DNA of 64,000 bases from assembly GCA_038134595.1 (NCBI GenBank), contig JAYPVM010000001.1, positions 230,299 through 294,298 on the forward strand. The letters run 5' to 3'. Made by a program: the position numbers and the translations under genes. Below, one piece after another: positions 1 to 64,000 of this stretch; positions within the stretch are counted from its first letter, which is position 1; each line of letters begins with the position of its first letter. This stretch comes from Pseudomonadota bacterium (GTDB lineage Bacteria; Bdellovibrionota_C; UBA2361; OMII01). The notes beneath the pieces were generated by a model. That model searched no databases, was not told the DNA's origin, and saw nothing but the letters and a program-made list of their open reading frames with translations.

Positions 1-1765
1 CAGTATCCTCTGGGTGTACTAGTTCTGTCCAGGCGCGCATAGTTGTGGCCATATCGTTTGGATTATAACCTAATATCGATAACCAGCGCCCGTCGAATTG
101 AATCGCATCAGTTTGAATGTTCCAATCCCAAAAGCCAAGCCGCCCGGCATCAAGAGCTTGATGCAATCGGACCTTGTCAGCTTTTGATTGAGCTTCAAGT
201 AGTTTTCGCTCGGTTACATCCGTTGCAATTCCAATGATTCTAATAGGCTGGTTGTGGCTGTCATACTCGATGCCTCCTTTGACGAAACTCCATCGAATCT
301 CACCATTAGCGTGGATGAATCGATGCTCTAGTGTGAATGCAGACTGTTTCGTTTTTATTATTTCCCGATATCGTCTGTTAATGGCATGCGCATCGCTTTT
401 TGGAATTGCCGATTCCCAACTTGTTATGTGTTTACGAAATGATTTTGCTGGAAGGCCGTACAGAGCTTCCATCTGGATTGTCCATACGACTTCATTTGTC
501 TCGGTATTCCAGTCGAAGACACCTACGCTTCCAACTTGTTCTGCGTGTTCGAGACGTTTTCTTACCGATGTTAATCGATCCAGAAGTGTGCGCCTCTCTA
601 TAATCGTTGCCACTAACTTCAAAAGCACCGATAAGTGTTCGTTCGCTTCTGGAGATGGTGACATGAAGGGGTCTGTCGAAAGAATAGCGCATACTCCCCA
701 TACGATTCCGTTTGAAAGTGTTATTGGGTAGCTCCAACACGATTTAAAGCCGGCGGCTACTAGCCGTCCTGTAATGGGTTGATGTTTTACGGCGGTAAGA
801 GGAGCAAAAACTCTGGGCGTGTTTGATTGCACTACCTTCGTGAAGAACCCCTCTGGATTTTGAGGTAGTAATGGCTCAAAGAGCTTTGAGAGCTTGGAGT
901 GATTATCGTTAGGACGATCTACGGGACGAAACAGTCCATCGGATTCGTTGTTGGTCACAATGAGGCATGTGGTGCGCGAAAAGAGCTCCTCGATTGAATC
1001 TGCTACTAAGGCAATTGTTTCGTTTAATTTTGAGTTCTGACTGCCATGCATAAGGATTTTACTGTGCGCCCGATGTTCTATAAGAGCCGTATGACTTTCT
1101 GTAATGTCTTGAGTTGTGATCAGTAGCGTTGTGTCAGCGTTTGTGGGATTTTTGAGAATGTGAAGGTCTGCTTGTAGGACTTTATTGATAAGAGAGTGCG
1201 AATCAGATCGAAGAACTATAGGGACATCTAGAAGTGACTCACCCGAGTCAAGCACTTGGCGTATGTGATTTTTCATTTCTGGGACTTGATTGTAGAGGGT
1301 CTTTTCTAGGGGTTGGTTAACTAGCGAATCTCGAGAAACTGCTAGATGAGTGGCAAGAACCTTGTTTAGAGATATCCATTGTAGGTTGCTATCGATGTGA
1401 CCAATCCCTATACCGAGGTGGTCTTCGAAAGCAGTGGTAAAAGTTGCCTCTGTAGTAGGCGCACCGCTTGAGATTGGAGAGGTGTTTTGAGTGGATGATT
1501 TTTCGCTAGTTATGGTGGCCTCCTTGCACGGGATAATATGCGCTCGATTGGGAGCGTTTCGGCGTTGGACGAAGGCAAGGACAAGAAATATAGGAAGGCT
1601 TGCAAGGACGATTATAACGGCTACCCAGCTTGGTGTTACCTCGAGTTGGGAGTGCACGACAAGAGCCAGTAGGGCGCCGATGATTGTTGCCAGGATGATG
1701 TAGTAAGCTGCAGTCGATGAGTACCGGATAGGCGTATGAGGTTCGTAATCAGCTTCGACGCGCAT
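1..1765 (-). CDS. Membrane-anchored multi-PAS/GAF sensor protein (probably histidine kinase or GGDEF protein); partial, runs off the window start
   Basis: Absent from the ORF track. Translated by hand from the ATG at 1765 (MRVEADYEPH...): two N-terminal TM helices, a PAS-like region, a GAF-like region (GFKSCWSYPI), and PAS/PAC repeats (GVFDWNTETNEVVW, RIIGIATDVTERK, GFWDWNIQT, ELVHPED). The frame is open to position 2. Confidence 0.85.
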   Translation of the reverse strand, partial: MRVEADYEPHTPIRYSSTAAYYIILATIIGALLALVVHSQLEVTPSWVAVIIVLASLPIFLVLAFVQRRNAPNRAHIIPCKEATITSEKSSTQNTSPISSGAPTTEATFTTAFEDHLGIGIGHIDSNLQWISLNKVLATHLAVSRDSLVNQPLEKTLYNQVPEMKNHIRQVLDSGESLLDVPIVLRSDSHSLINKVLQADLHILKNPTNADTTLLITTQDITESHTALIEHRAHSKILMHGSQNSKLNETIALVADSIEELFSRTTCLIVTNNESDGLFRPVDRPNDNHSKLSKLFEPLLPQNPEGFFTKVVQSNTPRVFAPLTAVKHQPITGRLVAAGFKSCWSYPITLSNGIVWGVCAILSTDPFMSPSPEANEHLSVLLKLVATIIERRTLLDRLTSVRKRLEHAEQVGSVGVFDWNTETNEVVWTIQMEALYGLPAKSFRKHITSWESAIPKSDAHAINRRYREIIKTKQSAFTLEHRFIHANGEIRWSFVKGGIEYDSHNQPIRIIGIATDVTERKLLEAQSKADKVRLHQALDAGRLGFWDWNIQTDAIQFDGRWLSILGYNPNDMATTMRAWTELVHPEDT

Positions 1766-2139
1766 CGTTGTTTTATCGCCCTTACATAACCTGGTTTCTT
1801 AACTCAACTACTTAATTGATACCTTGTGTCTACTGGATCGCGTGCGATTCGTATGTGTATGTTGTTCCCAGTGGTCATTTAAAAGCCCTGCTATCTAAAT
1901 ACAATGATATTGACGACCTGCTTAAATTACCGCCTGTGTTCTAGCTGGCTGCCACATCAGGCAGGCTAACTTTCTAGAAAGGTGGAACAAATGTTGGTTA
2001 GACGCCTTTATCCAGCTTTCATGCTAGTCGACGGCCACAGGAAACGATATGATTTTGATCATAAAGGTGAGAGAGAAGATGCACATTCTCAAAGAGAGGC
2101 GAGTGAGTATGCAGCAAAAAGTTAGTGGAGAAGGCAGTA

Positions 2140-2532
2140 ATGACGCCTGTCTATGAGTTTGTCCTTGTTGGGGTCGGAGGGGCTCTTGGGGCAATGTGTC
2201 GGTTTGTTGTCTCAAAGTTCGCTAGCACCATTGGTTTTGCAGCCCTTGGGGCTATTCCGTTAGCAACGATGGCTGTAAATGTTTTGGGATGTTTTCTTGC
2301 CGGCTTTGTGTTTTCAATACTCTCTCGCGGAGGAGCGCTAGCGGAAGAGGCGCGGTTGCTTTGTATCGTCGGATTTCTCGGTGGTTTTACAACGTTTTCA
2401 GCCTTTAGCTTAGAGACGCTCTTGGTTATGCGAGAAGCTGGAGATTGGAGCTGTCTTCTATTTGTATCAGCAATGGTCGTGAGCGCTCTTTTAGCAGCTG
2501 CGGCAGGAAGATTGGTAGCGGGATATTTTTGA
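2140..2532 (+). CDS. crcB: Fluoride efflux channel FluC/CrcB
   Basis: Motifs GGALGAMCRF, TMAVNVLGCF and GFLGGFTTFSAF. ATG at 2140 follows a GGAGAAGG RBS. Confidence 0.95.
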   Translation: MTPVYEFVLVGVGGALGAMCRFVVSKFASTIGFAALGAIPLATMAVNVLGCFLAGFVFSILSRGGALAEEARLLCIVGFLGGFTTFSAFSLETLLVMREAGDWSCLLFVSAMVVSALLAAAAGRLVAGYF

Positions 2533-2863
2533 GGGATAGAAAGCTGCCGCTGAAATGTAGCCGCCCATGGTACGCGAACCTATTGAGTGTACGCCAGAAA
2601 TTCTTGCGATCTTTCTTTAGCGCGCATATTTTCTGGGAAGCATGTTCGTGATTGCTTTGTACTTTGAGAGTGGATTTTTCTCGAGTCTTAGGTTGTAGTT
2701 CAAGGAAATGATTGTTAGCCTAAACAAGAAGGTGGCGATAAGGCGTGATAGTAGGATGCATCAAAGCAGCGCAAGCGGTATATTTTGAATGCTTAGTTTC
2801 TGATTTGGTAGGGCTCGCAACGGGTTTTATGTTTGTGTGGTAATGGTTTCAGGGGGAGATAAT

Positions 2864-3355
2864 ATGAAGCAAAAATTGGCAATACTTGTTATTTTAACGG
2901 GTGTTTTAATGTCACACGATGCTGAAGCTCGTTCAATCGAGGAGCTCTGCCCACGCATTAAAGATGCGGGCAACCCCAGTAAGACGATTTACAAGCAATC
3001 GGCACCACTTCGGTCGGGAGATCTTAATTCTCCGATTGTTGGGTTTCGAAAGGAGCCAACTTTAATTTTTAATCGCAGAAACTTTAAAGGCGGGGCTCAC
3101 CGGATCTATGATTCAACAGGAGTAGCGTTGGCCCGTTGTCCAGTAGTCTCTGCCCACGGGCACGCTGGTCGGGCTCGATGTACTATTCAGACGTCATCAC
3201 TACGAAAACGAGCGAGAAGAAATTCTCTTCGAGCAACTGGGACAGCCTCACCGACTATTTACTTCAGGATTAAGCGAGGGTTGTGCGTGAGAGTTCCCGA
3301 CGCAGGTCGATGTGTCGGTAGTGTTAAGGGCTTGTGCGATCGTTTGATTAAATAA
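2864..3355 (+). CDS. Hypothetical secreted, basic, Cys-containing protein
   Basis: GGGGGAG RBS, a signal peptide (MKQKLAILVILTGVLMSHDAEA) and six Cys in the mature region. Confidence 0.7.
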   Translation: MKQKLAILVILTGVLMSHDAEARSIEELCPRIKDAGNPSKTIYKQSAPLRSGDLNSPIVGFRKEPTLIFNRRNFKGGAHRIYDSTGVALARCPVVSAHGHAGRARCTIQTSSLRKRARRNSLRATGTASPTIYFRIKRGLCVRVPDAGRCVGSVKGLCDRLIK

Positions 3356-3363
3356 CAGCTCTA

Positions 3364-4755
3364 CTATTGTTTGTCTGGAGCGGCTGGCCTCTGGATTCCC
3401 AGCTCGAAACGCAAGGCGTCCTCAAGCTCTGGAAATGAAAATGAGTATCCGCTGGTTAGCAGCGCTTTAGGATTAACAGCGCTGTTTACCAGTAGGATCT
3501 CATCGGCCATTTCTCCTAGCGCTATCTTTAGGAATGGAGCTGGAACGCCACAGATAGCGGGTCTTCGCAGGGTTTTAGCAAGGGCTTTTGTAAATTCCAA
3601 GTTCGTACACGGAGTAGAGGAGACGGCATTGACTGCTCCAGAGAGGGTGGGCGTATGTATGATGTGCTCGATGATGCCCAAGAGGTCTTGAAGTCCTATC
3701 CAGCTCATTCTCTGGGAGCCCGAGCCCAGTTTTCCGCCGAATCCCAGCTGAAAAGGAAGGAGCATTTTCTTAAGAGCTCCTCCTTTTGCTCCCAGCACTG
3801 TTCCGATCCGAAGATGTACTAATCGACACGATGTTTTTTCGATTTGGTTAGAGGCGGATTCCCAGGCTTTACATGTAGTCGCCAAAAACCCTTCGCCCTG
3901 AGGGGTGTCTTCATCAGCGCACGCTTGTTGTGTATCGCCGTAAAATCCAATCGCTGATGCCATAAGTGCCAGTGTGGGGGGAGAGTTTAGAGAGCGGATC
4001 GTTTCAGCCAATAACGCAGAACCGTTTGTTCGACTTGTTAAGACCCTCTGTTTGAAGGTTGGACTCCATCGCTTCTCCACGATGTTTGCTCCCGATAGAT
4101 TAATGATAGTGTGAATTCCATCGAATGCTTGGACGTCGATTTTGTGTTCATCGGGATTCCAATAAAACTCGTTTGTTGCTGTTGGCTTTCTCCGGACAAG
4201 CTTTCGTATGGAGTGGCCCGCGGTTTCAAGAAAGGCGCAGAGGGCCGAGCCAATAAAGCCGGATGCCCCCGCGATGAGAATCGTCTGTCGAGGGCAATTT
4301 TTATATCGATCGTGGAGGGTAATGTCACTCTGAACTAGCGTGTGCCTGAAGGCAAAAAGTCGAGTGAGCTCTTTTTGTATGTATGCTTCAAGCAGGTTAT
4401 TAAATACTGGTAGCGTGAATGATAGCGAATCACAGAGTTGGGTTTGATTTGGTTGAAGCTCTTTAAATGAGTGGACGTGTCTCCATGAACGAAAGGGGCC
4501 TCGTATCTGACGATCTGAGAATGAGGTGGGTGGAGTAAATGAGTCATGCTCTAGCTCCCATGTGAATTTTATCGGCCCAAGTATAGGAACTCGGATTAAA
4601 ACGCGGCTTTTTTCGGCGTTAGGTGCGGCGTATTTAATGAGTTCGATGTGTTTCCATGGTGGGCAAAGTCTCTGAAATGCACCATTTCGCACATGCCATT
4701 GAAACACCTCCTCAATTGGGGCTCTGATAACACTTTGCCACGTAAAGGTTGGCAT
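3364..4755 (-). CDS. TIGR01777/YfcH-family NAD-dependent epimerase with N-terminal SRPBCC domain
   Basis: N-terminal FQWH..GAFQRL.PPW and GPFRSWRHVHSF; Rossmann motif GASGFIG; SAIGFYG; GGKLGSGSQRMSWI. Confidence 0.92.
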   Translation of the reverse strand: MPTFTWQSVIRAPIEEVFQWHVRNGAFQRLCPPWKHIELIKYAAPNAEKSRVLIRVPILGPIKFTWELEHDSFTPPTSFSDRQIRGPFRSWRHVHSFKELQPNQTQLCDSLSFTLPVFNNLLEAYIQKELTRLFAFRHTLVQSDITLHDRYKNCPRQTILIAGASGFIGSALCAFLETAGHSIRKLVRRKPTATNEFYWNPDEHKIDVQAFDGIHTIINLSGANIVEKRWSPTFKQRVLTSRTNGSALLAETIRSLNSPPTLALMASAIGFYGDTQQACADEDTPQGEGFLATTCKAWESASNQIEKTSCRLVHLRIGTVLGAKGGALKKMLLPFQLGFGGKLGSGSQRMSWIGLQDLLGIIEHIIHTPTLSGAVNAVSSTPCTNLEFTKALAKTLRRPAICGVPAPFLKIALGEMADEILLVNSAVNPKALLTSGYSFSFPELEDALRFELGIQRPAAPDKQ

Positions 4756-4773
4756 GGCAGTTACCGCTCTGTC

Positions 4774-5205
4774 TTATCCAAAGATACGCTTTGCTAATTG
4801 ACTTGCGACCTTGCCGTCGTATTGGCCCTGATAGCTATCTTTTAGGTGCTTCATGGCTAGCCCCATCGAAGCGTTCTGTGCGGATGCTTTGAAGCCCTGT
4901 AGGATTTCCTCTAGTTTTTCCTCGGAGAGCATCTGAGGTAGGAATTGTTCAAGAACCTTGATTTCGTTTTCCAGCTTTTCTTTTTCTTCCACTCTATTGG
5001 CTTGTTCTTCAAATGAGATAGCTTCTTTTCGTTTTTTTACCTCCCTCTGACAAATGGTCAAGCAGCTTGCAGGATCTAGGTCGGCTGCATCAGTTTGGAG
5101 TTCCTCGTATTGAATCTCACTTAGGAGCGCGCGAATTGTTTCCGTTGCCACTTTGTCTTTGGCACGCATTGCTGATTTCAAGGCTTCTTTGAGGGTAGTT
5201 TTCAT
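4774..5205 (-). CDS. GatB/YqeY domain protein
   Basis: LKSAMRAKDK, REVKKRKEAI..F, FLPQMLSEE, MGLAMK. Confidence 0.92.
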   Translation of the reverse strand: MKTTLKEALKSAMRAKDKVATETIRALLSEIQYEELQTDAADLDPASCLTICQREVKKRKEAISFEEQANRVEEKEKLENEIKVLEQFLPQMLSEEKLEEILQGFKASAQNASMGLAMKHLKDSYQGQYDGKVASQLAKRIFG

Positions 5206-5445
5206 AATGATGTTAAGTTTACGTAGATCGCTGAAAAGAGCAACATGACTTAGATAATTATTTGGTGCGATGAGTGGATCTCGAGGTTGCTGGCAATAGA
5301 TTGAAAGTACAGCATTTTTGTCTTTTTAAAGAGAGTAAAGTTTTTTCACGATGAAGCCGACCCAATCAACAAGTAGAGAGTGCCTCAAGAAGGCCATCTT
5401 GTAAGAGGTTTACTAAACTGGGGACCTCGCTGGGAAGCTATTGTA

Positions 5446-7215
5446 ATGGAAACCCTACGCGTTGATAGAGATCTCGGTAATATCGAGCTCGGTGTTATTG
5501 ATTATCGGACGTTAGCAGTCGTGTCTGCTCCTGCTCGCTTTTACTCGTGGATTAATCGCTCTGTAAATGAGCGCGTTGTGTTGACCGATATTATAACGGA
5601 CGTAACCGCGGAAGATATTTACACGACCCTCGATTCGCAGGGAGGTATTTGTGATCTTGAGTCTGTATTTAAAGCTGAGTCCGGTGAGGAGGTAATACTT
5701 CGGCTCCGTTTGCACCGTACAGGCGCGAGTCCTGTTTCTCCACTTCGTCTTATTGTCTTAGATATATCTGAACTCCGCCGTAAAGAGGAGATTTTGCGAA
5801 CGGTGTCTGATTTGCTTGAAAAACATAAAGCGATTATTTCCGAGAGTAGGAAGAATCTAAAAGAGCTTCTTGATACATTGCCCCAAGCGGTTTTGATGAT
5901 TGATTCCAAATTGCAGGTCATCTCTGAATCTTCAACTCGAATTGAAGAGGTTTTTGGAAGAGATGTTTTTAGAAAAAGCTTAATGGAGCTCATGAGCCTT
6001 AGCGAAAAGGATTGCGAGTCCCTTATTTTAGCATTTTCTGGTTTGCGATGGGATTTGTTACGAGATGCGGCTCCCAAAGAATGGAGGAGCGGAGATTCGC
6101 TCTATGCTGTTTCTTTTATTCCTCGTTACGAGAAAGAGCGTATGGTTTCCATGACGGTGGTTTTTGACGATATAACAGAAGAGAGGAGAATTCAGGACTC
6201 GCTTGTTCGAGTTGATGCAGAGAATCGAACGCTTCTGGCGATTTTAGGCGCGCAGGAGGAATTTTTCGATCTTGTGGACTTGGCGCAACGAGCCGTTACG
6301 AAAGTAAGCGATCCGGTTGCTCTGCGCTCATTAGTGCACGATCTAAAGGGTGGCTTTTCCTTGTTTGATTGCCCCCATTTGATATCGGTGTGTCATGAAG
6401 CTGAAACCGACTGGAAGGCTACTGGATATACCGAAGAGAAAGCCAGGCGGTTTTTGAGCGATTTAAATCATGATATTCAGAGTATTCTCGATCGTTTCCA
6501 AGATAGTATCAGTAAGCCTAGCTATGAGTATGATATGGAGAATATGCACAGAGAGTTGCGGGTTGATTATCGCAATTTTGTGGAGGTGATGAATCAGGCG
6601 CAAAGAGACCGCGTGTCTCCCGCGCTTCTTGATAGCCTAGAGGCATTGGCAAGACGCCCAGTATCTGGAATTCTTGGATGGTTAGACAAGATTTGGGATA
6701 AGACGCTCCGAGCCGAGGGGAAATTGGCCAATTCGATCGTATTTAAGGGCGATGTAAGTTTACCGAGAGAGCCGTACAAGCATTTATTTCAAACGTTTGT
6801 GCATATCATACGTAACGCTGCTGATCACGGCATTGAGCGCCCGGAGAGTCGACGACAAAGTGGAAAAAATCCTGAAGGTAATATGGAGATTCGTTGTTCA
6901 TGCGTTGATAATATGTATGAATTTACCTTTAGAGATGATGGGGAGGGGATAGATCCAAACAAGATAATTTCTTTGGCTAGAGAGCGTGGTATTGATGTGC
7001 CGGATAGCATCTCTCGAGATGAGGCCTTTTTACTGCTCTGCGAACCCGAGTTCTCCTCCAAAAGTACAGCAACAGAACTCTCGGGAAGGGGGGAGGGGTT
7101 GTATGCGGTTCAGCAAGCGGCGAGGTCTTTTGGCGGAGAATTGTCGATTCAGAGTGAGTGTGGCAAGGGAACGAAAGTAACTGTGCGCTTTAAGCGACGA
7201 CCACATTGCATTTAA
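5446..7215 (+). CDS. CheA-like histidine kinase (PAS + Hpt + HATPase, no CheW domain)
   Basis: Hpt motif LVHDLKGG; CheA-type HIIRNAADHGIE, DDGEGID, FSSK..ATELSGRGEGL. Start is uncertain (5380 or 5446). Confidence 0.85.
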   Translation: METLRVDRDLGNIELGVIDYRTLAVVSAPARFYSWINRSVNERVVLTDIITDVTAEDIYTTLDSQGGICDLESVFKAESGEEVILRLRLHRTGASPVSPLRLIVLDISELRRKEEILRTVSDLLEKHKAIISESRKNLKELLDTLPQAVLMIDSKLQVISESSTRIEEVFGRDVFRKSLMELMSLSEKDCESLILAFSGLRWDLLRDAAPKEWRSGDSLYAVSFIPRYEKERMVSMTVVFDDITEERRIQDSLVRVDAENRTLLAILGAQEEFFDLVDLAQRAVTKVSDPVALRSLVHDLKGGFSLFDCPHLISVCHEAETDWKATGYTEEKARRFLSDLNHDIQSILDRFQDSISKPSYEYDMENMHRELRVDYRNFVEVMNQAQRDRVSPALLDSLEALARRPVSGILGWLDKIWDKTLRAEGKLANSIVFKGDVSLPREPYKHLFQTFVHIIRNAADHGIERPESRRQSGKNPEGNMEIRCSCVDNMYEFTFRDDGEGIDPNKIISLARERGIDVPDSISRDEAFLLLCEPEFSSKSTATELSGRGEGLYAVQQAARSFGGELSIQSECGKGTKVTVRFKRRPHCI

Positions 7216-7278
7216 TGACTTGAGATGGCGAGGTGTTTCCGTATCTCATTAGCGGAGCTATCGGATGTGAGCTATCCG

Positions 7279-8397
7279 TTAAAGAGTGCCAAGTTGAAGG
7301 CGAATCTCTTTTTTTTCTCCATTTCTCAGTAGACTCAAGAGGACGGAGTCGCCTGGACTTTTCTCATCCAGAATCCTTAATAGGTCGTCACCGTTTTCTA
7401 TCGCAAGACCATCGATTGCTGTAATGATATCACCCATTCGGATGGTTCCATCTTGTAGACGGGTAATGCCGCGCAGGCCTGAGCGTTTAGCTGGTGAACG
7501 GGGAAGGACGTCAGCTATGATTGCTCCGTAGATTCCTTGTCGTCTTGCTAGATCACTTTCGATAAGGCGAATGCCTATGCCCGGTTTTGTGACTTTCCCA
7601 TACTTGATTAGTTGAGGAACGATTCTGTTGATCGTATCGACAGGAACTGCAAAGCCAATTCCTGAGTATGCTCCCGAGGGGCTGACAATCGCAGTGTTCA
7701 TACCTATTAGTCTGCCGGAACTATCTAGGAGTGGTCCGCCAGAGTTACCTGGATTAATTGCAGCATCAGTTTGAATGACCCCTTGAATCGGTCTGTCTGT
7801 TACCGATTTTATCTCTCGACCGAGTCCGCTAATAACTCCTGTTGTCAGGGTGTGATCGAAGCCGAACGGATTTCCGATTGCATAGACCTTTTGTCCCACT
7901 CGGAGCCCCTTTGAGTTGCCTCGAGGGATCGGATTGAGGTTTCTTTCGGGGGTATGAACCTTGAGTACAGCGATGTCTTTATCTGGCTCAACGCCGACAA
8001 GGCTCGCTTGCAGTGTTGTTTGGTCTGACAGGGTAATTGTTGCAGCCTGTGCATCTTGAATGAGGTGGAAGTTTGTAACGATATAACCCTTGTCGTTCCA
8101 GATAAAACCCGTGCCGGCTCCTTGTGGGGTTTCAAAAACCTTCATGCTAAGAAAGTCTCGTTCAACAGACAGGCTGGTAATATACACAACCGAGCTCTGA
8201 GCTCTTTCGAAGATATTTATTACAGACACTTCATCCGGGCTTAAGTGCGTCCTTCGAAGGATGGAATTGCCTTCTACGGATGTATCTCGGGGCGGAGTAA
8301 GGAGCTGAAGTGCGCCGTATACCACAAATACCACAAGAGCGCCTAAAAACGCTGAAGAAATCAAGCCGCTAAGGGCCCTGATGCGGTGAGTCGCCAT
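7279..8397 (-). CDS. HtrA/DegP-family serine protease (trypsin domain + one PDZ)
   Basis: GAGTGFIW, VTNFH, DKDIAVLK, IQTDAAINPGNSGGPL; N-terminal TM; C-terminal PDZ. Confidence 0.95.
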   Translation of the reverse strand: MATHRIRALSGLISSAFLGALVVFVVYGALQLLTPPRDTSVEGNSILRRTHLSPDEVSVINIFERAQSSVVYITSLSVERDFLSMKVFETPQGAGTGFIWNDKGYIVTNFHLIQDAQAATITLSDQTTLQASLVGVEPDKDIAVLKVHTPERNLNPIPRGNSKGLRVGQKVYAIGNPFGFDHTLTTGVISGLGREIKSVTDRPIQGVIQTDAAINPGNSGGPLLDSSGRLIGMNTAIVSPSGAYSGIGFAVPVDTINRIVPQLIKYGKVTKPGIGIRLIESDLARRQGIYGAIIADVLPRSPAKRSGLRGITRLQDGTIRMGDIITAIDGLAIENGDDLLRILDEKSPGDSVLLSLLRNGEKKEIRLQLGTL

Positions 8398-8600
8398 GTC
8401 TACCTCAATGCCTTGTTACGCAACTCTATTGAGAGTCATTTGATGAGATGGATATATAGTACTGATAAATGGATATTTCTGCCAGATCGGTGTATATGTA
8501 TTCGTATGGTTTAACTGTGCTTGTTCTCAAGAGGGGTATGTGCACAAAAGATCCCGCGAGACTAAGTGCCTCGCAAAGTATTTATGTCTAAATAGTTACA

Positions 8601-11600
8601 ATGCGCCAGTCTGATTCTCTTTCAATCCTGAAATCCCTTTTAGAAAAACGCCATCTTTTCTTGGACGGGGGGATGGGCACTATGATTCAGCGTTATGATC
8701 TTGCTGAGGATGATTTTCGTGGTACTACGCTGACTACTCACCCAAAATCTCTCAAGGGAAACAACGATCTATTAAGCATCACTCGACCTGATATTATTCA
8801 AGATATTCATGAGCAGTTTCTACGAGCTGGCTCTGATATCATTGAGACAAACACATTCTCATCGACTCGGACAGCACAGGCTGATTATGCTTTAGAATTT
8901 CTTGTACCTGAAATCAACAAAGCAAGTGTCACGGTCGCTAAAAATGCGGTCGCAGCAGTGATGAGAGATTTCCCTCAGAGGCAGTGTTTCATTGCAGGAG
9001 CGATTGGCCCAACAAATAAGACTGCCTCGCTCTCTCCTGACGTGAACAATCCCGGCAAACGACTTATCACGTACGCAATTTTAGAGCAGGACTATTACGA
9101 GCAGGCACTACTTCTATCAGAGGCTGGCGTTGATCTTTTGTTGGTTGAGACAATCTTTGACACGTTAAACGCCAAGGCGGCGATTAGCGGTGTTGGGCGC
9201 GCGTGTCAGGAGCGGGGAGTTGAGATTCCTCTCATGCTCTCTGTTACTATAACTGATCAGTCAGGACGAACGCTATCTGGGCAGACGGCGCGGGCATTTT
9301 GGTATTCTGTGCAACATGCTGATCCGTTTAGTATAGGAATCAACTGTGCGCTGGGCGCGCATGAGATGCGGCCATATCTGCGTGAATTGGCAGCGGTAGC
9401 GGACTGTTATGTGAGTTGCTATCCGAATGCTGGATTACCCAATCCGCTAAGCGAGACTGGTTATGATGAAACTCCCACAGATACCTCGACGGCATTAGGC
9501 GAGATAGCTGATGATCAACTGCTCAATATCGTTGGTGGATGTTGCGGAACGACACCGGGGCATATACACGCCATTTGTGATCGCATTTCTGACGTTCCGC
9601 CACATGCTTGCCATCCGAGAGCGACACGCTTGAGCTTGGCAGGGTTGGAGCCTTTTGTTATCACTCCAGAGAACCCATTTGTATTAATTGGGGAGCGTAC
9701 AAATGTCACGGGTTCTCCCAAGTTTCGCAAGTTAATCGAGCAAGACAAGTATGAAGAGGCATTGTCTGTAGCGCGGCAACAAGTTGAGAATGGCGCTAAC
9801 ATTATCGATGTAAACTTCGATGAAGGGTTACTTGATGGTGTTGCGTGCATGCGGAAGTTTTTAAACCTAATCGCTTCCGAGCCCGACATTGCTCGAGTTC
9901 CTATCATGATTGATAGCTCACAGTGGTCAGTGATTGAAGCGGGACTTCAGTGTTTGCAAGGGCGGGGTATTGTAAATTCTATTAGTCTTAAAGAGGGCGA
10001 GGATGCGTTTAAAAGGCAGGCACAAGCCATTAAGAGCTATGGAGCCGCCATGGTGGTCATGGCTTTTGATGAGCGCGGCCAGGCCGCAACACTAGCAGAC
10101 AAGGTGAGGATCTGTCAGAGGGCGTATAAGATTTTGACAGAAGAAGTAGGTATAGCCCCTCACGATATCATATTTGATCCGAACGTGCTTACGGTTGCGA
10201 CCGGAATTGAGGAGCATAATTCGTACGGAGTTGATTTCATTGAGGCTGTTCGAGAGATTAAGGCGACCTGTCCAGGTGCTCTTACGAGCGGGGGGATTAG
10301 TAACGTTTCGTTTTCGTTTAGAGGAAACAATCGCGTGCGAGAGGCGATGCATGCTGTGTTTCTTTTTCATGCCATAAAGGCTGGATTAGATATGGGAATC
10401 GTCAATGCCGGTATGCTGGAGGTTTATGAGCAGATCGAGCCCGAGCTGCTTCGGCGTGTAGAGGACGTGATCCTTAATCGTCACGATGGAGCAACGGAAG
10501 CACTTCTAGAATACGCCGATCAATTCAAAGGGGTCTCTACGAGTAAGGGAGTAGCGCGTGATGATTCGTGGAGACAGTTGCCCTTAGCGGAGCGTATATC
10601 TCACGCTTTGGTTAAGGGGATTACCGAATTCATAGAAGCAGATACCGAAGAGGCACGGCAGACGTATGAAAGTCCGCTGGCTGTTATTGAGGGCCCGTTG
10701 ATGGACGGCATGAGGCATGTAGGAGACCTTTTTGGCGCCGGGAAAATGTTTCTTCCCCAGGTAGTCAAAAGTGCTCGGGTCATGAAGCAGGCAGTCGCCT
10801 ACTTAGAGCCATTTATGGAATCTGCCAAAGAAGGGGCGGGTGCGTCAGATCGCCAAAAAACGTTTGTGATAGCTACTGTGAAAGGCGATGTTCACGATAT
10901 TGGCAAGAATATTGTGGGAGTTGTGCTGGCCTGTAACGGCTATAAGGTAATTGATCTAGGCGTAATGGTGGAATGCGGTGAGATAATGAAAGCCGCTAAG
11001 GAGCATAACGCTGACATCATTGGAATGAGTGGTCTAATTACTCCATCGCTTGATGAGATGGCTGCCAATATACGAGAGTTTCAAAAAGATGGTATAGCGA
11101 TTCCGATTTTAATCGGTGGCGCAACGACATCCAGGGCGCATACGGCGATAAAGCTAAGCCCATTTTATTCAGGAGCTGTGGTGCATGTTGCCGATGCATC
11201 TCTAGCCGCTGAGGTATGCGCAAATGTAACAGGCGAAGATAGGCGAGAGGCGTATATAGCTAATCTTAAGGTTGCACAGGAAGAGCAGAGAAGAGTCTTT
11301 GCTGAAGGGAGAAGAGAGCAGAAATTTGTCTCTATTGAAGAGGCGTATGAAAATCGATTTATTCCGAAGAGCTGGCCTTCCGATTCACCGATGTTTACGG
11401 GCGTTAAAACTTTTAAAGATATTTCGTTGGAAGATGTCGCTGAATTTATTGACTGGTCGCCGTTATTTTGGACATGGGACTTAAAAGGATCTTACCCTTC
11501 GATACTTTCAAACAAGCGATACGGTGAGCACGCACAAGAGATTTTGTCCGATGCTCAAAAGTTGCTTGGGCAAATACAGAGAGAAAAACGTTTTTCATTA

Positions 11601-12281
11601 GAAGCCATCATCGGTATTTTTCCGGCTAATAGTGAACGCGATGATGTTGTTGTATACGATTGTCCAGAGCGAACGCACGAGCGAGAGAGGCTTTGCTTTT
11701 TACGCCAACAGCGTGAGCGCGCAGAATTGACAAACCTTTGCCTGGCTGACTTTATCGTTCCAAGAGATCAGGGAGTCATTGATTATATGGGCGGTTTTGC
11801 CGTTGTGTGTCACGGTGTCGATGCCTTTGCTGGAGAATTTGAACAGCGTGACGACGATTATCAGTCTATAATGGTGAAAGCTCTTGGAGATAGGTTCGCA
11901 GAAGCTCTTGCTGAGTATATGCACAAGCAGGTTCGTGATCTCTGGGGGTATGGTAGTAGTGAATCTTTATCGAAGGATGATGTGATTCAAGAGAAGTATC
12001 GGGGTATTCGACCTGCTCCTGGCTATCCAGCGTGCCCTGATCATACAGAGAAAGGAAAGTTGTGGAAGCTCCTTGGTGTAGAGAGCGCGATTGGCCTACG
12101 CCTTACGGAAAATTTTGCGATGACACCAGCTAGTAGTGTTTCGGGCTTTTACTTCTCGCATCCCGAATCGAAGTATTTTAATGTCGGAAAGATAGATCGG
12201 GATCAGTTGCTCGAATACGCCAGGCGAAAAGGGATGTCTATAGACGAAGCAGAGCGGTGGCTAGCTCCAAGCCTTGGATAA
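8601..12281 (+). CDS. metH: Cobalamin-dependent methionine synthase
   Basis: [28 protein letters not shown]12-binding [27 protein letters not shown]; 1226 aa. Confidence 0.99.
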
Positions 12282-12340
12282 TAGCCGAAGGTTTACCGGA
12301 AAAGCCTTGTTTTTGCTCTCATTTCGGTTTAATCCCCGAC

Positions 12341-14548
12341 CTATCTTAAATCCGAGACGGCGCAACGGATGAGCATGAGACCATTATGAGCAGAGCTTTG
12401 CGGTGCCATTGTACTAATAGTTGGAGCGTTGCACCTGCTTTTTGCTGCATCTGCGAGAGCTGCCTGGTAAGGCTCGAGGGATTCGTTTGTCTGAAAGATA
12501 AACAAAATCTGTTGCCAATCACGGTTGCTCGCCGTTTCCAAGATCTGTTTATCTAACTTTGTCCACAGGTAGGGCCATGTGCGAGTGAATGATTCAGTGG
12601 CTTTCAGTGGATGTGCGATATCAAATGGAACTCGGTCTGTAAAGTTTGGCATCCACAGGTTTGGTCGATTGTCCGGTAAGGTCAAGTGATCAAGGAGTAG
12701 ATATAGATATTTTCCGGCATCGTACTCTCGTGTCAAGGATCCCAGGACTATAGTGCCGGGAGTTATCGAGCGTGCTATCTCTTGAGAAATTGCTATCTCG
12801 GCGGGTTGGCGCATCTTCCAAAAACGGCCTGAGAACCAGACGTTACTTAAAAAACAGAAATATAGAGCAAAGCCGCACACGAGTGTTGTTGTGATTGCTC
12901 GGGAGACAATTCTGTTTGCGGTGTTTATATGTCTTACTATCTCTGCCAAACCAAGGGCGGCAATGATATCAAGGGCTGGATAGAGGGTTGACAGACGCTT
13001 TGGATACGCATGTTCTGATAAGATGCCGGGAAGTATGGCGGCGATAACAAATGCCCACAAGATACAACTTTCAAATCGCTTTGCATGCCGTATGAGAGTA
13101 AGTATTCCAAGCACTAGAAAGGGTACTTCCAACCATGCGACAGTCCGAGCCTGAATTAAGTCGAAATAAGGAACCCATTCTTGGTGAAAGAAGTACGGCT
13201 GCTTGAAAAATATCCCTCGGATTACGTCCCACGTTTGAGAAAGGCCAAGCGAGAGAACATGAAAAAGGGATTCAAGTGTTGAGAGGGGAGCGTTTGGATC
13301 GCCCCACGAAGCTCGTGGTCCAGTTAACGTAAACGGATTTCGAAAGACAAACGCGCCATCGGCAATGTAGTAGCTAAGGGGCAGTCCAAGGACCCATAAC
13401 CCGACACCCAACAGAACCCATGTAAGTTGTTTTCGTGAGAGGGCTGATTTTAAGCGATTGAGAATAAAAAATAAGCTAAGCGCTATAATTGGGATTATGA
13501 CAGCGGATTGCCCTGAGGGGTATTGATGCCACGTGAGACCCATTGTGAGTGCAACACCGATAGCCCATATAGGTTTTTTAGTGTCGTAAGCTTTAAGAAG
13601 AAACCAGCACAGTAACAGCGATGGCCATGTAGTCACTCCGTGAGGATGTACATCTGTTCGACTCCATCCGATATGGAGGCAGTTAAACGCAAAGAACGCC
13701 GTGGCGACGTGGCCGGCCAATCTCCCTGCGATGCGATAGGCAAGGATAAACACAAGGGGCAGTGTGGCGAGTCCAACGAGAGCAGAGGAGAGTCGAAGCG
13801 AGACTAGATCGACTGCAAATATGGATGTCGTTAGGTAAATGGGGATGTAATACAAGATGCCAAGCGGTGCCCACGGGCCATAGGTTCCTCTGTTGGCGTG
13901 CCACATTCCGGTTAGTGATGTGGCGCCCGCTGAGTATGGGCTTAATTCTCCCTCGAAGCTGTCTGCTACTACGTTGAGTGCATAGAGACGAAGGATAAGG
14001 GCTAAAACAAAGATAGCTCCTAGGATGACTCCGTCTGTGATTGTGGATTGGATCTGTCTTGTGACGAACACAGTCTCTTTTGGACTGTTACTTGATGAGC
14101 GTGCTCCAAATATGAAGCTAACCACGGCAAGAATATAAGCCGTGATGCCTGCAGGTATACCTACGGAATAGTCGACGCGCTGGATAATGCTGGGAGTTGG
14201 GGTCCCGAGCCCGAGTAGGCCGTATATCGATGAGGTGAAATACCTGTCCACGAATAGGTACTGACCGAGTGTCGCAAGTGCGAGAGAAACGATAAAATAT
14301 CGCCCCCCTCTTTGTTTAGTGGCGAATAAAAAGGCGGTAAGCACGATGGCCGTAGCACACAGTGAGTAGCCAATCCAGGGAAATGGTCTTGTGGCAAAGA
14401 GGGCTCCGATTGAGGAGCATACGGTGATAAATGGTGTCAGTAGTGAGAGAGCCACAGTGCCAGAATGAGAATCGCGCACTACTAGCCAGAAGCTAGCAGA
14501 GGTTATCACCGCCAAGATGACTAATAGTAGTTTAAAATTTATCTTCAT
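12341..14548 (-). CDS. Polytopic membrane glycosyltransferase (GT-C fold, ArnT/PMT-like)
   Basis: Many TM helices; ALILRLYAL...FEGE, SLRLSSALVG, HIGWSR, KRLSTLYP resemble GT39/GT83 proteins. Confidence 0.75.
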   Translation of the reverse strand: MKINFKLLLVILAVITSASFWLVVRDSHSGTVALSLLTPFITVCSSIGALFATRPFPWIGYSLCATAIVLTAFLFATKQRGGRYFIVSLALATLGQYLFVDRYFTSSIYGLLGLGTPTPSIIQRVDYSVGIPAGITAYILAVVSFIFGARSSSNSPKETVFVTRQIQSTITDGVILGAIFVLALILRLYALNVVADSFEGELSPYSAGATSLTGMWHANRGTYGPWAPLGILYYIPIYLTTSIFAVDLVSLRLSSALVGLATLPLVFILAYRIAGRLAGHVATAFFAFNCLHIGWSRTDVHPHGVTTWPSLLLCWFLLKAYDTKKPIWAIGVALTMGLTWHQYPSGQSAVIIPIIALSLFFILNRLKSALSRKQLTWVLLGVGLWVLGLPLSYYIADGAFVFRNPFTLTGPRASWGDPNAPLSTLESLFHVLSLGLSQTWDVIRGIFFKQPYFFHQEWVPYFDLIQARTVAWLEVPFLVLGILTLIRHAKRFESCILWAFVIAAILPGILSEHAYPKRLSTLYPALDIIAALGLAEIVRHINTANRIVSRAITTTLVCGFALYFCFLSNVWFSGRFWKMRQPAEIAISQEIARSITPGTIVLGSLTREYDAGKYLYLLLDHLTLPDNRPNLWMPNFTDRVPFDIAHPLKATESFTRTWPYLWTKLDKQILETASNRDWQQILFIFQTNESLEPYQAALADAAKSRCNAPTISTMAPQSSAHNGLMLIRCAVSDLR

Positions 14549-15024
14549 AAGAGTTTTGCTTCAAATTGATTGAGGTCTTTTTAGCGCAGTCTTTTCTAGA
14601 ATCCAGATTTCTTAGCCACTGGAAAGTCCTGTAACATTGCATCAAATAGCACATTCCTTAGAAAGTCTTCAGTGCCACCTGATTTCATGCGATTAGATAG
14701 ATAGTTACGAGTCTATAGCCGCTTTGGCAAGGTATAAGTTGCCTTTGCAATAAGACGCTCTGGCTTTCCGTACCGCGTGCGTGAGGCGGGAGACGCTTCG
14801 AGCTATTTAATGATTTCTTACCAGTGCAATTTAACGAATATGAGACGCCTATATATTTAGCAGGGTGGTGAAAAATGATTTCCTGTTGTGCATTTCGATA
14901 GCTCGTTTCGTCAAAACTCTCAAAATGCTCACGACGGAACCTTTTTTTCACCACCCCGTTAGATTGTTGGATTGAGGAGCACCTCGATAAGGTGATTTAA
15001 AAAAATAGCAGATGAACCGTGTTG

Positions 15025-15885
15025 TTATAGATGTCCCCAGATAAGGATTAGCAGTCCTATATAGATGACCACGGAGGCGAGAAGCCTTGAATTCCCCTTT
15101 GGCTCTTTGAAGATAAGGCGCCCAGAGGCTACTGAAGAGAGGAGCGAACATCGTAGTATTCCGACGACGATGTGGGCTTCGAGAAAGCTCATGGCAACTA
15201 ATTTTGAGAGGAGTTGCGCTGTTTCAAAAGCGCCACGTAAAAGTAGTGGCCGGCGGTTTTTTGTAAGGGCTTGCATAAAGTGGCGATGCCGTACAGCTAG
15301 CGGTAGCGTGAAGAGGCTAGCTAATAATGTCATAGAGAAACCCGCTATGAGCGGACTACTTGTGGAAACCGCGAGGCGATCGAAGCAGTGGTTTAGTGCA
15401 AACGCACAGGATGCAGCAAGTGCATAGAGGATTGCGCGCAGTTGAAAAATCTCGCCGGTAAGGGCATTTTTTTGGAGTAATAAAAGGCTTCCTAGTACGA
15501 TTAAAATGATTCCTGTCGCATCAACTGGCGTCACGGCATCTGCCGTAATGAAAGGAGAGATGACGATAAGAATAAGGGGAGACAGGGAGAGAAAGCCAGT
15601 TACAAGAGAGATATCGCCAAGGGCAAGGGCGCGCATTTTACACCCCTCTGCACATACATCAGTTATGCTTCGAAGAATAACTAAGAAAACAAACTGAGGT
15701 GAAAACACCAGGTCCTCGTACCCAAGCACATAAGCAAGTGTAGTAATGACTGCATAGAAGGGAAGCGCAAAGAAAAATGACGCACAGGTAGAGATATCTG
15801 GATGGATAGACTTGCTAACCGCCTTGCTCACAACATCCTTTGCCGTTGTGCTCAGTGCGCTAAGAAAAGCGAGTATTAATCCCAT
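15025..15885 (-). CDS. DMT/EamA-family transporter
   Basis: About 10 TM helices in two repeats; ALALGDISLVTGFLSLSP. Confidence 0.8.
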   Translation of the reverse strand: MGLILAFLSALSTTAKDVVSKAVSKSIHPDISTCASFFFALPFYAVITTLAYVLGYEDLVFSPQFVFLVILRSITDVCAEGCKMRALALGDISLVTGFLSLSPLILIVISPFITADAVTPVDATGIILIVLGSLLLLQKNALTGEIFQLRAILYALAASCAFALNHCFDRLAVSTSSPLIAGFSMTLLASLFTLPLAVRHRHFMQALTKNRRPLLLRGAFETAQLLSKLVAMSFLEAHIVVGILRCSLLSSVASGRLIFKEPKGNSRLLASVVIYIGLLILIWGHL

Positions 15886-16275
15886 GCCGTAGTCCTAGGT
15901 CTAAAATCTAAGAGCTTGAAAATCCCCTTGTGTGTTGGAGCGCAGGGCGGCTAGCGAACCTGTCAATTGGTAAGCGGTAACGAACCAATTGAGTAACCCT
16001 GATACTTCCTTGGAGATTCGTTCGATATTTCGAGACAGCCTCTCGTTATTGAGGGTATTACGAAGCAGCGAAAGGCGAAAAGTGCCAAAAATGAATTATA
16101 TGAGGAGGTTGAGCGAAATATCGAAGGGCTCTTTTTCGTTGAATCGTCAGAGAGCAATTGGTATAGAAGGGTGTTTCATTTTGGAAGTGGTGTCTTTTGT
16201 GGAAGTTAGCAAGCAAACAATAAAAAAAGTGACGCTTGTCATATTTTCATCTGGACAATTGATGCAGGTTCCTCG

Positions 16276-16323
16276 TACATATATATTGTAGTTAGTTCCT
16301 TTGTTGGATACTACATCTTGTGG
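16276..16323 (+). promoter_or_regulatory. Tandem NrdR boxes upstream of nrdAB
   Basis: tacatatatattgtag (16276-16291) and atactacatcttgtgg (16308-16323) resemble the NrdR consensus acaCwAtATaTwGtg. Their starts are 32 bp apart, the usual spacing. Confidence 0.8.
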
Positions 16324-16440
16324 TTGGTAGGCTCCAAAAGCTAATCGCTCAGCAAGAAATACGGGGAAACGTTCAAAAATGAGCGAACGTAACCTTATGC
16401 ACTAAAACAACGTTATATAAGCGTGGGAGTATAAAAGAAC

Positions 16441-19400
16441 ATGGCGGTAGCAACAGGAGATACGCAGAGCGGTGGGGCAACACAATTTAACGGAGTCGTT
16501 GCCAGTAATGGGGTTGAAACGTTTAAGTCGACCTCTCTTGAGAACCACACGGTGGTGAAGCGTAACGGACAGCTCGTGCCATTTAGACGTTCTCGTATCC
16601 TTCGCGCAGTAGAGTTGGCGATACGGGCTACGTATTCAATAGCTCCTAGTGCGCCGTTACCACAGGAGTGGCACAGCAAAGCGCAGGAACTAACAGAGGG
16701 TGTCATTAAGACTATAGCGTTGGAAGCTGCAAAGGGGGCCTGTGTAACGGTAGAGGGCATTCAGGATGCGGTAGAGGTGTCCTTGATGCAGGCAGAGCTC
16801 TACGATGTGGCTAGAAATTACATTATATACAGAGATGAGCACAAAGCTGCGCGAGAGGATTCGCCCCGAAATCTAAAGATTACCCGACGGGATGGCAAGA
16901 CAGTAGTGAAGTTTAACCCGATGAAGATTGCATCGGCAATTGAGCGTGCCTTTCGTGCTTCAATGGAGCTCGACGGACAGACTCCGCCACAAGTAGTCAG
17001 CGCTGTAAATCAGGTAACCAACAAAGTGGTGAGTCGTGCAATGGAGATGTCGCGAGATGGCGTTGATTTGCATGTAGAGCTCATCCAAGACGAGGTCGAG
17101 CGTCAAATGATGGCCGAAGGCTACTATCAAATAGCTAAGGATTTCATTATCTATCGAGCAAAACGGTCGGCTCAGCGAGAGCTCGAAGATGCGCGTGAGG
17201 TTGCGGCTGTTGAGACGCCTGCTGTTGAAAAGAAGCCACGAGCTAAGGGAAGAGAGTTTGCAGCGACGGCTCCAGACGGAACGAAGATGTCAATATCAGA
17301 GGGGGAGCTGCGGAGTCGTCTAGAGCATGCCTGTAGAGGTCTTGAGAAGCTAACGAATCCAGAAGAGATACTTCAAGAGTCACTCAAAAACTTCTACGAG
17401 GGGATAAAGGTTGCCGAGATCGACCAAGCAAATATCATGGCAGCTCGGTCGAAGATAGAGAAGGATCCTGCTTACTCACATGTCACCGCCCGCTTGCTTC
17501 TTGATATTATCTATCGAGAGACGATGCAGGTTGACGCGCACAGTAAAGACCTAACCAAGGCACACCAGGAATACTTCAAGGCTGCTCTAAAGAAGGGTGT
17601 CTCTGTCGAGCGCATGGCCCCAGAACTGCTCGACTTCGATCTCGATAAGCTCGCAAAGGCGTTGAAATTAGAGCGCGATCTCGAGTTTCACTACTTGGGA
17701 CTTCAAACGCTTTACGATCGATACTTGATTCATCATGAAGATGTGAGACTTGAGACGCCGCAGATCTTCTGGATGCGTGTTGCAATGGGCCTAAGTGTGA
17801 ATGAGGGTAAACTCAAGAACGAAAGAGCCATTGAGTTTTATAATGTTCTTTCGAGCTTTCTCTTTACCTCGAGTACGCCAACGTTGTTCAACGCTGGAAC
17901 GCTTCATCCCCAATTGAGCTCATGTTACTTGACCACAATTATGGATGATTTACAGCACATATTTAAGTGCGTATCAGATGATGCACAACTTTCCAAATGG
18001 GCTGGAGGTCTTGGAAACGACTGGACGAACGTGCGCGCTACAGGAGCGCGCATCAAGGGAACAAATGGACGAAGCCAGGGGGTGATTCCATTCTTAAAAG
18101 TCGCAAATGATACCGCTGTCGCTGTCAATCAGGGAGGAAAGCGCAAAGGTGCGATGTGCGCATATCTAGAAACATGGCACTTGGATGTGGAGGATTTTCT
18201 AGAGCTAAGAAAGAACACGGGAGATGAGCGGCGTAGAACACACGACATGAATACAGCAAACTGGATTCCTGACTTGTTCATGAAAAGGGTTGCTCAAAAT
18301 GCCAAGTGGACTCTTTTTAGCCCAAGTGATGTGCCAGACCTGCACGACCTTTATGGTGCGAAGTTCGAGACTCGTTACCAAGAGTACGAAGCTATGGCTG
18401 AGCGCGGTGAGATAAAACTGCACAAGACTGTTGAGGCTATGACGTTGTGGCGTAAGATGCTAAGCATGGTTTTTGAGACCGGACATCCATGGATTACCTT
18501 CAAAGACCCATCTAATCTGCGCTCTCCGCAGGATCACGTTGGAGTTGTTCATAGTTCAAACTTGTGTACAGAGATCCTTTTAAATACATCCGCTGATGAG
18601 ACAGCTGTATGTAATCTAGGATCGGTGAATCTTGTTCGTCACGTTAGCAAGGACGGGTTGGATCACAAGCTTTTGGAGAAAACCGTCCGAACAGCTGTCC
18701 GAATGCTTGATAACGTTATCGATATTAACTTCTATCCGACAGCGGAGGCAAAAAACGCCAACTTGAGACACCGTCCTATTGGCCTCGGTCTCATGGGCTT
18801 TCAGGACGCCCTGTATGCACAGCGCATTAGCTACGCCAGTCCGGGAGCGGTGAAGTTTGCAGATGAGAGTATGGAGGCGATATCGTACTACGCGATCCTT
18901 GCATCGACTGAGCTAGCTAAAGAGAAAGGTACTTACACAACGTATGAAGGCTCTAAGTGGTCAAGGGGGCTACTGCCGATAGACACTGTGGCATCCTTAC
19001 CAGAGTCTCGTGGAGCTGAATATGCTGAAGTTGATTCGTCTTCGACTCTCGATTGGGGAGTTGTTCGCGAGGCGGTTAAAAAGCATGGAATGCGAAACAG
19101 CAATACCATGGCAATTGCTCCTACCGCGACTATCTCCAACATTACAGGTGTGAGTCAGTCGATCGAACCGAACTACAAGCATTTGTATGCAAAATCGAAC
19201 CTTTCGGGAGAGTTTATTGTTCACAATACATTCCTTGTAGAAGAGCTTAAGAAACTCAATATGTGGGATGAAGATATGATTGATGACCTTAAGTACTTCG
19301 ATGGGTCTATTCAAGAGATTGAGCGAATTCCTGAGGAGCTCAAAAGCGTGTATCTCACTGCGTTCGAGATAGAGCCCGAGTGGTTGATCGAATGTGGAAG

Positions 19401-19722
19401 CCGCCGTCAGAAGTGGATAGATATGGGACAGTCTCTCAATCTGTATATTGCAGAGCCTAGTGGTAAGAAGCTCCACGAGATGTACATGAGTGCATGGAAA
19501 AAGGGGCTTAAGACTACATATTATCTCCGGTCTCTAGGCGCTACACAGATCGAAAAGTCGACAACGGATGTGAATAAACGGGGATTGCAACCTCGTTGGA
19601 TGAAGAACAAGTCGGCATCGAGCGAAGTAGCTGTTCAGCGAGCGCCGGTGGCGGCACAACCTGCCAAGGCAGAGGTGCCAAAGGTTTGTGGACTCGATGG
19701 CGACTGTGAGAGTTGTCAGTAG
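16441..19722 (+). CDS. nrdA: Ribonucleoside-diphosphate reductase alpha subunit with multiple N-terminal ATP-cones
   Basis: [51 protein letters not shown]-terminal CESCQ; cone starts VVKRNG and ITRRDG. Confidence 0.98.
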
Positions 19723-19769
19723 TGGTAGTTTTATAACGGGATAAGGTAACTAAAACGAAGGGGTAGGAA

Positions 19770-20843
19770 ATGTTAAACTTTGATGACGTTGGAGCAAACG
19801 ACGATAACGCAAATGCTGGAGAAGAGGCTAACAAGCGAATTCGCGCAGACGACAAACGGTTGATAAATTGTGCTGCTGTTGACGTCAATCAGCTGATGCC
19901 ATTGAAATACAAGTGGGCCTGGGAGCACTATCTAAATGGTTGTGCCAACAACTGGCTCCCCAACGAAGTTCCTATGGGTAAAGATATTGAGCTGTGGAAG
20001 TCAAATGCTTTATCTGATGATGAGCGTCGAGTAATTCTACGGAACCTTGGGTTTTTTAGTACAGCAGAGAGCTTGGTGGGTAATAATATTACTCTTGCTA
20101 TTTTTAAGCACGTTACAAATCCAGAGTGTCGGCAGTATTTGTTGCGGCAGGCATTTGAGGAGGCCGTCCATACTCACACGTTCCACTATGTAGTTGAATC
20201 ACTTTCCCTAGACCAGGGTGAGGTTTTCAATATGTATAACGAGGTGAACTCAATTAATGAAAAAGATCAGTTCGAGATGCAGTTAACAGCTGATGTGCTT
20301 CGACCTGATTTTACGACCAAGACGCAGGAAGGTGCTCAGAAGTTCCTAGAAAATCTAATCGGCTTCTATGTTATTATGGAAGGAATATTCTTCTACAGCG
20401 GTTTTGTAATGATTCTTTCGTTCCACAGGCAGAATAAGATGACTGGCATCGGAGAGCAGTTCCAGTACATCTTGCGAGACGAGACGATCCACTTGAATTT
20501 TGGAATTGATCTTATCAATACCATCAAGGCCGAGAACCCTCATCTGTGGACTGAGGAGTTCCAAGAGCATATTGTGAACAAGATTCGCCAGGCTGTGGAG
20601 CTTGAATACAAGTATGCTGAAGACTGTCTCCCAAGGGGTATCTTAGGACTGACAGCTCCGATGTTCCGAGATTATGTTCAGTATATAGCAGATCGTCGTC
20701 TAGAGCGTATCGGATTACCAACTCAGTATGGCTCGAAGAATCCATTCCCATGGATGAGTGAGACTATTGATCTTGGAAAGGAGAAGAATTTCTTCGAGAC
20801 GAGAGTTACTGAGTATCAGACAGCGGCATCGCTTGCTTGGTAG
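19770..20843 (+). CDS. nrdB: Ribonucleotide reductase beta subunit, class Ic-type (R2c)
   Basis: [47 protein letters not shown]. Confidence 0.97.
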
Positions 20844-20866
20844 GCTCTCGCTCAGAGAGTAAACTT

Positions 20867-20904
20867 GCGGGGCATTTGGAGAGTAGTATCTTCAAATGTC
20901 CCGT
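20867..20904 (+). terminator. Long hairpin after nrdB (terminator or 3' stabilising stem)
   Basis: gcggggcatttggaga pairs with tcttcaaatgtcccgt (~16 bp including G-U). No clear U-tract. Confidence 0.5.
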
Positions 20905-20974
20905 ACGTGATCAGGTTAAAGATTTGCTTGAGTGAGTTAAGTCGAGTCTTGCGATATTTAAAAGGGACAAAGGC

Positions 20975-21367
20975 GTGGTAGATGTGTCCAAAAAAAGCTC
21001 TTCCCCTGAATTAAGCCCACCAAGACTAAACTTGGTAGTTGTTAGGGCCTCGGATATGGAGGTAAGCCAGAGATTTTATGAACTCTTGGGGCTTCAATTT
21101 ACAAAACACCAACACGGGGCGGGGCCGGAACATCTATGTGCCGAGTTAGATGGAGAGGTTGTTTTTGAAATCTATCCGACTGTTTCTGATGCTGCCGAAG
21201 AAAATCACGTCCGCTTGGGATTTACGGTATCTAACGTTGACGCTCTTCTAAGTGTCATTAGCAGTAACGGCTACACCGTACACACCAACGCCAGTCAAAC
21301 ACAATGGGGCTATCGAGCGGTAGTGCTGGATCCCGATAGTAATCGGGTTGAGTTAGTGCAAGGTTAA
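20975..21367 (+). CDS. VOC/glyoxalase-bleomycin resistance family protein
   Basis: RFYELLGLQF, HQHGAGPEH, WGYRAVVLDPDSNRVEL. Confidence 0.9.
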   Translation: MVDVSKKSSSPELSPPRLNLVVVRASDMEVSQRFYELLGLQFTKHQHGAGPEHLCAELDGEVVFEIYPTVSDAAEENHVRLGFTVSNVDALLSVISSNGYTVHTNASQTQWGYRAVVLDPDSNRVELVQG

Positions 21368-21368
21368 G

Positions 21369-22478
21369 ATGGTTGAGACTGACAAGAACGTGCTCATTGT
21401 TGGCGCCGGACCAGCAGGCTTAGCGTTGGGAAACTTATTAGCAAATGCCAGTATCTCTTCGTGCATTGTTGATAAGGCGCGCCAAGCTCACCAACAAAGT
21501 AGGGCGTGTAGCATTCAGCCTAAGACATTTGAGTTGTTCCGTAGTTTAGGCCTCTACGAGGAACTTCAGACACGGTCTATTCCTCTTCTTGGTAACAGAG
21601 TGTATGTAGATGGGGTTCTGCAAGTCGAGTTTTCGTTTGAGGATCCCGATACGGGTGAAACTACGGTTGCCATTGAGCAGTGTGTCGTAGAACAGATGCT
21701 AAGAGATCGACTGACTCGGTTGGATGTCGAGATAGAGCAGGGCGTCGAATGTGTCGGTGTTACTGCTGAAGCAAACGGCATGCGTGTGAAGCTTTTAGAG
21801 AACAAAGAAGAGAGAGAGCGTTATGCAGACGTGCTTGTCGGGTGTGATGGAGGTCGGAGTGCTGTAAGAAAAATGGCAGGAATTCAGTTTCCTGGCTTTA
21901 AATATCCGGAAAAAAGCTTCATCTCGGATATTGTTTTGGAATCCGACCTAGATCGGAGCTACATGCATTACTTTCTCGATGCGGCTACGAGGCTAGTGGT
22001 TGTGCCATTGCCCGAACCAAATCGCTTCAAAGTAAGTGGATGCACATCGTTGCCCGAGGGAGCGTGCTCACGGTCGGTTCTGGTTGACAGCTTGGAGCGA
22101 CACTCGACTGGACGTTTTCGCATAGAGGATGTGCTCCATTTTGAGTTTTACGAGATGCATTCTCGATTAGCAGAGACATTTGCGTTGGATAAGATAGTTT
22201 TGTGCGGCGATGCCGCGCATCTTATGCCTCCGAATGGGGGGCAGGGTTTGAGCCTGGCATTCGAAGATGCCCAAATTTTGGCAGAATGCCTCGGTTCCTA
22301 TCTCGGGTCTGAAGAGCTCTCTAAGATACAGCCTTATGTGGATAGACGGACTGAGGTAGAGCAACGTATTAGAGAAGCTATCGCTACCAAGAAGCGTTAC
22401 AGCTATGAGCATTTAAAGCAGGGGGCAACCGAGCGCCACGGAGAGCAGCAAAGAATCGTTGCGCAGGAATTGCGATAA
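21369..22478 (+). CDS. FAD-dependent monooxygenase (PheA/TfdB/Rox-like)
   Basis: GAGPAG, VGCDGGRSAVRK, GDAAHLMPPNGGQG. Confidence 0.9.
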   Translation: MVETDKNVLIVGAGPAGLALGNLLANASISSCIVDKARQAHQQSRACSIQPKTFELFRSLGLYEELQTRSIPLLGNRVYVDGVLQVEFSFEDPDTGETTVAIEQCVVEQMLRDRLTRLDVEIEQGVECVGVTAEANGMRVKLLENKEERERYADVLVGCDGGRSAVRKMAGIQFPGFKYPEKSFISDIVLESDLDRSYMHYFLDAATRLVVVPLPEPNRFKVSGCTSLPEGACSRSVLVDSLERHSTGRFRIEDVLHFEFYEMHSRLAETFALDKIVLCGDAAHLMPPNGGQGLSLAFEDAQILAECLGSYLGSEELSKIQPYVDRRTEVEQRIREAIATKKRYSYEHLKQGATERHGEQQRIVAQELR

Positions 22479-22638
22479 TAAGATTGCGTTTATCACGCAG
22501 TCGCATATCCTTTTGCAGAGAGGTTGTAGAATGTGGCGCAACCTCTTTGTTGGTAAAGCGGTTTTTGAGGGGGATAGTGGTCATTCACTACCAAATAAAA
22601 CCTTCGAGGGCTAAGCTGCTGGTATAAAGCGAGGGAGG

Positions 22639-23430
22639 TTATGATGAAGCTGATTCATAGCGTAGCAGTGCAGTGCGCCACAACCTGAGTATCACTAGTA
22701 AGCTGGCGACAATGGCGCCGATAAAGTAGGTGACCTCAGACCAGGTTCCAGTACCTAGAAGAAACCGGCAAGAGAAACTGCCGGCGATCAGTATAGGAAT
22801 AATACGAGTAAAGAGAGTGCGAAACGTTTCAGGATACACAAAATCTGGCCACCGTTGAACCTGTTGGCTATTGAGTCGGATGAAATTAATTCCATCACCA
22901 GAAGTTGTCCAGAACATCGCCATGGCTATTGCTATTTCAATGAAAACTTGAAGCGCAAAGCTAAGGCAGAATAACAAAGGTGCTACTAGCCAAGAAAGCC
23001 ACGGTAACCCAATAGTCGTGCCGTAGTATATGAAACAGCAAATATAGAGAGGAAACGTACAGAGAGACGCGGGTCGAATGTATGCTGTGAAGATATCAAA
23101 GAGAGAACTCAACGGCCGCAGGAGGCGAAAATCAAGCTTACCAGTACGAATTTCGTCTGATAGGTTCCAAAAATTAGCAGAGATAAGAGCAAGGTGCAGA
23201 GATAAGAGGCTCTGCACCCAAAATAGAAATAACATAAACTCTTCTCGTTGCCAGGAGCCAAGCTCGTTAATGTGGCTAAAGATAAGCTCTGCTGATAGAT
23301 AAACCGTTAAGAAACTAGCTGCTTCTGCGAGTATGGTAGCGATAAAGCTTATGCGAAATGCAAGAAGCTTTGATGTGCTGTTAACCAACTGTTGGCAAAA
23401 AACCTGGCAGTAGGGTAGTAGAATTCTCAT
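22639..23430 (-). CDS. ABC-2 type permease (DUF990 family)
   Basis: Six TM helices; EIRTGKLDFRLLRP. Confidence 0.85.
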   Translation of the reverse strand: MRILLPYCQVFCQQLVNSTSKLLAFRISFIATILAEAASFLTVYLSAELIFSHINELGSWQREEFMLFLFWVQSLLSLHLALISANFWNLSDEIRTGKLDFRLLRPLSSLFDIFTAYIRPASLCTFPLYICCFIYYGTTIGLPWLSWLVAPLLFCLSFALQVFIEIAIAMAMFWTTSGDGINFIRLNSQQVQRWPDFVYPETFRTLFTRIIPILIAGSFSCRFLLGTGTWSEVTYFIGAIVASLLVILRLWRTALLRYESASS

Positions 23431-24231
23431 TTAGATGCCCGCCCCGGTATAAAATGAGAGTCCGCGTTTCCACGTCAGCCGGGCAGTAAGGGCAACAACA
23501 CCTATCCATCCGAGGAGTATAGCTACAGCATGAATGATAGAGCGATCATATGTTCCCATGAAGATGTGGACAGGTACTGAGGTTAAAAACGGAAAGGGGG
23601 TGTATTGTAAGACGTTTTGAACTCCTGCTGGAAATAGCTCTAGAGGGATAAAAAACCCGGACAAAAACACGGCAAAAAGTTGAAAGATATAACGAAATAT
23701 CCAGGTCTCCTCTAACCAAAATGCGGCCAAACCAAAAGTGAATTCAAAGGCAAACCACAATGAACTTACCGTAAGAGAAAACGCTACACCTGTCAGAATA
23801 GCATCCCAAGAGCCAGGCTTGAGAAAGCCAGTCATCAAAAGGGTTGTAATTGCAACACTGGCGATAACTAATTGAATAATTTGAAAGCTAATGAACTCGC
23901 ACGCATGAAACTTCCAAAACGAGAAGGGATAGACTAAAAACGCAGTGATTCTCCCATAACGAATATCCTCTGAGAGATTCCAACTGCGATGCGAGCGAAT
24001 AAGAAGTGACGCTATGAATGCCCAGCATTGGTAGGAAAGCATCTTCTGTCGTGAGAAGCCAGCGATATTCTCCGAGCTTTGAAGCGAGTAAACGGCATCC
24101 CAGACATTATAATTAATAAGAATAAACACAAATGACGGAGCCAGTAGAGTAAGCAAGAAATCTGCCTTATAAGACATGTAGCGCGTGAGCGCTATCGTTA
24201 TCGTTATGAACCATTTTCGTAGCTCTTTCAT
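23431..24231 (-). CDS. ABC-2 type permease (DUF990 family)
   Basis: SEDIRYGRITAFLVYP, LSGFFIPLELFP..LQYTPF. Confidence 0.85.
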   Translation of the reverse strand: MKELRKWFITITIALTRYMSYKADFLLTLLAPSFVFILINYNVWDAVYSLQSSENIAGFSRQKMLSYQCWAFIASLLIRSHRSWNLSEDIRYGRITAFLVYPFSFWKFHACEFISFQIIQLVIASVAITTLLMTGFLKPGSWDAILTGVAFSLTVSSLWFAFEFTFGLAAFWLEETWIFRYIFQLFAVFLSGFFIPLELFPAGVQNVLQYTPFPFLTSVPVHIFMGTYDRSIIHAVAILLGWIGVVALTARLTWKRGLSFYTGAGI

Positions 24232-24240
24232 GAGTATCGA

Positions 24241-25245
24241 TTACTCCGGAAGTAAGTGCGGATCGTTGAGAAGCGTTTTTAGCACCCGCTCGATAGGTAG
24301 CTTTTCAGTGGCATAGTCTATTACTGGAAAGCGGGATAAAATATCGATAGATTTTTCTCTAAGACACTCTTCTTTAATCCGTAGCTCTACTGCGAGCCCT
24401 GACGAATCCCATTTTGCATTTAGATCTCTCCAGATAGGATCTGTTTGTAAAACAGGCTCAGCAAATGTAAGGGAAACAAACTTGTCTTTTCCCAGTATCT
24501 GCTCAAAGTCTCGAATCGATCCGTCGAATCTCTTTCGTCCACTGAGTACTAATACAATTCTTGGGCACAGCGCCTCAATATCTGCCATGTAATGGGACGT
24601 AAGAATAAATGTAGTTTTGTGTTCACGTTGATAGGTTTTGAAAAAATCTCGAATCTGTTTTTGTGCCACAACATCAAGGCCAATAGTTGGCTCATCTAAG
24701 AAACATAGTCGTGGTTCGTGAAGCAGGCACGCCATGAGCTCCATCTTCATACGCTCGCCAAGTGAAAGTTTGCGAACATGGGTATGAAAAAGATGTGTTA
24801 CTCCAAGTATCTCTCCCATAAATCCAAGCCTCTTTTGAAAAACATCTTTGGGAACCTCATAGTAGCTCTTGAGTAGCTCAAATGAGTCGAAGGCTGGAAT
24901 GTCCCACCAGAGTTGAGTCTTTTGTCCCATGACTAAGGCGATTTTTCGTCTGAAGTCTTTTGCTCTCTGAAAAGGCTTGTACCCCAAAACATTTGCCTCG
25001 CCAGATGTCGGTGCGACAATGCCTGCAAGCATTTTGATAAGTGTAGTCTTACCAGCGCCGTTTGGACCCAAGAGACCAACGATCTCACCCTGTGCTACCT
25101 GTAGATTAAAGTCAGAAATAGCATCGACCTGTGTGATATCGGGTTTAACAAATGTGCGGAGAGCCCCAATCAAGCCCGGCTGCTTTCGAGTTGATTTGTA
25201 TGCCTTGTGAAGCTGTAAGCATTGGATAGCAATAGGGTTATTCAT
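24241..25245 (-). CDS. ABC transporter ATP-binding protein
   Basis: Walker A GPNGAGKTT, signature LSLGERMK, Walker B FLDEPTIGLD. Confidence 0.95.
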   Translation of the reverse strand: MNNPIAIQCLQLHKAYKSTRKQPGLIGALRTFVKPDITQVDAISDFNLQVAQGEIVGLLGPNGAGKTTLIKMLAGIVAPTSGEANVLGYKPFQRAKDFRRKIALVMGQKTQLWWDIPAFDSFELLKSYYEVPKDVFQKRLGFMGEILGVTHLFHTHVRKLSLGERMKMELMACLLHEPRLCFLDEPTIGLDVVAQKQIRDFFKTYQREHKTTFILTSHYMADIEALCPRIVLVLSGRKRFDGSIRDFEQILGKDKFVSLTFAEPVLQTDPIWRDLNAKWDSSGLAVELRIKEECLREKSIDILSRFPVIDYATEKLPIERVLKTLLNDPHLLPE

Positions 25246-25480
25246 AATCGGCTAATTACCATGAAATTGCGCTTTCGTCATTACACGCGTGTGCTCGTAC
25301 TTGGGTAAGATCATGTTTTTTAAGAACTGAAAGCTGATACAATGTCTGCATAACAAGTAAACGTTGTTAACCTTAATTGATTGTAAAACTATCTGATCGA
25401 AAGAGGTCGACACGAAGGAGTTTGAGCACACGTGGTGGTAGCGCCATGGATTTGTGATTCTCGGGAGGTATAGAGATCGT

Positions 25481-26242
25481 ATGACTACCGCAGTTAAAAC
25501 AGCTAATAATGCAAGCACCGCCCAGAGCTCGGGGAGTTTAAGACCACCGCAGATGGTTGGGCCGCTTTGGCCTGAGGAGTTAAAGTCTATTGCCCGTGCC
25601 GTGAACCAACTAAAGCACCATTTTTCAGTGGCAAACCAATTCCTGAAACACATTAGAGGTTTGAGAACGTGCATGCTAGCGGAGCTAAAGGATGGTGTGA
25701 AGGTTTTCAAGGGTAGCCGAACACCCCCAAGTGATTCGGGAATCAACCTGATGGGGGACCCGAACAAATTAGAGCAAGCAATTTCAAAGAAAGTCTCAGA
25801 TAGAAAGCGACTTGTAGAAAATGTAATTGTTCCGGCATTGCACCCAATCAGGAATAAGTATCGGGGGCGAATTTTTTCTGTAACCGACAAGACACCCAAG
25901 GCGCTTCTGTACATCGCAGTGCCGACGGAGAAAGTCGGAAGAGTTGTGAGCTTTGATTCGTTAAAAAGCTCGGTTGCGAGTCGGTTTGCAAGGTGCGTTG
26001 CGAGATCTCCGCGTGGGGTCGACGATTCAGGTCGAATACGTTTGCTGCGTGATAACGGCAATAAAAAAGAGCTTCTTGAGTTCGCATATCATAGTCCGGG
26101 TAGAGTTAGTATCTACGTAAACGGCCATAAGGTCGGTAAGATGTGGACTGATGACGCATTTAAAACTGCAAAAGCATTTACAGATGGAAAGTCATTAAAG
26201 TTTAAGGAACGTAAAACGCCCCAAAGCTATACGATTTGCTAG
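25481..26242 (+). CDS. Hypothetical basic protein
   Basis: Long ORF filling the gap between flanking genes; no motif recognised. Start is uncertain (25454 or 25481). Confidence 0.6.
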   Translation: MTTAVKTANNASTAQSSGSLRPPQMVGPLWPEELKSIARAVNQLKHHFSVANQFLKHIRGLRTCMLAELKDGVKVFKGSRTPPSDSGINLMGDPNKLEQAISKKVSDRKRLVENVIVPALHPIRNKYRGRIFSVTDKTPKALLYIAVPTEKVGRVVSFDSLKSSVASRFARCVARSPRGVDDSGRIRLLRDNGNKKELLEFAYHSPGRVSIYVNGHKVGKMWTDDAFKTAKAFTDGKSLKFKERKTPQSYTIC

Positions 26243-26374
26243 GAGCGCCTCCTGTCAAACCTCAGTAGCACTTTTTCTCGGTGTATTTTCGAAGTATTCG
26301 CGCTATAACTCTCTCAAACAGAGCGTATCCTTGCCCTATATGCATGGTAGAGCGAAAGTATGGAAGCCTAGAAT

Positions 26375-27598
26375 ATGGCAACAGAGAGCGATAACGAACG
26401 AGAGATTGCTTTATTAGAATTTCTGAAATTTCTCCGGGGAGCGAAAGTAGTCGATGAGCTTCGGCCTTTTCTTCGCATCACGCCGAAGGGCATCTTTGTA
26501 GATAGCCGGTGTGCGAATTCTATCGCGGAGGTGTTTCAGGATTGGCGGCATCAGGTCACTAACGGTGCGGCGGATAAGGGTATCGAAAAGACGAGCCACT
26601 GGCTATTTCAATCGGCTACACCAGAGAAGTTTTATCTTGTAGAAGGGAAAAATGCCCTGATAGGATTTCTCATTCCGGTGCCAATTGCTGCCCCACAGGG
26701 ATATGGGATTTCGTATTATTTAGGCTCTCTACTACCTGCCTCAGGCTACCTCCACGAGGCAGATCCAGATATTACCGTTATACAAGGACTGACCGTTCGG
26801 CGTAAGAATACAGGACTTGAGTTTGATCTCTCACTTCGCGCAGGCCCGGTGATATTTTCAGAGAAGATTGTCCGAACTTTTAGTGAAATAGCACATTCCT
26901 CTCGCTTTCTGCAGCGTAAATATCCAGGCAGTGAATCAAACTTGGTAACGGCGCTTAAGGCTCTGGCAAGTATAATCCGACGTGCGCGCGCAGTGCCGAA
27001 AACAATTCCGATGGTGGTTCCTTATTCTATAAAGAAAGGCCGCTCTAAAGGTGTATTGCTTTCAGGTAAGTTTTTGTTTCTGCATGAAGATAAAACGATA
27101 ATCGATATTGTCGAGCTAAATGGCCGCCATTTAAGCACGTTTCTTAAGCAAGAGTTAAGCAGGGCTCCAAGGGAGAAACTTCATTCTTTTCGCCTAACGC
27201 CAAAACAAAGAGATACGTTGGGTTTCTTTAGTGTCGGTAGTGTTAGGACCTCTGTGCATGCAAGGGCATTCTCTGATTTTGTCGAGCTCATTCATCGAAG
27301 TCGAGAGCCTCGGGAGAAGTTTTCAGGGTGGTTTACTGCTCTTGAGTGTTTTGAGGTTTTTGCAACCAAGTTTCAAACTGCACAGCCGATTGAGAAGAAA
27401 AAAATCGTTATGACATTAAATCAGCTTCGGATTGAGGGCGCATCATTTAGGATAAGTGATGGATGGATCTTCGCCTTGTCTCGCGATAAATCGGTGCTTC
27501 GCGTGGGAGCACGACATATTCGGCAGAAGACTGGCAGTGTACGCAGACCTAATGACAAAAACAGATTAGATCAGCGTGGTAATACGAAAAATTCCTAA
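26375..27598 (+). CDS. Hypothetical protein
   Basis: 407-aa ORF with an ATG start; no motif recognised. Confidence 0.7.
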   Translation: MATESDNEREIALLEFLKFLRGAKVVDELRPFLRITPKGIFVDSRCANSIAEVFQDWRHQVTNGAADKGIEKTSHWLFQSATPEKFYLVEGKNALIGFLIPVPIAAPQGYGISYYLGSLLPASGYLHEADPDITVIQGLTVRRKNTGLEFDLSLRAGPVIFSEKIVRTFSEIAHSSRFLQRKYPGSESNLVTALKALASIIRRARAVPKTIPMVVPYSIKKGRSKGVLLSGKFLFLHEDKTIIDIVELNGRHLSTFLKQELSRAPREKLHSFRLTPKQRDTLGFFSVGSVRTSVHARAFSDFVELIHRSREPREKFSGWFTALECFEVFATKFQTAQPIEKKKIVMTLNQLRIEGASFRISDGWIFALSRDKSVLRVGARHIRQKTGSVRRPNDKNRLDQRGNTKNS

Positions 27599-27690
27599 TC
27601 AATAGGCCACGCTTTTCGCCAATATTCGCTAATAGGGAAATTTAGAGCCAGATACTAAATATCTTTGGTGTATAAGCCGTCACGACAAAG

Positions 27691-27915
27691 ATGGATAGTG
27701 TTTCTAGAATTGGTCTTCAAGGTATGCAGGAAGGCTTACGACAGGTTGAGCAATCAGCTCAAGCCATAGCCGAGAGTTTTACCCCTGAGAGTGGTGAAGG
27801 TCCTGCCGCAGCAATCCTTGATATGCAGTCTGGATCGAGACAGGTACAAGCCTCTGCTACAGTAGTTCAGACGGGAGCAGAGTTGCAAAAGTACATCTTA
27901 GATGTCATGGCTTGA
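27691..27915 (+). CDS. Small flagellar rod/hook terminal-helix-like protein (Flg_bbr_C/DUF1078-like)
   Basis: IGLQGMQ..SAQAIA and QVQASATVVQTGAELQKYILDVMA mimic the N- and C-terminal D0 helices of rod/hook proteins. Confidence 0.7.
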   Translation: MDSVSRIGLQGMQEGLRQVEQSAQAIAESFTPESGEGPAAAILDMQSGSRQVQASATVVQTGAELQKYILDVMA

Positions 27916-28752
27916 GTTTTTTCTAGTGAATCGAGCTCGTAGTGAGGTAGGGAAGTGCTCTGTTGGGGCTATCTCAAGGTCAACCTGAAAGCCAGATTGT
28001 CGTGCGATATCTACTATGGCGCTCACCTCGGGGCTGTTGAATGTAAGGGCCGTGTCCCCGTACTGAAGTGGATAGATCAAGAGAGTATCATCAGTCACAC
28101 GGAGTAATTCCGGTAGTACATACGTGGTAAAATCTTCTTTCACGCAGTACTGTGGAACGGAGTGATGAGCGATGACTGTAGAGAAGTGGCGATCGCTAGC
28201 TCGGCTCTTTTCTGAAGTATTGTTGTCTCGGGGCAGAGTAATCTCGTGGGCGGCACATTCAGAGAAGTTTTGTTGCACAAGGTGCATGATAAGGGCAACA
28301 GTGGTATCCCAGTTGTCCGATGTTATCTCCATCCTGTTGTCTGAATTCAGGTCTTCACCGATTGAAATCGAATACTCTCCGTTGGTAAAGATATTACGTT
28401 TGCTATGAAGTCTGCTCTCTATTTGTGGAAGTATTCGCTCGGCATTCTTCTCAAAGTATAGGTCAGTTGCGATAATGTGGACGCCGTTTGGTATTCCTTC
28501 AGCGCTGAGTGTGGAGAGACTGGCACCTACGTCTAAAACAGGCTTTCCGCGCTTCTCCATGCGACTACGGAGCTGGTCGAAGTTTGTATTTAGTGCTGAA
28601 AGTACTTGCTTAGCGCTGCTTGCACCCATTGCATGCACCGGTTTAGGTACATAGATATCCCTGTTCTTGGGGGCGCAGAGTTTCTTTATTACGTCCTCTG
28701 ATGCACCTCCAAAAGCTTGCAGACGCCATAAATCCTGTTGCCGCTGGTCCAT
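27898..28752 (-). CDS. Hypothetical protein with class I SAM-methyltransferase-like motifs
   Basis: VLDVGASLS (motif I), IIATDL, FSTVIAHHSV, ELLRVT; GGAG RBS. Confidence 0.6.
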   Translation of the reverse strand: MDQRQQDLWRLQAFGGASEDVIKKLCAPKNRDIYVPKPVHAMGASSAKQVLSALNTNFDQLRSRMEKRGKPVLDVGASLSTLSAEGIPNGVHIIATDLYFEKNAERILPQIESRLHSKRNIFTNGEYSISIGEDLNSDNRMEITSDNWDTTVALIMHLVQQNFSECAAHEITLPRDNNTSEKSRASDRHFSTVIAHHSVPQYCVKEDFTTYVLPELLRVTDDTLLIYPLQYGDTALTFNSPEVSAIVDIARQSGFQVDLEIAPTEHFPTSLRARFTRKNSSHDI

Positions 28753-28935
28753 TTAGGTCTCCTTGTGCTCTATACAGTGCTATGAAGTGTTGGCAGTGGA
28801 ACGTATAGTATCAGAGAAAGAATTGTTCGGATTATAACGATATGGTCTTAATCTATTCGCTCTAATTCTTGACTTGTTAAGCCCCAGTTTCTACCATCTA
28901 GCATTTCCCGGTAGCTGTAAGGTGCTATAGATTTT

Positions 28936-29799
28936 ATGAAAAATAGGCTGTCTCACTATATTGCGCTCAGCAAGCCTAGGATCCTTGTGATGGTGGTTTT
29001 GATGACCGCCGCAGGGTTTTTTCTCGGTGCTAAGGCACTTGATCCACTCGATGTATTTTTTTGGACACTATTAGGCACAGCGTTTAGCTCCGCGGGTTCA
29101 GCAGCTCTTAACAATTATCTAGAGCGAGATGTTGATGCAAGAATGAGTCGGACCACAACACGGGCGCTTCCAGCAGGGCTCATATCGCCCAATGAGGCGC
29201 TTTTTTTTGGAGTCTTTACCGTTGTGCTTGGTGTAACAATATTGGCGTGGCAGGTGAACTTGCTCGCAGGGTTTTTATCTTTATTGACCGCATTTTTGTA
29301 TGTTTTGGTGTATACGCCGTTAAAGAGAATTACGTGGTGGAATACTGTTGTAGGTGCGATACCGGGAGCGCTTCCTCCGATGGGGGGCTGGGCGGCGGCA
29401 ACCAATGATCTTACCATCGGTGCATGGATTGTGTTTTTAATCTTGTTTGTGTGGCAGCACCCCCACTTTTATGCCATCGCATGGATGTATCGAGATGATT
29501 ACGAGCAGGGTGGGTTTAAGATGCTTCCCGTTGTGTATCCAGATGGCAAACGGACGTTTCGTCAGATAGTTGGTTTTTCGCTCGTGCTTATTCCGGTCTC
29601 ACTGCTACCATATTACTATGGGATTGCAGGTAGTGTGTATGCAGTCGGTATGACACTTCTAGGTGTTGGTATGCTGGCAGTTGGTATAAAAGCGTGGCGT
29701 ACCCACTCAAACGAGGACGCAAGAGCCCTATTGCAGGCATCTATAGTGTATTTGCCGCTGTTTTTTGCACTTATTCTTTGCGACAGTAATTTGTACTAG
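28936..29799 (+). CDS. cyoE: Protoheme IX farnesyltransferase (heme O synthase)
   Basis: LSKPRI, NNYLERDVDARMSRTTTRALP, YTPLKR, GAIPGALPP, WQHPHF. Confidence 0.97.
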   Translation: MKNRLSHYIALSKPRILVMVVLMTAAGFFLGAKALDPLDVFFWTLLGTAFSSAGSAALNNYLERDVDARMSRTTTRALPAGLISPNEALFFGVFTVVLGVTILAWQVNLLAGFLSLLTAFLYVLVYTPLKRITWWNTVVGAIPGALPPMGGWAAATNDLTIGAWIVFLILFVWQHPHFYAIAWMYRDDYEQGGFKMLPVVYPDGKRTFRQIVGFSLVLIPVSLLPYYYGIAGSVYAVGMTLLGVGMLAVGIKAWRTHSNEDARALLQASIVYLPLFFALILCDSNLY

Positions 29800-29806
29800 G
29801 AAGTAG

Positions 29807-30841
29807 CTAGCTTGGAGTAGCTACTTCAGCCTTTAGAGGCCTTGTCATTAGTTGATGTGCCGCTTCTTGTGGCTTTAAGGCCCCCGACAATACCTGGACA
29901 ACTACGTCAACTATGGGAGCTTCAACCGACATTTTTTTAGCAAGCGTTGCTACGAGCGGAGCGCTGTAAACTCCTTCGGCTGTTGCCCCCAGACAAGCGA
30001 TGGTTTCTGAGAGGGTTTTTCCCTCACCTAGAAGAAGCCCCACGGAGCGGTTTCTACTCTGGTTGTCTGTTGAGGTCATAACGAGATCTCCTAGGCCAGA
30101 GAGCCCGGTAAGTGTTTGCGGATTGGCGCCCCAAGTAGTCGCAATGCGAGTCATTTCCGCAAGCCCTCGGGTTACGAGTGCCGCACGCGTTGAGGGGCCA
30201 TACCCCAGCGCGTCACATATTCCCACAGCGATAGCGATAATGTTTTTGAGTATGCCCCCGAGCTCCACCCCGAGTGTGTCGATGGAGGAATATATTCGCA
30301 CCGTGTTGCTCGATAGTGTGCGGGCAACTGAGTCTCCGGCGCTTGCAGAATTGGAAGCGCACACCATAGATAGTGGCGTACCGTTAAAAAGGTCGCTTGC
30401 AAAGCTGGGGCCTGATAAGACACACAACCTATCTGCAGATATGCCTACCTCCTCGGCAGTAAACGTAAGAGGAGTTTTTTGAGACTCTTTGTCGAGACCC
30501 TTCGTTGCGCTAACAATAAGCGAAGCGCTCTTTAATTTAGGAACCACCTCTCGCCAGGCGCTAGCTGGGAGTGCCACGATTGTTAGATCGCACGAAGCGC
30601 AATCTGATACGTTCGGTGTTAAAGAAAGTGACGCAGGAAGCTTCTCTCGGATGTTCTTTCCGATAGATAATGTCCCGCTCGCTGTGATTTCATCGCTATG
30701 CGCCCCAGGCCGATGCCAGGCTACAACGCTATGTCCGATTCGGGCGCAGTATAAAGCTAGGCTAGAGCCCCACGCTCCGAGACCAACTACCCCTATACGA
30801 GCCGGAGCATGAGGCCTAGCCTGTTTGTCAGACGGAGACAT
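29807..30841 (-). CDS. gpsA: NAD(P)H-dependent glycerol-3-phosphate dehydrogenase
   Basis: GLGAWG, SATKG, LSGPSFA, GGILKNIIAIA, GLGDL, SRNR. Start taken at ATG 30841. Confidence 0.96.
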   Translation of the reverse strand: MSPSDKQARPHAPARIGVVGLGAWGSSLALYCARIGHSVVAWHRPGAHSDEITASGTLSIGKNIREKLPASLSLTPNVSDCASCDLTIVALPASAWREVVPKLKSASLIVSATKGLDKESQKTPLTFTAEEVGISADRLCVLSGPSFASDLFNGTPLSMVCASNSASAGDSVARTLSSNTVRIYSSIDTLGVELGGILKNIIAIAVGICDALGYGPSTRAALVTRGLAEMTRIATTWGANPQTLTGLSGLGDLVMTSTDNQSRNRSVGLLLGEGKTLSETIACLGATAEGVYSAPLVATLAKKMSVEAPIVDVVVQVLSGALKPQEAAHQLMTRPLKAEVATPS

Positions 30842-30848
30842 TGATCTC

Positions 30849-33374
30849 TTACTCTGCGTCAACTGGGGTGGAAGTCTCTTCTACTTCCGGAGCCCCTTCG
30901 CCGTCGGTTTCGTTTGTATCAAGAGGAGCTGGAGCTACAGCAACAACCTTCTCCCCTTCGACTAGGTTTATTAATCGCACTCCACGGGTGTTGCGACCAA
31001 TAATGGAGATATCTTTGGCGCTCGTTCGGATAATCTTACCACTTGATGTAATAAGCATTAGCCCACTCTGACTTGTAACCGCGAGTGCCTCGATCACAGG
31101 GCCGTTTCTGCCCTCTGTTTGGATATCGATAAGCCCCTTTCCAGCCCGGTTTTGAGCGCGGTACTCAGAGATGAGGGTTCTTTTTCCGTATCCATTCTCG
31201 CAGATAGTAAGGAGTGTTAATTCTTCTGCATCCTCTTCCTGCTGTTGCTTGTCTTGTGCTAGGACCGTCATGCTTACCAAGTTGTCGTCACCTTCAAACT
31301 TGATGCCAGTAACGCCCTTAGCAGTTCTGCCCATATTACGAACCTTATCCTCTTGGAACCTAATCGCCATTCCATCTCGAGTGGCAAGGATAATGTCGTC
31401 GGCACCGCTGGTGATGGCAGCACCTATGAGGGTGTCTCCCTCTTCGAGGGTGCATGCCATGATGCCGTTTCTTCGAGAGCGAGAGAAATCTTTTAGGCTC
31501 GTCTTCTTGATGATTCCTCCACGTGTGGCTAATGCAACGAAGCTTCCTTCGGTCCACTCACGAACCGGGAGTATAGCGCACGGCTTTTCGTCCTCTTTCA
31601 TCTCAAGGAGATTAACGAGGGCACGCCCTCTCGAGGTTCGTCCTGATTCCGGGACCTGATAGACCTTCATCCAGTACACCCGCCCAAGTGTCGTAAACAC
31701 CAGCACATCAGCAAGGGTTGAGCAGACAAAGAGATTCTCTATGAAATCTTCGTCGTCAGACGATGCGCCGATTACACCTTTGCCGCCTCGGCGTTGTTCC
31801 CTGTACTCGTTAACAGACGTTCTTTTTACGTAGCCCTTGTGACTGATGGTAACAACCATCTCCTCGTCTTCGATGAGATCTATGAGATCAATCTCTCCTC
31901 CATCGTCAAGAATCTCTGTGCGTCTGGCGTCTCCGAACTTTTCGCGTACCTCTGTTAGCTCAGCGGTGATAATTGCATCAACCTTCTCCGCATCTGCGAG
32001 GATAGCCAAGAGCTCTTCGATTCTCTTAGCGAGTTCTTCGTGCTCCTTCTCGATAGCAAGTCGCTCCATGCCGGTGAGTTTTTGAAGCCTCAGATCGAGA
32101 ATCGCCTGCGCCTGTGTTGAAGAGAGGCTGTAGCGGGTTATTAACTCATCTTTTGCTTCTCGCGGAGTGCTTGCGGCTCTGATGAGGGCGATAACTTCAT
32201 CGAGATTTAGGAGCGCAATCTTAAAGCCCTCCAAGAGGTGCATCCGCTCTTTAGCCTTCTTTAACTGAAACTCCGTACGTCTTGTTACGACATCTCTTCG
32301 GTGATTGATGAAGTGTTGTAGTAACTCGATGAGCGAGCAAACCATCGGCTTGCCATCAACGATTGCAAGATTAACGATACCAAAGCTTGATTGCATTGGG
32401 GTCATCTTGTAGAGCTGATTGAGTACGATCTCAGGAGTTGCATCTCGCTTGAGTTCTATAACGATACGCATTCCGGTTCTGTCACTCTCGTCTCGAAGCT
32501 TTGAGATGCCCTCAATCTGCTTGTCGTTGACCAGAGATGCTATCTTCTCAATTAGTCTTGATTTGTTTAGCTGATATGGGATCTCAGTAACGACGATGAC
32601 ATCAACTTCCCGAGATTTATTCTTAATCTTTTCAAAGTGAGTCTTCGCGCGAACCTGAATAATGCCTCTTCCGTTTGAGTATGCACTAATTATCGGCTGA
32701 CGACCGTAGATTGCTCCACCCGTTGGGAAATCTGGGCCGGGAATGATATTAAGCATCTCTTGAAGGGTGATGTTTGGATTCTCAATCAGAGCCAATGCGC
32801 CACTTACAACCTCTGTGAGATTGTGCGGAGGAATATGTGTGGCCATACCAACGGCGATTCCATTAGCGCCGTTTATGAGAAGATTTGGAGCGACAGAGGG
32901 CAATACCACAGGCTCTTGTGTCGAATCGTCGAAGTTGGGAATGAAATCTACTGTCTCTTGTTCGATGTCTTCTAAGAGGCGCTCAGCGAGCGCTGTCATT
33001 CGACATTCGGTGTAACGATACGCGGCCGGAGGATCACCGTCGATCGAACCGAAGTTTCCTTGACCGTCGATTAACGTATACCGAAGGTTCCACGGTTGCG
33101 CCAATCGCACCAAGGCTTCATACACTGGCATATCACCGTGAGGATGGTAGCGCTTTAACACTTCGCCCACGACACCCGCACACTTGGAGTGCTTGCGATT
33201 TGAGGCGAGGCCTTCGTTTAACATCGCGTATAATACACGACGTTGAACGGGCTTTAGACCGTCTCGAACGTCGGGTAGCGCGCGGCCTACAATTACGCTC
33301 ATTGCGTAATCTAGGTACGATTGACGCATTTCTGATTCGATGGTGATGGGATTAACAGTGCCTTGATTTTCCAT
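30849..33374 (-). CDS. gyrA: DNA gyrase subunit A
   Basis: SYLDYAMSVIVGRALPDVRDGLKPV, HPHGD, catalytic AAYRYTE, GyrA-box QRRGGKG, beta-pinwheel CTD. Confidence 0.98.
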   Translation of the reverse strand: MENQGTVNPITIESEMRQSYLDYAMSVIVGRALPDVRDGLKPVQRRVLYAMLNEGLASNRKHSKCAGVVGEVLKRYHPHGDMPVYEALVRLAQPWNLRYTLIDGQGNFGSIDGDPPAAYRYTECRMTALAERLLEDIEQETVDFIPNFDDSTQEPVVLPSVAPNLLINGANGIAVGMATHIPPHNLTEVVSGALALIENPNITLQEMLNIIPGPDFPTGGAIYGRQPIISAYSNGRGIIQVRAKTHFEKIKNKSREVDVIVVTEIPYQLNKSRLIEKIASLVNDKQIEGISKLRDESDRTGMRIVIELKRDATPEIVLNQLYKMTPMQSSFGIVNLAIVDGKPMVCSLIELLQHFINHRRDVVTRRTEFQLKKAKERMHLLEGFKIALLNLDEVIALIRAASTPREAKDELITRYSLSSTQAQAILDLRLQKLTGMERLAIEKEHEELAKRIEELLAILADAEKVDAIITAELTEVREKFGDARRTEILDDGGEIDLIDLIEDEEMVVTISHKGYVKRTSVNEYREQRRGGKGVIGASSDDEDFIENLFVCSTLADVLVFTTLGRVYWMKVYQVPESGRTSRGRALVNLLEMKEDEKPCAILPVREWTEGSFVALATRGGIIKKTSLKDFSRSRRNGIMACTLEEGDTLIGAAITSGADDIILATRDGMAIRFQEDKVRNMGRTAKGVTGIKFEGDDNLVSMTVLAQDKQQQEEDAEELTLLTICENGYGKRTLISEYRAQNRAGKGLIDIQTEGRNGPVIEALAVTSQSGLMLITSSGKIIRTSAKDISIIGRNTRGVRLINLVEGEKVVAVAPAPLDTNETDGEGAPEVEETSTPVDAE

Positions 33375-33554
33375 CCCCCAAGAGTATTGCAATAGTGCCT
33401 TAAGTTCAAGATCTTATCGCTCTGTAAGGCTCCAAAATGACAGTTATTTTTGGTATTTTTTGAGTCCTCTGAAGGGCTTTGAATAAGCCTTCATACCTGC
33501 TATACCAAGGAGGTATTCTTGTCTTTTAGAAAAACACCAAATGGGAGACTCCAA

Positions 33555-34343
33555 GTGAAGCTGTCAATCGTTATACCCTGTTACAATGAGCGGTCTACAA
33601 TTCAAGATATCGTGACTGCCGTGAAGAACTCCCCCATTGAGGATAAGGAGATAGTTATCGTTGATGACTATTCAACGGATGGCACAAGAGAGATATTGCG
33701 TAACGAAATAGCGCCTCAGGTAGATCAGATAATTTATCACGACTTTAATCAAGGCAAGGGGGCGGCGCTCCGAACGGGGTTTAAGCATGTTACAGGTGAT
33801 GTCGTGGTTGTTCAGGACGCGGATCTTGAATATGACCCACAGGAGTATGGAAGGCTCCTAGAGCCAATTATTGCTGGCAAGGCTGATGTAGTGTTTGGCT
33901 CTCGGTTCATAAGCGACAGACCTCACCGGGTTGTGTACTTCTGGCATCGTCTGGGTAACTCGATTCTCACGCTTCTCTCTAATATGTTTACAAATTTAAA
34001 CCTTACCGACATGGAGACCTGCTACAAGGTCTTTAAAAGAGAGATTATACAAGGCATTACCATTGAGGAATCCCGCTTTGGTTTTGAGCCTGAGATTACA
34101 GCAAAGATTGCCGCTATGCGTTGTCGTGTGTATGAGGTTGGTATTTCGTACTACGGCAGAACATATGAAGAGGGCAAGAAGATCGGATGGCGAGATGGAG
34201 TTCGCGCCGTTTTTGCTATCATTAAGTACAACGTGTTTAGCAAGCCACAACCGGTACTGCAAAAACAAGTAGTGTCATCACCAAGTGAAGAGGCGAAGCC
34301 GATTTCGTGCAATTCGAAAGAAAGCGGGTGTGGTTGCTCTTAG
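33555..34343 (+). CDS. GT2 glycosyltransferase (polyprenol-phosphate mannosyltransferase-like)
   Basis: [51 protein letters not shown] start follows a GGGAG RBS. Confidence 0.93.
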
Positions 34344-34538
34344 GGTAATGTCCTTTATGCCTATCGGGCTCTTGTAGGAGTCGGGGCACAAAGCCAACAG
34401 GTGCGCTTTGTCTTGCTATTATTGCTCGATATTATAGAAATTGTAGCTTGTTTCGGTGCGTGTGCTTGGCGTTTTCCCATACAAAAAGACACTTGGCTAT
34501 AGACACGCGTCTTCTATTTTGATACCGATAATAACGAT

Positions 34539-34625
34539 ATGACTACAGCAGTTACTTTCATTTTTGCTAACTTTTGGCTCGGATTTATTTTCGTGGCCTT
34601 TTTTATTGTTGGTGAGATGGGGTAA
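34539..34625 (+). CDS. Putative Phe-rich attenuator leader peptide (28 aa, MTTAVTFIFANFWLGFIFVAFFIVGEMG)
   Basis: Short ATG-TAA ORF with 7 Phe codons and 1 Trp codon, ending 20 nt before a strong terminator. Confidence 0.65.
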   Translation: MTTAVTFIFANFWLGFIFVAFFIVGEMG

Positions 34626-34645
34626 GTAGTTATTAAAAATAAGCG

Positions 34646-34692
34646 AAAAACCTCCTCACCAAAGTAAAAATTTGGTGAGGAGGTTTTTTTTT
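34646..34692 (+). terminator. Intrinsic terminator (attenuator) upstream of the 34799 gene
   Basis: Perfect 18-bp inverted repeat aaaaacctcctcaccaaa / tttggtgaggaggttttt, 7-nt loop, T9 run at 34684-34692. Confidence 0.9.
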
Positions 34693-34798
34693 GGTCGAAA
34701 CGCTGACTTCCGGTCCTGTGATGTCGAGCTCTTTGTAGCCGTTAGGCAAAAGAAGTCAAGCGAAAACTCTGAATACAGAACAATGAACGGAGAGATAT

Positions 34799-36313
34799 AT
34801 GGCAGCTGAGCAGGGAGTTGAAGTGCACGATAAGCGAGTAGAGCGCCCACGAGTGGATCGGCTTGATCAGAGTGAGCTACGGCTTGGTAATGTGCTGGGG
34901 GAAGAAGCAAAGCTCACTCGCCTCTTACATGATGCGACTAACATGTCTATGACTGCTGATTTGGGTCCAGTTTCTTGTCGAGAGGGGATTGATGTTGGAA
35001 TTCCGGATCCGAAGATATTCTCTAATTACTGCGTGTATTATCCCGAGGTGGTGGTGGAAGCTCTCGCGCGTTTGTATGAGGAGTACAACGAAGTGTTTGT
35101 CGAACTAGCACAAAAAAATGCAGAAGACTGCCACGCCTACCAGTACAACTATCAGGGAAGTGAGCCTATAAATCACTTTGTACAAATTGACATGATGGGC
35201 TTGCCTGAAGAGTTTCTTGCGGGAGCATCTAATGCATCAGTAGAGGCTGTGCAGGAGGTGCTGCGCTCTAGGGTGTTTGAGATAGAAAACTCGGTAGCCG
35301 CATACCACCTGCTGTCATCGTTATTTGTTACCGAAACTCAGCCCAAGACTTTGTTTGGCGAGACATTTCGAGCACGGTTAGATGAGTTGCGAGAAAAACA
35401 TCAAAAGCCGATAGCGTTACTTGCCGTGACAGATGAAAAGTACGACTCCATGCTTTCTTTTGAATTCGGCAAGAGTGAAGGGGGAGTGTTGCCAGCAGAG
35501 GAGGTAAAGCAAAAGACTGGATTCGACGTATTTATGGGCCCAAAGGAGTTTCTTGCGCACCTTGCCGAGAACGATGGAGTTTGCCAGTACATGTTGTATG
35601 TCCGAGCCTCAGCCCCTACTGAGCGACTTAAAGATCCAAGGGTCTCTGTCGAAAGCCCTCTTCTCTCTGATTCTGCTCTTCGAGCGGTTATTAGACAGAA
35701 TGCGCTGACGTTTAATATCGACGCACCGGATGCGCCTTTTGAGAATAGAATTAATGACACCAAGGAATATCTGATACCGATGGATATGGCGTTTCGAATT
35801 ACGAGTCTAAACGATCTCTTCGATGGTGATTTCTTGGCGTATATGAATAGCAAGAGGGCAACGTGGGATGGATATCAAGGTTTAAATAGACTTTCCGCTC
35901 CTTTTAGAGACTTTCTTGAGAGTCAGGATGTAGCAGTAGATGCTGTTGAGTCTGGAGAGGTAATGCTTCGTGCAAAGCCAGAAAAAGAGACGTATGGATG
36001 TTATGGACATGTTCGGGGTGCAGTGAGTAATCGAGAATTTAAGCGGGAGGTTCGGCAGGGGCTTGACCGGAGGGGCTCCTATGTTGTTCAGGTTGAAATG
36101 AAGATGCCGACTATCGAAAATACGCATGACAATATGCGGATGACCTACATAGATAGGAACTTTTTTACGATGACTGAGGATGGCCCTAAGTTTATGGGTG
36201 GTTTTCGAGCGATGATGGACGTAGACTCTCGCGAGGCAAAACACGGGAGAATTCACGGCTCTAATGAAACGGTATGGAGTGAAATCCTTCCAGCTTCGAT
36301 GTTGACTAGGTAG
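34799..36313 (+). CDS. Uncharacterised protein, putative circularly permuted ATP-grasp (glutathionylspermidine synthase-like) amide ligase
   Basis: GGAG RBS. Motif order VQIDM...VFEIENS...LRAKPEKETYGCYGHV...YVVQVEM...IDRN mirrors the R/Q-x-D, E-x-N, KP-G-rich loop and YvxQ motifs of CP-ATP-grasp ligases. Confidence 0.6.
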   Translation: MAAEQGVEVHDKRVERPRVDRLDQSELRLGNVLGEEAKLTRLLHDATNMSMTADLGPVSCREGIDVGIPDPKIFSNYCVYYPEVVVEALARLYEEYNEVFVELAQKNAEDCHAYQYNYQGSEPINHFVQIDMMGLPEEFLAGASNASVEAVQEVLRSRVFEIENSVAAYHLLSSLFVTETQPKTLFGETFRARLDELREKHQKPIALLAVTDEKYDSMLSFEFGKSEGGVLPAEEVKQKTGFDVFMGPKEFLAHLAENDGVCQYMLYVRASAPTERLKDPRVSVESPLLSDSALRAVIRQNALTFNIDAPDAPFENRINDTKEYLIPMDMAFRITSLNDLFDGDFLAYMNSKRATWDGYQGLNRLSAPFRDFLESQDVAVDAVESGEVMLRAKPEKETYGCYGHVRGAVSNREFKREVRQGLDRRGSYVVQVEMKMPTIENTHDNMRMTYIDRNFFTMTEDGPKFMGGFRAMMDVDSREAKHGRIHGSNETVWSEILPASMLTR

Positions 36314-36378
36314 TGAGCCTTCCTCGTTGAGGAGGCTACTTGCTAATTCTAGCAAGACACATATTAGAGGAAGATACC

Positions 36379-37449
36379 ATGAAAAGTGATATTGTTGCTC
36401 TTTCAGAGCGTCTAATTGCTCTCAAGACCGATCCAGACAATCGAAAGGAATTACACAAAGCGCTTTTACTGATTGAGCGAGAGCTTAAAGGATTCACTAT
36501 CGAGCGATTCGATAAAGATGGGTGCAAAAGTATTCTCGTACACAACAGAAAGCAACGACCAAAGCGTTTCACTGTGCTGTTAAACGGTCATCTAGATGTA
36601 ATTCCTGGAAAGGACTTTCAGTACAAACCTGTTGTGAAAGGTCCTAGACTTTATGGCGTAGGCTCGATGGATATGAAGTCTAACGTGGCGTGTCTTGTCG
36701 CAGCTTTTAAGGATGTCGCGCGCGTGGTGAAGTATCCACTCGGATTGCAGATCGTCACTGATGAGGAGATTGGAGGGTTTGAGGGTACCCTCCATCAGAT
36801 TAAGCAGGGTGTGAAGGCAGACTTTGTGATTGCAGGAGAGGCGACTCAATTTGATATTGTAAATCAAGCAAAAGGTGTGCTGTGGTTGAAGGTCTCTTGC
36901 AAGGGTAAAACCGCACATGGCGCATACCCGTGGCGGGGCTGTAACGCTATCCTTGAGATGAATGCCGCGTTAGAAGAGCTCTTACAGCGCTTCCCGATTC
37001 CGCAGAGCCAAGAGTGGGTTTCAACCGTTAATGTTAGTAGGGTTGAGACTACGAATGCCAGTTTTAACAAAGTTCCGGATGATTGTTCAGCGATGCTTGA
37101 TATTCGGTTCGTTCCTAAAGACGCCAAACGTATATTACAAAAGGTTAAAGCCGCCTTTCCAAAGGGGTTTACCTTTGAGGTGCTCGCCCAAGAGCCAGCA
37201 CTCAACGTTCCGGAGTCGAATCATTTTTTACAAGCTTTAAAAGCGTGCACTGAGGAAGTCACGGGCAAAGAAGTTTCCTTCTATGGGGCGCAAGGATCCT
37301 CTGATGCCCGACACTTTACCAGGATAGGATGTGCCGGAGTAGAGTTTGGTCCTATAGGTAAGGGAATAGGAACTGATAATGAATGGGTTAGTATTCCGAG
37401 TTTAAAGAAATATCGTGCGATATTAAATCGCTTTCTCCTCTCACTTTAG
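36379..37449 (+). CDS. M20 family metallopeptidase/deacylase (ArgE/DapE-like)
   Basis: LNGHLDV, GVGSMDMK, DEEIGG, IAGE, GKTAHGAYPW, SSDAR. Confidence 0.93.
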   Translation: MKSDIVALSERLIALKTDPDNRKELHKALLLIERELKGFTIERFDKDGCKSILVHNRKQRPKRFTVLLNGHLDVIPGKDFQYKPVVKGPRLYGVGSMDMKSNVACLVAAFKDVARVVKYPLGLQIVTDEEIGGFEGTLHQIKQGVKADFVIAGEATQFDIVNQAKGVLWLKVSCKGKTAHGAYPWRGCNAILEMNAALEELLQRFPIPQSQEWVSTVNVSRVETTNASFNKVPDDCSAMLDIRFVPKDAKRILQKVKAAFPKGFTFEVLAQEPALNVPESNHFLQALKACTEEVTGKEVSFYGAQGSSDARHFTRIGCAGVEFGPIGKGIGTDNEWVSIPSLKKYRAILNRFLLSL

Positions 37450-37583
37450 TTTGAGTATAGCCCGCACAGGGTTTATTTGTTTTGGAGTTGTTGACCGTGG
37501 CCGATGGCGTGCGGCAAATAGCTTGGCAAGCTTTACAGCAGTTCTTGAGGAGGGGAGTAATACGAGGGTATTATGAAATCCTG

Positions 37584-37799
37584 CTAGTCTCGTGACGACC
37601 CGTTTGTTGATCTGGGAGCTTTCGGAGGGCAATATCGGGCAATCATTTCATTTAGGTGTTTCTCGCCACGGCGTTCAGCATCTCTCCATTCATTTAAGGA
37701 GGGTGTTATTTTCAAGCCTTGTAGGTCCAATAATTCAGATCGCGTATCAGTGGGCTGGGTGTTGCCAGTAGTAGTGTGTACCATATCGTTTATTTCCAA
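37584..37799 (-). CDS. Possible small hypothetical protein
   Basis: 71-aa ORF downstream of tRNA-Ser(CGA); no motif. Confidence 0.3.
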   Translation of the reverse strand: MEINDMVHTTTGNTQPTDTRSELLDLQGLKITPSLNEWRDAERRGEKHLNEMIARYCPPKAPRSTNGSSRD

Positions 37800-37932
37800 G
37801 AGCTTTTTGCCAAGGTGCTAGCATATCACAACAGCAAGGGGCTAACCAAGACGGTAGGGTGAGAGGGCAGGTTGCCGTAAATATTAAAAGATTATTTCAA
37901 GACGGACTGTGTGAAGAGGTTTTTGGCGTAGA

Positions 37933-38022
37933 TGGCGGAGAGGAAGGGATTCGAACCCCCGATACCGTTTCCGGTATACCTGATTTCGAATCAGGCGCCT
38001 TCAGCCACTCGGCCACCCCTCC
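37933..38022 (-). tRNA. tRNA-Ser(CGA)
   Basis: Reverse complement GGAGGGGTGGCCGAGTGG...CCTGA-TTCGAAA-TCAGG, long variable arm, GGTTCGAATCC, ends GCCA. Confidence 0.97.
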
Positions 38023-38316
38023 GTAGGATATAGTTAATTGATATAACTATATATGCTTTTTAAAAACACTCACAAGCCTAGCTTCAGCCAATTAGTGCAT
38101 ATCGAAAGCGTAGTATAAGTAACCCAAGGCGGAGGGAAAGTCTACCAAAGACCGCCGAAAACCATTTCGAGGTGTGTTTTCTTTGAGCAACTTCTCTTGA
38201 GTGGCCCTAGTAGCGGATAAATCTATGGACCCCAATCCTTTACTAGCGAGGGCGATTAGATGATATTTGTCTTGTTCAAAGGCCTGTCATAGAAAAGCAT
38301 TATTGCCGGAAAATAT

Positions 38317-38631
38317 ATGATGCAGCGAGCAAGTAGCAACCTTTCACATGATGATATCACATACAGAGATATAGGTATTCGGGCCACAGCGAGGGAACTA
38401 TTGTCTACTCCCCTTGCTGATGTTGGCCGTGTACGGAAGATGCTTGAGGCTCGTATAAGCAAGGGTGTGTTCACTGATGATGACCTGCAAAAGACCTTGG
38501 GCACTATAACGCCTGACACAGCGTGTGTAGATAGTCTTGTAAGAAACACACAGCTTGAACTCTCGGATCAGCAGAGGGTGGCGCAGGCTTGCTTTGCTCA
38601 TCTAACTCCTCCCTGCTTTCCCATCGTCTAG
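38317..38631 (+). CDS. Hypothetical protein
   Basis: 104-aa ORF with an ATG start; no motif. Confidence 0.45.
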   Translation: MMQRASSNLSHDDITYRDIGIRATARELLSTPLADVGRVRKMLEARISKGVFTDDDLQKTLGTITPDTACVDSLVRNTQLELSDQQRVAQACFAHLTPPCFPIV

Positions 38632-38818
38632 GGTGCCAGAATTTCTGTATCATCTTGATTGCTTGTTCGGGGCATTATAACGCCTAAACTAGAGTAAATA
38701 GAAAGCTGTAAGCTGTTTAGGAGAACCGTGAAACTTTGATTGATGTCTAACACTGATGGATTAAATGTTTTTCATGCGCACTCAAATAAGACGATCCGCA
38801 GGCTTTTGCATGCTGACA

Positions 38819-39706
38819 CTACGCGACAGTTTCTTGAGCCACACAAACTACTTTTCCCGTGCTTCTATCTATCGAAAATTGAAGCTCTAAAGGCCTTGTC
38901 TCGTCTCGGAGGGGCACGAATGTTCTGATATGAAATTGACTCCCATCTGACTGTGATCCGATGTTCTGGATCTCTGGAACTTCGCGCTCGCCTAACAAGG
39001 CGCTTTGCTCGCGAATACGAGAGCGCACATTTGGAATAATCGTCTCTTCCAAAATAACGGAGAAGTCATCATTGCACTCTGAGATAATGCTAGCGGCTGC
39101 GTGTCGCAATGCCTCGTCAAATGCTTTATCTGTAAAAATCGGAACTGCATCGGCGGGTCGATCTACAGACGATGAGGGAAGGAGAGCGAGACATACCGGT
39201 GAATCTTGTGAAAAATGTTCGAAGCGAAGGCCTGCAAGTTGAGGGTTGTTGTCTTCGGCAGGGCCGTCAGGGGCTATGACGTGTTTCTTTTGAGAATCCG
39301 CGCTAAAGGTTCCACGCTCAAGGGGAGGGGCTGGATTCCAGACTGAATTGATATTGGGCAGCACGTATTGCCCTCCTAGGGTCTGGGCAACCACCACTGG
39401 TATTGGGTGTCCGTGCTCAGTTGACTTGCAGTATTGTAATGCAGCGTGAAAGCCCTGTTCGCGCAGCATATTGCGAAGCTCGTGAGCCGCGGTTACTAAT
39501 TCGGGGCGAGTAACTTGATTTTTTATATAATCCTCCACCAAAGTTGATGTTGCTTCTATCTGGAGCTTGTCGCCCAAGAAGCCTTCAACTACCTCAGTTA
39601 AAGGAGTAAATGGGGATGTATTTAGTTGCAGAAGACTCGACTTCTGCTGTGGGATATTTTCAAACATACGGGTAAGATATGAAGAGATGAACTGGCTATG
39701 TAGCAT
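38819..39706 (-). CDS. Hypothetical protein
   Basis: 295-aa ORF; no motif recognised. Confidence 0.65.
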   Translation of the reverse strand: MLHSQFISSYLTRMFENIPQQKSSLLQLNTSPFTPLTEVVEGFLGDKLQIEATSTLVEDYIKNQVTRPELVTAAHELRNMLREQGFHAALQYCKSTEHGHPIPVVVAQTLGGQYVLPNINSVWNPAPPLERGTFSADSQKKHVIAPDGPAEDNNPQLAGLRFEHFSQDSPVCLALLPSSSVDRPADAVPIFTDKAFDEALRHAAASIISECNDDFSVILEETIIPNVRSRIREQSALLGEREVPEIQNIGSQSDGSQFHIRTFVPLRDETRPLELQFSIDRSTGKVVCVAQETVA

Positions 39707-39893
39707 TGCTGGTGATAGTGGTATATTTACTTGAGAATATTAGATTCCCACGTGACTTTTCTTGAGCAAAAGCTTCGTTTCGAGGCTATTTCTCATCCGC
39801 TGGCTGGCTAGGCAAGTACATGCCATAGTATCTCGCTTGGGCCTCAATGTGGGGTGCTGGTAGAGGGATATTTCGAAAAAAGGAGAATGGCTG

Positions 39894-40214
39894 ATGATAC
39901 CGCAAATTACGCCAAGAGAGCTTAAAAGTCGGCTGGACAAGGGTGATGATGTCTATCTCCTCGACGTGCGAGAACCACGGGAACGAGATATTTGCAATAT
40001 CGGGGGTGAATTAATACCGATGGATACGGTTGATGATCACATTGATCGCTTGCCGCGAGACAAGGACATCGTTGTGTACTGTCGTAGTGGAGGGCGAAGT
40101 CAGGCGATAGCAGAAAGGTTGCAATCTCAGCACGGCTTTACAAAAGTCAGTAATTTGTCAGGTGGAATGCTTCGATGGTCGGATGATGTGGATCCTTCGA
40201 TGAAGAAGTACTGA
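39894..40214 (+). CDS. Rhodanese-domain protein (like the MoeZ C-terminal domain)
   Basis: LLDVREPRE, VVYCRSGGRS, NLSGGMLRWSDDVDP; AGGAG RBS. Confidence 0.93.
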   Translation: MIPQITPRELKSRLDKGDDVYLLDVREPRERDICNIGGELIPMDTVDDHIDRLPRDKDIVVYCRSGGRSQAIAERLQSQHGFTKVSNLSGGMLRWSDDVDPSMKKY

Positions 40215-40277
40215 GTTAGACGTTGCCAGTACGGTAATGGCAGAGAGCGCCCTTGCTATGTATTTTAGGCAAAATTT

Positions 40278-40949
40278 CTAAGTACTGTCTCTTGATTTTC
40301 GAACAAATTCTTGCCATCGCTGACGGCACTGTTCTTTCTGTTCGAAGGTCATCTGGGGAGACTCCCACGGAGAACAAACATATGGGCCCTGCAGTTCAAT
40401 GAGCTCATTTAATGATGTTGCCCCGAGGCTTAAAGCGAGCCTTTCTGTAGCGAGTAAAGCCATCTTGGCATCCTCGGCAGCATTGTGTGCAATACCGACG
40501 ACCACACCTAGTTTCTGGCAGAGATCTGTCAGGGAAAAGTCTTCCGGAAGGTCTAATTTGGCGATTCGGGCCAATGTTTTTGCGCAAATGATGGGCTTTT
40601 TCTCTATTTCTGAAAACTCAGTGGTAAGTTCGTTTCGCGAGTATGCCCCGCGAAGGTATTCGATATCTAGATGGGTGAAGTATCCACCAAGTGCCACGGC
40701 TTTTTTGAGTATGTTGTGAGCCTTGAGGACGAGCTCCCGTTCGCTCTGAGCGCTAGCTAGATCGCCGTTAGTGATTCCTGTTAATTTTGTAATATAGCTA
40801 GAAAGATAGACACTTGGCTTAGCACGCTCAGAAAACCGCATACCTGTTTTGGATACGATTCCGAATTCAATTATTTCTGCCGTCGGAGTATCTAGGCTAG
40901 TAGCCTCACAATCAAAAAATAGTGCCAAATCGAAACTATCTATCGCCAT
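40278..40949 (-). CDS. DEDDh 3'-5' exonuclease (DnaQ-like)
   Basis: ExoI FFDCEATSL, EIIEFG, LTGIT, ExoII HLDIEYL, ExoIII AHNAAEDA. Confidence 0.88.
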   Translation of the reverse strand: MAIDSFDLALFFDCEATSLDTPTAEIIEFGIVSKTGMRFSERAKPSVYLSSYITKLTGITNGDLASAQSERELVLKAHNILKKAVALGGYFTHLDIEYLRGAYSRNELTTEFSEIEKKPIICAKTLARIAKLDLPEDFSLTDLCQKLGVVVGIAHNAAEDAKMALLATERLALSLGATSLNELIELQGPYVCSPWESPQMTFEQKEQCRQRWQEFVRKSRDST

Positions 40950-40959
40950 GATGGATTTT

Positions 40960-41427
40960 TTATTGATTGACTCTGCGTAGAGAGGCTATAGCCTCTAAGA
41001 TGGGCTCTTTTTCCCCGTCAAGAAGTGGCACTTCAATCTGAGTGCTTCCCACCTTGTGGAGTGTAAGAACCATTGAGTAACTGAGAGTGGGAGTAAAACG
41101 TGGCTCCGAAGAGGAGGGAATGTTGGGGGTTTCCGCAGAGATCGTGCCCCAGATGCCCTCGGGCGCTTTACTTTCTGTATTGGGATGATTGGTTTGGTCA
41201 ACGATATTCCACGAAGTCATTGCATAGGTATCGAGGATTGTTGCGACTCGATCTCTAACGGCGTGCAAGGGGCTTGGATGGGTGCCTTTAGCACCTGGGG
41301 TGCCTTCTGTTATAAACTTCGTGACCAGTTCAATTTTCTTCGCTAGCTCTGACCGGTCAATTTGGCTCCCATTAAAAGAGAGGTTGTCCGTGCCCATATT
41401 AAGTGGTCTCGCAAAATTGCTTAGCAT
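40960..41427 (-). CDS. Hypothetical protein
   Basis: 155-aa ORF ending 10 bp before the exonuclease start. Confidence 0.55.
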   Translation of the reverse strand: MLSNFARPLNMGTDNLSFNGSQIDRSELAKKIELVTKFITEGTPGAKGTHPSPLHAVRDRVATILDTYAMTSWNIVDQTNHPNTESKAPEGIWGTISAETPNIPSSSEPRFTPTLSYSMVLTLHKVGSTQIEVPLLDGEKEPILEAIASLRRVNQ

Positions 41428-41487
41428 CTTTGTTCTATGTTGTTAATCCTTTTTGTCGCAGTCGACTAGGATATCATAGAACGGTGT

Positions 41488-42522
41488 TTACTGCAAATCC
41501 TTTGAGTGTAGTCGCTCTAATAACAAAAGAGCCGGAGTGATAAGAGCCTGGAGCTGGTTTTCTTGGCCGTACCGTGCGCCGTCTCTGATGTCGAAAATTG
41601 GTTTAAAGGCGATTGACAAGTTGTCGCCTTTATCAGGATCCAAGAAGCGAAGAAGGAAGTCTACCGTTTGGTTGTCCTTTCCGATTAAGAGTGTGTCAAC
41701 CAGCTGACGACATGTTGAGTTTAAATGATCCGCAAATCGCGGGTTTAGATGTTCGGTTGGCATGAGGCCGGCGTTGAGGATGTAGTCTGCTAGTGCGCGC
41801 TCGATGTTCCAGATCTGTTTGTCGTAGGGCTCTAGCGCCGGTGTCTTCATAATGCTGTCAGTGTGATCTCTATTGTGCAAAACGGGCCTTGAGCCTTGAA
41901 GTAAACGCCGCCCTAATTCCCCCTCTCGACCAATTAGTTCAGGCTCATTTTTGTAGAACAAGAAGTGGCACGGCAAAACTTGTGTCTCCTCCACGTTATG
42001 AATGAGCCTTGTTAGAAAAATCCTATCGGCTTCAGTACTTACTTCGGTAAAGAAGGTCGGTGCGGCTTTAGTAAGATCGCCTGAGCGCTGTTCAAGCCAT
42101 TGGGTTGATAATTTATTGAACTCAAGTAAAGCTTGTAGATAAAAAGCGGGGTCTTTCATTTTGGGCGAGAGGACTATCATATCCACGTCGCTTCTGCCTC
42201 TGACAGCTCGATTGCCGTCGTTATAGGACCCTGCCACTCTGACAACACTGTGTTCGTCGTTATCTGCTAGAAACTTGGCGAAATCAGTTATTACTTTGAG
42301 TTCGAATTCTCGGAAAAGGGCTGAGCGGGCGTCGCTGATTCGCTGGATTTGCTCGGGGCTGATTGGAGTAACTGGTGAATCGGAAAGGGCGTTAATCGTT
42401 AGGTTTTGACTGGAATCGAGCTCCAAATTGATGAGCTCCAAATTGATGGGGTTGGACTGTGTCTGAACGGCCTCATCTCGTTTTATCGTTTCGGAGGAAG
42501 AAGCCGTGGGATCATTCAGCAT
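41488..42522 (-). CDS. Pol-beta superfamily nucleotidyltransferase-domain protein
   Basis: hGS...SDxD motif: VRVAGSYNDGNRAVRGRSDVDMIVL. Helical C-terminal region. Confidence 0.7.
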   Translation of the reverse strand: MLNDPTASSSETIKRDEAVQTQSNPINLELINLELDSSQNLTINALSDSPVTPISPEQIQRISDARSALFREFELKVITDFAKFLADNDEHSVVRVAGSYNDGNRAVRGRSDVDMIVLSPKMKDPAFYLQALLEFNKLSTQWLEQRSGDLTKAAPTFFTEVSTEADRIFLTRLIHNVEETQVLPCHFLFYKNEPELIGREGELGRRLLQGSRPVLHNRDHTDSIMKTPALEPYDKQIWNIERALADYILNAGLMPTEHLNPRFADHLNSTCRQLVDTLLIGKDNQTVDFLLRFLDPDKGDNLSIAFKPIFDIRDGARYGQENQLQALITPALLLLERLHSKDLQ

Positions 42523-43337
42523 ATTGGTTCCTAGATTGATAAACTAAGGTACCACTAACTGCTTGTGTTATTTGTTGGACGCTAATCTAGCTCTTAACCA
42601 CCGCCTGGTTAACTAAGGAGCGAGCCCCTTACTAGACAGCTTATCCATGTTCCAGAAACCACCCAAAACCTACTGTTAAAAACAAATCACAATGGACAGC
42701 TGGTGAGTAACTGGTTCTTACATATACCCTTAATGTAAACCTTATTCAACGCCAAGAAGTGTTTTTTTGTATTAACTTGATTTATCCCAGATTGGTTAGT
42801 AGTGGGATGGTCTTATTAGGACAGTGAGACTGGTCTTTTTATTTGCCACACCCTTGGCGGAGCACGATTTTTCCCTAACGCTCTTAGGGTGTGTCGAGGA
42901 AGGGTCATGCTGAATTGACTGATAGTAACAGATTACAGCCTGACGGTACTTGTAGCGGTTGCGATGGAAGCGTATTCGACCGAATTTTGTGTGGAATGCA
43001 TGTGCGAAGGTGTCTTTGGGGGCCCAGAGGCCGCCTTTTCGCATTAATAACAATGATGCGCATGTCAGTAGGAGTTTTATGGAATGGTTTGCGACGGCAC
43101 AGCTATTGCCATAAGCTCTAAGGTAAGCGACGAGCTATGTTATTTGCTCTTTGTTAGTCAGGTGCGGGGTGTTAAAAACTACTTGACTGGGTGCTTTGCT
43201 GGTTGTGAACAGGAAGCTCTCTATTACGAGGTGGGAGGTCGTGGTCTTCATCGCTCGTCCAGCTCTTGTCCGTATGTTTTTGAGTGGCTGGTGTCTGTTC
43301 TAAGCGTGATTTTGCCATTCGGAGTAGCCCTAGACAG

Positions 43338-43808
43338 TTATGTTCTTATCGACTTAAAAAAGTTACGAAGAATGTTCTCGCATTCTATTTTTTTTATGCC
43401 TTGGATGACGCGCGGTGGTTTGCCTAGTCTTCGATCTTGGCTCAAGTCGTATAGCGAGCCAACAGCGCCTTGCTTTGAATCGCCGGCTCCAAAGACGAGA
43501 ATAGGTATGCGAGCAAGCCGAATCGCCCCGAGACACATAGTGCATGGCTCAAGCGTTACGCACAGTATGGTTTCGGTGAGTCGCCAGTTACCGAGGCTTT
43601 TAGAGGCCTCTTTAATGGCTAAAATCTCTGCATGATGGGTGGCGCAACCGTCCTCTTCGGTTCTGTTTCTCCCTCGACCTATTATTGCACCTTTATGGGC
43701 TATGACTGCGCCCACCGGTACTTCCCCGGCCTTAGCGGATTGCTCTGCTTCTTGAATCGCTTCAGTCATGAGCTCTTCAAGTAATGAATGAGTGATGGGA
43801 TAGTTCAA
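43338..43808 (-). CDS. tadA: tRNA adenosine(34) deaminase
   Basis: GEVPVGAV, HAEILAI, NWRL, VTLEPCTMC, KQGAVGS, LRNFF. Confidence 0.95.
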   Translation of the reverse strand: MNYPITHSLLEELMTEAIQEAEQSAKAGEVPVGAVIAHKGAIIGRGRNRTEEDGCATHHAEILAIKEASKSLGNWRLTETILCVTLEPCTMCLGAIRLARIPILVFGAGDSKQGAVGSLYDLSQDRRLGKPPRVIQGIKKIECENILRNFFKSIRT

Positions 43809-43855
43809 TGGAAGCCTACTCTTGCAAGAGTTTGTCGGAAGGAGCTAGAAAAAAA

Positions 43856-43949
43856 TGGCGGAGAGTGGGGGATTCGAACCCCCGATACAGCTTTTGGGCC
43901 GTATAACGGTTTAGCAAACCGCCGCCTTCAGCCACTCGGCCAACTCTCC
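43856..43949 (-). tRNA. tRNA-Ser(GCT)
   Basis: Reverse complement GGAGAGTTGGCCGAGTGG...GCGGT-TTGCTAA-ACCGT, long variable arm, ends GCCA. Confidence 0.97.
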
Positions 43950-44017
43950 GCAACCAGATGGCTCTTAATAGTCATCTGGTTTTGATAGAACATGCCTTTC
44001 CTTTATGAAAAAGCAAC

Positions 44018-44094
44018 TGGCGCGCTCTGGAGGATTCGAACCACCGACCTTCTGATTCGTAGTCAGATGCTCTATCCAGCTGAGCTAAGAGCGC
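44018..44094 (-). tRNA. tRNA-Arg(ACG)
   Basis: Reverse complement GCGCTCTTAGCTCAGCTGGATAGAGCA-TCTGA-CTACGAA-TCAGA...GGTTCGAATCC...GCCA; 77 nt. Confidence 0.98.
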
Positions 44095-44280
44095 GCAGGA
44101 TGGCAAGGGTATCAAATCCACCGAGATTCGCAAGGCAAACGAAAGCGATATGGTGAAAGATTACTGGATATTGGAGTCGGGTTTAAGGCGGGGTGTGTGA
44201 AAAGCTGTTCTTTTGACGAGATTTCTACCTAAGCCATTGATTGTTAGTGGATATTTGGGATACCCTACCGGCTCAAGAGC

Positions 44281-44370
44281 GGAAGGGTGGCCGAGTGGTT
44301 GAAGGCGCCGGTCTTGAAAACCGGAATACCGGAAACGGTATCGGGGGTTCGAATCCCTTCCCTTCCGCCA
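44281..44370 (+). tRNA. tRNA-Ser(TGA)
   Basis: GGAAGGGTGGCCGAGTGG...CCGGT-CTTGAAA-ACCGG, long variable arm, ends GCCA. Confidence 0.97.
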
Positions 44371-44413
44371 TTTTCAATACAAAGGTGAGCATTAGTTTCA
44401 CATTTGCCCGTAT

Positions 44414-44501
44414 GGAGAGGTGGCCGAGTGGCTGAAGGCGCACGCTTGGAAAGCGTGTATAGGCTAAACCCCTATCGGGGGTTCGAATCCCCCTCTCTCC
44501 G
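44414..44501 (+). tRNA. tRNA-Ser(GGA), CCA not encoded
   Basis: GGAGAGGTGGCCGAGTGG...CACGC-TTGGAAA-GCGTG...CCTCTCTCCG, followed by TATC. Confidence 0.96.
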
Positions 44502-44503
44502 TA

Positions 44504-44603
44504 TCTTTGGCATCTTCACCGGGCGGCGAAGATCGCGTTTGCGTCTTAGTCTTTGGCATCTTCACCTGGCCGCAAAGATCGCGTGCGGTGTCTTTGGCGT
44601 CTT
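44504..44603. repeat. Imperfect ~45-bp tandem repeat (two full copies plus one partial)
   Basis: tctttggcatcttcacc...agatcgcgt at 44504 and 44550; partial tctttggcgtctt at 44591. Confidence 0.8.
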
Positions 44604-44624
44604 TTCCTGATTTTAAGATAGCTT

Positions 44625-45482
44625 CTAAGACTCGACTATGCGGTAGGCTTTCGATCCTCTGGTAAGCACTAGCCCAACAAGAAAGCCACATGCAGCGCCG
44701 CCAATATGAGCTGTAGAGCTTACTTGAGGAACTGATAGATCGAAGATTGCTTGCAATGCGATGATTTGAGTCATTGCCGCTAGCTGTGCTTTTGCAATCA
44801 TGCTTCCCGTGCGTCGATACGCTAGGAGTGAGGTGGCGGCTTGAAGGCCGACCATGCCCAACACGCTTGCTGATGCTCCAAGTAGTATCATGGGGTTTCC
44901 CATATTCGTTACAAAGTTTGCTAGCCATGCGATGGTCATTCCGCCAGCACCACACAGAAGATATGAAACGATGTAGCGATTTGAGCCTAGTGTTCTCTCT
45001 ACAGTTCGCCCCAAGAACCAAAGCCCAAGCATATTCAGTGCTAGGTGTGCTACGCCCCAGTGGATAAACTGAGCTGTGAGCAATCTCCACCACTGACCAG
45101 CCTCTATAAGTGGAGAATAGAGAGCGCCTACTCTAATCAAGTTAACTGGATTGTCGATCGCGTCTTGTGAGATCTGGTATGCAAAGAAGAGCGCGTTGAT
45201 AGCGATAATTGCGATCGTTATCGGTGTCCCCGAGGAGGTGTCTATCTGTCGTAAAGAACGTGTTCGAAGTCGCAACACTACGTGGTATGCTACGAGCACT
45301 CCGATAGCGATATAGCCGCAATTATTTGGAGCGAGGGCGAATGCTAGGCCGCATGCAGTCAGGGCGCCTAGGTTGAGCTTGATGATCCAGCGGGGTAGTT
45401 GCGACCGAAACCTGAGGATGTTGTAGAGATCTCCACCCAAATTGAGAAAGGCTATTAGAGTTAGAACATAGTTAATATCCAT
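44625..45482 (-). CDS. Rhomboid family intramembrane serine protease
   Basis: WWRLLTAQFIHWGVAHLALNM, catalytic GASAS, AHIGGA. Confidence 0.93.
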   Translation of the reverse strand: MDINYVLTLIAFLNLGGDLYNILRFRSQLPRWIIKLNLGALTACGLAFALAPNNCGYIAIGVLVAYHVVLRLRTRSLRQIDTSSGTPITIAIIAINALFFAYQISQDAIDNPVNLIRVGALYSPLIEAGQWWRLLTAQFIHWGVAHLALNMLGLWFLGRTVERTLGSNRYIVSYLLCGAGGMTIAWLANFVTNMGNPMILLGASASVLGMVGLQAATSLLAYRRTGSMIAKAQLAAMTQIIALQAIFDLSVPQVSSTAHIGGAACGFLVGLVLTRGSKAYRIVES

Positions 45483-45754
45483 AGGGGGTACGCTATCTGC
45501 ATAGTAAAGAAGTCACAAGGGCTTCGTGAACTGGTTTAGGTATTGGAGGATGGTGACGATATAACGTTGGACTAAATCTGGCCATCGAAGAAACAGACGG
45601 TTTTTAGATACTGTTAAGTCACTAGGAATGTTAGTGTAATGTGACGGCGATAAAAATTTACTGAACGTGGCTGTAGGCTTGCTACGGTTTGATTGGCGAT
45701 TGGTTAATGGGGGTGCCTCGCGGGGAGTAATTTAGAACAGGGTATAAAAAAAGT

Positions 45755-48472
45755 ATGACACACAACTTATTTAACACACGACGGGAGTTTCAAACTGGAG
45801 CTGGAAATTCTGCAAGTTTTTACTCTATTCCAGCGCTCAAAGAGGCTGGATTCTCGCAGATTGACAGGCTTCCTGTCTCTATTCGAATTGTTTTGGAGTC
45901 TGTGCTTAGAAATTGCGATGGGGTTCGGGTTGAAGAGGGCTCTGTGCGTGAATTAGCTCAGTGGGATGCGACAGCAGAGCGATCTAAAGAGGTTCCCTTT
46001 GTTGTTTCGCGGGTGCTTTTACAGGACTTTACCGGAGTGCCCCTCGGTGTGGACTTAGCGGCCATGCGCGCTGCGGCAAAGGCAGTGGGAAAAGATCCAT
46101 CGGTGGTGGAGCCGTTGGTTCCTGTTGATTTAGTCATCGACCACTCTGTTCAGGTAGACTTCTCGCATAGAAATGATGCCTTGCAGCTAAACATGCAGAC
46201 CGAGTTCGATAGGAACAATGCTCGGTATGAGTTTCTCAAGTGGTGCAAGCAGGCGTTTAATTCTTTTAGCGTTGTGCCACCAGGATTTGGTATTTGCCAT
46301 CAAGTAAACCTCGAATATCTAGCGAAGGGAGTGTGCGAGCGTGAAGGTGTGTACTACCCCGATACTCTAGTGGGCACCGATTCGCACACAACGATGATCA
46401 ATGGCCTTGGTGTTGTTGGATGGGGTGTGGGAGGCATCGAGGCCGAGGCTGCAATGTTAGGACAGCCTGTGTATTTTCTTACGCCAGATGTTGTTGGGTT
46501 TCATATGCACGGGGAACTCGCTCCGGGTGTAACGGCGACTGATCTCGTTTTGCATGTTACAAACGTTCTGAGGCAGGCGAAGGTCGTTGGAAAGTTTGTA
46601 GAGTTTTTCGGCGAAGGAGCGAAGAAGCTTTCGGTCACTGATAGGGCAACAATCGCCAATATGGCGCCTGAATACGGGGCTACTATGGGATTTTTCCCGG
46701 TAGATGAGAGAACGTGCGAGTATTTGCTTGCTACAGGGCGTTCGCAGGAGCACGTCGATACATTTAGAAATTACTACACTGCACAAGGGCTTTTTGGAAT
46801 TCCTAGTAAGGGATCGTGTGATTACTCACAGGTAATCGATCTCGATTTGTCTAGCGTCCGCCCAAGCATTGCAGGGCCAAAGCGGCCACAGGATAAAATT
46901 GAATTGCCAGACGTACAGAGCACCTTTGAGTCGTTGTGCTTGAAGCCGATAGGGGAGGGAGGTTTTGGAAAGCAAGAAGAAGACTTGCAGAGCGAGTATA
47001 CGGTGTCGGTACCAAAGGGTGGCGTTGGTAGTGTCGATGGGGATGGCGTTGATGTAGCAGTGAAGCACGGAGAGGTGTTTATCGCAGCTATTACGTCGTG
47101 TACGAACACTTCAAATCCAAGTGTTATGCTAGCCGCAGGTTTGCTAGCAAAGAAGGCTGTTGAACGGGGCTTGTCAGTTAAGCCGTTTGTAAAGACCTCT
47201 CTTGCACCGGGCTCCCGAGTTGTGTCCGAGTATTTGAGCAAAACGGGCTTGCAGATATTTCTTGATGCACTTGGCTTTCAAGTAGTGGGATATGGATGTA
47301 CAACGTGCATCGGTAATTCGGGACCGCTTGATACGCACGTGGAGGAGTGCATCATCTCTAATGACTTAATCGGTTGCTCGGTTCTCTCTGGAAATCGAAA
47401 CTTTGAAGCAAGGGTACATCAGAATATAAAGGCGAACTTTTTGATGAGTCCTCCTCTGGTAGTTGCATACGCTTTAGCAGGAAGCGTTCGCGTTGATTTT
47501 GAGAGGGATCCCGTGGGTGTTGATAAGGATGGCAATGATGTGTTTCTCAAAGATATATGGCCTACGAGCCAGGAGATTGCAGCGTTGGTTCCAGCGGCTT
47601 TCGATGCCGAGATGTACAAGGATCTATACGGGGACGTTGGAGCAAAAAATCCACTCTGGGACTCGATAGCCTCAAAAGAGGGTATTGTCTACCAGTGGGA
47701 TGCAACATCAACGTACATTCAGGAACCGCCGTATTTTAAGGGATTTGGTGAAACTCCACCGTCTCCCGAGGGGATTACAGGGGCGCGAGCGCTTGCAGTG
47801 TTTGGAGATTCCGTGACTACAGATCACATTAGCCCAGCGGGAGCGATTAAAAAAGATTCGCCAGCAGGAGCGTATCTTATCTCGCGAGGTGTGGCACCGA
47901 AGGATTTTAACAGCTACGGAGCGCGTCGCGGTTCACACGATGTGATGGTTCGAGGAACTTTTGCGAATGTGCGGATTAAGAATCGGATGGTTCCAGGAGT
48001 TGAGGGAGGAGTAACGGTGCATCAACCTAGTGGTGAGCAGATGACTATCTATGATGCGTCGTGTCGATATCAAGAGACAAAAACTCCGCTTGTTGTGATA
48101 GCTGGGCAGGAGTACGGCACAGGTAGTTCCCGAGACTGGGCGGCGAAGGGAACAAAGCTTTTGGGGGTGCGGGCTGTTATTGCGCAAAGTTTCGAGAGGA
48201 TTCATAGGAGTAATCTAATCGGTATGGGAGTTTTGCCGTGTCAGTTTAAGGATGGTGATTCAGCTGATACTATAGGCATAACTGGAGTTGAGGAGTTTTC
48301 GCTGATTGGGATAGAAGACGGACTCACACCGGGGCAGGATGTCACACTTCGCATCACGAGGACTGATGGAACAAGCACTGATGTCGTCGTAACGCTTCGA
48401 GTTGATACCTCTGTAGAAGTTGAATACTTTAACCATGGAGGGATTTTGCCGTATGTGTTGCGCTCTTTGTAG
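45755..48472 (+). CDS. acnA: Aconitate hydratase A
   Basis: [63 protein letters not shown]. Confidence 0.99.
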
Positions 48473-48553
48473 TGCGAGATTTGTTTCGTTGAACGTGGTG
48501 CTACCTGCGTGGTAGCCTTGCTAAAGGTAGAGAGAAATATCGGAGAGGTGTTT

Positions 48554-49129
48554 ATGAAAAAGTTTTCGTGTGTATTGTTTGCTACTGCCCTTCTAGCTGC
48601 AGGATTTTTTATGGGAGCTAGTGGAGTTAATGATTTGCTAATCGAGCAAGCGCATGCTGATTCAGCAGGTAAGAAAGTGCCGATGTATCTCATCACTGCA
48701 GAAGGACAGGGCAGAAAAATCGGGGCTATAGTTCTTAAAGACAGCTCGCAAGGGCTTGTTGTGCAACCTAGAATTATCGGGCTTACCCCGGGAGAGCATG
48801 GGTTTCACGTTCACGAAAACCCAGATTGTAGTCCCAAGAAAAAAGATGGGAAGATGGTCGCGGGCTTGGCAGCAGGCTCACACTACGACCCACACAGTAC
48901 GAGCTCTCATAAGGGCCCGCATGGGGGCGGTCATTTAGGAGATCTACCGAAGCTTGTCGCTGATGAGTTGGGCGCTGTAGTTGATGCTGTGACGATTGCG
49001 GGTGTCACTGTTTCTGATGTCTCCAATCGAAGTCTTATGATTCATGCTGGTGGAGATAATTACTCAGACAGCCCCAATCCTCTAGGTGGTGGAGGAGCTC
49101 GAGTTGCTTGCGGGGTCATTCCGAAATAG
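48554..49129 (+). CDS. sodC: Periplasmic Cu/Zn superoxide dismutase
   Basis: Signal peptide; HGFHVHENPDC, GHLGDLP, LMIHAGGDNYSD, GGGGARVACG. Confidence 0.96.
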   Translation: MKKFSCVLFATALLAAGFFMGASGVNDLLIEQAHADSAGKKVPMYLITAEGQGRKIGAIVLKDSSQGLVVQPRIIGLTPGEHGFHVHENPDCSPKKKDGKMVAGLAAGSHYDPHSTSSHKGPHGGGHLGDLPKLVADELGAVVDAVTIAGVTVSDVSNRSLMIHAGGDNYSDSPNPLGGGGARVACGVIPK

Positions 49130-49198
49130 TTAAGCGGATTATACCGCCTTTTACCTTTTATTGCGTGGATAAAGCTCACGAAGAGTACGCTGGCTTTC

Positions 49199-49669
49199 AT
49201 GAAGATTCGCATAATCAGTGTTGGTAAGGTTCGCCAGAGTTTTGTGAAAGACGGTGAGGCGGAGTATCTGAAGCGAATAAAGGGTAGTGGGCTACATGTT
49301 ACTCTTGAAGAGCTAGGATTGGACGGGTCGCAATCGCTCAAGCCGGAGGAGGTTCAGGAGCGAGAGGGACAGGAGCTTCTAAAGCGCCTAAAGCCTGGCG
49401 AGCTTCTTGTAGTGCTTGATGAGCGGGGAAGGAGCCTATCATCGAAGCAGTTTGCAAACGTAGTAGAAGGCTGGATGCGAAGTGGCACCAAAACAGTCGT
49501 GTTTGTTATTGGAGGGGCATATGGGTTCTCTGAAAACGTTCGGCAGTCGGCAGATTATGTCTTGTCTTTGTCAGCGATGACACTCCCACATCAGCTAACA
49601 CGTCTGGTTCTTGTTGAGCAGATCTATAGGGCGCAGACGCTTGTGCAAGGAGTGGGGTATCATAAGTGA
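49199..49669 (+). CDS. rlmH: 23S rRNA pseudouridine1915 N3-methyltransferase
   Basis: LDERG, FVIGGAYG, SLSAMTLPHQL.R.VLVEQIYRA, GYHK. Confidence 0.97.
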   Translation: MKIRIISVGKVRQSFVKDGEAEYLKRIKGSGLHVTLEELGLDGSQSLKPEEVQEREGQELLKRLKPGELLVVLDERGRSLSSKQFANVVEGWMRSGTKTVVFVIGGAYGFSENVRQSADYVLSLSAMTLPHQLTRLVLVEQIYRAQTLVQGVGYHK

Positions 49670-49967
49670 CAAAAAGGTTAGATGTATCCTTGTAAATCTG
49701 GGAAGAGAATTTAAGTCGTTAGGCGGTAGGACGATTCCTATAATAAATTTAAATGTAGGGTGTTTGCCATCGGTAGAACGCACGGCCCCCCCTCCCTCTC
49801 TTTCTCTCTGAAAACGTTAGACAATTGGGAGCCTACGATTTATCGTTGTCGATGTAACGAGGCTATACGGACTAATATATCCCGAGAGGATTTCTAAGAC
49901 GATTCGGATGTTTTTGCCATAAAAGAGTAATTACTTTGCGAGATCTTGATACGGCTAAGCGATTAGA

Positions 49968-50471
49968 GTGGGAGTTATCACAGTGGGAGCGATAAAGAAG
50001 TTTACAAAGAGGGGCTTGCGTTCGATCGTTGGGGGTAGAAGCCCTGTTCGAGTAGTAGAGGAGCTCATTGTTCGTAAGGGATTTGATCCTGATGCGTGCA
50101 AGACTGAGGATGAGAGCGGATCTGTTCGGTGGATGTTTGCGGTGCGCGATGCTTGTGAGCTTGAGATTTTGATCGAGGGTAAAGACTCTAAGGAGGATGC
50201 GACCGTTTATCTAGGCCTAAACGTTTTGACTGTGCCGATTCGGGGTGCCGGTGATGTATTGGCGGCGGCGCTTGAGGTAGCGGATGGTCTCATCGGTGTT
50301 AAAGTTAGCCTGGTCGGACACTATTTAGTTTTGAGCGCTGGTCTTAGTGCGCAGGGCATTACCGTTGAAGATTTGGAGTACCACGTGAGGTTAATAGAGG
50401 CGCAAGAGAGTTGGTTTCGTGATGCGGTTGCTTCAAATTTAGGCTGGGATGTCGCTGGTGATGGAGAGTAG
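49968..50471 (+). CDS. YbjN / T3SS-chaperone-like fold hypothetical protein
   Basis: Acidic 167-aa protein with a beta-strand pattern and C-terminal helix typical of YbjN/CesT-like proteins (by eye). Confidence 0.55.
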   Translation: MGVITVGAIKKFTKRGLRSIVGGRSPVRVVEELIVRKGFDPDACKTEDESGSVRWMFAVRDACELEILIEGKDSKEDATVYLGLNVLTVPIRGAGDVLAAALEVADGLIGVKVSLVGHYLVLSAGLSAQGITVEDLEYHVRLIEAQESWFRDAVASNLGWDVAGDGE

Positions 50472-50486
50472 CCTTTTTTGTACTCT

Positions 50487-50987
50487 TTATCTCGCAAGTG
50501 ATTCTTGAGGTTTCTCAGCTATGATGTCACTAAAGTTAGATAAGACATCACCTTTAAAGGCGGCAACGGAGACAAACAGAGGCGCTGTGTCTTTGATGTT
50601 TCGGATGGTGTATCTATAGACTGGGCCGTAGCTTTCATCTCTTTCCTCGCGCAATTCTGAGAGAAATATCGTTGTCTCTTGAGAGAGGTTGTTCTTGTCG
50701 TTTCCGTAACGAATCACGAAGCCATCGACCGGTTCTGCAGGCACTTCCCAGGTCACTTCCAAGCCAATAGATTTTTTTGTGATAAGTGGCGTATCGGGGA
50801 TTAGGTCTCCCCGTTTTGAAGTATGGGATTTTTGAGAGGGGCTTGAGAATATAGAACAGGCACATAGGCTCGAAAGAGCGATGGCTAGAAGCAGACTGGA
50901 TAAGCGGTAGTGTTGTATGTTTTTCATAATTTGTTGCTTTATAGATTGATCTATCCCCAGTGTATTGGGAGCGCTTGCGACATTCAA
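50487..50987 (-). CDS. Putative lipoprotein with FN3-like domain
   Basis: Lipobox-like SSLCAC; LEVTWEVPAEPVDGFVIRYG...FVSVAAF...SNFS. The true start may be a downstream Met. Confidence 0.65.
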   Translation of the reverse strand: MNVASAPNTLGIDQSIKQQIMKNIQHYRLSSLLLAIALSSLCACSIFSSPSQKSHTSKRGDLIPDTPLITKKSIGLEVTWEVPAEPVDGFVIRYGNDKNNLSQETTIFLSELREERDESYGPVYRYTIRNIKDTAPLFVSVAAFKGDVLSNFSDIIAEKPQESLAR

Positions 50988-51007
50988 GGGGGAGTTTTAG
51001 AGCAGGG

Positions 51008-51421
51008 CTAGCGAATGACGACTGGGGTTCGCTTGCAACCCAACATGCCGCCTTGCCTACTATCCCAGCGACAAACAGACGAGCTGTTTACATGGTGGGC
51101 ACTTCCTTGAAAACCATCGGGATATGCTTCTATATTCAAGACGATTCCTTTTGATAGTTGGCTAACCCCGGGTAGGCCCTTTATTTTGCAGTGCTCTTCT
51201 TCTTTAATTTTGTCGCAATGAGATATTTCTACGAATGATTGATTGCCATCGAAAAACCGCTGTTGGGCGGCTGCGATGTTTCTTAGGTCGTTGGTTGCCG
51301 CGGTATTGTACCCTTTCTGCTTGTAGATGGAGTATTGTGGAATGGCGATAAGGGCTAGGATGCCGAAAATAGCTCCGACTACTAAAAATTCAATGACCGA
51401 AAACCCTCGTTCTGCTTTCAT
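51008..51421 (-). CDS. Type IV pilin-like protein
   Basis: Prepilin site RG-FSVIEFLVVGAIFGILALIAIPQY; C-terminal Cys pairs. Confidence 0.9.
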   Translation of the reverse strand: MKAERGFSVIEFLVVGAIFGILALIAIPQYSIYKQKGYNTAATNDLRNIAAAQQRFFDGNQSFVEISHCDKIKEEEHCKIKGLPGVSQLSKGIVLNIEAYPDGFQGSAHHVNSSSVCRWDSRQGGMLGCKRTPVVIR

Positions 51422-51586
51422 ACTCTTTCTGCCTAAAAAAACCGGTAAAAGTGTCTAACAACTTGTTTTCTTTAGTGTCATGGGCCTGGTTCGTCTACGA
51501 ACTGCTCCTACCCGCACGCTTCTTGACTCCCATTTAAGATGCGGCGGATATGGAGAGCGTTTTAGGAAAATTGGTGAATTTTTGGA

Positions 51587-52648
51587 CTATATGCCGGCAA
51601 GGTCTCCTATTTGGAACAAGGGGAGATAAAGACCTATAACGAGCGTTCCAACGAGTAGGCCAAGAATAATCATGATAGATGGCTCGAGTAGCTGTTTGAG
51701 CGTATCCAGGCTTTGATCGAGTTCCGATTGTGCGTGTTCAATTGCGTTTGTCAGCATTAAATCGAGAGTACCTGTTTGTTCTCCCGTATCAATTAGCTCA
51801 TTCACAAGGGGCGGAAAGAGTTCGCTTCGCCGGCACGATTCGGCAAATGATGTCCCTTCTTGAAGCATTTCTTTCATCGTTGCAACCCGTTGTTTAGTAA
51901 TGAAGCTTGTCGTTGATTTTTCAATAATAGTTAAAACCTCATAGTGGGGAATGCCGGCTCGAATGAGATGAGACAGGATGCCTCCGTAGTATCGTGCCTG
52001 AGCAGCATGTATGTATCGTCTCAAGATAGGAGTATGTGCGAGCGCTCTTTCAAGTGAGTTTTTAGCTGTTGGTGATGACCATAAAAAATATAAGAGAGTC
52101 GATACGGCTCCGATAATGATACAAAGGATATCGAACCAAAAATTCAGAAGACAACGAGAGGCGCCCACGATTAATTGGGTTAGGAGTGGAAGTTGTACGC
52201 CACCTTGAACAAAAAGGTCCTCAAACGTTGGTACAACGACAACTAGCAAGAAAATTGTAGTGGCTAGTAATACAGCCAGCACAACAGAGGGATAGAGAAG
52301 GGCCTGTCTGAGGTGTTTCCGTGTTTGAATAACGGTGTGTAAATGAGCGTTTAAAATAGTGAAGATCTCATCTAATACCCCGCCCTTTTCGCCGATACTA
52401 ACAAGGCTGCTACATATGGGTGGAAAGGTCTCTGTTAGGTTTTGCATGCTTGAAGCAAGACTTTGACCTTCATGTAGTTTCTCGGCGAGCATCTTAGATG
52501 CCGATTGGAGGGAATCGGTGTGAGCTTGGCGAGATAGGATATCTAAGCCTTGTGCTATAGGAATGCCTGCGGCAAGTATGCTTGCCAATTGCCGGAAGTA
52601 GAGTGCTACGTGCTTTGTAGCTGGTCTTTGAGAGGTGCGTATCGGCAT
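51587..52648 (-). CDS. PilC/GspF-family inner-membrane platform protein
   Basis: FRQLASILAAGIP, GEKGGVLD, ALLYP, GEQTGTLD, LLEP, YLPLFQI. Confidence 0.92.
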   Translation of the reverse strand: MPIRTSQRPATKHVALYFRQLASILAAGIPIAQGLDILSRQAHTDSLQSASKMLAEKLHEGQSLASSMQNLTETFPPICSSLVSIGEKGGVLDEIFTILNAHLHTVIQTRKHLRQALLYPSVVLAVLLATTIFLLVVVVPTFEDLFVQGGVQLPLLTQLIVGASRCLLNFWFDILCIIIGAVSTLLYFLWSSPTAKNSLERALAHTPILRRYIHAAQARYYGGILSHLIRAGIPHYEVLTIIEKSTTSFITKQRVATMKEMLQEGTSFAESCRRSELFPPLVNELIDTGEQTGTLDLMLTNAIEHAQSELDQSLDTLKQLLEPSIMIILGLLVGTLVIGLYLPLFQIGDLAGI

Positions 52649-52805
52649 AGGTGCTCTTTTTGGGGAGGGATGGCGGTATAATATCGAAAACCTCGAGCAA
52701 AAAGTTGTTTTTGAGCTAATTGAGTCTGAGTTTCGTTATGCTATAAAAGAAATCTAACCTTGGTGGGTGGCAGAGAGATTTCGGTAGAGTACGTATGGGT
52801 GCTAC

Positions 52806-53894
52806 GTGAAAAAGCGAAGTAAGGTCTTAGAGAGACAAGAAAAATCTCATAAGGCGAGTGATCCCGTACTCGAAGTTGAGGTAGTGCCAGCGGATGAAGA
52901 AGCACAATCCGTTGTTGGCGATCAGTTAGATGATGGAGACGTTATCGATGTTGATTTCTCTGTTGAGGAAAGTGGCGATGAAGATCAGAGTCAAACGCAT
53001 CTAGAACCGACTCGGAGGTCAAGTGCGAGCGAGCGGAGCGTTGTACCGTACAATGCGCTCGATGCCTATCTGGGAGAGATTCGTAGATTCAGCCCGCTTA
53101 CGAAAGAAGAAGAGCACGCTGTTGCAGTTGAGTATCTTAAGACAAAGAGTCCCGAGGCTGCATACACACTGGTGTCGAGTACTTTGTGGCTTGTCGTAAA
53201 AATCGCGCGAGATTACGAGCGTGTTGCTAAAAACGTTCTCGATCTTATCCAAGAGGGAAATATAGGATTGATGGAAGCGGTTCAAAACTTCGATCCGTAT
53301 CGAGGTGTGCGCTTTCCGAGCTATGCTGTGTGGTGGATAAGAGCGTATATTATACGCTACATCATCGCTAATTGGCGAATGGTCAAGATAGGCACAACGC
53401 AAGCTCAGCGAAAACTTTTCTTTAATCTTAGAAAGGAGGCGGACCGCCTGGAGCGAGAAGGGATTTATCCCTCAACAAAACTTCTGGCTGAACGGCTGCA
53501 AGTGAAGGAAGGCGAGGTCGTAGAGATGTCTCAGCGTTTGGGAGGGTCAGATGTAAGCTTTGATGCTCCTATTCAAGAGGATGGTTCTTCCGATCTTTTG
53601 TCTATTCATCCCGTAGAAGAGGTGTCTACAGAGGAGCTTGTTGCGAAAAAACAGCTACAACAAGCGCTCTCGGACGCGATAGAATCCTTTAAAAAAGAAC
53701 TGAACACGAAGGAAGAGGCGGTACTAACAGGACGCATTCTTGCCGAGGAAAAGCGAACGCTACAGGAACTGTCTGACTTGTTGCTAATTAGTAAAGAGCG
53801 TGTAAGACAGATTGAAAACAAGGTGCGAGAGCGCTTGCGAGCGTTTGTTGCGCAGGAACTGGGAGCAGATCTCCAAGATTGGATGGGCGATTAA
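52806..53894 (+). CDS. rpoH: RNA polymerase sigma factor, sigma-32 family
   Basis: DLIQEGNIGLM, YAVWWIRAYI, RpoH box QRKLFFNLR, ERVRQIE; acidic N-terminal extension. Confidence 0.9.
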   Translation: MKKRSKVLERQEKSHKASDPVLEVEVVPADEEAQSVVGDQLDDGDVIDVDFSVEESGDEDQSQTHLEPTRRSSASERSVVPYNALDAYLGEIRRFSPLTKEEEHAVAVEYLKTKSPEAAYTLVSSTLWLVVKIARDYERVAKNVLDLIQEGNIGLMEAVQNFDPYRGVRFPSYAVWWIRAYIIRYIIANWRMVKIGTTQAQRKLFFNLRKEADRLEREGIYPSTKLLAERLQVKEGEVVEMSQRLGGSDVSFDAPIQEDGSSDLLSIHPVEEVSTEELVAKKQLQQALSDAIESFKKELNTKEEAVLTGRILAEEKRTLQELSDLLLISKERVRQIENKVRERLRAFVAQELGADLQDWMGD

Positions 53895-54076
53895 TCGAAC
53901 TTTGCATAACCGCTTTCTAGAATGGCGAGGCGGGATATTTCGCAGTTTAATATCGTTAAACAAATAATCATCAGAGAATTAAGCGTATAGCTTCTGTTTC
54001 CACATCCTGTGGATATCTCATAGTTAGTGCGAAAAGAAATTAAGTAATTTAAAGTTAGTAAATACGCACTTTTTTC

Positions 54077-54104
54077 TTGAATTCTAAAGGTGCTGTGGTA
54101 TTCC
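54077..54104 (+). promoter_or_regulatory. Putative sigma70-type promoter of the large ncRNA
   Basis: TTGAAT (54077-54082) and extended -10 TGgTATTCC (54096-54104), with AT-rich sequence upstream, just before the first paired segment. Confidence 0.5.
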
Positions 54105-54110
54105 TTGTGA

Positions 54111-55074
54111 AGAGTCGAGATGACGACGAACCTTCCGAAAGAAATTGAGGAAGCCGACCTCGAAGTTGCTCTCCGAAAAGAAAACTAAATCGAAAGATTT
54201 ATTTTTTTGAAAGATGAAGCGACCAGGCGAAGCGCATGGAAAGGCACTTTGAATTCCTGACTAGAGAGGTACTCTTGTAGACCCGTTGGAGTTTATCGCA
54301 AGATATTTTTCCTACGGAGAGTTTGCAAGACACGAGAACAGGCATTCGCTTTTTCTCGTGGCATCGATGGTGTTTTCCTGATGATGGTGTCAAAGCCAAC
54401 AAAAGCGATAAACAACAAGAGGGCAGGAGCTGTAAAAGGTGAGGGCTCGTAAAGATGCAGTCGAGTGGCACGCTGTCGAAAGACAGTTGGCGACAACTCC
54501 AGCATGAGTTGGAGGCTTTTGCCGAAAGGCTTAGGCAGGCTATTTGAAAAAGTAGTCTCTGTTATCACTCGGTCTTTCTTCTGGGAGCACCGGAAGAAAA
54601 GAATCACTCCCTACGGGTTGTGCCCCGTAGGAAGGCAAAAGCGGTTGTGGTGACACGGTCCTTTTGTAGGCTTTACGTTCTTAGAGGTATCCCTTTGGGG
54701 ATTCCAAAGGTTTTGGTATGAAATTCCACGTTGGTTTTGAACCTTTTTGGGTTCGGGGCTTTTTGGGATTAGGGACTAAAATCCGGTTAGGTCTTCTCTC
54801 TTCGGATAGAAGACAGGGTTCGACGGTTCAGGTAACTGAAATTCGATCGAAAGCGCTCGAGGGTGGGAAACCGCCATTAGAGGTTGACGACAGAGCACAA
54901 CGGGAGACCGGTCTATTGTCGTTAATCGCGAAAGAGACCCTGCGATTGTAAGAAATTTCGGCTCGACTAGGAGGGATAAAACTCTTCGGGTCAAAGTTAC
55001 AAAGTTAGATCCGTCATAAGAGCTGGCTTTTTGGCATGCGCGCGGCACGATCGAGAGATCTGCCGCGTTTTTTT
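54111..55074 (+). ncRNA. Candidate large (~960 nt) highly structured non-coding RNA, family unassigned
   Basis: No credible ORF; more than 15 hairpins, many with GNRA or cUUCGg loops; long-range 5'/3' helices; flanked by a promoter-like site and an intrinsic terminator. Confidence 0.8.
55041..55074 (+). terminator. Intrinsic terminator ending the candidate ncRNA
   Basis: cgcggca-c-gatc-GAGA-gatc-tgccgcg followed by T7. Confidence 0.88.
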
Positions 55075-55488
55075 ATGTCTGCATTGGATTCTTTAAAGTG
55101 CGGCACCTGGTTGTGCTGATCGGGAAAAGGACGGATCGGGAAAAAGAAACTGTTCAGTAAAGTAAGAAAAATCTGTTTTAGCTAAGATTTGCTTTTGGCT
55201 GAGATTTGCTATGGAGGGAGCAGGGCCCGTTTCTCTATTGGAGGGAAGAAACGGGCCCAGCAGCCTTTGGCACGCGCGCTCTCGGTGTGGAAAACGTGCG
55301 TCGATCCGTCATAGTGAGACTTTAGATGACGAAAGTGTTTTGAACAATTCCCTAAATATTGGCGGTAGTTATAAATATTTTCGTTATCTGTGTTAAATAT
55401 AATCAACCACTTAAGTTCGTTCGATAACTCGCAAAATTTAAGTAGGTGGTATATTCTGTCCGCGACAAGCCTAATGGAGTAGCGGGCG

Positions 55489-55896
55489 ATGGGACGAATT
55501 TTTATCAGTTTTGTAGTTTTCTTCATGGTCGCCGGTGGCGTTTTAGTCTTTCAGGCTACAAAGGGGACAAGCTCTCTTGTGGTAATGCCCTCGGAACTTT
55601 TGAAGCAAGCTCATGCAGGTAATCTATTTCGAATTCGGGTGGGTGGGCGTGTCGTCGGCCCCATTGAATATCAAACCGATCCAAGCTTTGTTCTCCGGTT
55701 TGCTGTTCGGGATCCGAAAGGAGGAGAGCAGGTAGTGCCCGTTGTTTATCGGGGCATTAAGCCGGATATGTTTCAGGCTGAGCGCGATGTGCTCATAGAT
55801 GGCGACTTGCGTCAGGGGATCATTGAAGCGGCATCACTGCAAACGCAGTGCCCGTCTAAATACGAACCTGTAAGTCCCGGAGATCAAGCAAAGTAA
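55489..55896 (+). CDS. ccmE: Cytochrome c maturation heme chaperone, CxxxY type
   Basis: N-terminal TM, RIRVGGRV, VVYRGIKPDMF, QCPSKY. Confidence 0.93.
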   Translation: MGRIFISFVVFFMVAGGVLVFQATKGTSSLVVMPSELLKQAHAGNLFRIRVGGRVVGPIEYQTDPSFVLRFAVRDPKGGEQVVPVVYRGIKPDMFQAERDVLIDGDLRQGIIEAASLQTQCPSKYEPVSPGDQAK

Positions 55897-55912
55897 GCAT
55901 AAGAGGTGTGGT

Positions 55913-57922
55913 GTGATTGAATTCGGGTTGTTTTCGCTTTGTGTCGCGTGGCTTCTTACGGTCTTTGTTGTTTGTGGAGGGGTGTTCTGCGGCCTGTATC
56001 GAAGAGACTCTCGTGTCTTGATTGAGGTTCTACGGAGGGCGAGCATCTTTATTGCCGTTACGTTGGGCTGTGCTCTTTTTGGGCTTGGGTACGGCTTTGT
56101 AACTAATGACTATTCAATTCAGTACATTTGGCAGTATTCAAATCGTGAAATGCCGTGGATATATAAGATAACAGCTATTTGGGGCGGTATGGACGGCTCG
56201 ATGTTGTTGTGGTGCTTTTTGGTCGCACTATTCGGGGCGTGCATGGCAGCTGTTTCCAAACAATATCCGCGACCTCTTCTTCCGTGGCTGTATGCCGCTG
56301 TGTCGTCTTCGACATTATTCTTCACCACTATCACACTGTTTTTTACCAACCCGTTCCGATTTCTAAAGTCAGCGGTGATGATGCCGGATGGAAATGGTTT
56401 AAATCCCCTTCTTCAGAATGAATACATGGCGATTCACCCGCCGATGCTTTATCTGGGGTTTACAGGTTTGGCTATTCCGTATGCGTTTTGTATGGCAGCA
56501 CTCGCTTCGGGACACATGTCGAACGATTGGATCCGTCTTACAAGACGGTGGACGTTGATCGGATGGGCGTTTCTGACTGCTGGTATCGTTCTCGGTGGGC
56601 ATTGGGCATATCTTGAGCTGGGCTGGGGTGGTTTTTGGGCTTGGGATCCTGTTGAGAATGCTTCGTTTCTTCCGTGGCTAACCGCGACCGCGTTTTTGCA
56701 CTCTGTCATGGTGCAAGAGCGAAAAGGAATGTTAAAGATTTGGAATGTATTTCTGGTCGTTTTAACGTATGCGCTCACGGTATTTGGAACCTTCTTGACC
56801 CGTTCGGGAATTGTACAGAGTGTGCATGCGTTTGCATCGACTGATATTGGATGGATTTTTCTTACCTATTTAGCGGCGCTGATAGTGCTGGCTTTGGCTT
56901 TGGTTATATACCGCTGGTCTGCGCTTCAGTCGGAGCGAGTTATTGAGAGCCTTTTCTCGCGAGAGGCTGTGTTTTTACTGAATAATCTGGTTCTTCTTAG
57001 TATCTGTTTTGCCGTGTTGTGGGGTGTTTTGTTTCCTGTCTTCTCGGAGGCATTTACAGGACAAAAGCAAACGGTTGGAATTCCTTTCTTTAATGCAGTG
57101 AATGTTCCGCTGTTTTTAGCGCTTGTTTTTCTGATGGGTGTAGGCCCCACCGTCGCATGGAGGCATACATCGCTTCGGCATATTGTAAGGGCTTTTGTAT
57201 CGCCGTTTATCGGAGCGCTTGTTGTTTCGACAGCTCTTGTATGGGCTGGGATCCCCGATTTTTATCCCGTTTTGTCGTACGGAATTTGCTTCTTTGTTTT
57301 GATGACTATCTGGGGGGAGCTTCAGCGTGGCGCTCGAGTTCAAAGTGGCATCACAAAGGCAAGCCCATGGAGCGTTCGGACGTGGATAGCTATGTTGCTG
57401 CGTCATCGAGTTAAGTATGGTGCACATCTGATACACTTCGGTGTCGTTGTAATGACAATAGCGATTACAGCGTCCATGGCACACAAAATTGAGCGTGAAT
57501 TTACCTTGGCTCCTGGCGAACGCTTCTCCGTAGGGCGATTTGCATTGGAGCTCGAGGAATTTCATGAGGAAAGAGAGCCTAATTACGATGCTCTACAAGC
57601 GCATGTTGCTGTATATTCTGCTGCTACGGGAGAACGCATTGAGACGCTTGCTCCAGAACTCCGATTTTATACGAAGAACAAGGAAACGACGACAGAGGTA
57701 GCGCTTCGAATGGGACAACGGGAGGATCTATATTTGATTCTTGCCGGCGTTGACGAAACTGGATCAAAAGCTTCGATGAAGGTTTTTATCAATCCACTTC
57801 AAGTATGGTTGTGGTACGGTGCTATTATCATGGTACTGGGAGGTGCTATTGTTGCAGTTCCTGTTGGATCTCGAACGAGAGAAGCGTCGGTGAGTAAGAA
57901 TTTTGCATCGGAGGGTGTATGA
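55913..57922 (+). CDS. ccmF: Cytochrome c heme lyase
   Basis: GNGLNPLLQ, IHPP, WAYLELGWGGFWAWDPVENAS, TRSGIVQSVHAF. Confidence 0.97.
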   Translation: MIEFGLFSLCVAWLLTVFVVCGGVFCGLYRRDSRVLIEVLRRASIFIAVTLGCALFGLGYGFVTNDYSIQYIWQYSNREMPWIYKITAIWGGMDGSMLLWCFLVALFGACMAAVSKQYPRPLLPWLYAAVSSSTLFFTTITLFFTNPFRFLKSAVMMPDGNGLNPLLQNEYMAIHPPMLYLGFTGLAIPYAFCMAALASGHMSNDWIRLTRRWTLIGWAFLTAGIVLGGHWAYLELGWGGFWAWDPVENASFLPWLTATAFLHSVMVQERKGMLKIWNVFLVVLTYALTVFGTFLTRSGIVQSVHAFASTDIGWIFLTYLAALIVLALALVIYRWSALQSERVIESLFSREAVFLLNNLVLLSICFAVLWGVLFPVFSEAFTGQKQTVGIPFFNAVNVPLFLALVFLMGVGPTVAWRHTSLRHIVRAFVSPFIGALVVSTALVWAGIPDFYPVLSYGICFFVLMTIWGELQRGARVQSGITKASPWSVRTWIAMLLRHRVKYGAHLIHFGVVVMTIAITASMAHKIEREFTLAPGERFSVGRFALELEEFHEEREPNYDALQAHVAVYSAATGERIETLAPELRFYTKNKETTTEVALRMGQREDLYLILAGVDETGSKASMKVFINPLQVWLWYGAIIMVLGGAIVAVPVGSRTREASVSKNFASEGV

Positions 57923-58197
57923 GTGTGGGTCTTGTTCTCTGCGTGGTATTGTCTCTTGTCATTGGTATTGCTTTGAGTGCCCCATATTTCGAGGGTGGTT
58001 TTGTTGAGGAGGACGATGCTCTGGAGTCGCCTAGCGATACTCAATTGCTCGATAGTAAGGAGCGACTACTTCGGGCATTAAAGGATCTGGAGCAGGATTT
58101 TTCAATGGGAAAGATCGAGGAGGAAGAGCTGTCACAGTCTCGTAGCGAACTTTCCTTAGAGTTGGCAGAGATTCTTAAAAAAGATAAACGCGCGTGA
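57919..58197 (+). CDS. Small membrane-anchored protein in the ccm operon (CcmI N-terminus-like)
   Basis: ATGA overlap with ccmF; TM helix followed by LKDLEQDFSMGKIEEEE. Confidence 0.7.
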   Translation: MSVGLVLCVVLSLVIGIALSAPYFEGGFVEEDDALESPSDTQLLDSKERLLRALKDLEQDFSMGKIEEEELSQSRSELSLELAEILKKDKRA

Positions 58198-58865
58198 ATA
58201 GGTCGTCTACCCTTGTAGAAGTTTCAGGTATCGTAAAGGCTTTCGGAGAGCATTGCGCACTGAATTCCGTTTCACTGTCTGTGTGTCAGAATGAGGTTGT
58301 ACTTCTTTTAGGAGCAAATGGCGCCGGTAAGTCGACACTTTTGAGAATTGCAGCCGGTTTGAGCCGTGCGGATCGAGGATTAGTCGATGTCTGCCGTGAG
58401 CCTTGTGTGGGATTTTGTTCTCATCACGGAAGTTTGTACGCCAAGCTTACAGTGCGGGAGAATATAGCACTGACCGCGCGAGCGCTCGGTGTTTCGCCTC
58501 AAGAAGTACAGGATGCTTGCTCGACGTGGGGAATCGATAAGTATTGTACAAAAGAGGTGCGCGAGCTCTCAAAAGGAATGTACGGAAGAGTAGCGCTTGC
58601 ACGCACCTTTTTGGGTTCTCCCCGGGTTGTTTTGCTTGATGAGCCTTCAAGTAATCTCGATCAGGAGGGGGTAGATATTCTCTGCTCGAAAGTATCCGCA
58701 GGGGCGACGGAAAGAGCCGTTGTAATAGCGACACATGACATCTCTCGGCTGCAAGATGTGGCAACCAGGGTAGTTGTTCTTGAGCGAGGTGTAGTTGTTG
58801 CGGATTCTCTAAATAATAGTGATCGGGGCGAGGTTTTGGCGCAGTTTTATGGAGCAAGCCGATGA
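58194..58865 (+). CDS. ccmA: Heme exporter ATP-binding subunit
   Basis: GANGAGKST, LSKG, LLDEP; ccm operon context. Confidence 0.88.
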   Translation: MNRSSTLVEVSGIVKAFGEHCALNSVSLSVCQNEVVLLLGANGAGKSTLLRIAAGLSRADRGLVDVCREPCVGFCSHHGSLYAKLTVRENIALTARALGVSPQEVQDACSTWGIDKYCTKEVRELSKGMYGRVALARTFLGSPRVVLLDEPSSNLDQEGVDILCSKVSAGATERAVVIATHDISRLQDVATRVVVLERGVVVADSLNNSDRGEVLAQFYGASR

Positions 58866-59551
58866 GAAGGTGGGTTCGGGTGCTTGCAATGTTAATAGCA
58901 AAGGAACTGCGACTTGAAGCACGTGGTAAAGAGCTCAGTGTTCTATTGTTGTGCACCTCAATTATCACTTCTGTCTTGGTCGGAGCAGGAGTTAGTGGAG
59001 CTGTTTTACAGCCGGATGTGGTGCCGAGGCTTTTTCCAATGTTGTTGTGGATAGTTTTCTTGCTTTCGACGACTTCGGCGAGTGTTCGTGGAAATGAGCA
59101 TGAGAACGAAGGGCGGGGTTATGAAGGGCTTCTTCTGTGTGGTGTAACGGGAGCGCAGATGTACGTAGCGAAGGTCGTTGTGTGGGCGATCATTTTTGCG
59201 CTCAATTGGGTCTTGTTGTGTAGCTTGCTTGGGATTGCTCTCGACCAGAATCTTATCAGTGTTGCAGGTGGGCTTTTGGTTGTCGGATTGCTTGCATCTC
59301 TTGTGCTTGCGTCCCTTACTGTGCTTACCTCGGCTATCGCTGCTTCGGCGGCTCTACGAGGTGCTATTTTACCTCTTGTAACACTGCCACTGTTGTTTCC
59401 ACTCTTTTTTGCCGGAATTGAATTAACTACCGCGGTGATGATTGTAGGGAGTGTCGACCTTAGCAGCATGTGGGTCGGTATAATGGTAGTATCCTTTACG
59501 TTGTTTGGTTTGGTGGGTATAAATACCTACCATGAGGTGATAAGTGAGTAA
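58862..59551 (+). CDS. ccmB: Heme exporter permease
   Basis: KELRLEAR, ILPLVTLPLLFP; six TM helices. Confidence 0.9.
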   Translation: MRRWVRVLAMLIAKELRLEARGKELSVLLLCTSIITSVLVGAGVSGAVLQPDVVPRLFPMLLWIVFLLSTTSASVRGNEHENEGRGYEGLLLCGVTGAQMYVAKVVVWAIIFALNWVLLCSLLGIALDQNLISVAGGLLVVGLLASLVLASLTVLTSAIAASAALRGAILPLVTLPLLFPLFFAGIELTTAVMIVGSVDLSSMWVGIMVVSFTLFGLVGINTYHEVISE

Positions 59552-59576
59552 TGGCGATAGGTAGTAGGCGTCTAAA

Positions 59577-60257
59577 ATGAAGTCGCGTTTTCCAATAGTA
59601 ATTCCCCTTGTAGTGTGTCTTCTTGTAACGTGGGCGCAATATATGGTGTTTATGGTCGTTCCAAACGAGCAGATCATGGGCGCTGTGCAGCGAGTATTTT
59701 ATTTTCATGTGGCTAGTGCCATGGCGTGCTACGCCGCATTTGGTGCAGTACTGTTTGCAAGTATCGCTTTTCTAGCTACAAGGAATACAAAAGCCGACAT
59801 GCTCTCTATAGCAGCTGGGGAGGTTGGGTTTGTTTTCTGTACCATCACGCTTGTGACGGGAATGATCTGGGGACATAGCGCCTGGAATACCTGGTTTCGA
59901 TGGCAGGAGCCGCGCTTAGTGACCTTTTTGGTTCTATGGTTGATATTCCTTTCGTTTACTGTGCTTCGGAACTTTGGAGATCCGAAAAAGACGGCAGTAC
60001 ACGGGAGTGTGTTGGGCATTTTAGGAGCGTTGTCGGTTCCGATTGTTTACGTGTCGATAAAGTTTTTACCTCAGAGCGCACGCCTTCATCCAGAGGTTGT
60101 TGAGCGGGGAGGTTTGCGAGACCCTTCGTATTGGCAGGCGTTTGGTTTGTCAGTATTTGCATTACTTAGTTTGTGTGCATTGTTGACCTGGCTTCGATAT
60201 CGTGTGGGGTTGCTTGATGCCCAAGTTAGAGTCCGGTTGTTTGAGAACAAGGAGTAG
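59577..60257 (+). CDS. ccmC: Heme exporter protein C
   Basis: RVFYFHV, TGMIWGHSAWNTWFRWQEPRL, LHP. Confidence 0.94.
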   Translation: MKSRFPIVIPLVVCLLVTWAQYMVFMVVPNEQIMGAVQRVFYFHVASAMACYAAFGAVLFASIAFLATRNTKADMLSIAAGEVGFVFCTITLVTGMIWGHSAWNTWFRWQEPRLVTFLVLWLIFLSFTVLRNFGDPKKTAVHGSVLGILGALSVPIVYVSIKFLPQSARLHPEVVERGGLRDPSYWQAFGLSVFALLSLCALLTWLRYRVGLLDAQVRVRLFENKE

Positions 60258-60261
60258 TAGC

Positions 60262-60414
60262 ATGGTTGATACCTATCCAGATCTGTTTTGGTCTTACACA
60301 GTTGTGTGGGGCGTGCTTACAGTATACATCGTTTTTTTGGGTGCTCGTATGTCTGCTGTAGAGCGTAAGCTAACAAACACTGACAAGGAATGTTGTGGGA
60401 ACAGAGAAGTTTAA
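60262..60414 (+). CDS. ccmD: CcmD-like small membrane protein (50 aa)
   Basis: AAGGAG RBS; MVDTYPDLFWSYTVVWGVLTVYIVFLGARMSAVERKL, directly after ccmC. Confidence 0.75.
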   Translation: MVDTYPDLFWSYTVVWGVLTVYIVFLGARMSAVERKLTNTDKECCGNREV

Positions 60415-61003
60415 CATTCACAATGCGCACTTTCTCTTTGGAGCCCCGTCGATGCAGGCGATTCGTCCGCAAGAGTTGCCGGAAATCGCGGTCGCTGGCC
60501 GCTCAAACGTGGGCAAGTCAACGTTTATCAATCGCATAGCGGGACGAAAGCTTGCGCGAGTTAGTGGTACCCCCGGTGCCACGCGGGAGCTTAATTTCTA
60601 TCATTTAGAGGGTGCTTTTAGTGGGGACAAGCGCGACCTGTGTTTAGTCGATATGCCGGGTTTTGGGTATGCGAAACTTTCTCACAAGGAGCGCGAAGCT
60701 ATCTCTAGGCTTGCGGTTCGATTCTTGCGTGATCGCCAAGAATTGCAGGCTGTTATTCTTCTCAATGATTGTAGACGTGAACCACAGGCTGATGAGCTTG
60801 CTATTCAGAAGGTGTGTGCGGAAGAGGGCGTTCATTGTATTATTGTTTTGACAAAGTTTGATAAGCTTAAGCAAAACGAAAAAATGAAACGCCTAAAAGC
60901 CGTGGCGCAGGCGTATCATCTAGAGAAGGATGATGTTTTATTTACAGGCGAAAAGATCTCGAACGACCCCTTATGGGCCCGATTGCAAGCGCTTCTCTTT
61001 TAG
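60395..61003 (+). CDS. engB: Ribosome biogenesis GTPase YihA/YsxC
   Basis: GRSNVGKST, SGTPGATR, VDMPGFGYAK, LTKFDK. Confidence 0.95.
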   Translation: MGTEKFNIHNAHFLFGAPSMQAIRPQELPEIAVAGRSNVGKSTFINRIAGRKLARVSGTPGATRELNFYHLEGAFSGDKRDLCLVDMPGFGYAKLSHKEREAISRLAVRFLRDRQELQAVILLNDCRREPQADELAIQKVCAEEGVHCIIVLTKFDKLKQNEKMKRLKAVAQAYHLEKDDVLFTGEKISNDPLWARLQALLF

Positions 61004-61050
61004 TGTGCAGTTATCGTAGATACTACTTTAGTTGCGTTTTTATATCGGCG

Positions 61051-61428
61051 CTACTTGATAGGGATCGGCCGGTTGTTTTGGTCGACGGCTACCATAACGA
61101 CCTCGGCGGTGGTAACTTGAATCGTTTGTAGCTGGTCCACGCCTCTTGTCGCTTCAACTTCAATTCGGATGGTAATAGAAGACGTGCCTCGTCTGAGGGT
61201 TTCGCAGTAAAAGCTAACGGCATCTCCCACAAAAACTGGGGCTATAAACTCAACTTCTCGCATTATTTTAGTGACGTATTTTTTGGGGGCTACAGTGCGC
61301 GCATGCTGACCGGCCGCCAAGTCGATAAGACTTAAGATATGTCCCCCGAAGATGCTTCCCATAGCGTTGGTGTCACGGGGCATCATAATGGAGCGGATTG
61401 CGGGGTTTTTTAGGTTTTCAGTGGTCAT
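61051..61428 (-). CDS. Acyl-CoA thioesterase (YciA-like hotdog fold)
   Basis: MPRDTNAMGSIFGG, IDLAA, FIAPVFVGD. Confidence 0.92.
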   Translation of the reverse strand: MTTENLKNPAIRSIMMPRDTNAMGSIFGGHILSLIDLAAGQHARTVAPKKYVTKIMREVEFIAPVFVGDAVSFYCETLRRGTSSITIRIEVEATRGVDQLQTIQVTTAEVVMVAVDQNNRPIPIK

Positions 61429-61715
61429 AATGGTGTTGAGTGTACGTTATTCTTTAATCTTTGCGTAGAGAAAAATTCCGTCGGGATACTAAGAATCGCT
61501 GAGCAGGACATTTTTTAATAGCCTGTGTTTTGGTAGTGAGGCAGGTCATCACACGCTTGCTATTTGTTTCGATACAGTTCTATGCGGAGTTGCGAATGCC
61601 ATTGATAGAGATGCCATAGATAAAAATTGTCAAAGATAGATCTATGGGGTCATGCGACCGGTGTGTGCCGATATCTATTGTTGATGGTGACGCCATCGTT
61701 TTTTGGGGGGAACAT

Positions 61716-62075
61716 ATGAATCAAGCTGCAAGAGAAACTGAGGGGCAAGATACTGAATTAGAGTTGGACAGAGGATCATCGTTAGATCGGACCACTCCGG
61801 GCGAGTACATTGATAAGGCACTGCATCTCTTGGGCGCACAACTTAAGAGCGTGGCGGGTCTTATCAACGAGCTTGCTCCAGACGAATCAACGATACGCAA
61901 AGAGGCCCTTAGTCGAGCGTCAAAGAGATTAGACACTGCGGGGCAGTACATGCTCGATGAAGACGTTTCGGAAAATGTAACCAGCTATCTAGCACGTCAT
62001 CCTGTTCGTTCACTGGGAGCAAGCTTTGCGATTGGTGTCGTGGCGGCAAATTTGATTCGTTTGATTAGGAGATAA
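61716..62075 (+). CDS. DUF883/ElaB-YqjD-like tail-anchored protein
   Basis: C-terminal YLARHPVRSLGASFAIGVV; GGGGGG RBS. Confidence 0.65.
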   Translation: MNQAARETEGQDTELELDRGSSLDRTTPGEYIDKALHLLGAQLKSVAGLINELAPDESTIRKEALSRASKRLDTAGQYMLDEDVSENVTSYLARHPVRSLGASFAIGVVAANLIRLIRR

Positions 62076-62079
62076 GAGG

Positions 62080-62487
62080 ATGCTTGATTCGGTGAGAGAG
62101 GATCTAGAATCTACGATCACTCCTCTATTAAAGGAGATTCTTGAAGATGCAAGGCGCCTCGTTCATCAAGAAGCGCAGCTGGTTCGCGTTGAGGTGCAAG
62201 AGGAGGCGCGAGCGGTGCGCACGGTAGTGCTCTGTACGATTATGGGAAGTATCGCCGTTGCGATAGGAAGTGTTTTGGCGGCTTTTACGCTGGTTTATGT
62301 GATTGCGGGCAATTGGTTGCAGGCCCCGCTCTGGGTGAGTTTCGGTGCTGTCGCTGTGCTCGTCTTCGGTGTTGGATTGGGATTTCTTTGGCGAGCAGGT
62401 AGAAAATTGCAGGGTATTCGTACTGGCTCCGAGCAGACGTTGCGGGCGCTACGAGAGGGTTTTGGATGGATGCAGCGAACGATGTAG
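62080..62487 (+). CDS. Holin-X/DUF1469 (YqjE-like) membrane protein
   Basis: LVHQEAQLVRVEV, two TM helices, EQTLRALRE. Confidence 0.8.
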   Translation: MLDSVREDLESTITPLLKEILEDARRLVHQEAQLVRVEVQEEARAVRTVVLCTIMGSIAVAIGSVLAAFTLVYVIAGNWLQAPLWVSFGAVAVLVFGVGLGFLWRAGRKLQGIRTGSEQTLRALREGFGWMQRTM

Positions 62488-62891
62488 GGCCTTTATCTGC
62501 TGAGGAGCTTCGGGCAGAGATTCACGAAACAAGTGAGCTTCTCCGAGCCCATTGCGTTACGTTGTGCGCCCATCTCAAAAGGCATCGACAGGCGCTGGTT
62601 GCTACGTTGCCAGATAGAAGTGATATCGCCAGCCGTCCCATCTCTTCGTGTGGTATGGCGTTCTGTTTGGGGGCGCTTGTTGGAGCATTTCGTCTTGATC
62701 GTAGCGCATTCAGATTAGTAGGTAGGGCTTCTCGAAGGCTTCTGATTCGGTCAGCAAAAACCATCCATCCCGTCGGAAATAGCTTTTTAGGTACCTTGTT
62801 ACGGGCAGGTGGGGGAACTCCACCGATTTCTCAGAAGCAAAACGGGCGAGCTGTGGCGGTTGATGAGATTGCATCGACAAAGCAGTTTTAG
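62466..62891 (+). CDS. DUF3618-like hypothetical protein
   Basis: SAEELRAEIHET N-terminus; third gene of a yqjD/E/K-like cassette. Confidence 0.55.
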   Translation: MDAANDVGPLSAEELRAEIHETSELLRAHCVTLCAHLKRHRQALVATLPDRSDIASRPISSCGMAFCLGALVGAFRLDRSAFRLVGRASRRLLIRSAKTIHPVGNSFLGTLLRAGGGTPPISQKQNGRAVAVDEIASTKQF

Positions 62892-63241
62892 GCTGTTGTG
62901 ACTGAGGAGCGCATGTTTTTGAGTAACAAAGACAGGTGCTTAGTTCATTCCATCCTTCTTGCAAAGTGCTGCGTGGTGTACCATGATGGGTCAGAGTCGT
63001 TGGGTACTAGCAAACAGGGATGGCTTTCCTGGGCTTGGCAAGGGATGCGATAGCTATCAGTCGATATTTCCGCCATTTTTTTGGTTCTTTTAAGCCGTTT
63101 ATCCTTGAGCATGATGTGATATTCTTTTATGTCATGGCGCAGTCAACGACTGTGGTAACTTGGCGCACCGTTTTAATTTTCAAGAGAAAAGGTGCACTGT
63201 GTTTAAGAAGCGTGCTGATCAAAAAGTAGTAGTATATCGAT

Positions 63242-64000
63242 ATGTTTGTTTACCTGGCTAAAAAGATATTTGGAACTCGAAACGACCGATTGTTAAAGAT
63301 GCTACGTCCGGTTGTTCTTCGTATAAACGATTTAGAGCGTATCTATGAGCCTATGAGTGACGAAGAGCTTCGCTCTCAGACAGGGCTTTTTAAGGAACGC
63401 TTGTCGCGGGGTGAGGCTTTAGATGATCTCCTTCCTGAGGCGTTCGCTGTTGTTCGAGAGGCTGCTAAACGTGTCGTGGGTATGCGACACTTTGATGTTC
63501 AGCTTATCGGTGGAGCAATTTTGCATAAAAATATGATAGCGGAGATGCGGACGGGAGAGGGAAAGACGTTGGTGGCGACTCTCCCTTCATACCTTAATGC
63601 TCTAACCGGAAGGGGAGTGCACGTTGTTACAGTAAACGACTATTTGGCGCGGCGCGATGCAGAGTGGATGGGTAAGATTCACACCTTTTTAGGGCTGGAG
63701 GTTGGGTGTGTCTACCACGGAATGGACGAAGAGCAGAAAAAAGCTGCCTACCAAGCTGATATAACTTATGGCCAAAACAATGAGTTTGGCTTCGACTTTT
63801 TGCGCGACAATATGAAGTTTTCTGCGGGCGAAAAGGTTCAGCGAGACCATTACTTTGCGATCGTGGATGAGGTGGATTCTATTCTCATCGATGAAGCACG
63901 GACTCCGCTTATTATTTCGGGCCCTGCGGAAGATTCGACCGAGACCTATGTTCAGATAAATAAGATCATTCCACAGCTCGTCAGAGAGAAAGATTTTGAG
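63242..64000 (+). CDS. secA: Preprotein translocase subunit SecA (partial)
   Basis: [70 protein letters not shown]. Confidence 0.99.

Follow-up and report, generated by a model that had tools for sequence, protein, structure and literature searches.

What is encoded in the 1.6-kb gap that separates rpoH from ccmE in the 64,000-nucleotide stretch of DNA analysed here (the window)? The original prediction, made from the letters of the window, saw no credible open reading frame in the gap and proposed a stand-alone structured RNA of about 960 nt on the plus strand. Folding energy, covariation, the absence of a reading frame, Rfam searches and contigs from RNA libraries bear this out. Positions 54111–55074 of the plus strand constitute an independent gene whose product is a non-coding RNA of 964 nt, highly structured and abundantly transcribed, abundance being taken from contig word depth, a poor measure of expression.

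54111–55074, plus strand: structured non-coding RNA of 964 nt (fold z-score, covariation, RNA-library contigs, conserved 5′ AGAG)

Fold and covariation

Compared with 20 dinucleotide shuffles (−302.9 ± 6.1 kcal/mol), the plus strand of 54100–55080 folds with a far lower energy (−362.8 kcal/mol, z −9.85). The opposite strand reaches a z of only −3.56, in agreement with the strand originally assigned. The 13 stems listed in the prediction are all correctly placed, and 11 of them close exactly as described in the ViennaRNA minimum-energy fold of 54111–55074; stem 54575–54599 forms 7 of its 11 pairs, and stem 54692–54710 is supplanted. Six of the 13 lie in or touch stretches unique to the source genome. 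Hairpins of at least three pairs closed by GNRA tetraloops number 11, against 3.0 ± 1.6 in 200 shuffles, and the same excess is found in 10 of 11 other family members tested, the exception being the 363-nt member L008 (2 hairpins vs 1.0 ± 1.1).

Alignment A2, which consists of only six related sequences, all full-length homologues, contains 247 shared predicted pairs in 38 helices. Two-sided changes occur in 108 of these pairs, against 60.4 ± 4.8 in shuffles, none of 500 of which gets there, and 28–43 in slid-alignment controls. Across the six homologues, 90.4% of the paired cells can pair, compared with 80.5% in the shuffles. The long-range helices and the parts confined to the source genome are as follows.

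54112–54121, plus strand: 5′ strand of the closing helix P1 (helix 1), paired with 54955–54963
54955–54963, plus strand: 3′ strand of P1, paired with 54112–54121
54123–54134 with 54816–54827, plus strand: long-range helix P2 (helix 2), three pairs changed on both sides
54150–54155 with 54669–54674, plus strand: long-range helix P3 (helix 3), 94.4% paired
54682–54781, plus strand: largest genome-specific expansion, 100 nt, a gap in at least four of the five other A2 sequences
54164–54192, 54302–54312, 54486–54503 and 54529–54554, plus strand: smaller genome-specific expansions, gaps in at least four of the five other A2 sequences

P1, in which the paired share is 90.7% and GC/GU as well as UA/UG exchanges occur, brings the 5′ end of the RNA beside its 3′ module. 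A similar closing helix was read by eye in G030, G093, G080 and G081. Between the P1 strands sits a GNRA-rich body that changes very fast in both sequence and size.

Absence of a reading frame and of known RNA families

The longest open reading frame in the gap spans at most 104 aa. Those of the homologues range from 50 to 163 aa and differ in place and strand, so that the conserved frame feared as an alternative is not kept. The G000 row of the alignment has 12 gap runs, not one of which is a multiple of three, and most runs in the other rows are not multiples of three either. The RNA at 54111–55074 is not a protein-coding gene or a small-ORF mRNA.

Rfam 15 (4227 models) has no match at E ≤ 1 in 53000–56000, be it GOLLD, ROOL, OLE, HEARO or raiA, or the 6S, group I or group II models, and a permissive threshold returned nothing relevant in 12 other member loci. 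Nine members had no relevant match; all that turned up were below-threshold miRNA and leader models on one hairpin (L047:458–570), at and just past the 3′ end of the RNA in L047, where the R1 match lies at L047:562–650 on the minus strand. In L014, L018 and L020, the one match was to a fragment of LSU rRNA, in the part of L014 that is chimeric. The RNase P RNA (C3:59344–59714, 268.7 bits), tmRNA (C10:83534–83949, 167.2 bits) and SRP RNA (C1:360380–360472, 49.5 bits) of the genome all score over the cut-off. All three sit elsewhere in the genome, consistent with the claim that the RNA is neither RNase P RNA nor tmRNA, and it is not the SRP RNA. The 6S model RF00013 has no match anywhere in the genome; it found 6S in only 5 of 14 control genomes, and its silence therefore means little. 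The novelty predicted for the RNA stands: no Rfam 15 family matches it or the other members tested, and it belongs to an undescribed RNA family, for which we found no earlier description. The likeness to GOLLD, ROOL and OLE that had been pointed out holds for size and ornateness and for nothing beyond these.

Several specific roles were considered and rejected. A CsrA sponge of the CsrB/RsmZ type does not fit, the RNA being depleted in GGA (17 vs 25.4 ± 3.4 in shuffles); ANGGA occurs 4 times vs 7.2 ± 2.3 in shuffles, and no GGA enrichment was seen in 11 other members. CsrA genes are present in the genome. An Hfq- or ProQ-dependent small RNA was dismissed because PF17209 and PF04352 have no match in G000 (94% complete), and a replication origin or terminus because the GC skew is positive across the entire window.

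Transcripts in RNA libraries

RNA-library contigs agree with the transcript expected from the prediction. Eleven database rows recorded as RNA contain the stretch. Contigs from four RNA runs of three metatranscriptome studies are confined to 54120–55057, with 3′ ends at 55023–55057, and two of the libraries with such contigs total less than 4 million letters. Within 53500–55700, the flanks 53500–54091 and 55128–55700 have no cover by RNA-run contigs, which is a weak hint at most. Three contigs of 1040–1070 nt start 2–8 nt ahead of AGAG; their other ends fall within the conserved CGCGGC tract, where the terminator stem has its base, or directly behind it. One contig stops at 55039, where adapter sequence follows immediately, a candidate processed end; the 5′ end of the transcript is predicted at 54110–54112. 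In one contig of a metagenome collection, an LSU rRNA fragment is fused to the AGAG start of the RNA.

A constant handle on a variable body

The RNA ends in a series of elements that recur throughout the family.

54965–54992, plus strand: penultimate hairpin of the GGAGGGAUAAAACUCUUC type (helix 36, 90% paired)
54998–55033, plus strand: hairpin H1, whose loop (55009–55022) is the family signature UCCGUCAYAAGA
55035–55044, plus strand: alternating pyrimidine–purine tract CAYGYGCGCG, which bridges H1 and the terminator and makes up the base of the latter's stem
55040–55074, plus strand: intrinsic terminator with a GC-rich stem, GAGA loop and U7 (helix 38, 100% paired)

Every member shares a handle composed of the 5′ AGAG, P1, the penultimate hairpin, H1 and the CAYGYGCGCG tract leading into the terminator. 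AGGGAAU-type hairpins resembling the penultimate one were seen by eye in distant members. In an alignment of 23 members, the H1 stem covaries across the phylum (AGUUAG/CUGGCU, AGUUGG/CUAACU, AGCUGG/CUAGCU), while its loop is near-invariant. The CAYGYGCGCG tract is also kept phylum-wide, and the upper part of the terminator stem is free to vary. The strong terminator foreseen at the 3′ end is real and conserved, though absent from a consensus scan. A proposed pairing of the H1 loop with 5′ AUGACG was rejected: these 5′ bases are already engaged in the covarying P1 and P2, and M021 shows no compensation. A sigma-54 promoter in the GGCACGUGCGCGGCA tract was rejected as well, the GG not being kept in other members when inspected by eye.

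Downstream of the terminator, after about 190 nt, lies a further element that repeats motifs of the RNA.

55263–55359, no strand assigned: companion element repeating the RNA motifs UUUGGCACGCGCGC, GAUCCGUCAUA and AGAUGACGA

Its copies are identical to the H1 loop at 11 of 11 positions, to the tract at 13 of 14 and to the 5′ motif at 9 of 9. A sequence model of the companion scores 78–83 bits in its four training loci, which are the only close-relative loci with enough downstream DNA, and has no match in the other 35 of the 39 sources searched.

Promoter and upstream operators

The region upstream of the RNA contains three elements.

53946–53960, no strand assigned: operator 1, palindrome TTTAA-N5-TTAAA, with spacing kept to within 1 nt in eight carrier loci
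53996–54016, no strand assigned: operator 2, head-to-head DnaA-box-like 9-mers GTTTCCACA-TCC-TGTGGATAT at a conserved position
54077–54104, plus strand: sigma-70-type promoter read by eye (−35 TTGAAT at 54077–54082, extended −10 TG at 54096–54097, TATTCC at 54099–54104)

The promoter-like site claimed to precede the RNA thus finds a counterpart at 54077–54104. This promoter is not among the matches of a consensus promoter scan; we favour it because homologues are preceded by the same layout (TTGAWW, 16–18 nt, TAnnnn, AGAG). In most family members, the spacing between operator 2 and the promoter is unchanged. From the start of operator 1 to the operator-2 CCACA there are exactly 54 nt in seven carrier loci and 53 nt in the eighth, and the combined operator signature is found with no mismatch in 8 of 124 genomes. 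As a genome-enriched motif on its own, TTTAA-N5-TTAAA was discarded, showing no enrichment (9 sites vs about 4.3 expected). TCCACA-N3-TGTGGA has a single occurrence in the 2.6-Mb genome.

The 9-mers of operator 2 resemble the DnaA-box consensus, and in L065 they form a perfect pair, TTATCCACA-GAG-TGTGGATAA. Judged by this resemblance, DnaA may bind at operator 2. According to PMC6868365, boxes I and II of E. coli DARS1 and DARS2 lie 5 bp apart; the arrangement here is similar in having two close, opposed DnaA boxes and, at a set spacing within a regulatory arm, one more protein site, and differs in having 3 bp rather than 5 bp between the boxes. With a strong promoter about 105 nt downstream, operator 2 is more simply explained as an ordinary operator than as a DARS.

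Distribution, size and genomic setting

A model of the 3′ module matches 31 of the phylum's 124 species genomes, spread over 23 of its 64 genera, the class and the phylum comprising the same 124 genomes; in the order, 19 of 91 genomes have a match. The family belongs to one small Bdellovibrio-like phylum and is present in at least a quarter of its species genomes. There is one match per carrier genome, except for G114 with two contig hits. Within the genus, only 4 of 35 genomes have the RNA, and the other 31 lack it whether judged by the 3′ module or by the operator signature; the RNA is therefore dispensable. Weak 3′-module matches (24–37 bits) in G000:C3, G013, G042, G018:C6, G001 and G012 were judged to be ordinary terminators: that in G013 directly follows a small ORF, itself located downstream of a gyrB-like gene, while the remaining ones look like it. 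No match to the family signature was found in viral contigs.

Member lengths range from about 190 to 1060 nt, and the upper limit is probably about 2000 nt. The two putative giants, G080 and G081, with transcripts of 1.7–2.0 kb, have no BLAST match to any other member; what makes them candidate members is the operator signature, together with the promoter, closing helix and loop-like motifs read by eye.

The original prediction placed the RNA in a core chromosomal locus, and this part did not hold: in three relatives (G001, G042 and G047) rpoH adjoins ccmE directly, with gaps of about 60–190 nt, and in other carriers the RNA gene is placed elsewhere, next to a hydrolase gene, purF, or map and an EVE-domain gene. 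The accompanying claim of no phage or transposase nearby was correct; the neighbours, among them rpoH, ccmE/F, purF and map, are housekeeping genes.

Possible functions

We propose that the RNA may be an abundant, trans-acting molecule that serves as a scaffold or sequesters other molecules. A specific partner, most probably a protein, would dock on its invariant 3′ handle, the body would supply a compact, nuclease-resistant fold, and DnaA at the operator would tie RNA synthesis to replication or growth state. Considered as a function, an abundant scaffold or sequestering RNA that binds its partner through the 3′ module under DnaA control is a tentative suggestion, appreciably short of an even chance. 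The explanation as a whole, that of a new non-coding RNA family combined with a trans-acting scaffold whose synthesis is tied to DnaA, is in our view slightly better than evens. Against the scaffold, no protein gene travels with the RNA across carrier loci, the RNA can be dispensed with inside the genus, where 31 of 35 genomes are without it, and Hfq and ProQ were not found in the 94%-complete genome. A bolder version, which we consider rather doubtful, treats the family as phylum-specific "accordion" RNAs of about 190 nt to about 2 kb, whose handle would build a particle or titrate a central factor while DnaA switches production.

The abundance of the RNA and the lack of a linked protein gene would also suit a particle made of RNA only, that is, a symmetric homo-oligomer held together by loop–loop and A-minor contacts like ROOL, GOLLD and OLE, with GNRA loops and self-complementary CAYGYGCGCG stretches as the glue. 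Such a particle would account for the 4- to 5-fold excess of GNRA hairpins in nearly all members tested and for the palindromes GCAUGC, CACGUG, CGUACG and ACAUGU read by eye in the tracts of different members. Kissing loops, A-minor contacts and covarying palindromic loop tetranucleotides are described for ROOL, GOLLD and OLE oligomers in PMC12286853. However, the body that would bear the contacts is conserved neither in sequence nor in size, two members of one taxonomic family have no mutual BLAST match, the terminator stem takes up half of the tract, and a defined cage would be hard to maintain from 190 to 2000 nt; we regard this explanation as unlikely. A conserved H1 loop on a covarying stem could instead be the seed of a base-pairing regulator, for which the companion at 55263–55359, if transcribed from the minus strand, would provide an exactly complementary partner. 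The companion does carry copies of the loop, the tract and the 5′ motif and is kept in all four close relatives with enough flank, but it is not seen beyond the closest clade, and genome scans for the complement of the H1 loop gave scattered single matches without a conserved site. With Hfq and ProQ not found, and an ornate 1-kb body that seed-type action would not need, this role seems quite improbable.

A selfish or mobile RNA-gene cassette, in which the block from the TTTAA palindrome to the companion (~53946–55359) moves together and the RNA serves its own maintenance, is suggested by the genomic setting. The 1.6-kb stretch is regarded as an insertion because rpoH and ccmE are adjacent in G001, G042 and G047; the position differs in every carrier lineage, and the occurrence within the genus is patchy while the flanking motifs are conserved. 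Yet ordinary rearrangement and loss could yield the same picture, and the phylum-wide spread looks mostly vertical. The single copy per genome, the zero viral-contig matches and the absence of any recombinase, transposase, terminal inverted repeats or target duplications in what we saw make a cassette very improbable. That the RNA is a ribozyme, or acts on RNA polymerase as a decoy in the manner of 6S, we find hardly credible. Large ribozymes do share its nested long-range helices and abundant tetraloops, but a catalytic core should be conserved, and here only the terminal handle is. A decoy would fit the high abundance, as for 6S, and the silence of RF00013, a weak point given its record in the control genomes; the fold, however, is branched (38 helices) and lacks the rod shape and central bubble of 6S. 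The models for 6S and for group I and group II introns find no match, and most of the genus is without the RNA, which speaks against either role.

Comparison with known RNAs and implications

Like GOLLD and ROOL, the RNA described here is large, ornate, multi-helical and patchy in occurrence, with function and protein partner not known, and it makes heavy use of tetraloop and A-minor type elements. ROOL RNAs are also large. Many GOLLD members exceed 800 nt, and phages or prophages carry the genes of both RNAs, frequently close to tRNA islands, according to PMC12286853. In contrast, the present RNA lies among chromosomal housekeeping genes with no adjoining phage gene or tRNA, has a far wider size range and a conserved operator region with a DnaA-box-like pair, and matches neither family in Rfam by sequence or structure.

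6S and CsrB/RsmZ RNAs are abundant, trans-acting and ended by an intrinsic terminator, and their size varies between species. The RNA here shares the abundance, the intrinsic terminator and the variable size, but it is GGA-depleted, has no 6S-like rod and has no Rfam match. With OLE, whose protein genes adjoin it, the RNA has in common that it is an abundant, large, structured chromosomal non-coding RNA of restricted lineage. OLE is an abundant and well-structured RNA of about 600 nt from Bacillota, well conserved in sequence and size, that forms a membrane ribonucleoprotein with dedicated proteins, as stated in PMC12054373 and PMC12265935. The RNA here differs in its hypervariable body and in having no linked protein gene and no Rfam match.

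This family is backed by covariation and natural transcripts and is abundant enough to be assembled from tiny metatranscriptomes. It is seldom that a new class of large, complex bacterial RNA comes to light; RNase P, group I and II introns, tmRNA, OLE, GOLLD and ROOL each opened new biochemistry. The constant small handle, the roughly ten-fold change in body size and the paired DnaA boxes of the present family are not known from those RNAs. Binding to the handle and mutation of the boxes offer a route to function, the handle being a probe with which to find partners, and for structural studies the members of different natural size already amount to a deletion analysis. If the accordion reading is true, these would be structural RNAs tied into the replication cycle, perhaps together with a companion element of their own, and a new kind of RNA biology outside the GOLLD, ROOL and OLE classes, and the largest members would be the longest known bacterial non-ribosomal structured RNAs.

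A structured RNA in the rpoH–ccmE gap

The 1.6-kb gap between the end of the rpoH-like sigma gene (53894) and the start of ccmE (55489) contains no ORF longer than 104 aa. Folding was compared with dinucleotide-shuffled controls, as suggested in the original prediction of a + strand RNA. The + strand of 54100–55080 folds at −362.8 kcal/mol, compared with −302.9 ± 6.1 for 20 shuffles (z −9.85); the strand assignment is correct because the − strand reaches a z of only −3.56. GNRA tetraloops close 11 short hairpins (3.0 ± 1.6 in 200 shuffles). All 13 stems initially listed are present at their predicted positions, and 11 of them close exactly in the minimum-energy fold of 54111–55074; the stem at 54575–54599 forms 7 of its 11 pairs there, and that at 54692–54710 is replaced.

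Elements of the transcription unit read by eye
54077–54082, +, promoter −35 element TTGAAT
54096–54104, +, extended −10 element TG-n-TATTCC
54111, +, RNA start, conserved AGAG
55040–55074, +, terminator

These promoter and terminator calls are based on conservation because a consensus scan picked up neither (54077–54104; 55040–55074). Homologues are preceded and ended by a matching layout, which agrees with the proposed stand-alone transcript running from a promoter-like site to a terminator.

Covariation and coding potential

In a BLASTN search of 41 related genomes, the region matched six, including the window's own. Full-length relatives of 765–800 nt were obtained from three genomes of the same genus (G014, G018 and G023) and two metagenome loci (L015 and L021); the mean column identity of these five to the window is 63%. 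From the six-sequence alignment, RNAalifold predicted 247 pairs in 38 helices, among them three nested long-range helices.

Long-range helices predicted by RNAalifold
54112–54121 with 54955–54963, +, P1
54123–54134 with 54816–54827, +, P2
54150–54155 with 54669–54674, +, P3

A small set (six related sequences) and a structure taken from that very alignment make the absolute covariation figures flattering, but their margin over the controls is large: 90.4% of cells are paired on the consensus structure, compared with 80.5% in shuffles and 39–43% in slid controls, and 108 pairs are changed on both sides, compared with 60.4 ± 4.8 in shuffles (0 of 500 reach 108) and 28–43 in slid controls. No reading frame is conserved among the homologues, whose longest frames vary in place and strand, and almost no gap runs are divisible by three (0 of 12 in the row of the window's genome). 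The noncoding call thus stands with respect to both covariation and reading frame. Five private expansions, of which that at 54682–54781 is the largest, account for the greater length of the window's RNA compared with its relatives; six of the 13 listed stems fall in or touch them.

Expression

Among the sequencing runs listed, 20 rows from 10 studies contain the stretch or part of it, 11 of them recorded as RNA. Contigs from four RNA runs of three studies, compared with 53500–55700, fall within 54120–55057, in keeping with the predicted transcript.

Contigs from RNA sequencing runs
X10, 942 nt, 54124–55039, word depth 314.6
X4, 898 nt, 54160–55057, word depth 11.2
X3, 705 nt, 54351–55055, word depth 34
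X8, 876 nt, 54148–55023, word depth 7.81

The X3 and X4 libraries comprise only 3.8 and 1.8 million letters. Length multiplied by word depth comes, by rough reckoning, to 0.1–0.8% of the letters read, although such depth reflects expression poorly; for these RNA runs, the uncovered flanks within 53500–55700 are at most a weak hint. The X10 contig passes at 55039 directly into Illumina adapter sequence, which may mark a 3′ end, either processed or left by a reverse-transcription stop, immediately 5′ of the terminator stem. X8 additionally contains a 613-nt relative (depth 248) that has only its 5′ and 3′ parts in common with the RNA.

Independent support for expression comes from L014, a 1021-nt metagenome-collection contig in which an LSU-rRNA fragment (100 bits) is fused to the RNA at its AGAG start, and from three 1040–1070-nt contigs of a GC-richer relative, which start 2–8 nt 5′ of AGAG and end in or just past CGCGGC, a conserved tract that lies where the terminator stem begins. 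The RNA part of the chimeric L014 is a ~97%-identical strain variant with the 54180–54225 region replaced by other sequence.

Comparison with known RNAs

The Rfam 15 search (4227 models), proposed at the outset as a check on novelty, gave no match to 53000–56000 at E ≤ 1, and for 12 other loci of the family it yielded no relevant match. The RNase P RNA, tmRNA and SRP RNA of the genome lie at other sites, and these identities were rejected, in accord with the earlier failure to see RNase P or tmRNA hallmarks. The proposed likeness to GOLLD, ROOL and OLE holds for scale and ornateness only; the RNA fails every membership feature testable here. The freely available main texts of papers on large ncRNAs, Bdellovibrionota and DnaA boxes yielded no description. 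We consider it very probable that the RNA represents a real family of structured ncRNAs that has not been described before, in line with the new class that the original prediction offered as one option.

A CsrA sponge was rejected since GGA motifs are depleted, though CsrA genes are present; the 2.6-Mb genome has three CsrA-family matches, two of them adjacent (G000:C11:13017–13755 and C4:158869–159021). GC skew takes no turn across the window, which is thus neither oriC nor terminus. The family signature had 0 matches in viral contigs.

A constant handle and a variable body

For the last 90 nt, a covariance model was built (R1) and then refined on 23 members (R2). Matches were found in 19 of 91 genomes of the order and 31 of 124 of the class (23 of 64 genera); the phylum search covered the identical 124 genomes. 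Carriers have one match each, except G114, with two contig matches, and account for 18 of the 73 genomes that are ≥90% complete and ≤5% contaminated. In the window's genus, pattern, model and operator signature agree on 4 carriers among 35 genomes; 24–30-bit matches in five near-complete members look like ordinary terminators and were discarded.

Constant throughout the phylum are the AGAG start, the closing helix P1, the penultimate hairpin, hairpin H1 with its near-invariant loop UCCGUCAYAAGA (UGCCCUCAAAA in other orders) and covarying stem (AGUUAG/CUGGCU, AGUUGG/CUAACU, AGCUGG/CUAGCU), and the alternating pyrimidine-purine tract CAYGYGCGCG, which continues into the terminator stem. This tract (55035–55044; also 55268–55279) alternates perfectly and holds many short palindromes; it could be important at the RNA level, as a dimer contact or a protein site, or at the DNA level, where it would be prone to a left-handed helix. 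The body between the P1 strands varies throughout the family. By our promoter-to-terminator reading, members measure ~186 nt (G093), ~360 nt (G030 and G038), ~400 and ~650 nt (others), 765–800 nt (the window's genus and family f2), 964 nt (the window's genome) and ~1040–1060 nt (metagenome contigs).

Control region and companion element

Elements flanking the transcription unit
53946–53960, operator 1, palindrome TTTAA-N5-TTAAA, conserved, 5′ of the promoter
53996–54016, operator 2, head-to-head DnaA-box-like 9-mers with a 3-bp space, conserved, 5′ of the promoter
55222–55260, strong 12-bp hairpin GGGCCCGUUUCU/AGAAACGGGCCC, directly 5′ of the companion element
55263–55359, companion element, ~190 nt 3′ of the terminator, repeating three RNA motifs

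The RNA has a conserved two-operator promoter. The distance from the start of operator 1 to that of CCACA in operator 2 is exactly 54 nt in seven loci and 53 nt in an eighth. The combined signature occurs without mismatch in 8 of 124 genomes (a reversed-pattern control gave three matches, all at up to 2 mismatches), and the box pair occurs once in the genome. Several members have boxes that fit the DnaA-box consensus perfectly, as in L065 (TTATCCACA-GAG-TGTGGATAA), and DnaA may bind operator 2. The arrangement recalls the DARS core of E. coli, whose boxes are likewise opposed but 5 bp rather than 3 bp apart (PMC6868365).

The motif copies in the companion element match the RNA at 13/14 positions in the tract, 11/11 in the H1 loop and 9/9 in the 5′ AGAUGACGA; the element ends in AACAAUUCCCUUUUU. 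The element is kept in all four close-relative loci with enough downstream DNA, ~190–340 nt 3′ of the RNA terminator across loci (in relatives, L021:1057–1154, −; L003:1943–2032, +; L004:337–427, −); a search of 35 further sources did not reveal it. Relatives have a hairpin at the same place, with a sequence that differs among loci. The companion element lacks contig cover in the four RNA runs, an absence that is at most a weak hint.

Possible functions

The RNA is abundant, independently transcribed and elaborately folded; its small handle is invariant, whereas its body is free-running. We infer that the handle and the folded state are under selection rather than any particular body; a docking or sequestering scaffold therefore fits better than a ribozyme. 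Our tentative preference is for a scaffold acting in trans, whose 3′ handle would dock a specific partner and whose synthesis would track DnaA status. Next to this, a ribozyme or 6S-like decoy appears highly improbable; the 6S model (RF00013) matched nowhere in the genome, in a search of low sensitivity.

A self-assembling RNA-only particle, for which the GNRA loops and the palindromes of the tract could supply contacts but which fits the free-running body less well, is rather unlikely. A seed-type base-pairing regulator could work together with the companion element, which on the − strand would be exactly complementary to the handle; Hfq and ProQ were not found in the genome, and we regard this role as doubtful. 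As for a mobile cassette, rpoH and ccmE are direct neighbours in three genus relatives (G001, G042 and G047; L070, L071 and L072), with gaps of ~60–190 nt, so the window's 1.6-kb cassette (53895–55488) is an insertion or relocation in this genome's lineage; in other carriers the RNA gene lies next to a hydrolase, purF, or map and an EVE-domain gene. Its surroundings show neither a recombinase nor phage genes and no repeats at the ends, and we think mobility improbable. Of the core locus originally described as lacking phage and transposase, the lack of such genes stands; the adjacency of rpoH and ccmE in relatives speaks against the rest.

Candidate giant members

Six of the eight signature carriers were already known. 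In the other two, G080 and G081 of family f10, both missed by R2, the family promoter leads into long stretches with terminators at their ends.

Candidate members
G080, C434, about 16865–18545, +, ~1680 nt (in L083/L086)
G081, C65, about 48115–50128, −, ~2011 nt (in L084/L085)

These contain no ORFs above 115 aa (G080) or 96 aa (G081) and fold better than shuffles (z −1.7 to −6.1 for G080; −4.5 to −5.9 in all five windows for G081). Inspection by eye showed, in both, a closing helix that resembles P1 and a loop that resembles that of H1; BLAST found no similarity of the two to each other or to other members. They are probable, not proven, members of the family, and if they are true members, its distribution is broader than 31 of 124 genomes.
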